Source: Infirmifilum sp. (GTDB lineage Archaea > Thermoproteota > Thermoprotei > Thermofilales > Thermofilaceae). Taken from it: DNA of 43,222 bases. The stretch is taken from the NCBI GenBank assembly GCA_041287245.1, contig JBEULP010000069.1, positions 1-43,222 on the forward strand, given 5' to 3'. A program made the position numbers and the translations under genes. Shown here piece after piece: positions 1 to 43,222 of the stretch (position 1 is its first letter; each line of letters begins with the position of its first letter). Below the pieces are notes generated by a model that was not told the DNA's origin, did not search any database, and saw only the letters and a program-made list of their open reading frames with translations.

Positions 1-651
1 TTGACTAGGGTTGAGGACATCTCTCCCGAGGCTCTCGGGACTGCTAGGCTTGTAGAGGAGAGGAAGGTTGCCGACGAGAAGATGGTGTTCGTAGAAGGAT
101 GCCCCAACCCGAAGAGCGTAACAATACTCGTACGAGGCGGATTTGAGAGAGCGGTTGACGAGGCAGAGCGTTCACTTAAAGACGCGCTCTACGCGGTGGC
201 TGACGTACTCAGACACCCCTACATAGTGCCTGGAGGCGGGGCAATCGAAGCTGAGATAGCGAAGGAGCTTAGAAGGTTTGCCACAGAAGTAGGGGGCAAG
301 GAGCAGTTGGCTATAGAGGCTTTCGCCAACGCTTTAGAGTCGATACCGAGAACTCTAGCTGAGAATGCTGGTCTTGACCCCATCGACGTCATGGCTGACC
401 TGAGAGCGGCCCACCAAGATCCCCCTAAGTGGGGTTATGGAGTTGATGTAACCAACGGAGGCGTTGCAGACATGATTGCACAGGGTATCTTCGAGCCCGC
501 TAGCGTAAAGGACCATGCTATCAAAGTTGCAACTGAAGCGGCTACAATGATTCTCAGGATCGACGATATAATCAGCGCTTCAAAGCTGGAGAGCAAGAAA
601 GAGGAAAAGAAGGGTAAGGAAGAAGGAGAGGAGAAGAGCGAGTTCGACTAA
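1..651 (+). CDS. Thermosome (group II chaperonin) subunit, C-terminal part; 5' end lies outside the window
   Basis: Motifs VDEAERSLKDAL, VPGGGAIEAE, IPRTLAENAGLD, MILRIDDII; charged C-terminal tail. Confidence 0.97.
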   Translation: MTRVEDISPEALGTARLVEERKVADEKMVFVEGCPNPKSVTILVRGGFERAVDEAERSLKDALYAVADVLRHPYIVPGGGAIEAEIAKELRRFATEVGGKEQLAIEAFANALESIPRTLAENAGLDPIDVMADLRAAHQDPPKWGYGVDVTNGGVADMIAQGIFEPASVKDHAIKVATEAATMILRIDDIISASKLESKKEEKKGKEEGEEKSEFD

Positions 652-671
652 GTTCCTGTTCTTCAGGAAAA

Positions 672-700
672 TTTTTATTTTTTCTCTTTCTTTCAGTTTT
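672..700 (+). terminator. T-rich tract: likely thermosome terminator, possibly overlapping a promoter for the next gene
   Basis: TTTTTATTTTTTCTCTTTCTTTCAGTTTT shortly after the stop codon; archaeal oligo-T termination. Confidence 0.5.
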
Positions 701-1282
701 ATGTCGCAAGATGCTTTATGCAGTGTTGAAAAAGCTATACTAGTCACCGGTCTCCCTGGATCTGGAAAAAGCATTTTTGGTAGCGTAGCAGCCGCGAGGG
801 GTATTCCTGTAATTAACATGGGCGATATTATTCGTGGAATCGCACGGGAAAGATCCCTGGAGACTACAGATAAAAACTTGGGCATGATAGCAAAAGAGAT
901 ACGTGAGAAGCTGGGGAATGCGGCTGTAGCTATTCTAGCATTGGAGAAAGCATGTGCATCGGGAAGTAAGTTGGTAGTAATCGAGGGTGTAAGAAGTCTA
1001 GAAGAGCTCAGATATATACAGGAAAAAGTATCGCAGTCAGTGCTAATTGCCTTTCACTCATCACCAAGGACGAGGTTTAGGCGCCTCATGGAACGTGGAA
1101 GGAAAGATGACCCTAAAAGCTGGGAGGAATTTAAGGAGCGTGACCACCGTGAGCTTAGCTTTGGGATAGGCTCTGTAATAGCACTTGCCGACGTCATGAT
1201 TGTGAACGAGAATCTCAGCATAACGCAGCTTAGCGCTATTGTCGAAGACGCTCTAAATAAAATTTTGACGGGCGATGATTGA
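701..1282 (+). CDS. UPF0200 nucleotide kinase-family protein (archaeal dephospho-CoA kinase-like)
   Basis: P-loop GLPGSGKS, MGDIIR, VVIEGVRS, RGRKDD, ERDHRELSFG. Confidence 0.85.
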   Translation: MSQDALCSVEKAILVTGLPGSGKSIFGSVAAARGIPVINMGDIIRGIARERSLETTDKNLGMIAKEIREKLGNAAVAILALEKACASGSKLVVIEGVRSLEELRYIQEKVSQSVLIAFHSSPRTRFRRLMERGRKDDPKSWEEFKERDHRELSFGIGSVIALADVMIVNENLSITQLSAIVEDALNKILTGDD

Positions 1283-1731
1283 TGATTGTGTTGGCTCGCG
1301 CTCCCCTGTATGCAACAGAAGCTGCTGACAAAGTAGTGAAGGCGATTAAAAATGTCCTTGGATTCGAGGTGAACGAGTGTAACATAGAGGGCTCGGAGAG
1401 ATACCAAGAGGTTATCTGTCGCTCAGAGTCCCACAAGCCCCTCGAAAAGCTTTCAAGCCTATTAAGATCCCAACGGATACTAGACGCGGCTAGGAGCTAC
1501 ATCACCAGATCTTCCTCGAAAGCCACATTCACCTTTTATCTAAACAAACAGGCAGCTTTTCAAGGCCGTGTGAGTTTTTGCTCCTTCGAGACAGGAGAGA
1601 GCCCCCTAGGCGCTATAACTGTTATTATCGACCTAGGAGAATGCAACCCGGATCTCTTCCTAAACTGGCTTGCCCCTGAGACTAGAGATGGAAGACCAAT
1701 CAACGAAGAACCCTCCTTCCGATGCACATAA
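1279..1731 (+). CDS. UPF0201 (COG1931) RNA-binding domain protein
   Basis: TEAADKVVKAI, QRILDAAR, LNKQAAFQG, SPLGAI; usual neighbour of the UPF0200 kinase. Confidence 0.85.
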   Translation: MMIVLARAPLYATEAADKVVKAIKNVLGFEVNECNIEGSERYQEVICRSESHKPLEKLSSLLRSQRILDAARSYITRSSSKATFTFYLNKQAAFQGRVSFCSFETGESPLGAITVIIDLGECNPDLFLNWLAPETRDGRPINEEPSFRCT

Positions 1732-1739
1732 GCCTAAAG

Positions 1740-2696
1740 CTACGTCTTCACAGATGCCGTCGGCCTGGCCACGCGAATAACTCGAGGCCTTTTAGCCTCA
1801 ACCTCCACTGTTAAGCCTTTCTCGGCGAGTACTGTTCGATGAAAGTATTTCCTCGCCTCTTCTAAAAAAGGAGAGAGATCTGTATACCGAGTGCTGAAAT
1901 GAGTCAAAACTAGGAGGTTGACTCGAGCTAGAGACGCTAGGAAAGCTGCCTCGCTAGCCGTTGAATGCGTGACCTCCGCCCGCCCCTCCCGGTCGCTTGA
2001 AAGAAAGGTGCTTTCATGGACTAACACGTCTGCACCTAAGCTTTTCGCGCCGAATCTAGCATTTGGCATCGTATCTCCACTATAGGCAATTTTTATTCCC
2101 GGGATCTTTTCCAGGACAAACTCCTCAAGGGTGTATAATCTACCTTTCAGCTTTACATATCCTCTCTCCAGAAGCTTCCGTCTAAGCCTGCCAGGGATCG
2201 CCTCTTTCTGTAGCTTGTAACCGTCAAGTCGTATTTTTTCACGTGTTTCCAGTACATAAGAATAAGATATATGAGAGTGTGGGGATTGGACGTATGTTAG
2301 CCGTATATCGTTATCGCCTTGTAGCGGCAGTGTCCCCTCCTCAGAGGATAGTTCTGTGATGTTTACAAGGAAGCTCTGTTTTAAAACGTTTCTAGTAGGG
2401 ATAAGCTCGCCCAGTCCAGGAGGGCCTATCAGGTGCACAGGCTCGCTTCTACCTGCAAGCTGCAATGACTCTAAGAGTGGTACAAGACCATAGATGTGAT
2501 CCCCGTGAAGATGCGAGACTAAAATGTATAATGGGGAGGTGTAGCTGAGCCCAAAATACTCGAAGGCGCCCTGACAAAGCTCTCCCGCGTCAAAGAGTAT
2601 CAGCCTTTTATCAATCTTAAGAATTATGCAGGGGGGTAGTCTATCCTTGAATGGTCTCGTACTACTAACCCCCCAGAACATCAGCCTAGCACTCAT
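1740..2696 (-). CDS. rnz: Ribonuclease Z (tRNA 3' endonuclease)
   Basis: Metallo-beta-lactamase SHLHGDH, LFDAGE, YSGDT, HESTF, HSTA, THFSTRY; flexible-arm insert; start placed at ATG 2696. Confidence 0.92.
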   Translation of the reverse strand: MSARLMFWGVSSTRPFKDRLPPCIILKIDKRLILFDAGELCQGAFEYFGLSYTSPLYILVSHLHGDHIYGLVPLLESLQLAGRSEPVHLIGPPGLGELIPTRNVLKQSFLVNITELSSEEGTLPLQGDNDIRLTYVQSPHSHISYSYVLETREKIRLDGYKLQKEAIPGRLRRKLLERGYVKLKGRLYTLEEFVLEKIPGIKIAYSGDTMPNARFGAKSLGADVLVHESTFLSSDREGRAEVTHSTASEAAFLASLARVNLLVLTHFSTRYTDLSPFLEEARKYFHRTVLAEKGLTVEVEAKRPRVIRVARPTASVKT

Positions 2697-3726
2697 CACC
2701 AAGACACCAGACACACCTTGTGAGCCTTGAATGCTCGAATATACAGCATTTCTCCTTGAATCCCATCTCTATTAATTTTTCCCTAATGAAATCCCTAGGG
2801 TATAAAAAGACGCACTTACCTTCTTCCTTCAGAATAAAACGTACTTGCCTAAGAAAATTCAGCAGGAGTTCATGAGCCTTTTCACTTTTCACCGGTGCAA
2901 GACGCCCATACGGCGGGTCGAAGGCTATAGCATTAAATGACTTCTCCCTTAAAGGAGGAAATGCAGCATCAGCTAAAATGAAATCTATGTTTCCATAGAG
3001 GTTGTATTGAATAGCATTTCTTCGTGCACCTCTAATGGGCCTGTAATAAACTTCTATGCCCACAGCATAAAAGCCCAGCAAAGCCGCCTCAATTAAGTTG
3101 CCGCCGGAGCCGCAGAAAGGGTCAAGAAATGTTCCTGAAGCTTCAAGGCTAAAAGGCTGCGAAGATAAATTCACCAAGAACAGAGCCATCTTAGGCGAAA
3201 GCGCTGAGAACTGGACAAAAGCCCTCTTCTCCGGCGAGCGGTAGATAAATCTATCCCTGCGGATGCTTCTTAATAAGACGCCCCAATACGCCTTTTTCTC
3301 CCTGAAGTCAACAATTAGATAATATCTTTGCTCCTTTGGATAAATTTTATCCCGCGATAGCTCTTCCTCAAGGGATAATTTCTTTAATAGACAATCTAGT
3401 AGCCAGCTGGGAGGTTTGCCCTCGGGATTGTTGATAAAGAGATATCTCACACCTTGCGGTAGCGGAACTCGAGCGTCGCGGGAACCAGATAAATTGGATA
3501 GGCAGTCTGAAAAATCAGTCACACTAAGAACAGAAACGATATCTCTCAGAGTTACGGAGCGATAAGCCAACTCATAGAGCCTAAAGAGGTTTATATGCCC
3601 CCTCAACTCTATCACATTACGCCCTATCACGTGTGCTGTCACGCCAGACGCTAGAAGATCCTTCAAAATCAGGTCGGCGTCTGCACTGCTGCACTCACCA
3701 AAGCTTTGCTTAAAAATAAGGATCAG
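2686..3726 (-). CDS. Trm11/TrmG10-like SAM-dependent tRNA methyltransferase; start uncertain (TTG 3666 or CTG 3726)
   Basis: LDPFCGSGGNLIEA motif I, DPPYG motif IV, C-terminal HSRLTR; frame is open up to 3750. Confidence 0.75.
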   Translation of the reverse strand: MILIFKQSFGECSSADADLILKDLLASGVTAHVIGRNVIELRGHINLFRLYELAYRSVTLRDIVSVLSVTDFSDCLSNLSGSRDARVPLPQGVRYLFINNPEGKPPSWLLDCLLKKLSLEEELSRDKIYPKEQRYYLIVDFREKKAYWGVLLRSIRRDRFIYRSPEKRAFVQFSALSPKMALFLVNLSSQPFSLEASGTFLDPFCGSGGNLIEAALLGFYAVGIEVYYRPIRGARRNAIQYNLYGNIDFILADAAFPPLREKSFNAIAFDPPYGRLAPVKSEKAHELLLNFLRQVRFILKEEGKCVFLYPRDFIREKLIEMGFKEKCCIFEHSRLTRCVWCLGDEC

Positions 3727-3750
3727 GCTCTTCTCCTCTACCGTCGAGGT

Positions 3751-4833
3751 TTACCTCTGGCTCCGTTTCTCAAGAGGTAGTATTGCTACAAAAAACACAA
3801 TGAAGCCCAGGACGATGAAAGACCATGTTAGAACTCCTCGGATGTCTCCTCCCCCAGAAAGATACTTGGAAACCTCCAGCAACAGTTGGCGAGAAATTAG
3901 AACGGTTGTCAGAGCGAATGCATCAGAGATCCGCGGAGGCTTATGCTCGAGAAAAGTGTCCACGACCTTTCCGAAAAACGGTAGAGCTGCGGAAAGCACG
4001 AAGAGATCTATGGTAAGAAGCTGTGCGCCAATCGACGCTAATAGCATCTCGCCGAGGGCGTAGAAGAACCCCTTGGAGACGGTTTGGACGAACACCGTTA
4101 AGCCTTGGATTGCTCCTAACAAGAGGAGCAGTCCCGAGAGTACCAATGTTGTGAACGTTATAGGTCTGGATGCATATATGCTTCGTAGCGCGGCGTCAAG
4201 GTTGTAGCCTCTTATAGCGAGTATTATCCCGGTGAAAGTCAATATCAAGGGCCATACAAATTGGGGCAGTAGGGTAGAGAGGATGGCATACGTGACTAGA
4301 AAAGTCCCGCTTAAACCCAGCGAAAATCTACGGTATTTTTCTTCCGTGAATAGCTTCTTTGCATAGTTAACTAATAACACGAAGGTCTCCTCAACACCTC
4401 TGGACTGCTGAACTATGACTCTCCGGACAGAAATCAATGGGAGTCTCGACTGTATAAGAGGGGCCACCGCCTCGTCTGTAGGGCCATCAGAAACAAGTAT
4501 CGCGCCCGTGAATTTTTCCCTCGAGAGAATAGTGTCTAACTCGCGGAGAATTTTGATATCAGCTTCAACACCCTCTTGAGACAACCCTGCCAGCAGCGCA
4601 ACCTCAACCTTACCCTTATAGCCTTTCGACTCCAAATCCCTGTAGGTCTGTATAGCGGCGAACAATGCATTCGAATCCGAATCCTCAGGGCGCTTTAAGA
4701 TATAATCCAAGGCAACCTTAAGGATATTTTCTTCGCCCACTATTGGTGTTGAAATCCCGAGAACATCCCCTACGTCATTATCCCTATCAACACAGAGGAT
4801 AATGATTCTCTCGCCTTCACCAGCAGCCTTCAA
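3751..4833 (-). CDS. DUF373 (COG2237) membrane protein
   Basis: LCVDRDNDVG, PEDSDSN, VSDGPTDE, VIVQQSRGVE, then several TM helices. Confidence 0.88.
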   Translation of the reverse strand: MKAAGEGERIIILCVDRDNDVGDVLGISTPIVGEENILKVALDYILKRPEDSDSNALFAAIQTYRDLESKGYKGKVEVALLAGLSQEGVEADIKILRELDTILSREKFTGAILVSDGPTDEAVAPLIQSRLPLISVRRVIVQQSRGVEETFVLLVNYAKKLFTEEKYRRFSLGLSGTFLVTYAILSTLLPQFVWPLILTFTGIILAIRGYNLDAALRSIYASRPITFTTLVLSGLLLLLGAIQGLTVFVQTVSKGFFYALGEMLLASIGAQLLTIDLFVLSAALPFFGKVVDTFLEHKPPRISDAFALTTVLISRQLLLEVSKYLSGGGDIRGVLTWSFIVLGFIVFFVAILPLEKRSQR

Positions 4834-4937
4834 GAGATTATCCCATAATCAAAACCACATCCATGACTATTAGGTTTTCTTTTCATCGAAAATCTATACT
4901 TGAAACAGCTAAGGAAAATAGAGCCTAAAAACACGCG

Positions 4938-6287
4938 CTAAGCTTTAAGGTGAGAACGCAGAAAATCTAGGACGATTTCTTTGAGCCCGGGATATGCGAC
5001 GTCACGGGCTTCATAGAAAACCCTGACAACAGGCTTGTTCAGCTTAAGGTATTGGCGCAGGTTAGACGGTGTTCCCATGACAATCGTATCCGCTGGGACT
5101 TTATTCAGAGTCTGCTCCAGATCTCGCATCTGGCTTTCCGAGTATCCTAGTGCAGGTACTACAGGGCCTAGATGGGGATACTTACTGTAGGCTTCTGCGA
5201 TTGTTCCCACAGCATAGGGCCGTGGGTCTACAATCTCGCTAGCACCGAATTGTACCGCAGCGTTATAGCCCGCTGCATGGCTCAGCGACCCATGGGTGAC
5301 TGTAGGGCCATCTTCTACGACGACAACCTTCTTACCCTTTATAAGCTCCGGGGAGTCGACGCCTAAGTCTGATGCTGTATAAACGATTTTTGCCTTTTTG
5401 TTAACTTCTCTGACGTTTCTCTCTACTTTTTCGACAGCATCCCTCTCAACAATGTTTACCTTGTTTATAACTACGACATCAGCCAATTCAACGTTGACAT
5501 AGCCAGGATAGGAGCCCAGCACATCGTCAGGTCGAGTCGGATCAGCAACTGTTATATACAAATCAGGTTTGAAGAAGGGCCAGTCGTTGTTACCTCCATC
5601 CCAAATGACTATATCAGCCTCCTTCTCAGCCTCTCTTAATATCTTCTCGTAGTCAACACCTGCGTAAACTATGTTTCCCATCGCTAGATGCGGCTCGTAC
5701 TCCTCTCTTTCCTCGATGGTACACCTATGCTTCTCCAAATCCTCAAAACTGGCAAACCTTTGAACAATGCTTGCCTTGAGATCACCATATGGCATTGGAT
5801 GTCTAACCACTACGGCTCTAGCCCCTGCTTCTCGGATAATCCTAGTCACATAGCGTGTGATGGTGCTTTTACCAGCGCCTGTTCTAGAGGCGGTTACGGC
5901 GATTACAGGTTTGGTGGACTTAAGCATAGTTTTCTCGGCACCAAGTAATATGAAATCCGCTCCTGCGGATATCACGCGACTAGCTTTATCCATAACCTCG
6001 GAGAATCTGAGGTCACTGTAGGACAGATAAACTTCATCAACCTTGTATTTTTTGATGAGTTCTTCAAGCATCCACTCAGGGTAAATAGGTATACCCTCAG
6101 GATATAGGTCGCCGGCCAGCTCCGGTGGATATTTACGGTTATCTATAAACGGTATCTGTGCAGCCGTAAAGGCTACTACCTCAAAAGAAGGGTTATCCCT
6201 AAAAATAACATTAAAATTGTGGAAGTCTCGCCCTGCGGCTCCCATGATAATGACTCTTCTCCTCCCCGTTATAGAACTTCGAGCCAT
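4938..6287 (-). CDS. COG2403 P-loop protein (cyclic 2,3-DPG synthetase-like); probable arginine synthetase (ArcE-type)
   Basis: MGAAGRDFHNFN, VAFTAAQIP, RTGAGKS, RHPMPYGDL, TIEEREEYEPH, WDGGNND, EDGPTVTHG; start placed at ATG 6287. Confidence 0.8.
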   Translation of the reverse strand: MARSSITGRRRVIIMGAAGRDFHNFNVIFRDNPSFEVVAFTAAQIPFIDNRKYPPELAGDLYPEGIPIYPEWMLEELIKKYKVDEVYLSYSDLRFSEVMDKASRVISAGADFILLGAEKTMLKSTKPVIAVTASRTGAGKSTITRYVTRIIREAGARAVVVRHPMPYGDLKASIVQRFASFEDLEKHRCTIEEREEYEPHLAMGNIVYAGVDYEKILREAEKEADIVIWDGGNNDWPFFKPDLYITVADPTRPDDVLGSYPGYVNVELADVVVINKVNIVERDAVEKVERNVREVNKKAKIVYTASDLGVDSPELIKGKKVVVVEDGPTVTHGSLSHAAGYNAAVQFGASEIVDPRPYAVGTIAEAYSKYPHLGPVVPALGYSESQMRDLEQTLNKVPADTIVMGTPSNLRQYLKLNKPVVRVFYEARDVAYPGLKEIVLDFLRSHLKA

Positions 6288-6293
6288 AAATTT

Positions 6294-6312
6294 CAATGTT
6301 GAATTTACATTG
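6294..6312. promoter_or_regulatory. Inverted repeat CAATGT-N7-ACATTG between the putative TATA box and start of the COG2403 gene; operator candidate
   Basis: CAATGTTGAATTTACATTG; minus-strand TTTATTTA at about 6326-6319. Confidence 0.45.
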
Positions 6313-6453
6313 GTGAAATAAATAAATTTTTGTAAAAGATTTTAAGAACATAAGGTAAATGTATAAATTGTTGTCTTATTATCCGTATTTAACTAAAAAT
6401 ACATTCAGATAATGCCCTCAACCCTTTAATTAATATACTGGTTTTATAATAAC

Positions 6454-6861
6454 GTGTGCCGTAGGGTAATCGTTGACACAAGTGTGTGGATGTACATCGT
6501 GGAGAAAAGATTAGACCCCATAGAAGTTCTCTTCTCAACATACCCGCCGGTCTGCCAGGTTATTATTCCCGATGTTGTTGAGAAGGAGCTAGAGCTCCTC
6601 GCAAGGGAGAGTGCTTCTAGGAGAGGAAAAAATGCGGCTGTCGCTCTTCTGTTGATAAAGGAAATGGGTGTCAGGAACAGCTCTATCATAACGCATATTT
6701 CGATAGGCGAGATTTATAGCGATGTTGACACAGTGATAATCAATACAGCTAAACAAGGTGGATATGTTTTAGCTACGGCGGATAGGCGAATGAAAAAGCT
6801 TGCTGAACAAAAAGGAGTGGAGGTAATGTTTCTACGTGGGGCGAAGGGAAGGCTTATATAG
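6454..6861 (+). CDS. PIN-domain ribonuclease (Fcf1/Utp24-like archaeal family)
   Basis: VIVDTS, VEKELE, DVDTVI, LATADRRMK acidic-residue pattern. Confidence 0.85.
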   Translation: MCRRVIVDTSVWMYIVEKRLDPIEVLFSTYPPVCQVIIPDVVEKELELLARESASRRGKNAAVALLLIKEMGVRNSSIITHISIGEIYSDVDTVIINTAKQGGYVLATADRRMKKLAEQKGVEVMFLRGAKGRLI

Positions 6862-6870
6862 AGCAAAAAA

Positions 6871-6908
6871 CAGAAAAGTTTAAATAGCTTTGAAAAAAAC
6901 CTTAAATA
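6871..6908 (+). promoter_or_regulatory. Tandem BRE-TATA elements upstream of tfb
   Basis: CAGAAAAG-TTTAAATA (6871-6886) and GAAAAAAAC-CTTAAATA (6892-6908). Confidence 0.55.
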
Positions 6909-6925
6909 GGTTTCGGTGTTGAAAA

Positions 6926-7888
6926 ATGACAAGTAGGGAGTTTAAAAAGGATGAGCTTTCTCACGAAGAAGAATTCGAGCTAAGATGCCCTCACTGTGGA
7001 AGCACCAAGCTAATCTACGATGCTACTCGAGGCGAGATAATTTGTGCAAACTGCGGCTATGTTATGAGTGAACGAGAAGTTGACCGCGGCGCTGAATGGA
7101 GAGCATTTACTCCAGAGGAAAGAGAGAGAAGGAGCAGAGTAGGAGCCCCTATTTCACGGTTCGGGATTGAGAGCCTTGTAACCGACATAGATTGGGCAGG
7201 TCGCGACGCCGCGGGCCGCGAGATTAGCCTGCGAAAGAAGATCGAGATGCTGAGGCTGAGAAAATGGCAAGTGAGAGCTAGAGCCCAAAGCTCGATGGAG
7301 AGAAACCTTGCCCAGGCAGTTGTCGAGCTTGAACGTCTAGGGGCACAGCTAGGGCTGCCCAAGTCTGTCCTGGATCGAGCAATTGAGATCTACCGCAAGG
7401 CACTCGACAGTAATCTTGTAAGGGGGAGGAGCATAGAGTCTGTAATGGCTGCAGCTGTATACGCAGCGTGTCGTGAGATGAGGCTTCCAAGAACCCTCGA
7501 CGAGATAGCCCTATACACTAGAGCTGGGAGGAAAGATGTTGCACGTTGCTATAGACTTTTATTGAGAGAGGCAGCCATTAAAGTCCCACTGCCCAACGCC
7601 TCGGATTTTGTTCCAAGGATAGGCTCGCTCTTGAGGCTTTCAGGCTCCACGATTAAAAGGGCTATGGAGATAATAGAACAGGCTAGGAACGCCGGCCTTA
7701 CCGCCGGCAAGGATCCAGCGGGCTTAGCAGCGGCCGCCATCTACATCGCAGCCATCCAAAACGGAGAGATGCGGACTCAGAAGGAGGTGGCGAGGGCGGC
7801 GAAAGTTACAGAGGTTACCGTGCGCAACAGATATAAGGAGCTTGTCAAGAAACTCGGCATTAAGCTACCCATAAAACCCAATCGATAG
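6926..7888 (+). CDS. tfb: Transcription initiation factor IIB
   Basis: Zn ribbon CPHC..CANC, EWRAF B-reader, [39 protein letters not shown]. Confidence 0.98.
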
Positions 7889-7932
7889 GGTAAGACCTTC
7901 CTTTTTTTAACTTGCTGGAAGGGTAGATTTCC

Positions 7933-8766
7933 GTGTTTATTATAGGAGGATTGGGACTCTACGGTCTAAGGGACGTTTCGGTCGGTCTTCTAAGCGAATT
8001 AAAGACTGTGGACCAAGTCTTTATTGAGGAATATACGAGCCTAGCGCCAGACTTCTCAAAGTCAGAATTTGAGAAAATGATTGGGAAGCCGGTCGTCACG
8101 CTCAGGCGAAAAGACCTTGAGAATGGGGTTCTTGGTAGGATTTTGGAAGAATCTCGGGATAAGAAAATAGCTCTCTTGACATATGGAAATCCACTGGTAG
8201 CCACTACACACTCATATATTATCAGCGAGGCATACCGAAGGGGTATTCAGGTAAAAATATACCCAGCGCCTTCTGTGTTCGACGGGGTTATTTGTTCAAC
8301 AGGTCTTCACGTGTACAAGTTTGGACCTATTGCGACGCTAGTTTACCCGGAGGAGAAACTAAAGTTCTACCCTTATTCAACCTATAAAATCATAGGAGAG
8401 AATATGAAGCGTGGCTTGCACACTCTCCTCCTTCTCGATATTAAAACGGAGGAGAATAAGTTTATGAGCATTCCAGAAGCCGCTGAGGTTCTGCTTCGAT
8501 TAGAAGAAGTCTTCCAGGAGAAAATCATAAGCTCCGAGACGCTTATAATAGGTGTTTCTAGGGCTCTTTCTCCAACGGAAGAGATTTTTGTCGGAAGTAT
8601 TACCTCGGCGCTAGGCATTCAAAAATCGCCGCCGCCTCACTCCATAGTTATACCTGGGCTGCTACATGATACAGAAATAGATTTCTTAGAGTATAAACTA
8701 CACTTAGACCGTCGGGTGCTTGTCGCATGGAACAGGTATGTAGAGAAAAAGCTTCAAAATACATAG
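7933..8766 (+). CDS. dph5: Diphthine synthase
   Basis: GLGL, EEYTS, GNPLVATTH, GLHVYKFG, GLHTLLLLDI, PPPHSIVIPG. Confidence 0.93.
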   Translation: MFIIGGLGLYGLRDVSVGLLSELKTVDQVFIEEYTSLAPDFSKSEFEKMIGKPVVTLRRKDLENGVLGRILEESRDKKIALLTYGNPLVATTHSYIISEAYRRGIQVKIYPAPSVFDGVICSTGLHVYKFGPIATLVYPEEKLKFYPYSTYKIIGENMKRGLHTLLLLDIKTEENKFMSIPEAAEVLLRLEEVFQEKIISSETLIIGVSRALSPTEEIFVGSITSALGIQKSPPPHSIVIPGLLHDTEIDFLEYKLHLDRRVLVAWNRYVEKKLQNT

Positions 8767-9407
8767 CTAACGTTGACGGTGCACTAGCAAGCCTGCAGAC
8801 TCCTACAAAGGAAAAAGATGTTGAATCTGTTGTTGAGCAGGCAAAGCTGTATCTCTCCGACGCCCAGTACTACTTAGGCACTGGAGATTGCTTGACGTCC
8901 ATCGCGTGCGCTTCCTATGCTGAGGGCCTTCTTGACGCTCTTCGCATGCTAGGATTGGCAGCCTTTCAGTGGGGGACGCAACGTGGCTCTCTCTCGGATA
9001 AAAAGGTCCTCGTAGGCGGAGTTTTCGACGTATTGCACCCCGGCCACATATATTTTCTACGAAAAGCCAGCGAGTACGGCAAAGTTTACGTCGTGGTAGC
9101 GCGCGATTCAACAGTACAGGAGACAAAGGGGAAAAAACCTTTAATGGATGAGAAGGATAGAGTACTACTTTTGAACAGTTTGAAGTTTGTGGAGGAGGCT
9201 TTTCTTGGCGATTATCCCCCGGATTTTGCAAGGGTTATCGAAAAGGTAAAGCCTGATTATATAGTTCTCGGTGCTGATCAAAAATGGCTTAAACCGCAAA
9301 TAGATGAAGCCCTTAAAAAGATAAGCTCTGCTCCCGAGGTTATAGTGATTGAAGAAAGAATCGAAGGCTATTCGTCTACTAATCTTAGGAAGAAACTAGA
9401 AGCTTAG
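8727..9407 (+). CDS. DUF357 domain fused to a cytidylyltransferase-family (RibL/FAD synthetase-like) domain
   Basis: N-term YLSDAQYYL..ASYAEGLLDALR (DUF357); C-term GGVFDVLHPGH, VVVARD, LGADQ, SST. Confidence 0.85.
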   Translation: MEQVCREKASKYIANVDGALASLQTPTKEKDVESVVEQAKLYLSDAQYYLGTGDCLTSIACASYAEGLLDALRMLGLAAFQWGTQRGSLSDKKVLVGGVFDVLHPGHIYFLRKASEYGKVYVVVARDSTVQETKGKKPLMDEKDRVLLLNSLKFVEEAFLGDYPPDFARVIEKVKPDYIVLGADQKWLKPQIDEALKKISSAPEVIVIEERIEGYSSTNLRKKLEA

Positions 9408-10048
9408 CCCTTTGCGCGCGTGGCGTATAGATGAGCCTGTCTTATAGGCTCGGGTATGGAGGCGTTTTTCCTTGTGAAGTACATCGTCAATTTCAAGGCT
9501 GTGTTCAGTGTTATCATGTTACCGACGCTTACGTAGACATACTTTTTTGACCGGCCGAGCCTGACAGCATAAGCTAAAACCTCATTGTTGTAGATAACTT
9601 TTCCCAGCCTCTCATTTATTTTCTCGACGTTCCCGATAAGTAGTTTCTTGGCAATTCCTATCGTGGGCTTTCGAATAATAACCCCCAGGTGGCATGCAAA
9701 CCCTGCCTTATATGGGTGTAAACGTCCGTTCCCGTCTACGAAGACAAGCTGAAATGGGGTTTTCAACGCTTGTAAAGCCTTGAAGGCTGGCCACGTCTCC
9801 CTAAACGCTAAGAAAGTAGGAATATAGGGAAACCTCACCTCAGTCTCAACCACGGACGCCTCAACAGGGGAGAAGGTCGTGGCGTCAATTACGACAGCCG
9901 CAGCTATGGCGTTCTCACCCTTATATGCTATGTCGACACCAGCTGCATAGCGAATAGGAAAATCGATTTCATCAGCTTCCTTGACTTTCTCGGCAATCTT
10001 CTTTTGGGCGAATCTAGCCTTTTCAACAGAGAAGTCTTCAGGAATCAT
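9404..10048 (-). CDS. nfi: Endonuclease V
   Basis: AGVDIAY, FPYIPTFLAFRE, VDGNGRLHP, GIAKKLL, YVSVG, PEPIRQAH. Confidence 0.95.
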   Translation of the reverse strand: MIPEDFSVEKARFAQKKIAEKVKEADEIDFPIRYAAGVDIAYKGENAIAAAVVIDATTFSPVEASVVETEVRFPYIPTFLAFRETWPAFKALQALKTPFQLVFVDGNGRLHPYKAGFACHLGVIIRKPTIGIAKKLLIGNVEKINERLGKVIYNNEVLAYAVRLGRSKKYVYVSVGNMITLNTALKLTMYFTRKNASIPEPIRQAHLYATRAKG

Positions 10049-10682
10049 TTTTGTTCAGCGCTTCCTGGATTTTTTCTGTGAGTCTTTGTGATTTTTCAGA
10101 GAAAAGTATGTCCTTCTTAGTACTGTCCAATAGTGCCCGAGCGACGTCTACTTTGTGACGCAGGCCTGGAACCAAAGCCTCTGGCAGCGTGGGCTTGCTG
10201 AGCTCGAAGAATACTGTCTCCATTAGCTCCATCAGCTCCCAAGCCCTTCTTATCTCATCTTTACGCAACTCGTCAAGTATGCTCCGCCTTAGCTCGCCTA
10301 TCAAATCGCCCATTCCGAGAAGATAGGCTTGTGGCTCGACAGGTAGTTCATCAAGCGGTGGTATTTCTTGAGATGTAACTATAGCATACAAGGCTGTTGC
10401 TTCAACATACTCGGCTTGAGCAGAAGACACGGAGCCCGTGTAATAAAGGCTTGGATACCGCTCCTTAAACTCTAACACTTTGCCCAAGAGTTTCTGCGCC
10501 TCAGTTAGCACAAGCGTGGCTTTCTCAAGATCTCCACGGTGGATAGCAAATATCGCCTCGCGGGTCTTCCTGGTTATCTCTCGGGTCAATACTAGAAGCT
10601 CCTCTCTTTTCTCGTCTAGAGTCGAGAGTGCGTTAACAGACTTCTCGATGTTTCTCCTAATAATATCTTCAACTAAACCCAT
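10038..10682 (-). CDS. Translin/TRAX (C3PO) family RNase
   Basis: DEKREELL, AIFAIHRG, QAEYVEA, YLLGMGDLIGELRR, LRHKVD. Confidence 0.9.
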   Translation of the reverse strand: MGLVEDIIRRNIEKSVNALSTLDEKREELLVLTREITRKTREAIFAIHRGDLEKATLVLTEAQKLLGKVLEFKERYPSLYYTGSVSSAQAEYVEATALYAIVTSQEIPPLDELPVEPQAYLLGMGDLIGELRRSILDELRKDEIRRAWELMELMETVFFELSKPTLPEALVPGLRHKVDVARALLDSTKKDILFSEKSQRLTEKIQEALNKNDS

Positions 10683-10837
10683 GTTTTCTAGCCTCCTAAC
10701 CTGTTAACTCTTTTAACTAGGAATTTAATTGGAAGGTAGTATATAAAACACCTTACGTTCGCCTTTACTGGGAAAAGCTTTAAACGAGTATCGCGTAATG
10801 GCTTAGGGCGCGCGCAAAAGCGCGCACTCGTGTAAAT

Positions 10838-11752
10838 ATGGCCGAAGAATACTTAAAAGCAGGGCAGATCGCCGCGCAAGCCCTTAAGCTTGCTTTGGAC
10901 GTTACGAGCGAAGGGGCTCCTCTGATCGATATTGCTGAGAAGATTGAGAGCTTCATCTATTCTAGAGGTGGGAACCCCGCGTTCCCAGTTAACATATCTA
11001 TCAACGAAGTAGCTGCTCACTACTCACCCTCTGTAGAGGATCAACACGTAGTACCTCGTGGCTCAATAGTCAAGGTTGACCTCGGCGTTCATGTGGACGG
11101 CTATATCGCTGATACAGCTATAACAATATTCTTCGACGAGAAGTTCCGCCTTCACGTGAAAGCTGCGCTCGAAGCACTAGAAGAGGCTATTGCTATAATA
11201 CGACCCGGAATAGGTGTAAACGACGTTGCAAAGTATATTTCAAACAAAATTTACTCCTATGGCTTACGTCCGATAAGGAACCTTACGGGGCATAAGGTGG
11301 AAAGATATAATCTTCACGCAGGCAAAAGCATCCCCAACACGCCTGGGCCCGAATACTTCGCTACGCGTATATCCGAAGGAGAAACATTCGCCATCGAACC
11401 ATTCGCAACGGACGGTGCGGGTTTGGTTGTCGACAAAGGCTGGAGCAACATCTACAGAATTATCTCTGTGAAAAAGGTACCTAAGCAAGAAGCTCTTAAT
11501 AATGCCCTAGAGTCTATCTGGAAAAAGTACGGCCCCCTCCCTTTCTCCGAGCGATGGGTTTTAAACAAAATACTAGATAGGTCTCAACTAGACGAACTCG
11601 TTAAGCTTAAGCGGGTTTATCACTACCCGCGGCTTGTGGAGCAGTCAGGAGGGTTTGTAAGCCAATTCGAAGACACTGTAATTGTTCTAAAGGACAAGGT
11701 CATACCAATCGCCTCGACAGTGGAACTATACAGGGCTTCAATGCAGATCTAA
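10838..11752 (+). CDS. map: Methionine aminopeptidase type II
   Basis: AFPVNISINEVAAHY, DLGVHVDGYIADTA, NLTGH, AIEPFAT, QFEDT. Confidence 0.96.
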   Translation: MAEEYLKAGQIAAQALKLALDVTSEGAPLIDIAEKIESFIYSRGGNPAFPVNISINEVAAHYSPSVEDQHVVPRGSIVKVDLGVHVDGYIADTAITIFFDEKFRLHVKAALEALEEAIAIIRPGIGVNDVAKYISNKIYSYGLRPIRNLTGHKVERYNLHAGKSIPNTPGPEYFATRISEGETFAIEPFATDGAGLVVDKGWSNIYRIISVKKVPKQEALNNALESIWKKYGPLPFSERWVLNKILDRSQLDELVKLKRVYHYPRLVEQSGGFVSQFEDTVIVLKDKVIPIASTVELYRASMQI

Positions 11753-11780
11753 TTCATTAAAGAATAATCTTAGCGCGTAG

Positions 11781-11894
11781 TGGGGCCGCCGGGATTTGAA
11801 CCCGGGACCACCTGGGCTCCTGTTTCGAATCTTGATCCCAAGTCCTGTGCCAGGATGGCATGCCAGGCATCCTACCAGGCTGGACTACGGCCCC
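11781..11894 (-). tRNA. tRNA-Pro(TGG) with two 20-nt introns (32/33: 11861-11842; 37/38: 11836-11817)
   Basis: Minus strand: acceptor GGGGCCG/CGGCCCC-A, anticodon stem CCTGG/CCAGG, T arm CCGGG-TTCAAAT-CCCGG; removing both BHB-type introns gives a 74-nt tRNA with loop CT-TGG-GC; CCA not encoded. Confidence 0.92.
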
Positions 11895-11984
11895 TGTTTA
11901 TGGGATTCACATTAGGCGAGCTTATCTTTTTTTCGCCACGGGAAAGGGTTTTTACCTTGTAGTAAGGTTTAAACACTGATAGTT

Positions 11985-12728
11985 ATGGAAGTTGTAGTCG
12001 GGACGTGCGGTTTCTCAGGCAAGGGCGGTCGCAAGAATTATTTCCAAAAATTTAGTGCTGTGGAGCTCCAAGACACATTTTATAGGGTAGTTCCCGATGA
12101 AACCCTGCGTAAGTGGCGGGAAGAGGCCCCAGCAGGGTTTGAGTTCACCTTAAAGGCTTTCCAAGGCATAACGCACCCTAAAACCTCCCCCACCTGGAGG
12201 AGGGCAGGAGGGATAAAACCAACGGAGTCCCATGGTTTCTTCAAGCCTACACCAGAGGTTTTCTCAGGCTGGGAATATACTATGCGAGCCGCATCTATTC
12301 TTAGATCCAGGGTCGTGGTTTTTCAAACCCCTCCAAGTTTTGGTCCCACCGAAGAGAATCTTGAGAATCTTAAGGCGTTTTTCAGCAAGATAAATAGGGG
12401 CGACCTTATACTGGGCTGGGAGCCAAGGGGTAAATGGAACGAAAAGCCCGACCTATTAGCCGAGGTTCTCAAGAGATATGACCTTATCCACGTTGTCGAC
12501 CCCTTCCGAAGGCTTCCTCTAGTAGTAGGAAAAGTCCTCTATTTTAGGCTGCACGGGATTGGTCGAGGAGAGGTTAATTATTCGTATAGATATACGGAGG
12601 AAGACCTTGGGAGACTCGCGATGATGATAAAACAATTCGAGTCTTCCCGTATCTACATCTTCTTCAACAACATCAACATGTTTACCGATGCTCTTGAGTT
12701 TAAAGAAAGATTTCTCTCGCTTGCGTAA
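11985..12728 (+). CDS. DUF72 (YecE/YunF) family protein
   Basis: VGTCGF, VELQDTFY, FTLKAFQGITH, FQTPPSF, EPRG, YFRLHG, YSYRYT, FFNN. Confidence 0.92.
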   Translation: MEVVVGTCGFSGKGGRKNYFQKFSAVELQDTFYRVVPDETLRKWREEAPAGFEFTLKAFQGITHPKTSPTWRRAGGIKPTESHGFFKPTPEVFSGWEYTMRAASILRSRVVVFQTPPSFGPTEENLENLKAFFSKINRGDLILGWEPRGKWNEKPDLLAEVLKRYDLIHVVDPFRRLPLVVGKVLYFRLHGIGRGEVNYSYRYTEEDLGRLAMMIKQFESSRIYIFFNNINMFTDALEFKERFLSLA

Positions 12729-12739
12729 AACGGGACAAA

Positions 12740-13840
12740 TTATTTTTCGAGCTCGCTGCTTAAGGAGAATCGTGCCTCGGCTTCTAGGAAGCTTTTCAAC
12801 TGTGAAATTGTTTCTACAGGTGTGGGGTCTACGCCGAGCAGCAGTGAGAGCGCAACAGAGGTTATATCGGCTTTTAGGACAAGTGAGAGAAGTTCGCCGG
12901 CTCTATCACTGCCTTCTCCATGGATGTTATAGAATGGTACCTGGTTCTTCTCGAAGAGCTTCTCTAGAAATTCAATCCTCTTAGTCATATAGGTTGGCTC
13001 CTCCTTACCCCTTACGAGGATTACTGTAAACTTGTTAAGGCGGCTCCCCCACCCCATTATCTCGTTATGGTTCGTCTCTGGAAGTTCGCCGTAGAATGCA
13101 TGTAGCTTTGTATTTTCATTTAACTGCGTCTTAAACCTGTAGGATGGTGAGAGGTAAGGCGAGTAGCCGTAAATCAGGGGCACACGGCCATTCTCGACAT
13201 CTTCTTTGAGTAACCTTGACAGAGCTAATCCATCTGTAATTGTTCTATCAAGCTTCTCAGAGAGCTCTTCGCTAGCCCTTTTCAACCTTCCAGCTAAATC
13301 GATACCTAGAACAGAGGAGGCAAGCGCGACAACAGCGGCTGTTAGAAACGGGAAGGCGGCGCGGGGAGGGATTCCTGGTGGAACACGGATAACCGGTACA
13401 CCGGTTTTTTCAGAAACTGTTGCCAGTTCACCGCCAGATGTAACGGCAACAATAGAAAGCTTTCTCTTAATCCCTTCAAGATAAACCCGTAGTGTTTCCT
13501 CGGTGTTTCCAGAGTAGCTGACGTTAATTAGTAGAAACCTCTCGTCGACAAAGCTGGGAAGTCTCGCGTCTCTGTTCAGTACAAGCTGTTTCTTACTCCT
13601 ATCGATGATTAGGTCTTGTAGGAAAAGCCCGCTAATAAAGGAGCCACCCATCCCGCTTATAACCACTCCTTCAAACCTCTCAGGTTCAATCCCCTTTATG
13701 CCGGCTACAGTTTCCCCGTATTTTTCGATGCTCTCAAACAAGTACTGAGGCATCTTTACTACGTATGAAAGCATGGAAGAGGGGTCTTTGCTCCTCGCAT
13801 CGGGAGATATAAGCGTGTAAAGTTCTTCAGTATTAACCAT
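12740..13840 (-). CDS. Bifunctional phosphoglucose/phosphomannose isomerase
   Basis: GMGGS, SYSGNTEET, TSGG, PPRAA, RFKTQLNENTK, PETNHNEI, GVDP. Confidence 0.93.
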   Translation of the reverse strand: MVNTEELYTLISPDARSKDPSSMLSYVVKMPQYLFESIEKYGETVAGIKGIEPERFEGVVISGMGGSFISGLFLQDLIIDRSKKQLVLNRDARLPSFVDERFLLINVSYSGNTEETLRVYLEGIKRKLSIVAVTSGGELATVSEKTGVPVIRVPPGIPPRAAFPFLTAAVVALASSVLGIDLAGRLKRASEELSEKLDRTITDGLALSRLLKEDVENGRVPLIYGYSPYLSPSYRFKTQLNENTKLHAFYGELPETNHNEIMGWGSRLNKFTVILVRGKEEPTYMTKRIEFLEKLFEKNQVPFYNIHGEGSDRAGELLSLVLKADITSVALSLLLGVDPTPVETISQLKSFLEAEARFSLSSELEK

Positions 13841-13872
13841 CTCTGGTCACAAGAAAAAGAATGCTTTAAACC

Positions 13873-15171
13873 TTAAAAATTATTTGAGGTTAAAAGTTTG
13901 ACAGCTTCCTCAAGGCCAAGAGTAGCTTCAGTCCACTTTTCAAGATTCCTAATAGTAACCTTCCCCCCTCTAAACTCCTTCTCCCCGATGAAAACGGCAA
14001 ACCTCGCCCCTCTCTTAGCAGCCTTTTCTAGAGTTTTCGAAATAGACTTTGTCTCGTATTCCACAATCGTCCTAAGGCGGCACTCTCTGCGGATAGTCTC
14101 AGCCACCCGTATAGCATACAAGAGCATGTCGAAGGATTCGCCGACAGGAATAACAGCAACGTCATAGAGCGAAACCCTCTGAGGCAATTTACCCTCCTCT
14201 GCTAAAACCTCCAGAAGCCTGTCAACACCTATAGCCATCCCGGTGGCAGGGATTTTAGGACCGCCCAGGGAGCTGATCAAATCGTCATAGCGCCCCCCTC
14301 CCGCAACACTCCCAATTTCGCCAGTGAGAGAAGTCTTAACCTCGAAGACCAGGCCTGTGTAGTATCCAAGCCCTCTAACTATGCTGAAGTCAACCCTGGC
14401 TTGAACGCCGTATGACTCGCTGAGAATATCGAGTACACGCTTGAGAAACTCCACCCCCTCTTTACCACCCTCTGATTTTACCTCTACCTCCAGCCCCGAG
14501 GTTGAAAGCTGGCTTAAAACTTCCTCGGCTTTCTCCCGGGAGGCTCCCAGACGGGAGAGCTCCTTTGCAACGTATTCGCTCCCTCTCTTATCCATCTTGT
14601 CCAACGCTCTAAGTGCCTCGTTTAAACGAGATGAGGGGATCCCGGAGGACTGCAGAAGGTCCTCGACAACAGCTCGGTGGCTTAGTCTTACTTCAAAATG
14701 TTCGAGGCCTGCCGCCCTAACAGCCTGGCTAGCCATAGCTATAACCTCAGCATCCCCAGCCGGCCCCGGGACACCTATCAACTCAACGCCCGCCTGCCAA
14801 AACTCCCGAAGCCTGCCCCTCTGTGGCTCCTCGTATCTCCACACAGGCTGGATATAGTAGAAACGTATAGGCCTCGGCATCTCAAGCTTTGACGCAACAA
14901 TCCTTGCAATAGGCGTGGTAAGCTCGAAGCGGAGGCCAAGGTCCCTTCCAGCCTTATCCTTGAAATTATATATCTGCTCAACGACTTCTTCGCCAGCCTT
15001 CGCCACAAGAACCTCTAAATGTTCAAAGGCAGGGGTCTCCACCTCGCCATAGCCATACAGCTCAAAAACTCTCCTAATCCTCTCGCAGACCTCCCTCTTT
15101 GCGAGGCTCTCCTCAGGCATTCTATCCCTAGTCCCCCTAGGAGGCCGCAACGGTAACACACCAGACATCAT
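13873..15171 (-). CDS. hisS: Histidine--tRNA ligase
   Basis: PRGTRD, LRFELT, WRYEEPQRGRLREFWQ, VRGLGYYTG, GGGRYD; start moved to ATG 15171, downstream of a BRE/TATA near 15226-15213. Confidence 0.96.
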   Translation of the reverse strand: MMSGVLPLRPPRGTRDRMPEESLAKREVCERIRRVFELYGYGEVETPAFEHLEVLVAKAGEEVVEQIYNFKDKAGRDLGLRFELTTPIARIVASKLEMPRPIRFYYIQPVWRYEEPQRGRLREFWQAGVELIGVPGPAGDAEVIAMASQAVRAAGLEHFEVRLSHRAVVEDLLQSSGIPSSRLNEALRALDKMDKRGSEYVAKELSRLGASREKAEEVLSQLSTSGLEVEVKSEGGKEGVEFLKRVLDILSESYGVQARVDFSIVRGLGYYTGLVFEVKTSLTGEIGSVAGGGRYDDLISSLGGPKIPATGMAIGVDRLLEVLAEEGKLPQRVSLYDVAVIPVGESFDMLLYAIRVAETIRRECRLRTIVEYETKSISKTLEKAAKRGARFAVFIGEKEFRGGKVTIRNLEKWTEATLGLEEAVKLLTSNNF

Positions 15172-15301
15172 TGCACGCCTGCCGTCATCTCCAGCCTCAC
15201 AGCTTAAAGCCTTTCGCAGCGCGAGGCTCGATAGGCCTGGGAATATATCCTCAAACCGGTGCCCGGCCCAGAGGAAAAAGCCCTTCAAGGAGAGAGACCG
15301 G

Positions 15302-16312
15302 CTATGTCTCTAGGGGCCTAGCTATGTATATGTTGTCCTTGTTTCTAGAGATCTCAACGTGCACACGAAAGCCCACAGGAGCAGATTCACGTACACCAGC
15401 AATTGTGATTATTCTTCCCCGCGACACGGAGAGCCACTGCCCTTTAAGCCACCCAGGGCCTAGAACCCTCGCATTCGTCCTTTCCCCAACCTCGAACATC
15501 AAAGGAACTCTAGGCGCACGCTTAATCCCGAAGTCGGCAGGGGTGAGTCGGAGTTTAACGCCATATTCTCTCTCCCAGGTCTCCAAAGCACGATAAAAAT
15601 CTGACCATCTCATAGGTTTCACGCCCGGTACTTTTCGTCCATACTTGTGAGCCTCATACTTCTGTATTCCGAGAGGAGGTGATCTTTTGCCAGCTCCAAT
15701 CCTTAAAGCCCACTCTATGATTCGCGGAATGTCTCCATCGTTATAACCCGGCACCCACACGGGAGCGACCAACAGGTCCACCTGCAAGTTTTTCACGATA
15801 TACTCGGCGACCCTCACTACCCTCTGAACGTCAAACCAGGGAGTTCCAGAAAGAACTCTAGCCTTAGCAGGGTCCAGGGAATCAATAGACAAGTTTATCC
15901 GATCCAGACCTGCCTCAGCTAGCCTTTCTGCCATCTTCTCTGTTAATAAGGCGCCGTGTGTTTCTAGAACGATGCTTAGAGTGCGTCCCGTACTTTTTAA
16001 GAGCCTCACGAGATCCGTTATCCTGGGATGCGTTAAGGGATCGCCGACAGCGTCAATATATGCATGAGCCGCTTCTAGGCGTTTAACTCGAATAATCTCT
16101 AGGAACCATTCTGTTAAATAGCGTTCATCAACTAGGAACTCTGAGGCTCTTGTAGAAGATCGCGGGCCAGCGTCTACCGAGCAGAAAATACAGGAAAGGG
16201 GGCAGAAAGAGGATGGGCGGATCTGCAGCAGGTTTGTACCCCTGTCTATTATTCCAAAGGCGATGTGGCCGATCAGGGGAATATCTCGGCTGATATAATA
16301 GAAGAAACGCAT
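15302..16312 (-). CDS. Radical SAM protein (COG2100-type) with C-terminal TRAM-like domain
   Basis: IPLIGHIAFGIIDRGTNLLQIRP, CPLSCIFCSVD (CxxxCxxC), C-terminal beta-rich ..RNKDNIYIA. Confidence 0.85.
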   Translation of the reverse strand: MRFFYYISRDIPLIGHIAFGIIDRGTNLLQIRPSSFCPLSCIFCSVDAGPRSSTRASEFLVDERYLTEWFLEIIRVKRLEAAHAYIDAVGDPLTHPRITDLVRLLKSTGRTLSIVLETHGALLTEKMAERLAEAGLDRINLSIDSLDPAKARVLSGTPWFDVQRVVRVAEYIVKNLQVDLLVAPVWVPGYNDGDIPRIIEWALRIGAGKRSPPLGIQKYEAHKYGRKVPGVKPMRWSDFYRALETWEREYGVKLRLTPADFGIKRAPRVPLMFEVGERTNARVLGPGWLKGQWLSVSRGRIITIAGVRESAPVGFRVHVEISRNKDNIYIARPLET

Positions 16313-16326
16313 ACTTCTACCAAGCC

Positions 16327-18453
16327 TCAGAAGAAAATGCTTTCCTCCTCCTCACGCTCCTCTTTTTCTCTTCTGCGGAAAAATTTCCTTAACTTCTCGA
16401 TAAGGCTTTCCTTTTCTTCCCCCTCACCGGCTCCGACTTCAAACATGTTTTTAAACACGGCCATGCTTTCATATCTTTTAAGGAGAAAAACCGAGATTAC
16501 CGTTAAGATAAGAGTCGCTAGGACAAAAACTACACTCTGGAACATTGAAAGCTTGAAGAAAGGCGTATCCACTAGGATATCAAGGAAAACGGGTATTTCC
16601 TTCTCATCCCCAGCGAGCCGTTGACTGTAAACATATGCACCATAATCAACTCTGAGAACTAAGTCCCCGTTAGATGCCACGGGCACCCCCTTCATAACCA
16701 CGCTCCCACTCTGATCCGTGGTGTCTGTTACGGAAAACACCGATTTGTTCCCAAGGTAGAGTGTAAGCGTAACCTTAGCGCCGACGACCGGGCGGTCAAA
16801 CCAGCTCTTAACAGTGACCTTGAATTCTGTTATAGGGGCTGTGAGGCTCAGGTTTCCTTTTGTAACGCTGAAAACCCTGTCGATTAAGATTACGCCACTA
16901 CATTTGAGCGTGAGATGGGCGTCTGTCTGGGGGAGTGCTTGAAAGAATGCCTGACCGTCTCTAAGCTTGGAGGAGAGCGCCAGGTTCCCAGCGGTTACGT
17001 TTACGTAGCAGCCGCTTAGGGGGTTACCCTTCTTATCGACTACAGTGATTGTAACATCGTATACGGGGATGTCGGCCTGTAGGGTTCCCGTGGCTCCAAC
17101 TTTAAGAAAAGTCGTATAGGATAATCCTGCGTAGCGAATCACAATCTTGAGATTACCTCCCACGGGAAGCACGCCCAGGGGGACCCTCTTGGTACTCTCG
17201 CCTCCTCCAGAGAGGCTTGGAGTTGTATAAAGGAGGATCTCTCTATCACTGTAAACGTAAAAGACGTCTACAGCTATGCCTTGAGGTAGAAAACTGGTGC
17301 CTTCAGGCTTAAAGACAATCGAGGATGGTACTACTGATAGCTGTAGGTCAAAATTATTGCTTGAGATGGATATCCTCCCCTCGTAGATTAAGCCTATGAT
17401 GGCGCTGGTCAACCGTATCGTATAATCTCCTGGGACTGTCTGGTAAATCGTGAGGACATGCGAGTTCCCAAGTGTATAGTTGAGCACAGCGCCTAGAGGG
17501 GTGGTTAAAGTGACGGCTAAGTCTTGGGAGATTAAAGGTTGATTGTTTATATCAAATAATCTGATAGTCAACATACTAATGATGTTTACACCTATCGTAT
17601 AGTTCCATGACCTTTCGTCGACAAGGATAGTTTTCTCCGCGATCTTTTTTCCATGTAGATAAACCTGCACGGTATAAGATCCAAGCAAAGCCCCCTGGAG
17701 AATTATTTTATCCTGTGTTTTGAAATCCACCGTTCCAAGCTTGGTCCCCAAGTAGTAGATTTCAGCTGCGCCATCGAAGCCTTGCACCGTCGAGCCGTCG
17801 GGCAGTCTAAAGTAAAAAACCAGGATGTTCCATACGGGAAGTTTTACGACTACAAGGCTAGTATCACATGAGACCAGCAAGCTATCAGAAACGGTAGCGT
17901 TTCCATAATTATTCCACTGGTAAACGACCTTATACTTCAGGGTGCCATAAGGCAGCCAAACTGAGACGCTATCACTAGCTCCAGAGTTGAACGGAGGATA
18001 ACCAGCAGGGGAGTTAATGGTTAACACGTAACCTGGGAGTCCCTGACCAGAAAGGAGGCCGACAGCTCTAAACGTAACTTTGGTTATGTTAGCCTTGATG
18101 TTAACCTGTGTCGAGTTATTTAAGGATAAGTTCCCAAAGTATACAGGGGTGCCAAGGTATAGGACTGTGATGTTGTAACTTCCTGTTGGCACCTGAATCG
18201 TGAAGACATCTTTTCCCTTGACTTCTTTTGTAAAGTTCAAACCCCTAAGCTGTACACTTAGGGGGTCTAGAAAGCTAGGGTCAATCTTGGCACCTTTACA
18301 TGAATAGACTGCTATCGTCACATTCACCTGCGTCACATTCGCAAAAGCATACTTCTCGGGTCTATGGGAGGGGGTTGAAGCGTTTAGCCTGCCTGCTACA
18401 CTAAGCAGGAAAACCAGGAAGAGCACCAGTAATAACAGTTTTCTCCCCATCAC
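16327..18453 (-). CDS. Secreted, membrane-anchored multi-beta-sandwich glycoprotein (carboxypeptidase-regulatory-like repeats)
   Basis: N-terminal signal peptide, repeated beta-rich units (VVDKKGNPLSG, PVVGAKV, TTDQSG), 15 N-X-S/T sequons by my count, C-terminal TM plus charged tail. Confidence 0.75.
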   Translation of the reverse strand: MMGRKLLLLVLFLVFLLSVAGRLNASTPSHRPEKYAFANVTQVNVTIAVYSCKGAKIDPSFLDPLSVQLRGLNFTKEVKGKDVFTIQVPTGSYNITVLYLGTPVYFGNLSLNNSTQVNIKANITKVTFRAVGLLSGQGLPGYVLTINSPAGYPPFNSGASDSVSVWLPYGTLKYKVVYQWNNYGNATVSDSLLVSCDTSLVVVKLPVWNILVFYFRLPDGSTVQGFDGAAEIYYLGTKLGTVDFKTQDKIILQGALLGSYTVQVYLHGKKIAEKTILVDERSWNYTIGVNIISMLTIRLFDINNQPLISQDLAVTLTTPLGAVLNYTLGNSHVLTIYQTVPGDYTIRLTSAIIGLIYEGRISISSNNFDLQLSVVPSSIVFKPEGTSFLPQGIAVDVFYVYSDREILLYTTPSLSGGGESTKRVPLGVLPVGGNLKIVIRYAGLSYTTFLKVGATGTLQADIPVYDVTITVVDKKGNPLSGCYVNVTAGNLALSSKLRDGQAFFQALPQTDAHLTLKCSGVILIDRVFSVTKGNLSLTAPITEFKVTVKSWFDRPVVGAKVTLTLYLGNKSVFSVTDTTDQSGSVVMKGVPVASNGDLVLRVDYGAYVYSQRLAGDEKEIPVFLDILVDTPFFKLSMFQSVVFVLATLILTVISVFLLKRYESMAVFKNMFEVGAGEGEEKESLIEKLRKFFRRREKEEREEEESIFF

Positions 18454-18616
18454 ACTCGGCTAGCTAAATTACTGTTCTTTCCTATAAAACACTTGTTGTA
18501 TTATCGCTCTGCGGGTTCTGGGCTATGCGCGCATGGGTTCGGTGATGTGGGAGAAGCCCTTACAACGGGAAGAGGTAAGCCAAAAAAATTTTAACTCAGA
18601 GATCGATAGAAGCATT

Positions 18617-18961
18617 ATGTCTGTGGATCAAGGTCTGCTCTTAAAGTATCAACAAACAGTGGATGAGCTGCGAGCAGTGGTTTTAAACTTACAGCAATTC
18701 CGAACACGCCTCTTAGAGGTTGAGAAGACGCTAAAAGAACTTGAAAAAACGCCTGAGCAGTTTGTCTATAAAGCCATGGGCGGCATTCTGATGAAGGTTT
18801 CAAAGGAGGAGGTTGCGAAAGATTTGTCCTCTGAAAAAGAGCTTCTCCAGGTTAGAATAGAAGAGTTTTCGAAACGTGAAAAGCTACTTAGAGAAAGGGC
18901 AAGCTCTCTTGAGAAACAGGTAAGGATGGCGATCTCAGGTACGGGTGGAACTGCTCAGTGA
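18617..18961 (+). CDS. pfdB: Prefoldin beta subunit
   Basis: Coiled coils flanking VYKAMGGILMK; start moved to ATG 18617, downstream of AAAATTTTAA. Confidence 0.92.
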   Translation: MSVDQGLLLKYQQTVDELRAVVLNLQQFRTRLLEVEKTLKELEKTPEQFVYKAMGGILMKVSKEEVAKDLSSEKELLQVRIEEFSKREKLLRERASSLEKQVRMAISGTGGTAQ

Positions 18962-19242
18962 GCAATGATGTCCACACAATACTGCGCGACGCCCTGGAGG
19001 GTCTCACAAAACGTCTGATTAAAAGGGTAGAGGAAGAGCTCTCCGGCGACCCGGGTCTCCAGGTAACAATTTCTGCGCTTTTTGGGGAGGACTGGCCCTA
19101 TGATCTTACAGTAGAGGTGGAGGTTAACTCGAGGCTTTACAAGAAGGAGTTCGTACAACAGAAAATTGAGGAATTGTTAGAGGAGGAACTCAGGAAGACA
19201 GAGGAAGAGCTTAGGAAAAAAGGTCTCAGCGTAATGCCATAG
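18958..19242 (+). CDS. Small conserved protein, DUF3194-like
   Basis: Overlaps the pfdB stop (GTGA); helix-strand-strand-helix pattern (DLTVEVEV); typical pfdB neighbour. Confidence 0.55.
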   Translation: MSNDVHTILRDALEGLTKRLIKRVEEELSGDPGLQVTISALFGEDWPYDLTVEVEVNSRLYKKEFVQQKIEELLEEELRKTEEELRKKGLSVMP

Positions 19243-19253
19243 GTGAGAGCTTC

Positions 19254-20297
19254 ATGTGCGCACCCCCTCTGAAGTCCATGGAGGAGCAGTTTGAAGAACT
19301 ACGTGTTTATCTAAGGGGACTAGCCGGGTCAAAGGTACTCGTAGTGACACATAGAAACGCGGATCCCGACGCTATAGGGTGTGCTTTTATTATGCGTGAC
19401 GCCTGCGCCTCGCTTGGGATAAAAGTAGAAATCTGTATTCCCGAGGGTCCAGACAAGCAAGCACGTGCCATACTAGAGTCATTTGGATTTTCGTGGAGAG
19501 AAGAGTGCGAACCAGAGGACCACCTCCTCGTCTGCGACACCTCGAACAAAATGATGCTGGGAAAAGCCCAGTACCTTCTCGACGCCGTGAAGAGCTTAAT
19601 CGTGATAGACCATCATAGCCCCCCAGGCAGTCTAGTAGAAAGGGCGACAGCTAGCCTAATCATCCCTGAGCCAGCCTCAACAGTCCTTGCCGTCCTCCTA
19701 GCCGACAAGGTAGGGGTAAGGCTTGACAGCACAATCGCTACAATAGGCTTAACAGGTATCCTCTACGACACGCGCAGGTTCTTAACCGCAACTCCAAATG
19801 TTTTTCTCGCCTCGAAAATTCTCTTAGAGAGCGGCGGTGACTATGCTCTCGCCTTAAAGTTTTTAGAACCCCGCGAGGATCGGTCTCAAGCCATAGCTAG
19901 GCTTAAAGGAGTTCAGAGGGCCAGTGTTCTCGACGTTTGTGGTTACTTAGTAGCAGTTTCCGAGTCTAGTGCACACGAAGCGGCAGTGGCCAAAGCTCTA
20001 GTTACTCTAGGGGTTGACCTAGCTCTTGTAGCCGGAGGTCATGACATCTCAAGAGCGAGCGTGCGTGTTTCCGGCAGGTTGCAGGAGAAGGGGTTTGACA
20101 GTTCGAAGCTAGTCGAAAAAGTTGCCAGGATGATAGGAGGAGAAGCCGGAGGTCATCCAGGGGCCAGTGGGATTAGCAAATATGAAGTTAAAAGGAACCT
20201 TAAAATAGTAAAGAACGAGGTTTTGAGACAACTTCTCCTAAACGCGGTGGAAATGATAATGGAAATTTGTGACATTTCAGGGAATAGCTACCAATAA
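19254..20297 (+). CDS. DHH-family phosphoesterase (DHH + DHHA1)
   Basis: THRNADPDAIG, VCDT, IDHH, GILYDT, AGGHPGASG. Confidence 0.9.
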   Translation: MCAPPLKSMEEQFEELRVYLRGLAGSKVLVVTHRNADPDAIGCAFIMRDACASLGIKVEICIPEGPDKQARAILESFGFSWREECEPEDHLLVCDTSNKMMLGKAQYLLDAVKSLIVIDHHSPPGSLVERATASLIIPEPASTVLAVLLADKVGVRLDSTIATIGLTGILYDTRRFLTATPNVFLASKILLESGGDYALALKFLEPREDRSQAIARLKGVQRASVLDVCGYLVAVSESSAHEAAVAKALVTLGVDLALVAGGHDISRASVRVSGRLQEKGFDSSKLVEKVARMIGGEAGGHPGASGISKYEVKRNLKIVKNEVLRQLLLNAVEMIMEICDISGNSYQ

Positions 20298-20314
20298 GAA
20301 TTTGGGAACGTTGA

Positions 20315-20929
20315 CTATTGCGCCACTGCTTCAGGCTTAACTAGCGGGATTTCGAAGGGACTCGTAAGCACTTTTATCTTCCTGACCTCAGCCTTTTTAA
20401 GAGGATATATTTTCCTAGCGTTAACCTCTATTTCTGTCGCTATATTTCCCAGTACGGCCTGTTGGACAAAAGTGTCAAAATCTAACTGGCTCGCCTTCTC
20501 CTCTAATATCTGGAACATTATCTTTCTAATCGTCTTCTTCTGGGAAGTCTTCACCCTACTAACGGTAACAGCCATACTCATTACTCGCAGCTTTACACCA
20601 TCCTTTGTCTGGACATCTATTATCGCGTCAATCCTAGAGGTTCCCCTTCTAACGAGGCTCCGGATATAGTCACGTGTAAGCTCCATAAGTTTCAACTGAG
20701 TGTAGCCTATAGCGCCTTCTACCCTTACTATCTGGAACTTGAGTTTTATGTGCAGTTGAGATGGGTCCTTCGTGATATCATAGAAGCTCACCTCTACCGT
20801 TCTGCCAACAGCGTTTTCAGGCTCGTTGGTTGGGATACTGCCGAGTTCGGCGAAGCCAAAAGCCTTAGGAGCAAGTACCTTAATCCACTTTTTCATCGCC
20901 CACTTGTCTCTAGTTTTCCTCGTGCTCAA
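20315..20929 (-). CDS. rps3ae: 30S ribosomal protein S3Ae (eS1)
   Basis: DKWAMKKW, GRTVEV, TRDYIRSLVRR, IYPLKKAEVRK. Confidence 0.97.
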   Translation of the reverse strand: MSTRKTRDKWAMKKWIKVLAPKAFGFAELGSIPTNEPENAVGRTVEVSFYDITKDPSQLHIKLKFQIVRVEGAIGYTQLKLMELTRDYIRSLVRRGTSRIDAIIDVQTKDGVKLRVMSMAVTVSRVKTSQKKTIRKIMFQILEEKASQLDFDTFVQQAVLGNIATEIEVNARKIYPLKKAEVRKIKVLTSPFEIPLVKPEAVAQ

Positions 20930-21019
20930 AGCACAAACCCCCTGCTAGCTACAATCTAAATCTTTTAAACTTTCCGTTAAGCGACGCGCTTAAATCCACG
21001 AGGCATGTTTTTCAAATAG

Positions 21020-21078
21020 CCGATGAGGAAGGAGGTGATCTGTGAATTTCATGGTGAACGGCGGCTTTGGAGATCTGA
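21020..21078 (+). ncRNA. Candidate C/D-box sRNA, or an unusually long Shine-Dalgarno sequence
   Basis: CCGATGA (C-like), GGAAGGAGGTGATC, ATGGTGA (C'-like), CTGA (D); overlaps the helicase start. Confidence 0.25.
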
Positions 21079-22940
21079 GGCTCTCTTTCGAGAGAAGAAG
21101 AGGCTTAAGTGAAAATGAGTTCAGAGATTTTCTAGCCTATGCTAGGAAGATCGCCAACTTCGACCCGGAGCGGAAAATCTGGGTTGTCTCCCCCGAGAAG
21201 GTGGCTAGGCTAGATGTGGGAGAGCTTAAGGAGGTTCTCGGCGTTCTTGAAAGGCTATCCACCATAACTTCTGAAGAGATAGATATGATTATATCCAGCC
21301 GTGAGTTGAGGGGTTCAGGTTCTGCTCAGAGCGCGACACTTTACCTTACAAATTTTCTCGAGATGAGAGGGTCAAAGGAAATTTTAGATAAAATACTCCG
21401 AGATAGTGATTTATCCAAATACTTTATCCCAAGGAATGGGAGAATTTATCTCGAGACAGTGGTGAATTTATCTGAGGCAGCGGGTCTACTTGAAAAGAAG
21501 TATGGGATAAAACTGTTCTATGCGCCTGATCTGCTCACCGTCAGGGTTCTACGTGAAAAATCCATGCTTAAGCTAGTCTTCGGTTTCGCAGATAAGAAAC
21601 TTTCAAAACTGTTGCTCGACGAAGGCACTATATCTTTCAATGTAGAGAAACCCATTCTAGGACCCGAGGGAGAATACCAGGGCTCGGAGCTAGTCTCAAG
21701 GACATATCGCGTTGCACACTGGAGCTGGAGTGATAAAACACTTGTCGCGCCAGTGGCTCTTATAGACAAGTACCTTTCAAAGCTGCAGAGTCTGGGATTC
21801 AAGGTTGAGATGTACATAGAGGAGAAGCCCGAGATATCCTTGCCTATGACTAAGAATTTTTCGCTCCTACCCCACCAGGAGGAGGCGTTCAACATCTGGA
21901 TGAAAAGGAAGAGGGGGACGATAGCTATCTTTACACGAGGGGGGAAATCGTTCATAGCATTGGAGGCGATCTACAGAATGAGAAAACCCTCGCTAATACT
22001 CGTTACCACACAGGAGCTCATGAACACGTGGCTTGAATATATTGAGAAGTACCTTGGGATTCCCTACCACTTCGTCGGATTACTGGGAGCGGGGGAACAA
22101 AAAATACGGGATATAACCGTCGCAACCTATACGAGTGCCGTTAAATACATCGACGTGATTAAAGACAGGTTCGAGCTAGTAATTTTCGATGAGGCTCACC
22201 ATGTCCCAGCCAGCACATTCAAAAACGTGGCTTTAAGGGTAGACTCTCTCTACAGGCTTGCCCTCTCTGCGACCCCCACACGGAGAGATAACAACCACAC
22301 ACTCTTGTACGAGCTCTGCGGCGCTTTACTCTATACACTGTCCTACGAGGATCTCGTCAGACTAAAGGTGGTAGCCCCCATCGAGAAATTCAAGGCGATT
22401 TTCGTCGAGAGTGACCAGGAAAAACTTCCAAAGCTACGCGAAGTACTCAACGAGAATGGCGGGGCAAAAACAATTATATTCACACAGTATCTGAAGACGG
22501 CTGAGACGGTATACGAGTATCTCCGGGCGAACAGCTATAAAGTCGTGATGATAACGGGGCAGACCCCGAGTATAAAGAGAGAACTACTCTTTAAAGACTT
22601 TCTTGAGGGCAGAGCCAACATAATCATCTCCACCACCGTGCTCGACGAGGGAATAACTGTTCCAGACGCGGAGGTAGCAGTAATATACGAGGGGAGCGGT
22701 GAGGGTAGACAAATGATCCAACGGATAGGCCGGGTGCTCGGCTACGCTCCTGGAAAAACAGCGAAGGTCTATGAGATCGTAAATATTACAAACCCCCGCG
22801 AAAAATACGCGTATTTAAGGAGATCATGGGTTAGGGATCTCTACACTTTTAAAGGCTTAGAAAAGTATGTCGAGGCTGCAAAGAAAGGAACCCTAGATGA
22901 GATAAATGCATCATACCAAAGGAGAATTGACACGTTCTAG
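21042..22940 (+). CDS. SF2 DEAH helicase, XPB/Rad25-like, with long N-terminal extension; start GTG 21042 or ATG 21051
   Basis: LLPHQEEA (Q motif), TRGGKS (motif I), FDEAHH (II), LSATP (III), LDEGITVP (V), QRIGR (VI). Confidence 0.88.
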   Translation: MNFMVNGGFGDLRLSFERRRGLSENEFRDFLAYARKIANFDPERKIWVVSPEKVARLDVGELKEVLGVLERLSTITSEEIDMIISSRELRGSGSAQSATLYLTNFLEMRGSKEILDKILRDSDLSKYFIPRNGRIYLETVVNLSEAAGLLEKKYGIKLFYAPDLLTVRVLREKSMLKLVFGFADKKLSKLLLDEGTISFNVEKPILGPEGEYQGSELVSRTYRVAHWSWSDKTLVAPVALIDKYLSKLQSLGFKVEMYIEEKPEISLPMTKNFSLLPHQEEAFNIWMKRKRGTIAIFTRGGKSFIALEAIYRMRKPSLILVTTQELMNTWLEYIEKYLGIPYHFVGLLGAGEQKIRDITVATYTSAVKYIDVIKDRFELVIFDEAHHVPASTFKNVALRVDSLYRLALSATPTRRDNNHTLLYELCGALLYTLSYEDLVRLKVVAPIEKFKAIFVESDQEKLPKLREVLNENGGAKTIIFTQYLKTAETVYEYLRANSYKVVMITGQTPSIKRELLFKDFLEGRANIIISTTVLDEGITVPDAEVAVIYEGSGEGRQMIQRIGRVLGYAPGKTAKVYEIVNITNPREKYAYLRRSWVRDLYTFKGLEKYVEAAKKGTLDEINASYQRRIDTF

Positions 22941-23659
22941 TAGCAATTGAGTGTCTCCGCTACCGTCTCCCTAATACTGGGGTTTCTACGTGCAGCCTGA
23001 CAGATAAAATCTTCGGGGCTTTCCTCCCCTGGGACTTCGGCATAGAAATAGAAGCCGGTTTTACCCTCCCGAGCACGTTTAGAACGCATAGCCTCTCTCT
23101 CAAGTACTGTTTGGAGAGAGACTCCCAGTAGCTCGGCAACTTCGTTTTCGCGGCCCATAACGGACCACTCGTCATGCCCGTAGCTCGTAGGCTCGATGAA
23201 TAATAACCTCTTATTAACTCCTCTAACTCTAATCTTCTCGAGAATCTCACGCGTTGAGACTGCCCCGGCATATCGAGGAAACTCTTCCTCTGTTCTTTTC
23301 AACTTAGATATTGGAACAGATACTTCAACCTTTTCGTCTAGAACTGCGATAAACCTTAGTGCCGTTTGTGGGGTAGCTTGGACTATCTTATACACTTTAA
23401 CCTCAAAGCCGGCGTTTTCCAGGCAAAGAGCGACCCTCCAGCTAGGGATATAACCCAGCAGGTAGACGTCCACGTCGCTGGAGGGACTAACATCTCCACG
23501 GGCAACACTCCCGATGATTAACGGTTGCTGTTCAAGGCTCTCTAAAGCCTGAAGGAGTTGTAATCCTCTCTCACGTAAGCTCTCTAGTAGTCTCCACCTC
23601 CACTCTGCGTATACAACGGGAGTCTTATCCTTGGCTTTTACCGGGTGGAGATTGCGCAA
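22937..23659 (-). CDS. Pol-beta superfamily nucleotidyltransferase (COG2413-type)
   Basis: GSVARGDVSPSSDVD, VQATP, RVRGVNKRL, GKTG. Confidence 0.85.
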   Translation of the reverse strand: MRNLHPVKAKDKTPVVYAEWRWRLLESLRERGLQLLQALESLEQQPLIIGSVARGDVSPSSDVDVYLLGYIPSWRVALCLENAGFEVKVYKIVQATPQTALRFIAVLDEKVEVSVPISKLKRTEEEFPRYAGAVSTREILEKIRVRGVNKRLLFIEPTSYGHDEWSVMGRENEVAELLGVSLQTVLEREAMRSKRAREGKTGFYFYAEVPGEESPEDFICQAARRNPSIRETVAETLNCY

Positions 23660-24014
23660 GGCTCTTCACTTTATAGGATGTTTCCAGGATTTGTAGTAGC
23701 ATCATAATGGCCCTTCCTATTTCATAGATTTCCTCTGGACTCGACACATTGTTGAGAGCAGTCTGGAGAATCTGCATTTTCTCAACCACGGTTTGCTCTA
23801 AGGATTGAAGTACGAGGCTGGACCTTGCCCTTATCTCTTCCTCGTCACTCGAGACAATGACGAATTTCTGGCCACACTTTGGACATATCACTTCCCCAGA
23901 CTTTAACCGGAAAAGCGGGACGCCACAGTGGGGGCATGTCCTGTCAAGCATGGTTGCCCCAGACTTTAGTAGAGATGCCATTCTGCTAAGAACTAATTTA
24001 TCCTCATCCTGCAC
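23625..24014 (-). CDS. UPF0148 / SSSCA1-like Zn-ribbon protein
   Basis: MASLLKSGATMLDRTCPHCGVPLF..CPKCG; SD GGGGGTG. Confidence 0.88.
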   Translation of the reverse strand: MQDEDKLVLSRMASLLKSGATMLDRTCPHCGVPLFRLKSGEVICPKCGQKFVIVSSDEEEIRARSSLVLQSLEQTVVEKMQILQTALNNVSSPEEIYEIGRAIMMLLQILETSYKVKSLAQSPPGKSQG

Positions 24015-24209
24015 CTAGAGCACCCCCGAGAAGCTTCGACCTTAAGGGTTCCAAACCAACCCCTCATACCTCATCATCTTTGATGTTTAAATGTTTAGTT
24101 TCGCCGCTCTTAATAACTATAGCACTTGCACACTACAGCTAAAGTGCTCGGAGAGCCGTAGCGCGCGCCGAGCACTAGGTTAATTTTCAAGGTACGCTAA
24201 ACATATCTT

Positions 24210-24800
24210 TTGAGAAGTGAGGAGTGGTGTGCATCTGTGAGTAGCCCCGGGGTAAGTATCGACAAAATATCCGTTTACGGGAAGAAGCTTGGAGAGTTTG
24301 AAACCCAGTGTCCCTACTGCGGCGGGAAAATGTTAGTGGCGGAGGTTGAATACGAGATCCCACACATTGGTAGGGCTCTAATAGTTAGTAAGAGATGCGG
24401 GAGATGCGGTTATAAGAGGAACGATATAGTACCCCTTGAGCAACGTCGGCACACAAGGCGATACTTTAAGGTGGAGGCACCTGACGACTTTGAAGTAAAA
24501 GTTGTGCGTTCACCGACAGCCAGAATAGTGATACCCGAGCTTGGCCTTGAGCTCGAACCCGGAATTGATGCCGAGATGTTTGTGACAAACATCGAAGGTG
24601 TCTTGTATTTATTCCTAGATGCTCTAGCTAGGCTAAAGGCTCTGGACCCTCAAGTAGATGCTAGATCCGTCGAGGAGGAACTGAGAAGTACAGCAAGCCA
24701 ACGGAAAACAGGATTCACCGTGGTCTTAGACGACGTAAATGGCTTAAGCGTTTTCTACTCTGATCTGCGAGAACCGTTTGTACTTGTTGAGGAAGTTTAA
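24210..24800 (+). CDS. ZPR1-type zinc-finger protein; start may be GTG 24237
   Basis: CPYCG, IPHIG, CGRCGYK, VVRS, IPELGLELEPG, VTNIEG. Confidence 0.9.
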   Translation: MRSEEWCASVSSPGVSIDKISVYGKKLGEFETQCPYCGGKMLVAEVEYEIPHIGRALIVSKRCGRCGYKRNDIVPLEQRRHTRRYFKVEAPDDFEVKVVRSPTARIVIPELGLELEPGIDAEMFVTNIEGVLYLFLDALARLKALDPQVDARSVEEELRSTASQRKTGFTVVLDDVNGLSVFYSDLREPFVLVEEV

Positions 24801-24916
24801 CAAAAGAGGTTATCTCACACCGAGGCTTTCGAGCCTCAAGGGCTAAACTATCCTAGCCTCGAGTGGAGCCTTTGAAAACATTTAAATCAGTCGCGTATGG
24901 AGGAAATTGGGGTCAT

Positions 24917-25120
24917 ATGAGTAAGGACGAGTCAAAAGGTAAAAAAGGCGGGAAAGGCGAGAAAGAGAGAAAGCCTACAGCAATGCCTGCTGCAGGCCTC
25001 TTAACATTCTACGAAGAGGACATAGGGGGTATAAAGGTAAGGCCCGAGATCGTAGTTGCTGGCACATTTCTTCTCGCATTAATAGTTATTATGGCGCATC
25101 TCGGAGTCTTCGGACCCTAG
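24917..25120 (+). CDS. secG: Preprotein translocase subunit Sec61beta
   Basis: Basic N-terminus, AGLLTFYEED..IKVRP, single C-terminal TM; start moved to ATG 24917. Confidence 0.92.
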   Translation: MSKDESKGKKGGKGEKERKPTAMPAAGLLTFYEEDIGGIKVRPEIVVAGTFLLALIVIMAHLGVFGP

Positions 25121-25216
25121 CGCCGCGCGCGAAAACTCAATCGTTTTTCTACCATCTCCCTGTTTGTTATTCTGGTATTATGCAAGGTCTCTGAAAAACC
25201 AGTAAGACTTTGACGT

Positions 25217-25975
25217 TTAATGCATGCGTGCCCGCTCAATGGCCTCAATTATCGAGCCCAGTTTCTCCCTTATGTTGTCCACTTCTTCTACGATTGTTCC
25301 TGTGACAATGACGTCCGCGCCAGCCTTTACCAGTTCTCCAGCAACTTGGGGTTCACGTATACCCCCACCGACAACGATGGGGAGTGAGACTGTTCTCCGA
25401 ACCATCCTAACCACGTTGGGAGGTACTGGCTCTGCGCCTGAGCCCCCTTCAAGATACACGAAACTGAACCCCATGTATTCGGCGGCGAGTGCATAGGCGG
25501 CGACAACATCCGGCTTTTCGAAGGGGAGTGGTCTAGTGTAGCTTACCAGTGAGACTGCCCCTCCCGAGCCTAGTATTATATATCCTAGTGAGATTGCCTC
25601 TAACCCATATCTCTTAACAATAGGAGCGCCTTGCATCTGTGCCCCGGTTATGAAATAAGGATTTTGAGAGTTAAGAACTGACATAAACCATACGGCATCT
25701 GCGTAGCGGCTTAGAGCCGAGGGGGTTCCGGGGAAAAGGATTACTGGAACGTTTACGGTTTTCTTTATGGCGAGTACAACCTCATCTGTCATGCCCTCTG
25801 ATACTCCTATGCTCCCACCAACCATTATTGCAGACGTTCCTGCCTCAACGGCCTCGCGGCTAATTCTGGAAGCCATTTCAGAGGAGGTTTTTTCTGGATC
25901 CAGCAGGGTCATGTGGATTGCTCCTTTCTCTTGAATTCGCTGCAAGATGTACTCTTTAACTCTCATCCTCGGCAT
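25217..25975 (-). CDS. Geranylgeranylglyceryl phosphate synthase
   Basis: TLLDPEK, IMVGGS, VILFPG, SVLNS, YLEGGSG, VGGGIR, IVTGT. Confidence 0.94.
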   Translation of the reverse strand: MPRMRVKEYILQRIQEKGAIHMTLLDPEKTSSEMASRISREAVEAGTSAIMVGGSIGVSEGMTDEVVLAIKKTVNVPVILFPGTPSALSRYADAVWFMSVLNSQNPYFITGAQMQGAPIVKRYGLEAISLGYIILGSGGAVSLVSYTRPLPFEKPDVVAAYALAAEYMGFSFVYLEGGSGAEPVPPNVVRMVRRTVSLPIVVGGGIREPQVAGELVKAGADVIVTGTIVEEVDNIREKLGSIIEAIERARMH

Positions 25976-26249
25976 CCTCTACACCTTCACCTTTGGGTGC
26001 AACAACGAGTTTTCCTGCCTCATAATCATCAAGGAATTTACTAAAATAATCCACAGGGTGAAGGTACTGGTTGTACTCGTACTTGCCCTGCAACCCACAG
26101 TTAGCACAAGTAACTAAAACTATTTTTTCCTTTCCCTTTGTAACCGTCACACTGACTGCTGACGCCCCACACGATGGGCATTGGAAAACCGTGGGTAACC
26201 TCCTCTTAGGAACAAGACGTGGACGCGAACGCTTACGTCTTCTCCCCAT
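25956..26249 (-). CDS. elf1: Transcription elongation factor Elf1 homolog
   Basis: MGRRRKR..LPTVFQCPSCG..CANCGL..PVDYFSKFLD. Confidence 0.92.
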   Translation of the reverse strand: MGRRRKRSRPRLVPKRRLPTVFQCPSCGASAVSVTVTKGKEKIVLVTCANCGLQGKYEYNQYLHPVDYFSKFLDDYEAGKLVVAPKGEGVEDAEDES

Positions 26250-26312
26250 TTTCCATACCTGCCTTAAGTGATTAGCGCCAAAATATAAGCTTGTGTTTTT
26301 GAAGACAATAGG

Positions 26313-27752
26313 CTAGGAGTAAGGAGTCAGCCTAAGATCCTCGACGATCAAGGAATACTTGTAATGCTCGGGAATAACCCTTGCCTTCACGATTACTTCT
26401 CTACCCTGAAGCTCCTTTCCAACATATGAAGATATGGCATCCAAGGATCCAGAAGAATACTCGCAGGCTTCTTGGAGCGGAAGAGAGAAGATCTTCTCAA
26501 AAACCCTTGGATTGTTACACAATCCCCGCTTGGTAGCTGTCCCATCGTCCAATAACAATGTCGCATGAAACAATGGCCTTTCCTTGTAGCACCTTATACG
26601 CGCATTTAATGAGAGAACGGTAGCCCTGTTTACAATACTTTCCTCGCCTACCAGGAACTTTGAGAATACGTGTCTGCGAGCTTCTCCTACTTCAGCTAGG
26701 CTTCTGGCATCCAAGCAAGGGGTTTCTCTAAGTATTCCTTCCGAGCGGTAAACGCCGATAATCTCATACGTTTTTCCCAGTTCGGATGTTAGAATGTTAA
26801 GCTCAGCGTCATGTGAGAGAACTAGGGAGCTGACCTCTTCTAATCCAGTTTGTTTGAAAAGGCGTAGGAAAACCCTGCCCCCCTCCTTCTTGAAGAGCAC
26901 ATAGCCCAGCACTTCGGCCTTTATCCCGAATAACTCACTTTGTCCCAGTTCAGAACAACTAAAATTGTTTATAGCCTCGGAGGTAGGCTCAAGCGTCCTT
27001 ATAGATGCCTCCTCACACCTAATCACCCTTAGCCCTCGGCTTGTATACTCTCTACAACCGCTCAGGAGAGCTGTAGCCCCCTCTTTGAGATGACCGCCCA
27101 AGAATGCTATTCCGACTACGGGATTACAATGAGAGTCGAAGCCTAAAATACACCTTCTGTTTTCTCTATCTATTAACCTAACTATTCTTACTAGTCTGGT
27201 TCCGGGATTATATTTGTCAAGGTACTCTAAAAGCTCCTGTATAGCATTAGTGGAAAGTACCCTCACCGAAGTGTTCTTGTCAAGGTAAATCTCATTTCTC
27301 TCACGGTACTTTCGAATAGAAACCTTTAGGAGCCGCACCTTAGATCCTACCTGTAGAGTCTCGTACAGCTTTTCAACCCCCTCCTCCCATACCACACCCC
27401 ATATAATCCCCGTCTCGTCGGCTAACGCGAACCGGAAGAATTTTTTACCATTAGAGGTAACCTTGGGTCCCGAGTTGAAGACAACCACTCCTTCGACATC
27501 AACGCCTCTGAAGCCTGAGGCAAGATCCCTAATTTTTAGCACTGCGAGAGAGGCGGGAGCAGATTCTCTCGACAACGTAACGCCCAGCTCCTTTGCCACC
27601 ATCAACGCAGCCGCATCCCTCCTTATGATCTCTCCGAACTCTCTAACTTTATCGCTAATCAGCCTCTCAACAGCCTCGCGGGTAAGGTTAGGCTTGGCTC
27701 TAAGTATATCCTGGATAATCAGATCGACTTCTTGCTCTTCACTGCTATTCAT
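26313..27752 (-). CDS. Multi-OB-fold RPA-like protein with DUF2240-type helical N-terminus
   Basis: AALMVAKELGV, KIRDL..VDVEGVV, LADETG..VVW, C-terminal LLLDDGT. Confidence 0.72.
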   Translation of the reverse strand: MNSSEEQEVDLIIQDILRAKPNLTREAVERLISDKVREFGEIIRRDAAALMVAKELGVTLSRESAPASLAVLKIRDLASGFRGVDVEGVVVFNSGPKVTSNGKKFFRFALADETGIIWGVVWEEGVEKLYETLQVGSKVRLLKVSIRKYRERNEIYLDKNTSVRVLSTNAIQELLEYLDKYNPGTRLVRIVRLIDRENRRCILGFDSHCNPVVGIAFLGGHLKEGATALLSGCREYTSRGLRVIRCEEASIRTLEPTSEAINNFSCSELGQSELFGIKAEVLGYVLFKKEGGRVFLRLFKQTGLEEVSSLVLSHDAELNILTSELGKTYEIIGVYRSEGILRETPCLDARSLAEVGEARRHVFSKFLVGEESIVNRATVLSLNARIRCYKERPLFHATLLLDDGTATKRGLCNNPRVFEKIFSLPLQEACEYSSGSLDAISSYVGKELQGREVIVKARVIPEHYKYSLIVEDLRLTPYS

Positions 27753-27774
27753 AGCGAGACCTTTAACGTAATGT

Positions 27775-28095
27775 TTATAGTGAAGCTAGAAAAGCCCTAT
27801 AAAAATCATCTACCGTCATTTTTTCCTTTTTAACCTTAAAGCCCTCCTTTATCACGAGATCAACGGCAACCATATGGTAGCATGCCTTAGACCTTCTGCG
27901 ATAAAAGACTGAGAACAGGAAGTCCTCACAGGAACAGTATAGCCCCGGGATCACCACATAAAACTTTTTCCGCTCCCTACTTTCGACAATGAATAATTCT
28001 ACCGTCTTGTTACCCTCGACGCCCTCGATCTCTACCTTCTTAACCCTGCCCTCGGACAAAGCTTTCCTAGCCTGTAAGACAACCCTAGAAGGCAA
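27775..28095 (-). CDS. SWIM zinc-finger protein
   Basis: YCSCEDF..ACYH (CxC..CxH); SD GGTGA before TTG. Confidence 0.85.
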   Translation of the reverse strand: MPSRVVLQARKALSEGRVKKVEIEGVEGNKTVELFIVESRERKKFYVVIPGLYCSCEDFLFSVFYRRRSKACYHMVAVDLVIKEGFKVKKEKMTVDDFYRAFLASL

Positions 28096-28105
28096 GCCTC
28101 ACCGC

Positions 28106-29380
28106 CTATGGAACAAGCCTGAAACGATCCCTGGGGAACAGTACTACCTCCCGTATATTAGAGAGTCCCAGTAGAGTCATCAAGAGCCTGTCGAGCCCAA
28201 GTCCAAAACCGCCGTGAGGAGGCATTCCATACTTGAAAGCCTGCGTGTAGAATGCAAAGTCCTCGGGACTGAGCTCTTTCATTTTAAGGTTTTGTATAAG
28301 TTCGTGGAATCGGTGTTCCCTCTGCCCCCCCGATGCAACTTCTATGCCATTGATATCCAGGTCGAAAGCCCTGCTCAGCTTGTCGCCCTCTCTCATAATA
28401 TAGAAGGGCTTTGCATCCCAAGGGTATTTAGTCAAGAAATAGATCGGGTACCCTTGTCCTGCCAGATGTTCCCCTAGTGTCTTCTCAGCCTGCGTGTCCA
28501 GGTCATCCCCCCAACGTACGCTAAAACCCAGCTTGTTTAACGTTTCAACAGCCTCGGTGTATGTTACCCGTGGAATGGAGGAAGGCTCGCGCATCAACTC
28601 TAGACCGGCTAGCCTTAGCATTTCTCCGACCTCCGACGCCAAGTACTTTATAGAGCCTCTAATGAACTCCTCCAGGATTTTCATCACATCCTCTTCATCC
28701 TCGATAAACGCCATTTCAACGTCAAGGCCCCAGCTCTCGTTAAGGTGCCTGGGAGTACTAAACTTTTCAGCCCTAAAGTACGGAGTTATCTCGAAGACTC
28801 TGGGAACGCCGCACATAAGCATCTGCTTGTAGAGCTGAGGGCTTTGAGAAAGATAGGCTTTTTTTCCGAAGTAATCCACTGTGAATAGAGTGGCCCCTCC
28901 CTCGGCTCCCGCGCCGACAAGTTTAGGGGTATTTACCTCGAGGAACCCCTTATCGGAGAAAAAACGGCGTGTAAACTCTAAGAGCTTGGCGCGGGCTATA
29001 AAGATAGCCCTAAAACGAGGTAGGCGTAATGAGAGGTACCTGTAATCAAGGTAGAGGTCGAAATTCGCAGGGGTCTTCCCGGTAAGGTCTATAGGAGGAA
29101 GCTCAAGAGGCTCGGCTAAGACAATTATTCTCGATGCCTGTAGTTCTCGGCCCTTCTTACTCACAACCATCTCAGGCAACTTCCCCTCTACTTTTACTGC
29201 AGAGCCTATCTTCATGGAAGACGCCTTTGTCCACGTCTCATCGTCAACGCTGTCCCTCTTTACAACGATGGTGATAGGGGAAAGCGAAAGGTCGTCCACC
29301 ACTTCAAGAAACATTATTCTTCCAACGCTCTTAACATTCGAGACCCAGCCCTCCACAACGGTTGTTTTCCCATCCAACAT
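28106..29380 (-). CDS. aspS: Aspartate--tRNA ligase (archaeal type)
   Basis: AEGGATLF, LSQSPQLYKQ, FRAE..RHLNE, SGGQREH, GMPPHGGFGLGLDR, FPRD; start placed at ATG 29380. Confidence 0.95.
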   Translation of the reverse strand: MLDGKTTVVEGWVSNVKSVGRIMFLEVVDDLSLSPITIVVKRDSVDDETWTKASSMKIGSAVKVEGKLPEMVVSKKGRELQASRIIVLAEPLELPPIDLTGKTPANFDLYLDYRYLSLRLPRFRAIFIARAKLLEFTRRFFSDKGFLEVNTPKLVGAGAEGGATLFTVDYFGKKAYLSQSPQLYKQMLMCGVPRVFEITPYFRAEKFSTPRHLNESWGLDVEMAFIEDEEDVMKILEEFIRGSIKYLASEVGEMLRLAGLELMREPSSIPRVTYTEAVETLNKLGFSVRWGDDLDTQAEKTLGEHLAGQGYPIYFLTKYPWDAKPFYIMREGDKLSRAFDLDINGIEVASGGQREHRFHELIQNLKMKELSPEDFAFYTQAFKYGMPPHGGFGLGLDRLLMTLLGLSNIREVVLFPRDRFRLVP

Positions 29381-29442
29381 TGACACCCTTGCCCGTGCGA
29401 AAATTTCATAAATTCATGGACATAAAGGCTTTGGTGCTCCTA

Positions 29443-29706
29443 ATGGTCAGGCCTGCTCTAAGGTCAAGACAAAAGAAAAGAAAGCTCGTTAGAACACCCG
29501 GCGGGCGTCTAGCCCTCAGGGTTAACGATAAAAAGCACGGGTACCCCAGATGCGCCGTCTGCGGCGCGCCGCTTCAAGGGGTGGCGAGGCTTACGGCACG
29601 TGAAGAGCGTAAAGGCGTTAAAATGCCGACGCGAGCATACGGTGGTTACCTCTGCCATAGGTGTCTTAGACGAGGCTTGAAGCTCGCCCTTCGCGTGAGA
29701 GCCTGA
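29443..29706 (+). CDS. rpl34e: 50S ribosomal protein L34e
   Basis: MVRPALRS, VRTPGGR, CAVCG, RAYGGYLCHRC; start moved to ATG 29443. Confidence 0.95.
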   Translation: MVRPALRSRQKKRKLVRTPGGRLALRVNDKKHGYPRCAVCGAPLQGVARLTAREERKGVKMPTRAYGGYLCHRCLRRGLKLALRVRA

Positions 29707-29711
29707 TCAGC

Positions 29712-30269
29712 GTGCCCCGCGTCGTTGTAGCTGTTAGCGGTACACCGGGGAGCGGAAAAACAACTTATTCCCGTTTTATCGCAGAACACTATGGTTTACG
29801 CTATGTGTCCAGCGGCCAGCTTTTCCGAGAGATTGCTCGGGAAAGGGGGATAGATTTCCTACAGCTTCACCGCTTGGCGGAGGAGAACCGGGAAATAGAC
29901 CTGTTAATAGACCAGAGGGCTATAACAGAAGCTTTGAAGGGAGGAGTAGTGGTTGAGGGGCATCTAGCTGTGTGGGTTTTGAGAGAGATAGCTCATGTTA
30001 AGATAATTTTCGATGCCCCAATAGAGGTGAGGGCTGAGAGAATCGCGAGGAGAGATGGCATAAGCTTTGAGGAGGCACTGCGGGAAATAAGGGAACGCGA
30101 AGCAAGTAATCATGAGAGAGCTTTGAGATATTACGGGCTTAATATAAGAGACTATAGTGTGGCAGACCTGATGGTCTCGACGCAACACCTCCCGCCTGAG
30201 GCTGTTAAAAGGGTTGTCCTCTCATATATAGATGCGTTTCGAGAAAAATATCCACGACTTTTCGCATAA
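29712..30269 (+). CDS. cmk: Cytidylate kinase (archaeal)
   Basis: SGTPGSGKTT, GQLFREIA, VVEGHLA, RAERIARR; follows rpl34e. Confidence 0.92.
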   Translation: MPRVVVAVSGTPGSGKTTYSRFIAEHYGLRYVSSGQLFREIARERGIDFLQLHRLAEENREIDLLIDQRAITEALKGGVVVEGHLAVWVLREIAHVKIIFDAPIEVRAERIARRDGISFEEALREIREREASNHERALRYYGLNIRDYSVADLMVSTQHLPPEAVKRVVLSYIDAFREKYPRLFA

Positions 30270-30340
30270 TTTGTCGAAGCCGAGTTTAGATAAATTTTTA
30301 TAATCACGGCTGTTTGATTTAGGCTGAAATAGGTGAGACT

Positions 30341-31642
30341 ATGTCTGAGAAGAAGCCACACCTTAACCTAGTGGTTATCGGCCACATCGACCACGGTAAA
30401 AGCACTACGATGGGTAGATTGCTTTATGATATAGGCGCAATCGACCCTAGAGTTATTCAGCAGTACGAAGAAGAGGCAAAGAAGCTTGGTAGAGAATCCT
30501 TTAAGTATGCCTGGGTTCTCGACAGGCTTAAGGAGGAGCGTGAACGCGGAATCACAATAGACCTCGGCTTCTACAAGTTTGAAACGAAGAAATACTTCTT
30601 CACACTTATCGACGCACCCGGCCACAGGGACTTCGTCAAAAACATGATAACCGGCGCGAGCCAGGCAGACGCCGCAGTTCTCATAGTCTCAGCTAAAGAA
30701 GGAGAGTTCGAGGCGGGCATCAGCCCAGCCGGACAGACCCGTGAGCACATATTCTTAGCAAAGACAATGGGCGTCGACCAACTCATCGTCGCCGTCAACA
30801 AGATGGACACTGTGAACTACAACCAGCAGAGATTCGAGGATATAAAGAACCAGCTTTCAAGGCTCTTGAGAATGGTAGGATATAAGCTCGAAGAGACCCC
30901 CTTTATCCCTATCTCAGCATGGGAAGGTGTCAACATTGCTAAAAGGTCTCCTGATAAGACGCCATGGTACAACGGCCCATGCCTCTACGAGGCCTTTGAC
31001 AACTTTAAGGAGCCACCCAGGCCCATCGACAAGCCCCTCAGGCTTCCAATACAGGACGTCTATTCGATCAAAGGCGTAGGAACGGTTCCCGTAGGCAGAG
31101 TTGAAACAGGCGTTTTGAGGGTTGGTGACAAGGTGATCATCAACCCGCCCAAGGCTGTGGGGGAGGTCAAGTCAATCGAGACGCACCACACCCCGATCCC
31201 TGAGGCTATTCCAGGCGACAACATAGGCTTTAACGTAAAGGGCGTTGAGAAGAGCCAGATCCGCCGTGGAGACGTTGTAGGCCCTGCAAACAATCCACCT
31301 ACAGTCGTCGACGAGTTTATCGGACGAATATTCGTCTTATTCCACCCGACAGCCATAGCCGCCGGATACACCCCCGTGCTCCACGTCCACACCGCTACAG
31401 TCCCCGTAACCTTCGAAGAGCTACTTCAGAAGCTGGATCCACGCACAGGAAGTGTAGCAGAGGAGAAGCCCCAGTACATCAAACAGGGCGATTCAGCCAT
31501 CGTAAGGTTCAAGCCTAGGAAGCCTCTAGTCGTAGAAAAATACTCTGACTTCCCACCACTCGGCAGGTTCGCGATCCGTGACTCTGGAAGAACCATCGCC
31601 GCGGGAGTCGTCATCGACGTCAAGAAAGCTGAAGGCTACTAA
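30341..31642 (+). CDS. tuf: Translation elongation factor EF-1 alpha
   Basis: GHIDHGKST, ERERGITID, DAPGHRDFVKNMITGASQAD, NKMD, LGRFAIRD. Confidence 0.99.
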   Translation: MSEKKPHLNLVVIGHIDHGKSTTMGRLLYDIGAIDPRVIQQYEEEAKKLGRESFKYAWVLDRLKEERERGITIDLGFYKFETKKYFFTLIDAPGHRDFVKNMITGASQADAAVLIVSAKEGEFEAGISPAGQTREHIFLAKTMGVDQLIVAVNKMDTVNYNQQRFEDIKNQLSRLLRMVGYKLEETPFIPISAWEGVNIAKRSPDKTPWYNGPCLYEAFDNFKEPPRPIDKPLRLPIQDVYSIKGVGTVPVGRVETGVLRVGDKVIINPPKAVGEVKSIETHHTPIPEAIPGDNIGFNVKGVEKSQIRRGDVVGPANNPPTVVDEFIGRIFVLFHPTAIAAGYTPVLHVHTATVPVTFEELLQKLDPRTGSVAEEKPQYIKQGDSAIVRFKPRKPLVVEKYSDFPPLGRFAIRDSGRTIAAGVVIDVKKAEGY

Positions 31643-31707
31643 GCCGCGGCTTTTTAGATAAAGTTTTTATACTGTGCCTTACTCTCTCTTTCTGCCCGTG
31701 ATGCGGT

Positions 31708-32016
31708 ATGCCTAGTAAAGTCCGTATTCGACTTTCAAGTACCTCTGTAGAAGATCTCAATGCCGTTTGTAACGAGATTAAAGAGATAGCTCGGAGAACG
31801 GGGGTCAAGATACGTGGACCCATACCTCTACCCGTACAAGTCGCGCGAATAGTCACAAGACGAGCCCCCTCGGGACAGGGCTACGAAACCTTTGACAGGT
31901 TCGAGCTTAGAATACATAAAAGGCTCATCGACATGGATGCTGACGAGAGAGCAACCCGTCTTCTACTTCGAACCAGAGTTCCACCCTCTGTTCGGGTGGA
32001 GATCGAGGTAGTTTAG
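31708..32016 (+). CDS. rps10: 30S ribosomal protein S10 (uS10)
   Basis: GPIPLP, FELRIHKRLID; follows tuf. Confidence 0.97.
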   Translation: MPSKVRIRLSSTSVEDLNAVCNEIKEIARRTGVKIRGPIPLPVQVARIVTRRAPSGQGYETFDRFELRIHKRLIDMDADERATRLLLRTRVPPSVRVEIEVV

Positions 32017-32096
32017 CCCAAGCTATCTTTTCTTTAATGCTTTTGTTCTCCTAGAAGAAAAATTTATCTGACTCGAATATCAAACCTTTTTGTAAA

Positions 32097-32207
32097 GGGC
32101 CCGTGGCGCAGTCAGGAAGCGCGGCGGCCACGCTCAAGAAGCGCCGCAGTCCTAAGATTAGACTCGAAGAGAGCCGTAGGTCCCGGGTTCAACTCCCGGC
32201 GGGCCCG
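32097..32207 (+). tRNA. tRNA-Arg(CCT) with two introns (32/33: 32130-32149, 20 nt; 37/38: 32155-32171, 17 nt)
   Basis: Acceptor GGGCCCG/CGGGCCC-G, D stem GCGC/GCGC, anticodon stem GCGGC/GCCGT, T arm CCGGG-TTCAACT-CCCGG; spliced loop CT-CCT-AA; 74-nt mature body. Confidence 0.9.
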
Positions 32208-32264
32208 CTCATTCTGCCAACCTTTCGCGCGAGATTTTTATACAGTATTTTTATAGGGTTCAAC

Positions 32265-33092
32265 GTGGGAAAAATAGAGGCTTATTTGCGGCTTGCAAGA
32301 ATAGAGCATGGCTTAATGACGGGTATCGCTGCCGTGGCTGGTTTCCTTGCTGTGAAATGGTGTTTCTGTGACAATCTTTGGGTTGTCTTCGTAAGTTCGG
32401 TTCTTGCAGAGGTCTCCTTGTTCGCTTTTAACGATATTTTCAACCTGGAGGAGGATAGGATAAACAGCCCTGACAGACCTCTGGTGCGAGGAGAGCTTAC
32501 GAGAAAAGAGGCGCTTGCCTTCGCTCTTGCATCAGCCGCCGCTTCGATTATTCTTGCTTTCCAGCTCGGCACTTACCCGCTTGTTGTGCTATTCGCGGCG
32601 ATCGTACTTGGAAACCTCTATAACGCTTACCTGAAGAGGCTATCCATCCTTGGGAATCTAACGGTGGCAGGGTTGACCGCAACTAGTTTCCTCTACGGTT
32701 CGCTGTCCACCGGCGTTGCGGTTCCTGAGAAGGTTGTTTTATTTTTCATCATAGCGTTTTTGGCGAACGTTGGTAGAGAAATCTCGAAGGGGATAAGGGA
32801 TCTGGAGGGCGACTCTAAGGCGGGGATCTGTACGCTTGCATGCGAGGTTGGTGTGGAAGAAGCAGGCCTTATCGCCGCGGTCTTCATGTCCCTAGCGGTT
32901 GTGCTCAGTATGGCGGCTGTGAATTATTTCACATTTAAAGTTTTATTTATCTCTCTCATCTCGGTCACAGATGTTATATTTATTCACGCTGCTTACCAGA
33001 TGATTACAAAACCAAGTCATGCTGCTGGCTGGGTTAGAAAGACAACCCTTATAGGAATGCTCCTCGCTCTTATTTCCTTCATCACGCCGTGA
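32265..33092 (+). CDS. UbiA-family prenyltransferase, probable digeranylgeranylglyceryl phosphate synthase
   Basis: NDIFNLEEDRINSPDRPLVRG, REISKGIRDLEGD, multiple TMs; start moved to GTG 32265 because the longer ORF overlaps the tRNA. Confidence 0.88.
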   Translation: MGKIEAYLRLARIEHGLMTGIAAVAGFLAVKWCFCDNLWVVFVSSVLAEVSLFAFNDIFNLEEDRINSPDRPLVRGELTRKEALAFALASAAASIILAFQLGTYPLVVLFAAIVLGNLYNAYLKRLSILGNLTVAGLTATSFLYGSLSTGVAVPEKVVLFFIIAFLANVGREISKGIRDLEGDSKAGICTLACEVGVEEAGLIAAVFMSLAVVLSMAAVNYFTFKVLFISLISVTDVIFIHAAYQMITKPSHAAGWVRKTTLIGMLLALISFITP

Positions 33093-33136
33093 GCCACGAG
33101 AGTCAAAAATAAATAAGCGTACAGGTTTAAGGTCAT

Positions 33137-33490
33137 ATGCAGAGAAAGTGGCTACGCGGCTTTGAAAGGATTTTCTCAGACAATAACATCGCTGTTGCAC
33201 TGCTCTTAGTCTCGATAGCCATAGCGGCTGGCATAGTGTTCGTCCTGGCTGAAAGGCCCCCCTTCTCGCTAGGGACATATTTTGTATACCCTGGAACCTC
33301 CTCTCAGACTACGAGCGAGTTTCTCATATTATTCTTTATATATGCACTCTCTGTAGCAGGCTTAATTCTCATCTATGAGTCTCCCAAGTACAGATCCCGC
33401 CCAAGCCTTGCGTCTACATTTCTAGTCTCAGGAGTGGCAGTTGTTGTTATATCGGTAATACTCTTATTCCTCGTCTACGGGATGAAATGA
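33137..33490 (+). CDS. Three-TM protein resembling OSTC/DC2 (OST3/OST6 family) oligosaccharyltransferase accessory subunit
   Basis: AGIVFVLAERPP..F...Q...E..GLILI..S..G..VVIS..MK pattern; see findings. Confidence 0.6.
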   Translation: MQRKWLRGFERIFSDNNIAVALLLVSIAIAAGIVFVLAERPPFSLGTYFVYPGTSSQTTSEFLILFFIYALSVAGLILIYESPKYRSRPSLASTFLVSGVAVVVISVILLFLVYGMK

Positions 33491-33567
33491 TCCCCCCACT
33501 TTTAGAAGTAGTTGTTCTCCTCTCACAGCCTTCTTTACCCCCAGAGGCTTGAACGGTGAAGCCTGGG

Positions 33568-34152
33568 ATGAGTACAAAAAGCCTAGTGCGCGTTCTCCGC
33601 CGCCCCGGGATCCATGTAGTCTACGGACCTCCAGGGTCGTTTAAGACAACCCTTTCTTTAAGGGTAGGCTTTTCAGCTTCCCGCTCAAAAATTCTTTATG
33701 TAGGCCTTGCCCGGCACTCAGTTCTGCATCCCCGGGAAAGCGAGAAGCTACTTGTAAAACCTCTTCCAAATCTAAAAAGCGAGTTTCAGTTTCTCCTAGA
33801 ATTAGAGCTATTATCTGATGATATAGGCTTCCTCATATACGACGGGTTTTCATCCTATTTTTTACCCTTGAGGTTTTACATGCGGGAGTCCTCCATCGCG
33901 AAGATCCAATTATTCGCAGCGTCGAAGCTTTATGCCTTCTCCCAGCTGAGAAACTTACCGGTGGTAATAACTACACAGGAGGTCTCCGGCAGGAAACCCT
34001 TGGCATACAAGGTTCTTAGAGGGTTCGCGTTAGATTTCACAAGGGTCGAAAGGACGGATCATGTAGTTGTATACCATATATGCGACGAGAGCCTCCAGGA
34101 GAAACTTAGCGGGGTTGTTGAGGAAGAGGAATTATCCCTTGAAAAAGGCTAA
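33568..34152 (+). CDS. RecA-superfamily ATPase, RadB/aRadC-like (no N-terminal domain)
   Basis: VYGPPGSFKT Walker A, FLIYDG Walker B, PVVITTQ. Confidence 0.7.
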   Translation: MSTKSLVRVLRRPGIHVVYGPPGSFKTTLSLRVGFSASRSKILYVGLARHSVLHPRESEKLLVKPLPNLKSEFQFLLELELLSDDIGFLIYDGFSSYFLPLRFYMRESSIAKIQLFAASKLYAFSQLRNLPVVITTQEVSGRKPLAYKVLRGFALDFTRVERTDHVVVYHICDESLQEKLSGVVEEEELSLEKG

Positions 34153-34183
34153 ATAGCCGTTCTATACTCCCTTTTCAGAGGTT

Positions 34184-34729
34184 ATGCAAGCTATACATGT
34201 CTCCACGGAGTGCCGGGAAAAAATGGGTACACTGTCAGAGCTGCTTAAAAGGATAAAGGGGAACTATGAAATAGACCCCGTGAACCCCGAGCTCATTGTT
34301 CCTTGCGAGTTCCTGGAGGAGGGGGTTGGCGAGGCCCTGCTTAAGGCCTTTCTAGCCTCTCCCCCGTGGAAGAATGGGAAGATATCCCTCGCATTAGACC
34401 CGGGCGAGGTAAAAACAGGGCTTGTATTGGCGGTTGACGATGAAGTTATACATGCAGCGTCTACCACTCCCGAAGCCGTTAAGAAGATACTCTCTCTGCT
34501 CTCCAAGTACTATACAAACCTTTCAGTGTTTTCCGGCGACACGCGAGTAGCTCGCAGGCTCTTAGAGGACAAGCCTAGTAACGTCACGGTGGTTTATCTC
34601 GACGAGGCGAAACTGCCGGGTGTGCACATAGACGTGAAAACCAGGGATGATGCTTTAGACGCGTTAAGGATATACTATAGGGGGCGCACGGTAACGCTTC
34701 AAAGGGAGTTTTCCAAGTCTAGCCTTTAA
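34184..34729 (+). CDS. Hypothetical protein with YqgF/RuvC-like RNase H-fold motifs
   Basis: LALDPGEVKTGLVLA, YLDE, DDALDALRI. Confidence 0.55.
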   Translation: MQAIHVSTECREKMGTLSELLKRIKGNYEIDPVNPELIVPCEFLEEGVGEALLKAFLASPPWKNGKISLALDPGEVKTGLVLAVDDEVIHAASTTPEAVKKILSLLSKYYTNLSVFSGDTRVARRLLEDKPSNVTVVYLDEAKLPGVHIDVKTRDDALDALRIYYRGRTVTLQREFSKSSL

Positions 34730-34889
34730 CCCTCCTCTTCCTCACCTCGACGTCCTGGGGCACCCAGTCAATCCTGGTGCCGCATTTAGGGCATTGTCCT
34801 CCAACCGACGCGTAGATCTTGTAGAGGTTTGGTATCTTGTTTCCCTTATAGAAAACATAGCCACACTTCTTGCAGACGACAGTTATCAT
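34719..34889 (-). CDS. Small Zn-ribbon protein (56 aa)
   Basis: CKKCG..CPKCG; ATG 34889 lies about 35 nt downstream of a minus-strand GAAAAGCTTAAAA. Confidence 0.75.
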   Translation of the reverse strand: MITVVCKKCGYVFYKGNKIPNLYKIYASVGGQCPKCGTRIDWVPQDVEVRKRRVKG

Positions 34890-35099
34890 TGCGCGGGTTC
34901 CGTATACTATAGGGAATGCCAGTTTTAAGCTTTTCAGTTTCCTGGCGGCTTTCCCACCTCCTATCAAGCTTTAACCGCCCTTTAGGGCTCGCGTCGTCTC
35001 GACACCGTGCCGTTAGGCTCCCTCCGTGCGAATATTAGAGAAGCGACCTGACGCGGTAAAACATTGTTTCAAGCTCAAAAATAAATACCTGCCCGTGAT

Positions 35100-37301
35100 G
35101 TGCCTACTGTGTCTGAAAGGAGTAATAAGGCCCTGGGCAAGGTCTCTACAACACTATCGAAGGTTTTCGAAGCTGCAGGCGATACCCGGTTCGTGGTAGG
35201 CGCTATCCTTGTCATAGCTTTCACGATAACTCTCCTGGCGCGTTTAACCCCTCTTCACTGGGGCACCTATCTAAACGAGTTCGACCCGTTCTACGAATAC
35301 TACCTATCCGTCAAGATGCTTGAAAACGGCAATGGGAGCTTCTGGGGAGGCGTTGCGTGGTGGTATCACTGGTGGCTCGAAAACCCCAAGCCGCGTGACA
35401 CTCTGTTCTGGGCTCCGAGCGGGCGCGACTTGCGAGGCTCAAGCCAGCCTGGAGCAGCCTTCTTCACCGTCGCCGTTTACGAACTGCTAAAAGACCTAGG
35501 CTTCAACGTCGACCTCTACTTTATCCACGGAATAAGTGTTCCGATAGGCGCGGCTATAGCAGTCTTCACGGCTTACCTTTTAGGCAGGGAGTTGAAGGAC
35601 TCCAGGGTCGGCGTCCTCTCGGCAGTCCTAATAAGCCTCAGCTGGGCATACATGTACAGAACCAACTACGGTGCTAAACACGAGGGATTCGCAATACCCT
35701 TCATGCTCTTCGGCTTCTACCTCTTCCTGGTGGCTTACAGGAGGAAGTCTCTGTCTCTCTCGGCGCTAGCGGGCATCTCTTTCGGCATGGTGGTTCTTTC
35801 CTGGGGCGCTTATCTGTATCCATGGAATTTCATCGCCTTGTTATCCCTTGTATGGCTATTATTCCACCCTGAAGACAGAACCCTAGCCAAGGTCTACATT
35901 GTGACTAACATCGTTACAACCTTCTTTGTAGCCACTACGCCAAGGTTTGGGCCAAACGCTGCTTTCCTATCGGCGGTGGGGTTCCTCCCGCTAGCTACGA
36001 CCCTCTACGCAGCATTCCTTCTAGTCGGCCTTTCCAGGATAAAGACGATGAGCTCCTCTAAGCTCAAGAAGATCGGTATCAGCGTCCTAGGAGTCCTCGC
36101 CGTACTTTTTGCCGCAGCATATTTCACAGGCGTGACCCAACTTATCTCGGGCAGGATACTCGCAGTGGTCCTGCCGACGATAAGGGAGCCTGGGGTCACA
36201 ACTGTTGCTGAGCACGCCGTCCCGTCATGGAACCAGCTCTTCGACGACTTCCAATCAACGATAATCTTCGGGGTCTTCGCCACCTACCTTTATGCTAGAA
36301 GGCTGAGGACAGACATAAAGGCGGCTTTCGCATCGCTATACTTCGCAACATCGCTCTACTTCTCCTCCTCTATCGTGAGGCTACTGCTCCTGCTCTCGCC
36401 GGCCATAGCCGTCGTATCCTCCCTCGGGCTAGTCGAGCTGTTTGACAGGGCCTTGGACCTCTCATCACCCTCCCCTCTACGCAAGAGGGAAAGGTCCGTC
36501 TCACCTGCCCTCATCGCCCTGGTCATGGTTATTCTTCTGCTAGTATTCTCTCCCTCGATACTGGGGTCGCAGGTCCCTGTATACTCGCACCAGCCGGCAC
36601 TCATCCTTACATCCTCCATCCCCATGATCGACTACCACTACCAGTACATGGACTGGATCTCGACGCTCGAGTGGATTAAGTTGAACGTCCCGCGGGACGC
36701 TACTATTGCAACTTGGTGGGACTATGGCTACTGGATAAGCGTGAATACGGACCGCAAAACCACCTGCGACAACGCGACAATAGACACGAAGCAGATTCAA
36801 AGGATAGCTAAGGCTTTTATGTCAGACGAGGATACAGCCTTAAGGATATTCAAGGAGCTCAACGTCACATACGTCGTCGTCTTCGAGCCCCTGCAGGCGA
36901 TACAGCTTACGACAGGGCTAAACGTGTACTTCTCCATGATACACCCTGCCCTTGGAGGAGACATGGCTAAAAGCCCACAGATGCTCAAGTGGATCGGACT
37001 GGATGCTGGAAACTACATTTATGGCTACAACAACGGCACCTACGCGTACCTAGATCTAGGAAACAACCAGCGAATATACCTGCTCGTCCCCGCTGCGACG
37101 CCGCAAGCCTTAAACTCTACCCTCTACAGGATGATTTATACGCGCAACTACAAGCAGCAGCTATTCATATTCGACTCCTTCCTCGGGCAACTCCAAGGCT
37201 ACACAGGCCCACACTACGTCTTAGCGCCGCTAAAACACTTCGAGCTGGTATACGTCTCAGAGCCCAACGGTTGGGTAAAAGTATTCAAGGTTACTGGCTA
37301 G
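35100..37301 (+). CDS. aglB: Oligosaccharyltransferase catalytic subunit AglB/STT3
   Basis: NEFDPFY, TTVAEH (SVSE-like), many TMs, WWDYGYWI, DNAT. Confidence 0.96.
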   Translation: MPTVSERSNKALGKVSTTLSKVFEAAGDTRFVVGAILVIAFTITLLARLTPLHWGTYLNEFDPFYEYYLSVKMLENGNGSFWGGVAWWYHWWLENPKPRDTLFWAPSGRDLRGSSQPGAAFFTVAVYELLKDLGFNVDLYFIHGISVPIGAAIAVFTAYLLGRELKDSRVGVLSAVLISLSWAYMYRTNYGAKHEGFAIPFMLFGFYLFLVAYRRKSLSLSALAGISFGMVVLSWGAYLYPWNFIALLSLVWLLFHPEDRTLAKVYIVTNIVTTFFVATTPRFGPNAAFLSAVGFLPLATTLYAAFLLVGLSRIKTMSSSKLKKIGISVLGVLAVLFAAAYFTGVTQLISGRILAVVLPTIREPGVTTVAEHAVPSWNQLFDDFQSTIIFGVFATYLYARRLRTDIKAAFASLYFATSLYFSSSIVRLLLLLSPAIAVVSSLGLVELFDRALDLSSPSPLRKRERSVSPALIALVMVILLLVFSPSILGSQVPVYSHQPALILTSSIPMIDYHYQYMDWISTLEWIKLNVPRDATIATWWDYGYWISVNTDRKTTCDNATIDTKQIQRIAKAFMSDEDTALRIFKELNVTYVVVFEPLQAIQLTTGLNVYFSMIHPALGGDMAKSPQMLKWIGLDAGNYIYGYNNGTYAYLDLGNNQRIYLLVPAATPQALNSTLYRMIYTRNYKQQLFIFDSFLGQLQGYTGPHYVLAPLKHFELVYVSEPNGWVKVFKVTG

Positions 37302-37482
37302 GCTTCCCGGATAGAAAAATGTCAAGCTTCATCTTTCTCCTATACTCCCCGTAGGGGTCCTCGGGCGAAAACTTAGCTGGGTAAGCTGCTTTGAGTTCTC
37401 CCCCGCAGTAAGGACACTTATTGGAACGCAGGGTATACATTCCACACTGAGAACACTTGTGGAGCAGAACATGTCTCGCCAA
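37291..37482 (-). CDS. nop10: H/ACA RNP protein Nop10
   Basis: CSQCGMYTL..CPYCGG..PAKFSPEDPYGEYRR. Confidence 0.95.
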   Translation of the reverse strand: MARHVLLHKCSQCGMYTLRSNKCPYCGGELKAAYPAKFSPEDPYGEYRRKMKLDIFLSGKPSQ

Positions 37483-37485
37483 AGA

Positions 37486-38286
37486 CTACTCACCCTTAAA
37501 CTTTTCATAGGAGAAGGAGCAGCCCGAGCTCCTAGCAGCCTTCTCAATACTCTTCAGGATCTCCTGTGAAAGCCGCTCCCCCTCCTTGTAGTTTAACGCT
37601 GTAACGTCCAGCTTGTATCTCGGCGCGCCAATTGTATAAAACTCTACGGTCGCATTAGTCGGCTTCTCAACGTTCCCCTCCCAGGCAGTGAGAACCTGTT
37701 TTAGAGCAGTGACCCCACCCTCTAGACACTGGACGTTTATTATGTAGCTGAGCTTTACACTAGGGAGCTTTATGTTCTGCTTAGCGATCTCCGTTACAGC
37801 CTCAGCCCATCTTTTATCTACGCCAGCCTCTTCTAGAGCCGCCTCGCCCCTAAGACTTGTCTCTTCAAGCCCCTTGAATATTTCGCCATAGTAATTCTCC
37901 AGCGGCCACCCGACCTTTTCATAAGCCTCGTCAAGAGTCTTTCGGAGACTCTTAGCAGCCATCTCGAGAATCTTCTCCGCACGCTGCGCTCTTTTCCACT
38001 CGATGAGCTTCTCCTTTCTCTCAGAGTCGGAAACCCTCCTGAGCGAGAGGTCTACAAGCATTTTCGACTGGTCTACTCTTATAACTTTAAACACGGCCTT
38101 CTGCCCAACTCTCAACACATCCCTGATGCTTTTAAACCACGTGTGGCTTACCTCTCCAAGCGGGACATAGGCTCTGAGCCCGCCGTACTCGTCTAGCGTC
38201 ACGAACGCTCCATGCTCGTGAATCTCCTTGACCGTGGCGACGACGAGCTCGTTAAGGCTAGGCAAGCTTTCTCTCTTTCTAACCAA
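37486..38286 (-). CDS. Translation initiation factor 2 alpha
   Basis: S1 domain (GAFVTLDEY, VIRVD..VDLSLRRV), GAPRY; conserved rpl44e-rps27e-aIF2a-nop10 order. Confidence 0.96.
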   Translation of the reverse strand: MVRKRESLPSLNELVVATVKEIHEHGAFVTLDEYGGLRAYVPLGEVSHTWFKSIRDVLRVGQKAVFKVIRVDQSKMLVDLSLRRVSDSERKEKLIEWKRAQRAEKILEMAAKSLRKTLDEAYEKVGWPLENYYGEIFKGLEETSLRGEAALEEAGVDKRWAEAVTEIAKQNIKLPSVKLSYIINVQCLEGGVTALKQVLTAWEGNVEKPTNATVEFYTIGAPRYKLDVTALNYKEGERLSQEILKSIEKAARSSGCSFSYEKFKGE

Positions 38287-38362
38287 AAACGAACCACCGA
38301 GGAGAATACGCCCGGGTATTGATATTTTTTATTGCCTATAAAGGATTAATCCGTCGGAGAGG

Positions 38363-38554
38363 CTACGAGAGAAACTCGACTATCTCAGCCATTATAAGGG
38401 CTTTACCCCCGGTCGGCTGGACGAGCGTCCTACCACACTTCATACACTTGGGCGTTAGGGACGAGTGGCTAAATACCACCTGGACGTTACCACAGTCCGG
38501 GCAGCGTACCCGGACGAACCTGCTCCTTGGCCTTGGAACCAGCTCCCCGTTCAT
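38363..38554 (-). CDS. rps27e: 30S ribosomal protein S27e
   Basis: PRSRFVRVRCPDCGN..CMKCG..PTGGKA. Confidence 0.96.
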   Translation of the reverse strand: MNGELVPRPRSRFVRVRCPDCGNVQVVFSHSSLTPKCMKCGRTLVQPTGGKALIMAEIVEFLS

Positions 38555-38555
38555 T

Positions 38556-38843
38556 CTACTTCACCTTCTCAATTATCTCGAGCTTCTTCAGCCTAATACC
38601 CTCTTTGTGATATGTGTAACCGCAAACCTTGCACTTAAGCTTTAACACCTGCTTCTTAGTAACCTTAGCGGTACGCTTCTGCTCTGGCTTCCTCTTAGAC
38701 CCGTAGCCCCTCTGCTTCCTTAAATACCTGCGCTGCCCCTCCGCGAGAGTCCTCCTCTTACCTGCCTTATACAGCATAACCTCGTGCTCCGTATGCGTCT
38801 TGCACCTCGGACAGTATGTCCTTATCACTGCAGGAACCTTCAT
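38556..38843 (-). CDS. rpl44e: 50S ribosomal protein L44e
   Basis: [32 protein letters not shown]; start moved to ATG 38843. Confidence 0.96.
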
Positions 38844-38949
38844 GCTACCACCGCGCTTAGGTCTTAACTCTACCCGCATATTTTAAGCTTTTCCAGCTAC
38901 TCCGAAACACAAGGTTTATAGCCGAGGCGCAGAGAATCCCCCACTAGGT

Positions 38950-39288
38950 GTGCCCATGGAGTTCTGCCCAAAGTGCGGCTCGATAATGATCCCGGCTGTA
39001 GTTAACGGCAGGAAGGTCCTGAAGTGTAGGAACTGCGGCTACGTCAAGGACGCTGGCAACCCCGGGGCAGCCTATAGAGTCGAGGAGAAGATAGACCGCC
39101 ACCCCCTGGACAGGGTCGCGGTGTTCGACGTGGACGTAACCACGCTCCCAGTAGTCCCCTTCAAGTGCGAAAACTGCGGTAACGACAAGGCCTACGTGTA
39201 TGAGTTGCAGACGAGGGCTGGAGACGAGCCTGCTACAAGGTTCTACATATGCACGAAGTGCCGCAAGGTCTACCGCGAGTACGCGTGA
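38950..39288 (+). CDS. tfs: Transcription factor S; start may be ATG 38956
   Basis: FCPKCGS..CRNCGY; CENCGN..QTRAGDEPATRFYICTKC with catalytic DE. Confidence 0.96.
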   Translation: MPMEFCPKCGSIMIPAVVNGRKVLKCRNCGYVKDAGNPGAAYRVEEKIDRHPLDRVAVFDVDVTTLPVVPFKCENCGNDKAYVYELQTRAGDEPATRFYICTKCRKVYREYA

Positions 39289-39334
39289 GGACAGTCAGGG
39301 TAGCCTTGCCTTATGAAGACGGGGATTTAAATGA
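39285..39334 (+). ncRNA. Candidate C/D-box guide sRNA overlapping the tfs stop codon
   Basis: GTGAGGA (C), 12-nt guide, weak D', ATGAAGA (C'), 11-nt guide, ATGA (D); 50 nt total. Confidence 0.4.
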
Positions 39335-39382
39335 TAAATTATTATATAGTTCTAGTGTTTCGTTTATACAAAGGTGTGAAAA

Positions 39383-40126
39383 ATGGTTAAGTTCATATTC
39401 CCAGACGCGCGCGAGTGGAGATACGTCCTCGAAAGCCTTTCAACAATCGTAGACGAGGCTAACTTCGTAGCATCCCCCGACGGGCTCAGACTCAGAGCAC
39501 TAGATCCAGGCAGGATTGCGATGGTAGACCTCTACATGCCCGCCGGGCTCTTCGAGGAGTACAACGTAGACGCCGAGACGAAGATAGGCGTAGTGCTAGA
39601 CGACATCGACAAGGTCCTCAAGAGGGCGAGGTCTGACGACAAGCTGGTCTTCGAGGTCGGCGAGGGCCGCTTGACGATCATGCTGCTAGGAAGGGCTGAG
39701 AGAAGGTTCAGGTTCCCCCTTCTAGACATAGCGGGCCAGGAGCTCCCCTCCCCCAAGCTAAACTTCACCGTCGCAGCCAAGATGCTCAGCGACACCTTCC
39801 GAGACGCGCTTAAAGACGCTTCTCTAGTCTCAGAGTCCGTCAAGCTCAAAGCTGAGGGAGAGGCGCTCTACATGTCGGCCAGGAGCGACAGAGGCGAGAC
39901 AGAGTCAAAGTTTACAATAGAGTCCGGAAGTCTTTTAGAGATAGACGTCAAGGAGCCCGCCGAGGCAAGCTACGGTATAGACTTCCTGGACAAGATAGTC
40001 TCAAAGGCCTACAGGGTGAGCGATATAATGACACTACGCTTCGCGACAAACATGCCCATAGAGCTGGGCTTCGACATAGCAGGCGGTGGAACCCTAAAAT
40101 ACCTGCTAGCCCCCAGGATGGAGTAG
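39383..40126 (+). CDS. pcn: PCNA sliding clamp
   Basis: IVDEANF, RALDPGRIAMVDL, ASYGIDFL, YLLAPR. Confidence 0.97.
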   Translation: MVKFIFPDAREWRYVLESLSTIVDEANFVASPDGLRLRALDPGRIAMVDLYMPAGLFEEYNVDAETKIGVVLDDIDKVLKRARSDDKLVFEVGEGRLTIMLLGRAERRFRFPLLDIAGQELPSPKLNFTVAAKMLSDTFRDALKDASLVSESVKLKAEGEALYMSARSDRGETESKFTIESGSLLEIDVKEPAEASYGIDFLDKIVSKAYRVSDIMTLRFATNMPIELGFDIAGGGTLKYLLAPRME

Positions 40127-40133
40127 GCCCGAA

Positions 40134-41192
40134 ATGTCGACAGGCCCCCTGCGCGTACTCCTCAGCACAGAAGATTATCTGAGATACCCTTTTCTCCCAG
40201 AAGCACTCAGGATAGTTAAGGAGCTCGGCCTCACCCTCGAGGACCTAGGGGAAACTCCCCTCGGCAACGAGATCCTCGAGCACGCTAAGAGGAAGATCCT
40301 CTCCGTTATAGAGGATGGCCGATATCCTGGGTCTGTGGAGGACTATAGGCTGGAGGTCTCCGCCTTCACAACAGCCCTGCTCATCCTCTCACAAGTCGGG
40401 GACAAGGCGCTCACGGAGAAGTTCGCCGTCTCCTTCTCCAAGAGGGTAGCCCCAAGCCTCGAGGAGGACTCGAAGGGAAGGCTGGAAATGCTCCTACACA
40501 TTTGTTCTGTGCTCGGATGGGACGTCAGGCTCCGTGAAGGCAGGATATACATACACTTCAAGGACTACGTGTACGCGCAGCCTGAGTTCACAGGCGCCTG
40601 GAAGCTTGTAAACAAGCCCCTATCAGCCGGCTACGTCGAGGTTTCGCGCCGAGAGCTGGCACGCCTGCTCCAGACAGGCGTCAAGAAACACGTGGTTAAG
40701 CTTGTGGAGTCCGCGGACATAGACCCCTCCCTCCTCCCCGAGAGGCTGTACGCCGCTGTAGAGGAGGTATCCCAGACCTGGGCGAAGACGAGAAATGAGG
40801 TTCTAGCCTACGCCCAGGCAAACTACAGGAAAAGCGGCGCCGAAGCCTTCCCACCTTGCATAAGAACGCTACTGGAAGAGGCTAAAGCAGGCAAAAACCT
40901 CCCGCACAGCGCCCGATTCGCCCTAGCATCCTTCCTGCTGAACGTCGGCTTCTCGGTCGACGAGACGCTGGAAGTATTCAAGTTCTCCCCGGACTACAGG
41001 GAAGACCTCGCGAGATACCAGGTTGAGCACATAGCCGGCCTACGGGGCTCAAGGACCAAGTACACGCCTTATAAGTGCGACACAATGAGAAGCCTCGGGC
41101 TCTGCCGGTGGAGCTGCGAGGGCGTAAGACACCCCCTCCAGTACTTCTACCGCTCGATCCGAGGCAGGCCCCCCAGGGTAGCCGAGTCCTAG
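40134..41192 (+). CDS. priL: DNA primase large subunit
   Basis: YPFL, WKLVN, FPPCI, LPHSARF, YQVEHIAG, YKCDTM..GLC..C..HPLQY. Confidence 0.95.
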   Translation: MSTGPLRVLLSTEDYLRYPFLPEALRIVKELGLTLEDLGETPLGNEILEHAKRKILSVIEDGRYPGSVEDYRLEVSAFTTALLILSQVGDKALTEKFAVSFSKRVAPSLEEDSKGRLEMLLHICSVLGWDVRLREGRIYIHFKDYVYAQPEFTGAWKLVNKPLSAGYVEVSRRELARLLQTGVKKHVVKLVESADIDPSLLPERLYAAVEEVSQTWAKTRNEVLAYAQANYRKSGAEAFPPCIRTLLEEAKAGKNLPHSARFALASFLLNVGFSVDETLEVFKFSPDYREDLARYQVEHIAGLRGSRTKYTPYKCDTMRSLGLCRWSCEGVRHPLQYFYRSIRGRPPRVAES

Positions 41193-41201
41193 GCGAGGCG
41201 C

Positions 41202-42299
41202 ATGGAGATACCGAGGCTCTTCAAAGACTACTATCACAAAAATTTCGTGGCGCCGCCGAGCAGCGTTGAGAAGCGGGAGTTCGCCTTCACCCTCTTCAAC
41301 ACAGAGGGGATGTTCAGGCACATCTCCTTCAGAAACGCTGAGCAGCTAAACAGGCACCTCAGGGAGAAAGCCCCCCAGCACGCCTACTACTCGACAGCCT
41401 ACTACCGCGACCCCTCAGCCCCCGAGATGGACGACAAGGGATGGGAGGGCGCAGACCTAGTCTTCGACATAGACGTCGACCACATAGACACCCCCTGCAA
41501 GCCCCTACACGACTCCTGGAAGTGCAGGAGCTGCGGCGCGGAAGGCTGGGGCTTCATACTCAAGTGTCCAAGCTGCGGAAGCGACAGCATCGAGAGGCAG
41601 ACATGGGTCTGCGACCAGTGCATAAGCGTCGCACGGGAGGAGACGCTGAAGCTCATAGACATACTAGAGGAGGACTTCGGCCTCACCCGGGCCGAGATGA
41701 GCGTAGCCTTCTCAGGGCACAGAGGGTTCCATGTACACGTCGAAAACAAGGTCGTCGCGGAGCTTGACCAGGAGGCAAGGCGGGAGATCGCGGACTACGT
41801 CCGGGGCCTCGGCATAGACCCCGACCTCTACATGGAGAGGGTGGAGAGGCTCTACAGGTACAAGTACTCCCAGGGGGATCCGGGGTGGCGGGGGCGCATA
41901 GCCAGGCTTCTAGGCCTAAGGGCACAGGCCGAAGCCCCCATGGCAAGGGAAGAGCTACGCAGGCTAATACTTGAGTGCGTCGAGGAGGCGAGGGCGAACA
42001 TCGACGAGAAGGTGACCATGGACGTCAAGAGGCTCATACGGCTCCCCGGAACCCTCCACGGCAAGACAGGCCTCAAAGTACTCCCGATGACTGTCCAGGA
42101 GCTCGAAGCCACGGACGCCCGGGGCATACTCGAGGAGTCGATAGCCCTCCCAGACGAGCCCGTACGGGTCGAGCTGGACAGGTGGCCCCGCAAGATACTG
42201 GACCACACGATAACCCTCCGCTCAGGGGAGCTCCAGCTGCCACTATACCTCGCGGTGTACATAGCCCTGAACTCCAAGAGGGCTAGGATCCACGCCTAA
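41202..42299 (+). CDS. priS: DNA primase small (catalytic) subunit
   Basis: REFAF, RH, YYSTAYY, DLVFDIDVD, FSGHRGFH, DEKVT.D..RLIRLPGTLHGKTG; Cys-rich Zn insert. Confidence 0.96.
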   Translation: MEIPRLFKDYYHKNFVAPPSSVEKREFAFTLFNTEGMFRHISFRNAEQLNRHLREKAPQHAYYSTAYYRDPSAPEMDDKGWEGADLVFDIDVDHIDTPCKPLHDSWKCRSCGAEGWGFILKCPSCGSDSIERQTWVCDQCISVAREETLKLIDILEEDFGLTRAEMSVAFSGHRGFHVHVENKVVAELDQEARREIADYVRGLGIDPDLYMERVERLYRYKYSQGDPGWRGRIARLLGLRAQAEAPMAREELRRLILECVEEARANIDEKVTMDVKRLIRLPGTLHGKTGLKVLPMTVQELEATDARGILEESIALPDEPVRVELDRWPRKILDHTITLRSGELQLPLYLAVYIALNSKRARIHA

Positions 42300-42405
42300 C
42301 CCACCTCGAAGCGCCACCCCCCTAGAGGGATGAGGGAAGCATTTTCAACTACTGTCGAACCAATAATAGTTAAAAGCCGGATTCTAATTCACAGAAAACA
42401 CTGCC

Positions 42406-42454
42406 TATAAATACCCTGCCCGGCTCAAAACCCCCGAACCCCGAAAAGGGGTGA
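42406..42454 (+). promoter_or_regulatory. TATA box and strong SD of the terminal surface-protein gene
   Basis: TATAAATA at 42406-42413; GGGGTGA at 42448-42454. Confidence 0.6.
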
Positions 42455-42463
42455 AGCATGCAT

Positions 42464-43222
42464 ATGAGTAGTAAATACATATTAGGTATACTCGCACTAG
42501 CAATAATAGCACTAGCACTCGCACACACAGCACAAGCAGCCCCAATCACAAAGGTCAACTTCACTCTAAACCTGCCCGACGGCACCCCCTTCGCAAACCA
42601 GCAAGTCATAATAGTAGTCTTCAACGAGACTGGCAACTGTATACTCGCCCACGCAATAGGCACCACGGACAGCAATGGCTTCATAAAGGGAACAATCGAC
42701 CAGCCTGGAGGAGCAATAAATCCTGCCAACAGCGGCACTTATTATAACATCTCTGTCTTCTGGCAGGCCTACGGCAGAACCTTCCTAGCTAACACTACAG
42801 TTCATATAGATAGTAACACATTCAACAACCTATTTAATCAGCCCACCATAACAGTGAATTTGGGCCTCCTCTGGAAGCTCAAGTTTCAAGCTATGACCAA
42901 TGTGGCAGGGCAAGACGTACCCCTCTACTTCAAGGACCCCGAGTCGGGTAGGGAGGACATAGCCTACTTCGACGTTTGGTTCTACAGCAAGTCCGGAGCC
43001 CCAGTCTTCTCAAGCCCCGCCGACAGCACCGCCACATCCACTAAATCCTTCCTTGCTCCAACTGTAGAGGTAAACATCAAGCCGACTACCAGCCCAACAT
43101 GCTACCACATCGAGAAAGCCTGGAACGTAACACTCTACAAGGAGGTCAGCTGGCTCCTCAACACAAACCCCGGCCAGCCCCTCAAAGTCCTCGTAGGCAG
43201 GGAAAACGTAATCATATACGCG
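42464..43222 (+). CDS. Secreted surface glycoprotein (S-layer-like), runs off the 3' end; absent from the ORF track; alternative start ATG 42458
   Basis: My translation is open to the window end: MSSKYILGILALAIIALALAHTAQA signal peptide, then APITKVNFTLNLPDGTPFANQQV..GTTDSNG..; sequons NFT, NET, NIS, NTT, NVT. Confidence 0.85.
   Translation, partial: MSSKYILGILALAIIALALAHTAQAAPITKVNFTLNLPDGTPFANQQVIIVVFNETGNCILAHAIGTTDSNGFIKGTIDQPGGAINPANSGTYYNISVFWQAYGRTFLANTTVHIDSNTFNNLFNQPTITVNLGLLWKLKFQAMTNVAGQDVPLYFKDPESGREDIAYFDVWFYSKSGAPVFSSPADSTATSTKSFLAPTVEVNIKPTTSPTCYHIEKAWNVTLYKEVSWLLNTNPGQPLKVLVGRENVIIYA

What the first reader, a model, noticed from the sequence alone, without database searches (positions are those of the whole stretch)
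33137..37301. DC2/OSTC-like accessory subunit near an STT3-like aglB: possible multi-subunit archaeal oligosaccharyltransferase
Seen: the 117-aa ORF (33137-33490) has three TMs and reads AGIVFVLAERPP..FVYPGTSSQTTSEFL..AGLILIYES..LVSGVAVVVIS..YGMK. From memory, human OSTC/DC2 reads GGIIYDVIVEPP..FLAYRVNGQYIMEGL..LGFIILDRS..FIGFVCVLLS..MRMK, so the motifs are colinear over most of the length. AglB 1.6 kb away has STT3-like EFDP, TVAEH and WWDYG/DNAT motifs. Sec61beta and two sequon-rich surface proteins are also in the window. Knowledge: archaeal OST is usually described as AglB alone; DC2 bridges STT3A to Sec61 in mammals; OST3/6-like genes have been noted in Asgard and some TACK genomes, but I know of no functional study. 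Inference: a eukaryote-like, translocon-coupled OST complex in this lineage.
Basis: partly seen in the sequence, partly recalled or inferred. Interest (0 to 1): 0.8.

Follow-up and report, generated by a model that had tools for sequence, protein, structure and literature searches.

The report
Archaeal DC2-like helper of glycosylation enzyme
This small three-helix membrane protein of a Thermofilum-family archaeon is a true relative of the human glycosylation helper DC2/OSTC and is predicted to sit on the nearby enzyme AglB, likely together with a ribophorin I relative found elsewhere in the genome; such helpers were already noted in related archaea, and the link to the protein-export channel is untested.

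Summary
Observation confirmed. ORF 33137-33490 passes the Pfam OST3_OST6 cut-off. Archaeal-only profiles hit human OSTC best (E 1.4e-7 to 7.6e-15), and the 11 best fold matches are all OSTC/MAGT1/Ost3/Ost6. It has no thioredoxin domain. A complex with the genome's single AglB scores 0.80 against a best control of 0.00, possibly by likeness to solved structures. New here: a ribophorin I missed by Pfam lies on contig C49. The two accessory genes co-occur: both in 186, neither in 175 of 401 phylum genomes. aglB is within about 10 kb in 43 of 80 loci. Sec61beta proximity is not conserved (4 of 80), no other OST subunit was found, and SecY contact was not tested. The family is not special to this lineage (214 of 401 genomes). 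OST1 and OST3/6 in TACK and Asgard archaea are already in print (PMC11417166), and this scan found the same thing before on other DNA (8 notes). Verdict: new member of a known kind; a likely three-subunit OST, testable in cultured Thermofilaceae.

The parts
33137..33490 (+). DC2/OSTC-type OST3/OST6-family protein, 117 aa: N-terminal helix, three TM helices, conserved G32, Q57, E61, G75 and terminal K117; no thioredoxin domain
35100..37301 (+). aglB/STT3, the only WWDYG-type OST of the genome; likely start 35109 (730 aa); best PDB hit human STT3A
   Evidence: predicted partner
34719..34967 (-). small zinc-ribbon gene, conserved neighbour usually lying between the OSTC-like gene and aglB (46 of 80 loci); no evidence that it belongs to the complex
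33556..34152 (+). RadB-like P-loop gene, conserved downstream neighbour (context only)
32103..33092 (+). UbiA-family prenyltransferase (DGGGP-synthase-like), upstream neighbour mainly in this family (context only)
24863..25120 (+). Sec61beta/SecG, 8 kb upstream beside GGGP synthase; linkage to the OSTC-like gene not conserved (4 of 80 loci)
16327..18453 (-). 708-aa Ig-like surface protein with signal-like N-terminus, C-terminal TM and 15 sequons; likely AglB substrate, not part of the complex
42458..43222 (+). surface protein running off the window (255+ aa, 5 sequons); likely AglB substrate

Best explanation
The 117-aa protein is a DC2/OSTC-type member of the OST3/OST6 family that is predicted to pack its three membrane helices against the last helices of AglB and likely forms, with the ribophorin I homologue of contig C49, a three-subunit oligosaccharyltransferase whose likely job is to hold AglB beside SecY and the ribosome so that surface proteins are glycosylated as they are exported. 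Shown by calls: homology and fold of all three proteins, one copy of each in the genome, conserved gene neighbourhood with aglB, co-occurrence with ribophorin I. Predicted: the AglB interface (AglB residues 356-401, 409-421, 443-453, 462-482, which I read as TM10, TM11, the end of TM12 and TM13). Inferred: that ribophorin I joins the same complex, and that the complex docks on SecY and the ribosome. Odds: homology 0.98, binds AglB 0.85, three-subunit complex 0.7 (the confidence given), translocon coupling about 0.45.
For: Homology: (an 18-row profile of genome-derived sequences of the window's own class still hits OSTC at E 1.4e-7). Interface: ipSAE 0.80/0.79/0.80, best of 3 controls 0.00; the mark was reached by 116 of 157 solved complexes and 2 of 215 mismatched pairs; runs agree in at least 94% of contacts, partner pLDDT at least 82. 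The review PMC7226087 places Ost3 on Stt3 TMH10, 11 and 13. Terminal K117 is kept in 106 of 112 homologues, aligns to DC2 K142, whose mutation lowers DC2 activity (PMC5674889), and lies in the predicted interface. Neighbourhood: aglB within about 10 kb in 43 of 80 OSTC-centred loci, 22 of 39 families, and the OSTC-like gene in 24 of 80 aglB-centred loci, 19 of 40 full-length ones; my estimate by chance is about 1% (20 kb of 1.6 Mb). Ribophorin I: C49:163765-165372(-), 535 aa, signal-like helix, beta-sandwich region, one TM, helical tail; hhalign probability 100, E 1.6e-39 to archaeal Pfam-positive ribophorins; Foldseek top 8 all RPN1/Ost1, E 1e-21 to 3e-14, next 4e-6; Atlas. Co-occurrence in 401 genomes: both 186, neither 175, OSTC only 26, RPN1 only 14. 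The two accessory subunits found are the two that contact Sec61 (DC2) and the ribosome (ribophorin I tail) in OST-A (PMC10859629); the Asgard MK-D1 OST1 tail binds eukaryotic ribosomes (PMC11417166). AglB's best PDB hit is STT3A, E 4e-49, against STT3B 1.6e-31.
Against: The complex score may come from memory of solved STT3-DC2/Ost3 structures, and my own alignments were used, so the calibration holds only roughly. Other genes are as frequent neighbours as aglB: RecA/RadB-family cluster 64 loci, zinc ribbon 46, CarS-containing cluster 43, so the linkage may be old synteny. Ribophorin I is near the OSTC-like gene in only 1 of 80 loci. In 11 of 27 named OSTC-positive genomes, among them all 7 titled Nitrososphaeraceae-type, no ribophorin I was detected, and family f13 is 4/4 against 0/4. 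Genomes are kin, so the co-occurrence rests on few independent losses. AglB persists in 29 of 31 OSTC-negative genomes tested, so neither helper is generally needed. For translocon coupling: the loop is 10 residues shorter than in human DC2 and the model shows no strands there, whereas a DC2 beta-hairpin contacts the Sec61 plug (PMC12804085); KCP2 and TRAP beta/gamma were not found; Sec61beta linkage is not conserved. The fold does not separate DC2 from MAGT1 (Z 11.9 against 12.6). OST4, which recruits Ost3/6 in yeast, was not found.
Confidence: 0.7

Rival explanations
1. The protein binds AglB but does not touch SecY: it stabilises the C-terminal helices of AglB or shapes the lipid-linked-donor groove, like the membrane part of Ost3/Ost6/MAGT1, and glycosylation is not tied to the channel.
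For: Fold tie between MAGT1 and OSTC (Z 12.6 and 11.9); short loop, G32-Q57 span 26 residues, range 22-38 in 112 homologues; Ost3 TMH2 helps form the donor groove (PMC7226087); no KCP2 or TRAP beta/gamma found; Sec61beta near in 4 of 80 loci.
Against: Sequence profiles prefer OSTC to MAGT1 by 13 to 25 bits; co-occurrence with ribophorin I, whose helical tail is kept; central loop deletions of DC2 are only partly inactivating (PMC5674889; I could not see the figure that maps them).
Confidence: 0.35
2. AglB and the OSTC-like protein form a two-subunit enzyme; the ribophorin I homologue acts apart, for example as a ribosome receptor or surface-protein chaperone.
For: The ribophorin gene is on another contig and near the OSTC-like gene in 1 of 80 loci, in 0 of 80 aglB-centred loci; 26 of 401 genomes are OSTC-only; its eukaryotic membrane partner OST5/TMEM258 was not found. 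No AglB-ribophorin model was run.
Against: The two genes share presence and absence in 361 of 401 genomes and in 29 of the 30 families listed (weak hits set aside); the fold matches only RPN1/Ost1 strongly.
Confidence: 0.15
3. The protein is an OST3/6 homologue that has another partner or task (lipid synthesis with CarS or the UbiA enzyme, ion transport as once ascribed to MAGT1); the aglB neighbourhood is inherited gene order.
For: A CarS-containing cluster and a RadB-like gene are as frequent neighbours as aglB; 17 of 39 families show no aglB within 10 kb; many AglB-positive genomes lack the gene.
Against: Every close structural relative is an STT3-bound subunit; the AglB complex scores 0.80 against 0.00; presence tracks a second OST subunit.
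Confidence: 0.08

Closest known systems
Human OSTC/DC2, STT3A-specific subunit of OST-A (PDB 6s7o_H, 8b6l_J, 8pn9_H)
   Same: Three TM helices without a thioredoxin domain; colinear motifs and terminal lysine; best profile hit (E 4.8e-13; 7.6e-15); TM-score about 0.7; predicted site on the catalytic subunit.
   Different: About 20% identity; 117 against 149 aa; loop 10 residues shorter; shorter N-terminus; KCP2 not found; Sec61 contact untested.
Ost3/Ost6 (yeast), MAGT1/TUSC3 (OST-B)
   Same: Same Pfam family and membrane fold (Z 12.6, 10.0, 9.5; E 3.1e-9 for MAGT1).
   Different: No thioredoxin domain, no first TM, no CxxC in 112 homologues, so no oxidoreductase role.
Asgard OST3/OST6, OST1 and STT3 set (MK-D1; PMC11417166, PMC10307638)
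   Same: Same three-gene inventory as listed for MK-D1; the two Asgard OST3/OST6 rows I saw in the Eme et al. table are short three-helix-type proteins; both Promethearchaeia genomes searched hit my two profiles.
   Different: Here in Thermofilaceae; TRAP beta/gamma and Ost5 not found; ribophorin I too diverged for Pfam.
Single-subunit archaeal AglB (Archaeoglobus, Pyrococcus structures)
   Same: Same catalytic family and WWD motif.
   Different: This AglB is far closer to STT3A (E 4e-49) than to the archaeal domains in the PDB (E about 1e-5) and has two candidate accessory subunits.

Membership tests
OST3/OST6 family (PF04756) | Profile match above the curated cut-off | tested here: met
   28.8 bits against 27, E 1.1e-6; 82 of 112 homologues match at E<=0.001
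OST3/OST6 family (PF04756) | Three-helix membrane fold of the family | tested here: met
   Foldseek ranks 1-11 all family members, TM about 0.6-0.76, though none reaches E<=0.001; VIA Z 12.6-9.5 over 101-108 residues, rmsd 1.6-2.5, next 7.4
DC2/OSTC | Three TMs with no N-terminal thioredoxin domain | tested here: met
   117 aa, profile positions 176-288 only; open frames of the 150 listed hits are at most 188 aa
DC2/OSTC | Closer to OSTC than to MAGT1/Ost3/Ost6 | tested here: inconclusive
   Profiles favour OSTC; structure is tied; no tree was built
DC2/OSTC | C-terminal FMRMK-type motif needed for assembly | tested here: inconclusive
   Lysine kept in 106 of 112; the phenylalanine position is L/I/V (PMC5674889)
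DC2/OSTC | Binds the catalytic STT3 subunit | tested here: inconclusive
   Prediction passes, 0.80 against 0.00, but a like complex is solved; no experiment
DC2/OSTC | Bridges OST to Sec61 | not tested
Ost3/Ost6/MAGT1/TUSC3 oxidoreductase type | Luminal thioredoxin domain with CxxC and four TMs | tested here: not met
   No such domain; no CxxC in 112 homologues
STT3/AglB | STT3 profile, EFDP, xVxEH, WWDYG and DxxK motifs | tested here: met
   PF02516 E 2.7e-26; E57-P60, E368, W536-D538, D618/K621 conserved
STT3/AglB | Metal-binding DxE motif; double sequon of TACK/eukaryotic STT3 | tested here: not met
   KHE replaces DxE, shared across the family alignment; second sequon absent. Lineage variants, not a sign of decay
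Ribophorin I/OST1 (C49 gene) | Pfam PF04597 match | tested here: not met
   No match; 0 of 14 family genomes
Ribophorin I/OST1 (C49 gene) | Signal peptide, luminal beta-sandwich domains, one TM, cytoplasmic helical bundle; profile and fold homology | tested here: met
   Model pLDDT 90.7; Foldseek top 8 RPN1/Ost1; hhalign E 1.6e-39 to alignment A5, which hits human RPN1 at 4.8e-32, MK-D1 OST1 at 2.7e-19, yeast Ost1 at 4.3e-17
Eukaryotic 6-8-subunit OST | OST48/WBP1, RPN2/SWP1, DAD1/OST2, OST4, OST5 | tested here: inconclusive
   None found by Pfam in a genome rated 99.99% complete, but Pfam also missed ribophorin I, and the RPN2 search rang in no control genome
OST-A/Sec61/TRAP translocon supercomplex | Physical complex of OST with channel and ribosome; co-translational glycosylation | not testable with these tools
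   Needs pull-down, cross-linking or cryo-EM

The most novel reading that the evidence does not exclude
A ribosome- and SecY-docked three-subunit OST (AglB + DC2 + ribophorin I), the working core of mammalian OST-A, was present in the common ancestor of TACK and Asgard archaea and survives in cultured Thermofilaceae; the single-subunit AglB of Thermoproteus-type crenarchaea is a secondary reduction, and the thioredoxin-bearing Ost3/6 type is the derived form.
Probability: 0.4. Interest if true: 0.7.

Novelty: new member of a known kind. Interest (0 to 1): 0.4.

Why it matters
Reviews still describe the archaeal OST as a single subunit (PMC10859629, PMC7226087). A DC2-like and a ribophorin-like gene that are kept or lost together in about half of the sampled Thermoproteota suggest that the multi-subunit enzyme is older than Asgard archaea. 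The gene families themselves are already reported for TACK in one sentence of PMC11417166, so the surprise is modest. The practical value is a test system: NCBI names homologues of the OSTC-like protein and AglB in Thermofilum pendens (consecutive accessions ABL78042.1 and ABL78043.1) and of all three proteins in Infirmifilum lucidum, where the two helpers are labelled hypothetical. These are cultured thermophiles (own knowledge), easier to handle than Asgard enrichments, so the question of when co-translational glycosylation arose can be put to a pull-down.

Tried and rejected
Single-sequence PDB search: no OSTC hit. Pfam PF04756 across the phylum (318 of 401) was discarded as a count because most matches are to its thioredoxin part. 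A locus search with alignment A1 could not run for lack of a conserved stretch. Search for longer or fused forms (302-2000 aa): none among 7998 candidates scored, weak evidence. Ost5: own-genome hit E 0.02 inside a 300-aa frame, 0 of 111 genomes over the cut-off, and a two-sequence Asgard Ost5 profile gave only E about 2. Ost4: nothing here nor in 5 named genomes including two Asgard ones, so that search is insensitive. A conserved 52-aa single-TM protein on C61 was tested as Ost4 and rejected: no Ost4 hit in PDB or among the Pfam families shown. C8:2-244 hit the ribophorin profile at E 7e-10 but only on the last helical 60 positions, at a contig edge; not counted. The Thermofilales-only ribophorin profile finds mostly coiled coils in the PDB, MK-D1 OST1 at rank 4, E 7e-4. 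Conservation of the AglB interface in OSTC-positive against negative genomes was inconclusive, with only 11 positions scored. Sigma-70 promoter scan: chance level and the wrong promoter type. No RNA holder was listed. NCBIfam has no model for the ORF or the ribophorin. Euryarchaeota and DPANN were not surveyed.


Full report
Source. The window is contig C94 of a 1.81-Mb, 119-contig genome rated 99.99% complete, 5.05% contaminated. Close homologues are named Infirmifilum and Thermofilum, so it is a Thermofilaceae archaeon. One homologue at 68% identity already carries the NCBI name 'OST3/OST6 family protein'.

Observation. The ORF, its motifs, aglB 1610 bases downstream, Sec61beta and the two sequon-rich surface proteins are all as described. 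aglB is the only ORF over 300 aa with a WWDYG-type motif in the genome.

What the ORF is. Pfam OST3_OST6 matches above cut-off, on the membrane part only. A search of 1.84 billion representatives gave 29 relatives of 91-160 aa. A profile of 34 of these and the close hits finds only three PDB sequences: human OSTC (E 4.8e-13), a second OSTC chain (2e-12) and MAGT1 (3.4e-5). A 112-row profile gives 7.6e-15 and 3.1e-9. Because some rows were unnamed, I repeated this with 18 rows read from genomes of the window's own class: OSTC 1.4e-7, MAGT1 0.002, so the link is not circular. The model (pLDDT 96) matches only OSTC/MAGT1/Ost3/Ost6 in Foldseek ranks 1-11, none at E<=0.001, and in the top four rows of a wide search, Z 12.6-9.5 against 7.4 next; the tool warns that Z under about 13 can be unspecific for helical bundles, so the sequence profiles carry the weight. 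G32, Q57, E61, G75 and K117 are kept in 112, 108, 104, 111 and 106 of 112 rows; no row has CxxC. The architecture is that of DC2, not of Ost3/6. Whether it is a DC2 orthologue or sits at the base of both eukaryotic types was not resolved.

AglB. Its best PDB hit is human STT3A (E 4e-49), then yeast Stt3 (3e-34) and STT3B (1.6e-31); archaeal domains reach about 1e-5. It departs from the eukaryotic pattern in two places: KHE instead of DxE (75 of 101 rows, mostly this order, but also 4 rows of other families) and loss of the second sequon after WWDYG, which most other rows keep.

Predicted complex. AglB with the ORF scored 0.80, 0.79, 0.80; best of three controls 0.00. The mark was reached by 116 of 157 solved complexes and 2 of 215 mismatched pairs; runs agree in at least 94% of contacts; partner pLDDT at least 82. 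The AglB side maps, by the STT3A alignment and my recalled helix numbering, to TM10, TM11 and TM13, the helices named for Ost3 in PMC7226087. A like complex is solved, so the pass shows likeness and not that this copy binds.

Neighbourhood. Of 80 loci chosen from the 150 listed hits to span 39 families, 43 have aglB within about 10 kb (35 of 61 full-length loci; 22 of 39 families), mostly head to head with a zinc-ribbon gene between. Seen from the other side, 24 of 80 aglB-centred named loci hold the gene. Against over-reading: RecA/RadB-family, CarS-containing and zinc-ribbon clusters are neighbours in 64, 43 and 46 loci, and Sec61beta in only 4 of 80, three of them in this genus.

A second accessory subunit. 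Pfam finds no ribophorin I here but does in 69 of 401 phylum genomes. A profile of 29 of those picks out C49:163765-165372(-), 535 aa, E 4.3e-5, with hydrophobic segments at 3 and 351, 12 sequons, just upstream of EF-2. It has relatives in 26 of 36 genomes of the order, 18 of 19 in the family, which score down to 6e-45 on that profile. Profile-profile probability is 100 over 492 columns; the Atlas puts it with Ribophorin_I-containing clusters (0.95) and eukaryotic RPN1 models (TM 0.51-0.52); its model matches the eight RPN1/Ost1 chains first. Other subunits were not found, but these are Pfam-level searches that also missed ribophorin I.

Distribution. The OSTC profile hits 214 of 401 sampled genomes, all but two with one copy; family f1 14/14; 0/23, 0/63, 0/18, 0/13, 0/5, 0/18 in f6, f12, f14, f22, f27, f28 and one weak hit in f7. 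The ribophorin profile hits 219. After dropping 2 weak OSTC rows (E>1e-4) and 19 weak ribophorin rows (E 9e-8 to 9e-6; like hits lie mostly on the coiled-coil tail), the table is both 186, OSTC only 26, ribophorin only 14, neither 175. The deeper profile, run on 40 handles, found no convincing hit in the negative families and turned 2 of 6 retested ribophorin-only genomes positive. AglB is present in 29 of 31 OSTC-negative genomes tested. Among 35 of the 80 named genomes, 27 have the OSTC-like gene and 16 of them also ribophorin I (Bathyarchaeia, Methanomethylicales, Culexarchaeum, Brockarchaeota, Thermofilum, Nitrosopumilales MAGs, two Promethearchaeia); 7 titled Thermoproteus, Thermoproteaceae, Thermoproteales, Thermocladium or Vulcanisaeta and one unclassified archaeon have neither, while one other record titled Thermoproteales has both; 7 Nitrososphaeraceae-type genomes have OSTC without a detected ribophorin. 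Many are incomplete MAGs, and kin are not independent.

How it most likely works. Shown: three homologues, one copy each. Predicted: the small protein on AglB's C-terminal helices, with K117 in the interface. Inferred: ribophorin I joins, giving a three-subunit OST (0.7). Inferred further: docking on SecY and the ribosome (about 0.45). The best argument for the last step is that the two helpers kept are the two that touch Sec61 and the ribosome in OST-A (PMC10859629), although they belong to different eukaryotic subcomplexes. The best argument against is the short loop without the DC2 hairpin and the missing KCP2 and TRAP.

What is known. PMC11417166 (read: part 1 of 6 and passages; its Table S1 and figures not seen) states that OST1 and OST3/6 occur in eukaryotes, TACK and Asgard archaea and builds AF2 models of the MK-D1 OST. 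PMC10307638 (passages and supplement rows) lists Ost1 and Ost3 as previously reported in Asgard and adds five subunits. PMC8993221 and PMC4973528 (passages) note Asgard homologues of unknown function and an earlier failure to find any. PMC5674889 (passages and section 9), PMC7226087, PMC10859629 and PMC12804085 (passages) supplied the eukaryotic facts. Zaremba-Niedzwiedzka 2017 was not read. Five searches (listings only for the papers not named above) showed no binding test of an archaeal OST3/6 protein with AglB and no mention of a Thermofilaceae ribophorin I; the library lacks most subscription papers. Eight earlier notes of this scan report the same family on other DNA, one in a Thermofilum-family genome and one with a ribophorin I in Bathyarchaeia; none came up for a Thermofilaceae ribophorin. 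My reading was set before I saw them.

Verdict. Real, correctly recognised, and a new member of a known kind. The added value is the hidden ribophorin I, the paired presence and absence of the two helpers, and a cultured lineage in which to test the complex. Interest 0.4.

Noticed in passing
G000:C49:163765-165372 (-), locus L142:7766-9373, outside the window: Diverged ribophorin I/OST1 homologue, 535 aa, 12 sequons, missed by Pfam and NCBIfam, directly upstream of EF-2 (EF-2 adjacent in 8 of 26 order loci, all of this genus).
   Followed up: yes
window 35109-37301, AglB residues 190-192: The metal-binding DxE motif reads KHE in Thermofilales AglB and in a few other families, DDE in most others; a lysine in place of a metal ligand may change metal or donor preference.
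   Followed up: partly
window 35109-37301, AglB residues 554-560: The second sequon of the double-sequon motif is lost in this family's AglB but kept in most other Thermoproteota rows.
   Followed up: partly
G000:C61:71048-71206 (-), locus L319:4049-4207: 52-aa single-TM protein with a basic tail, conserved as a small gene across Thermofilales (invariant L6, E31, Y32, W35, R36, R39), beside a ThiI-like gene in this genus; not Ost4 by the tests run; family unknown.
   Followed up: partly
window 24863-25975 and 32103-33092; loci L032-L111: Membrane-lipid genes cluster around the OST genes: GGGP synthase and a DGGGP-synthase-like UbiA gene here, a CarS-containing cluster in 43 of 80 related loci.
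   Followed up: partly
window 34719-34967 (-): Small zinc-ribbon gene of unknown function next to the OSTC-like gene or aglB in 46 of 80 loci.
   Followed up: no
G000:C8:2-244 (+), locus L143: Contig-edge fragment whose last 60 residues match the C-terminal helical hairpin of the archaeal ribophorin profile (E 7e-10), followed by two secreted-looking ORFs; may be a shared small domain or contamination.
   Followed up: no
loci L265, L281, L288, L296-L298, L302 (Nitrososphaeraceae-type records): OSTC-like gene present but ribophorin I not detected; either lost or too diverged.
   Followed up: no
window 41202-43222: The last 2 kb (primase small subunit, surface protein) look richer in G+C at third positions than the rest of the window, judged by eye from overlapping shadow ORFs; not measured.
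   Followed up: no
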